DNA from: Vicugna vicugna
Lineage: Eukaryota
Direction of reading: 5' to 3'
DNA: 20,000 nt
NCBI GenBank assembly: GCA_013265495.1
Contig: MU057951.1
Location: forward strand, 137,175 to 157,174
Part shown: positions 1 through 20,000 of the stretch, in pieces
How positions within the stretch are numbered: the first letter of the stretch is position 1
Layout of the letters: the number at the start of each line of letters is the position of its first letter
Notes under the pieces: generated by a model
The model's database searches: none
What the model was told of the DNA's origin: nothing
What the model saw: only the letters and a program-made list of their open reading frames with translations
Position numbers and translations under genes: made by a program

Positions 1-1945
1 TCCAGTGTAGAGCACAATTTTTCAGTTATTCATGAACATATATATATATTCATTGTCATATTTTTTTCTCTGTGAGCTACCATAAGATCTTGTGCATATT
101 TCCCTGTGCTATACAGTATAATCTTGTTTATCTATTCTACAATTTTGAAATCCCATCTATTCCTTCCTACCCTCTGCCCCCTTGGCAATCCCAAATTTGT
201 ATTCTATGTCTATGAGTTTGTTTCTGTTTTGTGTTTATGTTTTCTTTGTTTTTGTTTTTTGATTCCACATATGAGTGATCTCACACGGTATTTTTCTTTC
301 TCTTTCTGGCTTACTTCACTTAGAATGACATTCTCCAGGAGCATCCATGTTGCTGCAAATGGCGTTATGTTGTCTGTTTTTATGGCTGAATAGTATTCCA
401 TTGAATAAATATACCACCTCTTCTTTATCCAGTCATCCGTTGATGGACATTTAGGCTGTCTCCATGTCTTGGCTATTGTAAATAGTGCTGCTATGAACAT
501 TGGGGTGCAGGTGTCATCCTGAAGTAGGGTTCCTTCTGGATACAAGCCCAGGAGTGGGATTCCTGGGTCAAATGTTAAGTCTATTCCTAGTCTTTTGAGG
601 AATCTCCACACTGTTTTCCACAGTGGCTGCACCAAACTGCATTCCCACCAGCAGTGTAGGAGGGTTCCCCTTTCTCCACAGCCTCTCCAGCATTTGTCAT
701 TTGTGGATTTTGGGATAATGGCAATTCTGACTGGTGTGAGGTGATACCTCATTGTAGTTTTGATTTGCATTTCTCTGATAATTAGTGATATTTAGTATTT
801 TCTCATGTGACCATTGATCATTTGTATGTCTTCCATGGAGAATTGTTTGTTTAGGTCTTCTGCCCATTTTTTGGAGTGGGTTGTTTCGTTGTTTCTTATT
901 AAGTCATATGAGCTGCTTATATATTTTGGATATCAAGCCTTTGTCGGTTTCATTTGCAAACATTTTCTCCCATTCCGTAGATTGTATTTTTGTTTTACTT
1001 ATGGTTTCCTTTGCTGTGCAGAAACTTGTAAGTTTCACTAGGTCCCATTTGTATTCTTGCTTTTATTTCTATTGCTTCCATAGACTGTTCTAGGAGAACA
1101 TTTTTGAGATGTATGTCAGATCATGTTTTGCCTATATTTTCTTCTAGGAGGTTGATTGTATCTTTTCTTCTTTTAAAGTCATTGATCCATCTTGAGTTGA
1201 TTTTTGTGTATGGTGTAAGGGAGTGTTCTAGCTTCACTGATTTACATGCTACTGTCAAGTTTTCCCAAAACTATTTGTTGAAGAGACTGTCTTTATTCCA
1301 TTGTATATTCTTAACTCCTTTGTCAAAAATGAGTTGAGCAAAAGTTTGTGGGTTCATGTCTGGGCTCTCTATTCTGTTCCATTGGTCTATATGTCTGCTT
1401 TTGTACCAATACCATGCTGTCTTGATGACTGTAGCTCTATAGTATTGTCTGAAGTTTGGGAGAGTTATTCCTCCAGTTTCTTTCTTTCTCTTCAGTAATT
1501 CTTTGGCAATTTTAGGTCTTTGATGGTTCCACATAAATTTTATTATGATTTGTTCTATTTCTGTGAAATATGCCCTGTGTAATTTGATAGGGATTGCATT
1601 AAATCTGTAGATTGCCTCGGGCAGTGTGACCATTTAAACAATATTGATTCTTCAAATCCAAGAGTATGGGATATCTTTCCGTTTTTTAAAGCCTTCTTTA
1701 ATTTCCTTCATCAATGGTTTATAGTTTTCTGTGTATAATTCTTTCACCTTCTTGGTTAAGTTTATTCTAGATATTTTACTACTTTGGGTGCTATTTTAAA
1801 GGGGATTGTTTCTTTACTTTCTTTTTCTGTTGATTCATAGTTAGTGTAAAGGAATGCAACTGATTTTTGAATGTTAATCTTGTAACCTGCTACCTTGCTG
1901 AGTTCTTCGATCAGCTCTAGTAGTTTTTGTGTTGAGCTTATAGGG
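1..1945 (-). mobile_element. Young 5'-truncated LINE-1: 3' part of ORF2 (from just after the RT FADD motif to the C-terminus) plus 3'UTR; 3' terminus lies left of the window
   Basis: Minus-strand ORFs 1271-1633 ([14 protein letters not shown]...[21 protein letters not shown]) and 210-770 ([15 protein letters not shown]...[29 protein letters not shown]...SLICGI) are typical L1 ORF2p C-terminal sequence; 1-260 is L1 3'UTR; minus-strand L1 similarity ends at about 1945 (gagcttataggg). Confidence 0.96.
210..770 (-). pseudogene. L1 ORF2p C-terminal cysteine-rich segment, open over 186 codons but part of a truncated element
   Basis: C-x3-C-x7-H-x4-C motif [18 protein letters not shown]; the usual stop after ICGI is absent so the frame runs into the A-rich 3'UTR. 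Confidence 0.9.
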
Positions 1946-2541
1946 CACTCTTACCACTCTCATTCAATATAATATCAGAAGTACTGGCTAGAGCAACCAG
2001 GCAAATTTTTAAAATGACATCCAACTCAGAAATGATTGTATATATAGAAAATCCTAAAACCAAATTAAATTAATTATTAAATTCTGGAAAGTTTCAGATC
2101 AAAAAAATTAACATACCGATATCACTTTTATTTCTATACATTAACAATGAAATATATTAAAATATTTAAAAAGCATTCTCATTTACAGCATTAAAAATAA
2201 TACAATAATTTATAAACTTAAACAAGGAAGTGAAAGATTTATATAGTGAAAAATACAAGACTTTAATTAAAGAAATTGAAGAAGACATAAACAAATATAA
2301 AGATATCCTGTGATTAAGGATCAGAATAATTAATATTGTTAAAAAGTCCATACTACCAAAAGTAATTACAGATTGAATAGCTCCTTATTAGGACTCCAAT
2401 AACATTTTTCACACAAATAGAAAAAAAATCCTAACATTTATATGGACCCACAAGTGTGATAAATGATACAAAGCAATCCTAAGAAAAACTGGAGGTATTA
2501 CACTTCTTGATTTTAAACTATATAACAGAGTTTAAGTTTTC

Positions 2542-2864
2542 AAAACAGCATGCAAGTACACAGTATTTGCATAGAATACAGTACACAGAACATAGAATAC
2601 AGAAAACAGAATATAGAATACAGAATACAGAACAGGGAATGTAGAATATAGAAAACAGAATTTAGAATAAAGAATACAGAATACAGAATGCAGAACACAA
2701 AATATAGAATATAGAAAACAGAATACAGTGTATAGAATACAGAACACAGAATGTAGAATACAGATCACAGAACACAGAATGTAGAAACAGAAAGTAGAAT
2801 TTAGAAATCAGAATGTAGAATATAGAACACAGAATACAGAACATAGAAAAAAAACAGCATGCAA
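2542..2864 (+). other. 14-bp direct repeat AAAACAGCATGCAA (2542-2555 and 2851-2864) bracketing the heptamer array; probable target-site duplication
   Basis: Two identical 14-mers; an A-run leads into the right copy; L1 ORF2 sequence continues after 2864. Confidence 0.8.
2571..2850. repeat. Degenerate heptamer tandem array, consensus (ACAGAAT)n with ATAGAAT/GTAGAAT/ACAGAAC variants, about 40 units
   Basis: Direct reading: atagaat acagtac acagaac atagaat acagaaa acagaat atagaat acagaat...; 7-bp phase kept throughout apart from one 6-bp unit near 2788. Confidence 0.95.
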
Positions 2865-4624
2865 ATAGAAAAAATTGTCATATTGATCAATTGAATAGTA
2901 TTGATAGTCCATAAACAAACTCCCCTGTATATTGTCAACTAATATTTGACAAGGAAGTCATGACTAATCAATGGTGAAATGATAGTCTCTTCAGTAAATG
3001 GTGGGGAGAAAACTAGATTACCATGTGCAGAAAAATGAAATCATATCCCTATCTTACACCACTAAGAAAAATCAACTAGAAATGGATTACAGATTTATTT
3101 GATACCTGAAACTTAAAACTCCTAGAAGAAAACAGGGAAAAAACTTTAAGACATTGGCCTTGGGGAAAAACTGATTTGACATCAAATGCACAAGCAATAA
3201 AGGCAAAAACCAATAAATAAAATTACATCCAACTAAGAAGCTTCTGCACAGCAATAAAACTAATCAATACAATGAACTAGCATCCTACTTAATTGGAGAA
3301 AATATTTCCAAGTCATATATTTGACAAAGCATTATTATCCAAAGTATGTTTTTAAAAACTCAGACAGCCTTCAGCAAAGAAAAGACTAAGTGTCTTCACT
3401 GATGTATTCTACCAAACATTTAAGGAAGCATTAGTATCAATCCTTAAACTCTTCCATAAAACAGAATAGCAAGAAAATTTTTAACTCAATTTTTGAAGTC
3501 AGCATTACTCTCATACCAAATTCATACAAGAACACTGCAAGAATACAAAAAATTATAGGTCAATATTCCTGATGAGCATAGATGCAAAGATTCTAAACAA
3601 AAGATAAAAATTTGAGTTTAACAATACATTAAAAATATCTTACACCATGATCAAGTGAGATTTATTTCTGCAATATTAGTCTGGCTCAAAATATTTAAAT
3701 TGATAAGTGTGACATACTACATTAACAAAATAAACTATAAAAATATTATCTAAATATATGCAGAAAAAAGCATTTGACAGAATTTAAGATCCTTCAATGA
3801 CAAGAACTCTCAAGAAATAACCTTGAAGAAATAAACCTTAACATAATAAAGGCAACATATGACAAGCCCAGATTTAACACCAAACTCAGTGTTGAAAAGC
3901 TGAAAGCATTTTTTCTAATATCAGAGCAAGACAAGGGTGAATAATCTCATTCTTTCCATTAAACATTATACTGGAAATCCTAGCAAGAGCAATTAGAAAA
4001 GAGAAAGAAACAAAATACATCTAAATTGAAAATAAAAATGTAAAATTGTCTCTGCAGTTGTCATAATTTTATATATAGAATATCTTAAACATTCCACTAA
4101 AACACTGTTAAAACTAATAAACAAATTCAGCAAAATTCAGGATGCTAAATCAACATTCAAGACAGTTTAATTTATATACACTAACACTATGTTATCTTGC
4201 CATATTAATAAAGCAAACCTATTTACTACAGCCTCAATAGCATCGAAAATAATATAATAGGTAGTAATAAATTTAACCAAGGAGGTAAAAAAATCTGTAA
4301 ATAAAAATTGTAAAAAATTGATTAAATAAATCTAGTAAGGCACAAATAAATGGAAAAACATCTTGTGTTCATGAAATGGAAAAATTAATTTGTTAAATTT
4401 TCCATTCTACTGAAAACAATATACAGACTCAATGGGATCCTTATGGAAATTTCAGGGGCATTATTTACAAAAATAGAAAAAAAGTAATTCTAAAATTTGT
4501 ATGCAAAAATACACCTTAAATAACTAAGAAAATCTAAAGCAAGAAAGACAAATCCAGCAGCCTCACACTTTTTTCCCTTTGAAGTATATTACAAAACTAT
4601 AGTAAATAAAAGAATAAAGTACAG

Positions 4625-5475
4625 AAGACATATAGATGACCAGCAGGTACAGGAAAAGATGCTCAACATTCCTAATTATTAGAGAATTGCAAATCAAAAC
4701 TGCAGTGAGGTACCATATCACCCCAGTAAGAATGGGCATCATCAAAATGTCTACAAATAATAAATGCTGGAGAGGCTATAGAAAAAAGGGTATTCTGCTA
4801 CACTGTTGGTGGGAATGTAAATTGGTGCAGCCACTATGGAGAACAGTATGGAGGTCCCTTAAATAACTAAACACAGAGTTACCATATGCTCTAGCAATCC
4901 TGGGCGTAGAGTTGGAAAAGATGAAAATTCTAGTTCAAAAAGATACACTCACCACAGTGTTCATAGCATCACTATTTGCAATAGTCAAGACATATAAACA
5001 ACCTAAATGTCCACTGAAAGATGAATGGATAAAGAAGATATAATATATATATTACACAATGGAATATTAGCCATAAAAAGAATGAAGTAATGTTATTTTC
5101 AACAACATGGATGGATCTAGAGATTATCATACTAAATGAAACCAAACAAAGACAGCTATTATATAATGTCTCTTATATGTGGAATCTAAAAAAAGGACAT
5201 AAATGAACTTATTTACAAAACAGAAATAGACTTGCCAACATAGAAAACAAGCTTATTACTGAAGGGGAAAGTGGTGGATAAATTAGGGATTTGGGATTAG
5301 CAGATACACACTGCTATATATAAAATAGATAGACAATAAGAACCTACCATATGGCACAGGAAGCTATATTCAGTATCTTGAAAGAACCTATCATGGGAAA
5401 GAATCTGATAATTATGAATCACTTTGCTGTGTACCTGAAACATTGCAAGTCAACTATACTTCAATAAATTAGAAA
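4625..5475 (+). mobile_element. Intermediate-age 5'-truncated L1 (ORF2 C-terminus plus cetartiodactyl-type 3'UTR) nested inside the 3368-6787 element
   Basis: ORF 4636-4866 [22 protein letters not shown]...CWRGY...[26 protein letters not shown] at 5463-5468 followed by a short A tail; imperfect flanking repeat aaaagaataaagtacag (4608-4624) / aaaagtatagtacag (5476-5490). Confidence 0.9.
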
Positions 5476-6467
5476 AAAAGTATAGTACAGGCATAAAATC
5501 AAACCATTGGAATAAAAGAAGGAGTCTAGAAATAATATCTCATATATATGGTCAACTAATTTTTGACAAAGTTTCCAACAATACAAAATGGGGAAAGGAT
5601 AGTGTCTTCAATAGCTGTTGCTGGGAAAATTGCATCTATAATGCAAAAATTAAAATAGGATCTTATTTCTATTCCATACAGAAAAAATCAACTCAAAATA
5701 TATTAGCCTTGAAACTTTAAAACTCCTTGGAGAAACAGCAGAAAAAACTCCTTGACATTGTTCTTGGCAAAGAATTTTTTGGATATTATACCAAAAGCAC
5801 AAACAACAAAAGCAAAAATAAACAAGACATCAGACTAAAAAAACTTCTGCACAACAGAGGAAACAATCAACAAAACAAGAGGGCAACATATGGAATGGGA
5901 GAAAATATTTACAAACCCTATATCTAATAAGGAGTAAGTATCCAAAATGTATATGGAACTCATACAATTCAGTAGCATAAAAATTTAACCTTATTAAAAA
6001 ATGGATGAAGGACCTGAAAAAAGACATTTCCAAAGAAGACATAAAAATAGTCAAAATGTATATAAAAAGACGTTCAACATTACAGTCATCAAGAAAATGC
6101 AGATCTCTACTATAATGAGATATCATCTCATACCTGTTAGGATACCTATTATTAAAAAGTCAAAAGATAAAATGTTTTAACCAGGATGAGAAGAAAAAAA
6201 AATACTTGTGTGTTGGTAGTAATATAAATTGGTACAGACATTATGTAATACATTAAGGAATTTTCTCAAAAAATTAAAAAATAAAATTGCCATATGATCA
6301 AGATCACCTCTGGGTATTGTATTCAAAGGAAATTAAACCAGTATCTTGAAGAGGTATCTGCACTCTCAAGTTTATTGTAACATTTTCACACTAGTCTAGA
6401 TACATAAACATTCTAAATGTCTGTTTATAAATCAGTGGGTGAGAAAATATGGTATTACTAAATATGT

Positions 6468-6492
6468 CTATCTATCTATGTATCTATCTATC
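6468..6492. repeat. Short imperfect (TATC)n microsatellite
   Basis: ctatctatctatgtatctatctatc. Confidence 0.7.
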
Positions 6493-6789
6493 AATAGTAA
6501 AATATTACTCAGCCTTAAGGAAGAAGGAAACCCTGTCATTTGCACCAACATGATGGAAACTGGTGAACATTATGCTAAGTGAAATAACCTAAATATAGAG
6601 AGACAGAATATCACATAATCTTACTTATATGTGGAATTTCAAAAGAAAGAGTCCATCTCATTGAAATAGAGAGTAGAAAGGTAGTTACCAGTATCTGGGG
6701 CTAATTTCATTTTGTTATGAAATTCTCAACCAGGTAAAATATGTACATGTTTTATTTGTCAATTTTACCTCAATAAAGCTAAAAAAGGA

Positions 6790-7340
6790 AATACAATATA
6801 ACATATAATAAATGAAGTTACAATGAAAATTAAAAGATATCCTAGAAAATCTCCTTAATGCCTAAAATGCAGTAATGGGGCTATAAATGTATTTTAAAAA
6901 TAAGACATTTAGAAATGCAATAACAAAATAGCAGTAAATATTATCTTACCTATTATTGCATTACATGTTAATGGATAAAACACTCCAAGTTAAATATTGG
7001 TAGAATTGATTTTTGTAAAGGATTCAACTATATCCTATTTATACAAAACATGATTTAGACTAAAAGACACAAATGGGTTGAAAGTAATAGGATGAAAAAA
7101 TCATATCCAAAATCAAATGAGATTAACTGTACTAATAAAAGCAAAACTTTAAGACAAAAACCGATACTATAGACACAGGCGACATTGTATAATGACAAAA
7201 TATTCAATATGAAATATGTAACACTTATAAACATATGTGAAAATCACTTCAGGCTCCAAAGTACATGGAGAATAGAACTGTTGGAATGGAAGGGAAAAAA
7301 AGATAATTCAGCAATTATACTTAGAAAGTTAAATTTTATC
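6790..7340 (+). mobile_element. Very old L1 fragment: inter-ORF region and N-terminal endonuclease part of ORF2
   Basis: cctattattgcattacatgttaatggataaaacactccaag (remnant of SIITLNVNGLNSP), gattcaactatatcct (DPTIC-like), aaagacacaaatgggttgaaagtaataggatga (KDT..LKVKGW-like). Confidence 0.7.
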
Positions 7341-7439
7341 ATTGATTGTTACAGGAGATACAGGATATGTGCAGAGCCTCAAAGATTCTACCCCAAAATA
7401 TTTATTAACTCCTATGAAGATTTTTAAATTCCTGAAATA

Positions 7440-8030
7440 TTCTCCCTACAGGAAGTGGAGTTTAATTCCAGTCTCTTTGAATTCAAATTTGATTGAGGTC
7501 CTGGATTTCACATAAAATATTATAAAACTGGGGAAAGAAGTAACTTCCAGTAGTGAAACCACCTTACCAAATGATCAGTGTTTGCATTATCAGTAATTAA
7601 ATCATGTTAACATAATGTATCCCTTGATAATATGCAATGAGAAGGACACATCACCTCTGTGATATTCTTTTTATATATTACAGAATTATTGTTCCACTAT
7701 TTTATTTTATTTTTTTCTGAAGTACAGTCAATTACAATGTGTCAATCTCTGATGTAAAACACAATGCCCAGTCATGCATATAAAGAAGTTATGGTACATA
7801 TATACAATGGAATACCTCTGTGATATTCTCGCCAAAAATATAAAACTCCACTTGTTCACAAGAAAAACATCAGACAATCTTAAATCGATAGGTATTCTAC
7901 AAAATACCTAATAAATACTCCTTGAAAGTTTCAAGGTCAAAAAAATAGAAAGCCTGAAAAACTCACTGAGGTGACTAAAAAGGCATAATAAATAATGGAA
8001 CAAGGTACTGAATTGGGTCCTGACAGAAAA
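7440..8030 (+). mobile_element. Ancient L1M (L1MC/L1ME-like) 3' region, host of the 7669-7813 insertion
   Basis: Recognised from memory of old L1 3' ends: atgagaaggacacatcacctctgtgatattc, agaaaaacatcagacaa, attctacaaaatacc, tcaaggtca; subfamily not verified. Confidence 0.6.
7669..7813 (-). mobile_element. 145-bp young L1 insertion with 16-bp TSD, inverted 5' segment and short 3' extra sequence
   Basis: acctctgtgatattct occurs at 7653-7668 and 7814-7829; 7700-7782 is a minus-strand L1 3' terminus with T-rich tail; 7780-7815 is + strand ORF2 sequence ataaagaagttatggtacatatatacaatggaatac (IKKLWYIYTMEY). Confidence 0.88.
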
Positions 8031-8044
8031 CAAACAAAGAGTAT

Positions 8045-8808
8045 TCATTTTGCAAACAATAGGGAAAAATGAAGAAGAACAAAGTTGGAGTATTTACACT
8101 ATCAAATTTAAAACGCTGTACAAATCTACACTAATTAAGATAATATGCTAATATCACAAGGTTAGACAGATGTATATAACAGAATAGAGTACCAAAACAT
8201 AACCACTATAGGCTAAATTAATTTTTATAAGAGACACCAGTAGAATATAGTGATGAAATAAATGTTTTTAAATAAATTTTGCTGGACTAATTGGGATAAC
8301 ACTATTGAAAAATTGCCTGTCTATCTATCTTGACTCATACATCACACTCTAAACAAAAATTATCTCAAAGTGGATTAGGATGTAAACATAAAAGTCAAAA
8401 CTGTTAAGTTTCTTTTTTTAACTATAAAATTTCTAGAAAACTTATAGGATGATATCTTTGGGCTTTTGGGGTGTGATATCTCTTAAAATGAAAAAAAATG
8501 AATAAAGTGGATTTGCCTATTAAACCTTTTCCTCTTGAAATAAATACAGCATTACAAAAGTAAATAAGTAACACAAAGACAAGGAAAAAATATACAATAC
8601 ATATATCTGATAAATAATTTGTCTTCAGAATATATATAAAAATATTTTACAACAAAGTTGTAGTAAGACAAAGAACTCAATAAAAATGAGAGAAAATACT
8701 TGAAAGAGACATTTGACAAAAAAAGAGCCACTAATCACATAAAAAAATGTGCTCAACATGGTTAGTTTTCAAGGAAATGTAAACTGAATCCTAATGAGAA
8801 TGTGATAT
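8045..8808 (+). mobile_element. Very old L1 ORF2 C-terminal fragment
   Basis: gaagaagaacaaagttggagtatttacactatcaaattt (KKNKVGG.TL-like), acagaatagag (RIE), tgctcaacatggttagttttcaaggaaatgtaaa (CST...REMQ-like). Confidence 0.7.
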
Positions 8809-8811
8809 CAG

Positions 8812-9170
8812 CATTCTGGCAGAATAGGAGTCTCAAAGTTCTAGTTCCTCCATGGAAAGAAAGCAACAAGCAGAAATTGAGAAACAATTTCATTAGAACT
8901 CTGGAAAATAGTCAAAATGTACAATGATCAAGCAAATGCTAAATCAAGAAAAAGGCTCTTCAAAACTTCAGAAATGTTTGTGTTTATTCTATTTGCCCTT
9001 ACCAGACCCCTTTGAGGAACAAGAGTGGTTTAGTTTTGGAAGCCACAACAACTTGCATTTCCAGTGTGGGAAACAGTTCCTTTGTTCTGGAGGTATAACA
9101 CCAAACTTCAATAAAAATTACTGTACTTGTCTGTTCTAAACTAGGCACTGCCCAAAGGACTAGCACAAGG
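8812..9170 (+). mobile_element. Old L1M 5'UTR fragment
   Basis: Begins tggcagaatagg (decayed L1 start motif); agaactctggaaaatagtcaaa...aatgctaaatcaagaaaaagg resembles old L1M 5' ends from memory. Confidence 0.5.
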
Positions 9171-9919
9171 GTTCAGGACAAAAAAGCAGGAAGAATTAAA
9201 AAGAGGTTTCTGGGAAGATGGTGGAATAAGAAGCATCACAAGTCTATCTCCACCTAAACATAATTGCACTAACAGAATCTGTCTGATGTGACTCTTTTGG
9301 AACTTCAGAGAATATTGAAAGTTTGCAATTTCCAGATAAAGTCTTGGGCAGTGAGCTGCGATACATTTTGTTTAATATAACTCTTAGGATTGGAGTTAGT
9401 ATCCACCTCCTACCTCCATCCCCATGGAAGGAAGGAAGATGTGCATAATTTTCCATAGCAACTTGTATGACTCTGTCCTCCAAATATTCAGGAACTGTAC
9501 TCTGATTGCTGCTGGTGATTATAGAGATAAAGAAATTATGCAGATGATGATATCATTGTTGCAAGCTTCTTCCCATCAAGTTGAGTGACTTTCAGGATAT
9601 TTAAAGAGTTACCACATTCCCTTCCCCCACCTTTTTTTTTCTCTTTTGGGAGCCAGACATTAAAGACCAGAGCATCACAATAAACTGTATATGCAAAAAA
9701 TTAGGGCATGCCTCTGCATGCCCAGCAAAAGATTCAGAAACTTCTGAGAAGACATTAAATGTGCACCTCAGACTGATGCTCAGCACAGAGATAACCTATA
9801 AAAAAATTAAAGCCAATAATCAAAAACCATGAAAACCTCTAAACCTTAGAGAAGGGATATAATCTGATCTCTAAATATATAATATTAGATTTAAATATCC
9901 AGTTTTCAACAAGAAAATC

Positions 9920-10831
9920 ACAGGACATACAAAAAACAGGAAAGTATCACTCATTCAAAGGGAAAAATTAACTAAAACTGTCCCTGTAAAAGTTCTGATG
10001 GTAGCTATGTTTGACAAAAGACTTTAAACAACTGTCTGAAAGATGCTCAAAGAACTAAAGGAAGGTGTGGAGAATGTCAATCAAACAATGTATGAACAAA
10101 AAGGGAATATCAGTAAAGAAATATAAAAATTAAAAAGAAATCAAAGGAAATTCTGAAGCTGAAATATACAATACTTGAAATAAAAAATTCACTAGAGGAA
10201 ATATAAGGTAGATTTGTAAAAAGCAAAAGAAAGAATTCATGAATTTGAAGGTAGGACAATGAATATTATCAAGCCCGAAGAACAGAAAAAAAAAAAGACT
10301 GAAGAACAATGAACAAAATATAAGGAAATTGTGGGAAGCCATTAAGTAAATCAATACACATATTGTAGAAGTCATAAAAAGGAAACAAGAAAGAAAGAGG
10401 AAGAGAATATTTGAAAAAAATAATGGATAAATTGAAAATTTTGATGAAACACATGAATATAAACATTCAAGAACCTCAAAATTTATGAGTAAGATGAACT
10501 CAAAGAGACCCACAATGAGACATATTATATTTACTTCAAAACACAAAGGCAGATACTCTTCAAAGCAGCAAGAGAGAAGAAAATTTTTACAACATACATG
10601 GGATCCTTCATAAGATTATCATCATATTTTCATCAGAAACTTTGGAGACTAAAATGTAATGGGTTGATATGTTCAAATTACAAAAGAAAAAAAATGTCAA
10701 CAAGAATCCTATATCTGGTAAAAATTCCCTTCAAAAGTGGTGAAGAATTTAAGACATTTCTGGATAAACAAAAGCTGAGAGATTTTCTTACCACTATATT
10801 TTCCCTGCAGGGTGAAATAAAAGGATATTAA
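9920..10831 (+). pseudogene. Decayed L1 ORF1 of the 9205-15445 element
   Basis: gatgctcaaagaactaaagg, agacccacaatgagacatattata (RPT.RHII), aaagcagcaagagagaag (KAAREK), ORF 10598-10831 IRLSSYF...RILYLVKIPFKSGEEFKTFLDKQKLRDFLTT. Confidence 0.82.
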
Positions 10832-11389
10832 ATAGTAGCTTGAATGTGAGTAAGAAATAAAGACCTTGATAAAAGTAAATAGAGTATGTAAATAAAGGTA
10901 AAATCTAGTATTATTCTAACAATGGTTTGTAACTCCGCTTTTTGTTTTCTACATGATTTAAGGGATTAATACATTTAAAGACAAACTATATGTCTCAAAA
11001 CTGATATTGCAAGTGTTGTTTGTGTTTTATATAAGAGACTAAAGCAATTAAAAGAATTATTAGTTTATATTTTTGGCCCCACAGTATATAATGATATAAT
11101 AATGTGACATCAACTACTGAACTAGTGAAAGGGATGGGGTGAAATTGTAAAAGGCCAGAGTTTTTGTAGTATTATTGAAATCAAGTTGGTACAAATTCAA
11201 ATAAGAATGGTATAACTTTAGAATGTTAAAATATAATCCACTTGGTAACCAAAATGAAAAACACTATAGACTGCAGGGAAAATAAAATGAGAAAGAAATT
11301 TAAATATTTCACTACCCCAAAATCAACTGAACCCAAAGAACACAGTAATGCAAGACATAATTAACAAGAAAGCTATTAGAAACAAATAG

Positions 11390-14300
11390 CACAAAAACAG
11401 AAGTAACTCCTTCCATAACAGAATTACCTTAATGTAAACACATTTAATTCTTCAATTAAAAGACAGAGATTAACATATTGAATTAAGTCAGGTGATCCAA
11501 CAATATACTGTCTACAAGTGATTTACTTGAGACTCAAAACACAAATAGATAAAAATGTAAAGGACAGAAAAAAGCTATTCCATGCAACTAGTAACCAAAT
11601 GAGAGCAGGGGTTGCTATACTAATATTAGATGAAATAGATTTTAAATTAAAAAGACCACATGAGACAATGAATGTTATAAATTTTAAAAGACTTGAAAGA
11701 TCAAGAATATATAAAATTGCAAGCATTTATGCACCTAATGGCAAACCATATAAATACATGAAGCAAAAAGGGACAGAATGAAGGAGAGAAATTGACAGGT
11801 CTACAGTAATAACTGGAGACTTCAATACTCTACACAATACTAGAACAACAGCCAGAGAGAGGATATTAAGGAAGTAGAAGAATTAACACATAAATTAGCT
11901 ACATCTAGCAAACATATACAGAATATTCTACCCCAAAACAATAGCATGCCTTTCAAGTGTACATGGGACTTTCCCCAGGAGAGACAATGTTAGGCCATTA
12001 ATTAAATCTTAATAGATTAAAAAAATAGATGTCATACCAAACATCTTATCAAATCACAACAGGATAAAGTTAGTAATCAGTAACAGAAGTTAAACTGAAA
12101 CATTCACAAATTCGTGAAAATTAAACAAAACATGCAATAACCAATGGATTGAAAATGGAATAAAAAAATAAGAAAATATTTCAAGACAAGTGTATATGAA
12201 AACAGAACATGCCAAGGCTTATGGGACACAGTGAGTGCAGTGAGAGCTAAGAAATAAACTTTTTAGATTACATTTTAAAAAAGGAAGATCTCAAATCATG
12301 ACCTAAACTTACTTGAGGAAATAGACCTAACAAGGAAATAGAAAGAAAGAGTAAACTAAACCCAAGTATAACATAATAAAGGAAATAAATATTAGGTTAG
12401 AGATAAAAGGGTATCAAATATCAGAAAAATTGATAGAAACAAAAGTTGATTTTTTGAAAGATTGACAATAATTTAATTATTATTAACAATAAACAACAAA
12501 TTATTAGATAATAACAAATTATTAGAATAAGAGTAAAAGAGAGAACACTTATATTAGTAAACTTAGAAATGAAAATGGTGACTTATCTATGAATTCCACA
12601 TGCTTAAGGAGGATTATGAGTACTATGAATAATTGTACACCAAAAAATTGGAAAACCTAGAAAAAATGGACATATTCCTAGAAACAGAATTCTTACCAAG
12701 ACTAAATTATAAAAAAAATAGAATATCTGAGTAGACCTATAACTAGCAAGGAGTTTGACTTAATAACAAACAAGTTGCTAAAAAAGAAGTCCTGAACCAG
12801 ATGCATTAATTGAATGAAGTCAATCAAACATTTGAAAAAGAATTAACACCAATCATTCTCAAACTTTTTCAAAAAATTGAAGAGGAAAAAACATTTTATA
12901 GCTCATTCTATGAGGTCAACATTATTCTGATGCCACCAGACAAATTCACTAAAAGGAAAAAAAAACTATAGATCAATATCCTTTATGAATACTGAAGCAG
13001 AAATTCTAAGTAACATAATAGCAAACCAAATTCAGCAGCATATTAAAAGGATTATACACCACAATGAAGTAACATTTGTTCCTGGAATTCAAAGATTGTT
13101 TAATATACAAAAATCAATGTAATTCACCACATTAACTGAATGAAGGAAAAATGACATAATATTCTCAAATGATACAAAAAAAAGGATTTGACAAAATTCA
13201 GCTTTTCATGATTAAAAAATGAACAAATTAGATATAGAAAGAAACTATCTGAACATAATAAGAGCCATATCATGGAAAACCCAAAGCCTACAACATACTC
13301 AGTCTTAAAGCTTTTCCACTAAGATCAAGAACAAGGCAAGGATGACTATTTTCACCAATTTTATTCAACACAGTAATGGAAGTTCAAGTCAGAGGAATTA
13401 TGCAAGAAAAATAAATAAAAAACATACAAATTGGATAGGAACAAATAATTTTTTTCTGTTTTCAGATAATATGGTCCTATATGAAGAAAATCCTAAATAT
13501 TTAGCCAAAAATCTGTTAGAACTAATAACTAAATTGAACAAAGTAGCAGAACAAAAAGTCAATGTCAAAAATCAGTTGCATTCCTTCACACAAACAATGA
13601 ACAATCTGAAAAAACTTATGAAAATAATTCCATTTATAATAATGTCAAAAAGAATAAAATATTTAGGAATTAACTTAACCAAGGAAATAAATGACTTGTA
13701 TACTAAAAACCACAAAATATTGCTGGAAGAAATTAATGAAGACATAAGTAAACAAAACATCCCATGTTCATGCACTGGAAGACAAAATTAATAAGATGTC
13801 TATATTACCTAAAGTAATCTACAGACTTAATGAAATCTCTATAGAAAATTCCAATTACTTTTTGGCAGAAAAAAAAATCTTAAAATTCATACAGAATCTC
13901 AAAGGTCCTAAAATAGCCAAAACAATCTTGAACAGGAAGAACAAAGCTGGAGGTATCATACTTCCTGATTTCAAGTTATACCACAAAACAATAGTAATCA
14001 AAACAATATGTTACTGGCATAAAAATAGATGTTTAGACCAAAGTAATAGAATAGGGAGCCTAGAAAATAAACACACATATAAAGTCAAGTAGTATTTGAT
14101 GCACTGTCATGAATACACAATAGGAAAAGGATAGTCTTTTTGACATCTGATGCTGGGAAACCTGGATATCAAGGTCCAGTAGAATGAAGAGAGACTGATA
14201 CATAAAAATCTACTGAAAATAGAATAACAAATTTAAAATAACACCTGAAATCTTAAAATCATAAAAAGAGGGAAAAAGCTCCTTGATATTGGCCCTTGTA

Positions 14301-15105
14301 ATGATTTCTTGATATGACACAAAATCACAGGAAAAAAAAATAAACATATGGGACTACATAAATGAAGTCAATCCATGAATTGGGAGAAAATATTTGCAAA
14401 CCATATTTCTCATAGTGTTTAATATCCAAAATATATAAGGAATTTATACAACTGAATAGCAAAATCACAAATAACACAATTAAAATGAGCTAAGGACTTG
14501 AATAAATATTTTTCCAAAGACATACAAATAAGCAACAGGTATATAAAATGGTTCTCAACATAACTAATTGTCAGGGAAATGCAAATCAAAACCATAGTGA
14601 GATATCACCTCACACCTCTTAAGATGGCTATTGTCAAAAAGGAAAATAAAGATAACAGGTGTTGGCAAGGACACAGAGCAAAGGAATCCTTGTACACTCT
14701 TGGTAGGAATGTAAATACATATAGCCATTATAGGAAAGGTCTTCTTTATATGGAGGGTCTTGAAAAAAATAAAAATATAACTACATTTTGATCCAGTAAT
14801 TCCACTACTGGGTATATTTCCAAAGGGAAAAAAACACTATATTGAAAATATATATGCATTACTATGTTTATTGCAACATTACTCAGAGTAACCAAGGTAT
14901 GGTAACAAACTACGTGTCTATTGATGGATAACAGGTAAAGAATAAATTGTGACACACACACATAGTGGAATATTATTTATTCTCTAAAAAATTTAATCCT
15001 GCCACTTGCTACAACATGGGTAAATCAGAAGGGGATTATGCTGACTGAAATAATCCAGTCATAGAAAGAAAAAACTGCAGACCTCTCTTATATGTAGAAT
15101 CTACA
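11390..15105 (+). pseudogene. Decayed L1 ORF2 (APE endonuclease, reverse transcriptase, Cys-rich C-terminus)
   Basis: ORF 11518-11781 RAGVAILILDEIDFK...IYAPN; ggagacttcaatactc (GDFNT); ORF 13342-13791 FSDNMVLYEENPK (degenerate FADD) and IKYLGINLTKE; ORF 13796-14092 LPKVIYRLN...YWHKNR; ORF 14579-14791 MQIKTIVRYHLTP. Numerous stops and frameshifts. Confidence 0.92.
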
Positions 15106-16658
15106 ATAGTGGAATTCAAAGAAATAGATGGTAAAATTGTGGTTGCCAGGGCCTGGGGAATGGGGAAAATGAGGATGCATTGGTCAAAGGATAAAGAGTT
15201 TTAGTTATGTAGAATAAATAAGCTGGAGAGTTTTAATGCACAGTATGGTACAATAGTTAACAATACTGTACTGCATAATTAAAATTTACTGAATGTAGAT
15301 TTTAAGTGTTTTCTTAAAAATGATATGTATGTGAAGTGATGGATATATTAATCAACTTGACTGGTAATAATCATCACAATGATTATATATCAAAATATGT
15401 TGTACATCATATATATATATACAAATTTTATAAAAATAAAATATTTCATAAATTTAAGGCAGCAATTGATAGTTTGCAATAATACTTGGGACAGACTTAA
15501 ATACACAACATTAAAATGAATAGAACAGGGAAGAGAAGCAAGATGGCAGAGTAGAAGGACACTTATAGCTCACCCTCTCCCACAAATACACCAAAACTCA
15601 CATCTACGGACCCACTTAGCCAACCAGAGCACCTTTGGAACTCCGACAGAACATTGCCCTCTTTGAAAGATGAAGATGCCAAAAACCTGGTAGGAGAAAA
15701 GGAAAAAGAAAGAAGAAAAAGCAAAACAGTGCAGGATCGGCCCTGTGGGGAGGGAGTGGCAAAGAAGGTATAGTGCTTGTTCACTGGGTCTCCTCCCTTC
15801 AATGGAGAGGCCAACAGGATGGAGGGGGAGCCTCCGAGGCTCAGATCTGCCCCAAGCACCCCTTGACTGACAGAACTAAGTTAAGTAGGCACAAAGGTTC
15901 CCTGCGACACCCAGCCCGAGATGCAAGCCGGCAGCTGGGGGCTGGGGCAGGCTGCCTGAGCTGGGCAGAGGACTGGAGCGGCTGCATTGAGGCAGCCCCA
16001 GGGGACTACAGGGTACTGCATGCCATGGCTGGGAGGTGATAAAGAGCAGAACAACATCGGTCTTCGATAAATTGTGAAAATAGCAAAGCAACACGGCTGA
16101 TGTGCCCTGGGGGGAGGGGCACCATAGCCTTTGTCTCCTCAGACCCGAGGTGCCATTACTGGAGCTTCTAGCGAGTAGAGAGGTGGGGCCTAGCCACAGC
16201 CGCCATATCCTCCTGTGCAAAGTGCCTGGGTGGGGGCAGGGCCAAGACCTGTATCTGTATGGGGCAGAGGGACTCCTCAACCTCCTAGGCAAGACTGAGA
16301 CATGTTTACAGCCCGAGGCTGAAAGAATCTTTCTGCCCTGGCACCTCAGAGAACTCACACCGCCAAGACAAACAAGGAGCTGAGATTTCACACAGAGCAG
16401 GGGCGGGGCTGTTCCTGCAGTCTTCCCTGAGCCTGCCTAAGGAGCACCTACCTGAAGCAGAGCAGGCAGCTGCACAGAGCAGCAGAGCAACTGATGCCAG
16501 GAGAGGGCGGCAGCCACCTGCCTTCCTGGCAGGAATGCAGCACCTGACCATGGTGCTGGTAGGGGGCATGATCCGCCCACCTGCCTCGCCCTAGCACAAC
16601 ATCTGAATGCGACACCGGGAGGGGGAGTGACCCACTCGCCCACCTATGCCAGAGAGAT

Positions 16659-17345
16659 ATGAGCAATATGTAGAAGCAGAGGAACCACTCCCAAATAAAA
16701 GATCAATAGAAATCCCCTGAAAGCACAATCAAGGAAATAGACATTGATGGCCTACTAGATCAAGATTTCACAAAAGGACTAATCAAAGTACTGAAAGAAC
16801 TAAAATAAATAGTGTTTAGAGATATAAAATATGTCAAAAATGAAATAGAAGCTCTTAAAAAGAACCAACTAGAATTAGTAAACTCATTTGTTGAGATGAG
16901 AGCTGATCTAAAGGCTGTGCAAAGCAGAGTAGATAATGCAGAGGAACAAATAAGTTACCAGGAAGACAGGACTACAGGAAGCACCCAATCAGAACAACTG
17001 AGAGAAAAAAAAATAAAAAACAATGAAAGCAATATAAGGGACATATGGGCTAAGATAAATCATGCCAATCTACACATAATAGGGGTTTCAGAAGGGGAAG
17101 AAAAAACTAAAGGGCTTCAAAAGGTATTTGAAGAAATCATGACTGAAAACTTCCCAAACCTAAAAGAAGGAATCAAATATCCAAGTACAGGAGGCTCAGA
17201 GGGTCCCAAACAGGAAGAACCCAAACAGACCCACACCAAGACATATCATAATCAAGATGGCCAGAGTCAAGGATAAAGAAATGATCCTAAAGCATTTAGC
17301 AACACTAAACCCATACTAAAAGAAATATTGACAGGTCTACTCTAA
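16659..17345 (+). pseudogene. Disrupted L1 ORF1
   Basis: ATG AGC AAT ATG TAG (early stop); ORF 16812-17276 with coiled coil and ANLHIIGVSEGEEK...FEEIMTENFPNL; frameshift near 17165; internal deletion near 17293; ends FSNTKPILKEILTGLL* (TAA 17343-17345). Confidence 0.9.
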
Positions 17346-17486
17346 ATAGAAAAGAAGCAGGACGCTACAAAAATGAAAAACTCATAACTGAAAAGGTGAT
17401 AACTACCATGAATTACAAATACAATAAACACAAAATTGTAAAAGAAGGCATCTAAATCATTAAGAGTGGGAGAGGAAAGCAAGGAA

Positions 17487-17855
17487 AGCCACTGTGGAAA
17501 ACAGTATGGAGAGTCCTTAAAAGGCTAGGAATAGTCTTACCATATGACCCAGGAATCCCACTCCTGGGCATATATCCAGAAGGAAGCCTACTTCAAAATG
17601 ACACATACACCCCAATGTTCATAGCAGCACTATTTACAATAGCCAAGACATGGAAACAGCCTGTGCCCATCAACAGATGACTGGATAAAGAAGATGCGGT
17701 GTATTTTTAGAGTGGAATACTATTCAGCCATGAAAACTGACAACATAAAACCATTTGAAGCAACACGGATGTTCCTGGAGGGTGTCATTATAGGTGAAGT
17801 GAGCCAGAAAGGGAAAGAGAAGTCCTGTGTGAGATCTCTTATATGTGCAATCTAA
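17487..17855 (+). pseudogene. Terminal about 120 codons of L1 ORF2 only
   Basis: [32 protein letters not shown]...[17 protein letters not shown]...ICAI*; colinear and highly similar to the reverse complement of 260-630. Confidence 0.9.
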
Positions 17856-17904
17856 AAAAAACAAAACAAACAACAACAACAACAAAACATAAATACAGAT
17901 CATT

Positions 17905-19140
17905 CCGGGCAAGATGGCGGAGTAGAAGGACGCTTGTAAGTCACCCTCTCCCACAAATAAACCAAGACCCACATCTACAGACCCACTCAGACAACCAGAG
18001 CACCTGCGGAACTCCAACAGATCATCGCCCTCTTCAAAAGATAAAGACGCCAAAAATCTGGTAGGAGAAAAGGAAAAAAGAAAGAACAAAAGGCAAAGCA
18101 GCGTGGGACGGGTCCCGCGAGGAGGGAGCGGCAAAGGAGGACTGGCGCTTGCTCGCTGGGTCTCCCCTCTCCAATTGAGAGGCCAGCGGGACGGAGGGGG
18201 AGCCTCCAAGGCTCGGATCTGTACAGAGCAGCCCTTCTCTGACAGAACTAAGTTAAACAGGTACAGAGCGTACCCCCGACACCCAGTCTGAGACGCGGGC
18301 CGGCAGCGGCGGGCAGGGCCAGGCTGCACAAGCCGGGTGGAGGACGGGGGCGGCTGCACGGAGACAGCTCCAGGGGACTGCAAGGGGCTGGGGGCCGGGG
18401 CTGTGGGTGTACAGGACAGAACAACCTGGGCCCTCCATAAAACAGCAAGGTTGATGTGCTCTCGGGGGAAGGGTGCATAACCCCATCTCTGAAAACCCAC
18501 GGAAACTTTTCAGGGGAAGAGGGGCGGGGCCCAGGCAGAGCCGCCATATTCTCCGGCGCTTAGAACCCAGGCGGGGGCAGAGGCGAAACCTGCATCCGCA
18601 CCGAAGGGCTTAGCAGCCTCAAGGGACAGACTGAGACGGGCCTACAGCCCTCGGCAGATAGGATCCTTCCATTCTGGTCCCCCAGAGAACTTGGTCCACA
18701 AAGACAAACAAGCAGCTGGGTCTTGGCTCGGAGCAGGGATGAGGCTGCCCCTTGGTCTTCCCCAAGCCCACCCGCGGAGTGCGACCAGGGCGGAGCGCCG
18801 ACCAGGGCGGAGCGCGACCAGGGCGGAGCGCCGACCAGGGCGGAGCGCCCGCGCAGAGCGCAAAGCCGAACAGAGCAGCGGAGCTACCGGTGGCGCAGGC
18901 AGGGGCAGAGCGGCCGCCCGCCTGTCAGGCAGGAACACAACCCCTGACCGAGGTGCTGGGAGGGGGCACGACCCGCCCTCCTGCCTGGCCAGTCTGCAAC
19001 ATCTGACTGCGGCATACGGAGGGGCAGTGACCCGCCCACCCGCAGCAGAAGACAGCTGCATCTGACCCCGGGTTAGGAGGAGGCGCGATCTGCTTGCCAA
19101 CAGGTGCTGGGAGCAGCACAGAAGAGGGCGCCAACGGAGG
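17905..19140 (+). promoter_or_regulatory. CpG-island-like internal Pol II promoter of L1 5'UTR
   Basis: Visibly GC- and CpG-dense relative to the AT-rich window; YY1 motif CAAGATGGCGG at 17910-17920; several GGGCGG GC boxes (18522, 18788-18843). Confidence 0.8.
18782..18848. repeat. Four tandem copies of CGACCAGGGCGGAGCG(C) (17,16,17,17 bp)
   Basis: Units at 18782-18798, 18799-18814, 18815-18831, 18832-18848, identical apart from one C. Confidence 0.95.
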
Positions 19141-19235
19141 GCCTATGAAAACAAGCTGAGCTTCCAAAACAGGACGAAGACAGAAGGACATCACAATAAA
19201 AGCACACACACTCCAGGAGAACACCGACAACCCCC

Positions 19236-19307
19236 TTTTTTTGTTTGTTTTTTTTTTGTTTTGTTTTTTTGTTTTTTTGTTTTTTGTTTTTGTTTTTGTT
19301 GTTTTTT
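19236..19307. repeat. Low-complexity (GTTTTT)n-like tract within L1 5'UTR
   Basis: tttttttgtttgttttttttttgttttgttttttt...gtttttgttgttttt. Confidence 0.85.
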
Positions 19308-19714
19308 ATAATCTGTTTTTACCTGTTCTATTTTCAATTACTCTCTTAATTTTTACTTCTTAATTCATTTTTATTTCTCTTGGGTTTTGATGTCCTGTTA
19401 TTGATTAGACACAGGCTTCAAACACATATATTCATCTCCCCACCCCCCCTTTTTTTTTAAAGGTTTTAAAAGGACGTCTCCACCCGATTAATACTCTGCT
19501 TCAACCCGCTCTTCTATTATTCATTATACATTGTTTTCAAACCCTCTGTCTCCCTTCTTTTAAAAATCTTTCTCTCTCTTTCTTATTTTTTTCTCTTTTT
19601 TTATTTCTTTTTTATTTTTTTCTAAGTTTATTCCTAAATAAGCATTAGATAGATAATATCCTTAAGATCCAAAATAGACAACTGATACTCCATAAACCAC
19701 AGTGCCAGAGAGGT

Positions 19715-20000
19715 ATGAGCAAGATGAAGAAGCAGAGAAACCTTTCCCAATTAAAAGAACAAGAGGAATCCCCTGAAAGAAAGATCAANNNNNNNNNNNN
19801 NNNNNNNNNNNNNNNNNNNNNNNNNNNNNNNNNNNNNNNNNNNNNNNNNNNNNNNNNNNNNNNNNNNNNNNNNAAATATGTCAGAAATTGAAGCTATAAA
19901 GAAGAGCCAAGCAAAATGGGAAAACTCATTGACAGAGATGAGGAATGATCTAACAGCGGTGCAAAGCCGACTAGTTAATGCAGAGGAACGAATCGAATTA
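19715..20000 (+). pseudogene. L1 ORF1 N-terminus, partial, spanning an assembly gap; apparent 5-bp frameshift near 19885
   Basis: MSKMKKQRNLSQLKEQEESPERKI then N-run, then KYVRN / EAIKKSQAKWENSLTEMRNDLTAVQSRLVNAEERIEL, aligning to the 16659-16960 ORF1 copy. Confidence 0.8.
19789..19873. other. Assembly gap (85 N)
   Basis: Run of N; the homologous interval in the other ORF1 copy (16733-16826) is 94 nt, so the gap is roughly the expected size. Confidence 0.98.

Follow-up and report, generated by a model that had tools for sequence, protein, structure and literature searches.

The window, the whole 20,000-nt stretch of DNA analysed here, consists almost entirely of mammalian LINE-1 (L1) DNA of mixed ages. 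One of these elements, which we designate A (15528–17897), lacks ORF2, keeps its 5′ start intact and has three true internal gaps. Our best reading, to which we give a probability of about 0.4, is that A is a trans-mobilised copy of an L1 template that had already been shortened in a HAL1-like manner. The gap junctions in the 5′UTR, ORF1 and ORF2 of A are referred to as J1, J2 and J3, respectively; B is the L1 from 17898 onward, and D is a minus-strand L1 at 60–1940.

Structure of element A

The pieces of A (Table 1) are all collinear, and its complete 5′ start adjoins an endonuclease-type site. A first-pass annotation of this DNA had placed a full 5′ start beside a TT/AAAA site, and A indeed begins at 15528, just after tt|aaaatgaatagaaca at 15513–15527; this motif occurs once, and a motif search found no second copy within the window. 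Among LINE-1 features, the ORF1p trimerization and RRM domains (PF17489 and PF02994 matches on pieces of the window) and the L1-type ORF2 C-terminus with 3′UTR (86% identity to D over 409 nt) are present in A. Its ORF1 carries three stops and a frameshift near 17170.

Table 1. Features of A and of the L1 that interrupts it
Feature	Position	Strand	Basis
Candidate left TSD of A, after TT|AAAA endonuclease-type site	15513..15527	+	Sequence, motif search
5′UTR of A, CpG-decayed, J1 at about 16646/16647	15528..16658	+	Alignment to B
ORF1 remnant of A, P0008/P0135-type subfamily, J2 at 17287–17295	16659..17345	+	tblastn, Pfam
Sequence past ORF1 stop, 143 bp, read as truncated inter-ORF spacer	17346..17488	+	Position; not ORF2
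ORF2 end, last ~121 codons, one 2-bp frameshift, natural stop	17489..17855	+	Alignment
3′UTR of A, first ~40 bp, interrupted by B	17856..17897	+	Alignment to L1 at 190–1100 (minus)
Element B, L1, P0001-type ORF1 subfamily, nested in 3′UTR of A, runs off the window	17898..20000	+	Sequence, alignments

The three junctions

The 5′UTR of A is 77–83% identical to that of B overall, with 76% identity between A 16510–16641 and B 18910–19041 and 85% between A 16647–16732 and B 19703–19788. Between these blocks, four best placements of the J1 breakpoint are tied, each dropping 660 bp of B (19039–19042 joined to 19700–19703), in agreement with the roughly 660 bp of 5′UTR that had been reported missing. 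The gap corresponds to B 19043–19702, and since B belongs to a different ORF1 subfamily, this 660-bp figure is relative to a cousin and not to A's own parent, so that it could reflect either loss in A or gain in the lineage of B. On either side of the gap, B carries a CCAC repeat that is out of register by one base; in-register 4-mers are found by chance in 1.8% of random pairs. The right arm of J1 starts straight after CAG in B. No GT donor lies within 14 bases of the left break in B, the nearest GT being at 19027 and 19072, and GC..AG placements in the B sequence have lower scores and poor context. It is nonetheless conceivable that J1 is a splice whose donor exists only in the subfamily of A.

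When the full 300-residue ORF1p P0001 was used as a tblastn query, residues 1–211 matched through 17292 and the match restarted with residue 285 at 17295. The gap at J2, annotated earlier as about 0.2 kb of ORF1 near 17293, thus amounts to 72 codons (P0001 residues 213–284) at 17287–17295, plus one extra base. Pfam places the RRM of P0001 at 135–231 and its CTD at 235–297, so J2 removes most of the CTD together with the end of the RRM. P0135, which shares the KEMILK motif of A, reads ILKAAREK at the left of J2 and KLKEFSNTKP at the right. Judged from these protein sequences, the break would sit on an in-register Leu-Lys repeat, and a crossover at this repeat together with the loss of one A from a run could yield the sequence of A at J2. 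In 163 of the 195 ORF1 proteins compared, ARE continues after the IL.A motif. In the closest relatives, Ala-Ala or Ala-Ser follows the left arm, and with these residues no placement of the break exposes a GT; an AG acceptor at the right break depends on the codon used for a Glu, a residue known from protein only. P0059 and P0124 both read MILNAFRQEK; compared with the remaining relatives, they have one extra residue precisely where J2 breaks on the left and A has KAF. P0059 (217 residues, 71% coverage) was also considered as an ORF1 with the J2 cut itself and was rejected, its cluster mate P0124 running on into the segment missing from A.

At J3, identity to the ORF2 end of D (window 628–262, minus strand) begins abruptly at 17487, with 91% over 176 nt and 86% over 409 nt. 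The earlier claim that inter-ORF sequence is joined to the ORF2 end at 17487–17489 therefore holds, and the endonuclease (EN) and reverse transcriptase (RT) are absent. A full L1 ORF2 measures roughly 3.8 kb, of which 367 nt are left in A. We rejected diverged ORF2 as the origin of the 70 bases left of J3, which aligned to ORF2 no better than shuffles (420 of 1000 scored as high); homology between the spacer of A and that of the old L1 likewise lacked significance, with 398 of 500 shuffles reaching its score. The final two bases of the spacer, AG, are common to both arms of J3. The right arm starts straight after CAG in the reference L1, and the left arm closes with AAG, which makes a good exon end. 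The frequency of CAG is 3.2% and 2.2% of positions, and is higher if several placements are allowed.

Age of A and its relation to B

A had been described as a young copy, which its CpG decay and its three ORF1 stops contradict. The CpG observed/expected ratio is 0.26 in A versus 0.63 in the matched part of B; 32 CpG sites retained in B are lost in A, and 6 show the reverse. Decay of A amounts to about 4–7% and is alike on either side of J2 and of J3. The ORF1 part has 19 private residues in 207 columns, and the ORF2 remnant has 25 specific bases in 364, compared with 14 in D. The two parts contain 3 and 0 stops, respectively, where 1.6 and 1.0 are expected at 7% divergence. They are of compatible age, which in itself does not prove a single insertion.

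B comprises a 5′UTR at 17898–19714 and an ORF1 from 19715, inside which lies an 84-N assembly gap (19790–19873) that is matched by a stretch of about 95 bp in A. It had been treated as a sister copy of A. The ORF1 of A is closer to P0008 (171 of 210 residues identical, 81%) than to P0001 (158 of 210), whereas the two ORF1 pieces of B match P0001 at 92% and 84% identity but P0008 at 67% and 64%. A and B thus represent different ORF1 subfamilies, and B is not a true sister.

The match of A to the 3′UTR of D ends after about 40 bp, exactly where B starts, and the 14 bases ahead of B (17884–17897) fit a candidate left TSD of B. We infer from this arrangement that B, the younger element, inserted into the 3′UTR of A. 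The element had been annotated earlier as running to 17900; A stops at 17897, and B begins at 17898. Given the nesting, the poly(A) and second TSD of A lie past the end of the window.

B contains further a GC-rich 17-bp tandem array at 18774–18849 that is absent from A, long T-rich tracts at 19236–19621, and a CAG|GT donor-like site at 18261 (window 18258–18266), about 1.44 kb upstream of the CAG (19700–19702) that precedes the right arm of J1.

Search for further copies and relatives

We compared 244 ORF1 proteins, which include the best 120 of 5359 matches and the best 120 of 7427 matches. The J2 join was present in none of the 223 that have the upstream anchor. A lineage-type motif was found in 7 proteins, none of which has the J2 join; P0197 and P0230, which by their sequence probably belong to another lineage, were set aside, leaving P0001, P0008, P0059, P0124 and P0135 (four of them independent) with a count of 0/5. 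As a protein proxy, these counts say only that copies with J2 would not form a large majority.

Viral, metagenome and GTDB contigs scanned by protein pattern gave 6, 177 and 266 candidate stretches, respectively, none of which was confirmed as a relative. A search of sequencing runs listed 20 entries from 9 studies under four organism labels, with 0.41–0.51 of 224 sampled words present, which says nothing on the junctions or on this locus. DNA-pattern scans of the same collections gave 10, 1 and 0 loci, and as none of these 11 loci aligns to the window at an E-value of 1e-6, they represent chance matches. The literature searched contained neither a camelid HAL1 nor a camelid L1 with the structure of A; a camel TE repeat library may already include such an element. 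The term HAL1 does not occur in the main text of PMC8605555, and PMC6726744 has it once, as a match to a bat family.

Origin of the gaps

Three gaps of 0.2 to more than 3 kb in a copy that keeps both ends and has decayed by about 4–7% contrast with an older neighbouring L1, which is 31% diverged from the reference L1 and has no single gap longer than 13 bp in 1.6 kb aligned. This comparison makes it likelier that A inherited its gaps than that it acquired them. In the scenario that we favour, an L1 of the P0008/P0135 type would have lost ORF2, and probably also the CTD of ORF1, through internal deletions guided by short homologies, with the 5′ promoter and the 3′ end being kept. An intact L1 would then have supplied the ORF2p that copied the RNA of this shortened template in trans, with target-primed reverse transcription placing the copy at 15513, at the TT|AAAA site. 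J1 could have arisen by another deletion or by splicing into the CAG that lies shortly before ORF1. The inserted copy would have decayed before the younger B entered its 3′UTR. Both the trans-mobilisation and the existence of further copies of A are inferred from the structure of the element. The Leu-Lys repeat at J2, the AG common to both arms of J3 and the compatible ages of the parts support a shortened template. Counting against it, no second copy of J1, J2 or J3 was seen (for J2, by the protein proxy, 0/223), and nested insertions, which can mimic deletions, are common in the window.

The gaps may instead all be private to this locus, having arisen by template jumps at short homologies on a full-length RNA or by later losses during microhomology-mediated repair. 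We regard this as unlikely, though well worth weighing. It agrees with the failure to see a second copy (0/5 in the same lineage by the protein proxy), with the short homologies at the junctions (the Leu-Lys repeat at J2, AG at J3 and, one base out of register, CCAC at J1) and with an age of A sufficient for decay; a scan that seeks oddities also favours rare one-off copies. It would, however, require three large independent losses where the older neighbour has none in its 1.6 kb aligned. Moreover, the internal deletions reported for new L1 insertions in tumours are tied to 5′ inversions and are short, with a median of 14.5 bp (bioRxiv 10.1101/2024.08.27.596794), whereas A has no inversion. 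Since it is unusual for one copy to have three large gaps, the shortened template stays the leading reading.

An explanation overlooked by the first-pass annotation is that J3 is the 5′ end of a nested same-strand 5′-truncated L1. In this case J3 would not be a deletion; 17487–17897 would be a separate insertion in the spacer of a doubly deleted L1. The remaining spacer and ORF2 of this host would then lie downstream of B, past the window. Such a structure does exist at 4624–5473, and B itself is nested in A. Since the nest at 4624–5473 looks like an internal deletion when seen from the left alone, J3 could be of the same kind. Truncated L1s typically have a short shared sequence where their 5′ end joins the target, and so has J3. 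A TSD of the usual length, however, would put the nick at AG|GAAA or GG|AAAG, which are poor endonuclease sites, and the sole good site, TT|AAGA, requires a 27-bp duplication. The compatible ages of the two parts also speak against nesting, which in addition leaves J1 and J2 unexplained. On balance we consider it improbable.

Very unlikely, in our view, is a triple SpIRE, in which the spliceosome took all three segments out of a full-length L1 RNA before its retrotransposition in trans. As splicing would have it, CAG directly precedes the right arm at both J1 and J3, and AAG closes the left arm at J3. Against this, B offers no GT within 14 bases of the left break of J1 (although B is not of A's own subfamily), no placement of J2 gives a GT with the flanking residues found, and the two testable acceptors have no strong pyrimidine tract (50% and 35%). 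Weak GC donors could rescue the idea, as could the fact that the GT test used relatives and not the parent DNA of A. Of the two sources proposed in the first-pass annotation, a shortened master thus leads, three gaps in one copy being unusual, while a processed RNA is contradicted by J2 and finds no J1 donor in B.

Misassembly, with different L1 copies wrongly joined in a gapped assembly of short reads, is a highly improbable cause of one or more junctions: although an 84-N gap lies 1.9 kb away and the window is nearly all L1, decay is similar on the two flanks of J2 and J3, and the junctions share just 0–9 bases, presumably far below assembly overlaps.

Comparison with known non-autonomous elements

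HAL1 elements are non-autonomous L1 derivatives that encode only ORF1p and have several origins in mammals, as described in sections of PMC5753468. As in HAL1, the L1 5′ end and ORF1 of A are joined to an L1 3′ end, ORF2 is missing, and ORF2p would be needed in trans (sections of PMC5753468 and PMC5786205). The absence of the ORF2 endonuclease and reverse transcriptase holds for A unless J3 is a nested insertion. In contrast to A, HAL1s encode ORF1p and form multi-copy families; a complete ORF1p is absent from the A copy, which retains two-thirds of ORF1 without the 72 codons and still has ~121 ORF2 codons, and a single copy is known. With its ORF1 incomplete and one copy known, A is not filed as a HAL1; it is HAL1-like, a known kind of element.

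SpIREs, human L1s retrotransposed from spliced RNA (Larson et al. 2018), resemble A in having a full 5′ start, a 5′UTR deletion that ends just past an AG near the ORF1 start, and an endonuclease-type site (sections of PMC5860796). They are, however, splices within the 5′UTR or between 5′UTR and ORF1 with ORF2 intact (same sections), whereas A has three gaps and no ORF2, and neither of the left breaks open to testing (J1 in B, and J2 by residues) has a GT donor. On this donor test, A would not be a SpIRE.

The same-strand nest at 4624–5473 shares with J3 an abrupt jump from farther upstream in the L1 to the 3′ end of ORF2 and a short shared sequence. It differs in that the host resumes there with a duplication, while for J3 the region in question lies past the window.

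Bipartite ORF-absent LINE derivatives such as RIME, NARTc and Bov-A keep both LINE ends after loss of internal sequence and have no functional protein (PMC5786205). In that 2018 survey, the clades with such derivatives are RTE, Ingi, Vingi and R2, and no protein-less derivative is listed for the L1 clade; A, unlike RIME, NARTc or Bov-A, keeps two-thirds of an ORF1. It is unlikely, but conceivable, that A is one of many copies of an undescribed non-autonomous L1 family, made from a template without ORF2 and without the RNA-binding CTD of ORF1p. Such a protein-less element would have spread as a Pol II-driven, SINE-like L1 parasite, the RNA of which may also have been spliced into the CAG acceptor before ORF1. 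If true, a protein-less L1 family would contradict the view that HAL1-type L1 derivatives need their own ORF1p, and also the view that RTE, Ingi, Vingi and R2 are the sole sources of protein-less bipartite LINE derivatives. Should the junctions recur, they would show that half-L1 families have arisen independently once more and would provide a natural test of the need for an own ORF1p; amplification of the family after loss of the CTD would mean that it is not needed. If the junctions are private or J3 is nested, A is an ordinary genome scar.

Other L1s in the window

Directly upstream of A lies an old, apparently full-length L1 (about 9200–15100), with an ORF1 remnant at about 9950–10830 and an ORF2 end 69% identical to D. 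D itself (60–1940, minus strand) is a fairly young 5′-truncated L1, antisense to and beside older plus-strand L1 ORF2 fragments. Within an old L1 ORF2, 2552–2875 is made up of tandem units of 7/14/21 bp. At 4624–5473, an older L1 hosts a 5′-truncated L1 in the same orientation, with a ~14-bp duplication. In D coordinates, the host breaks off at 531, the insert begins at 1108, and the host restarts at 518, an arrangement that from the left mimics a 577-bp internal deletion.
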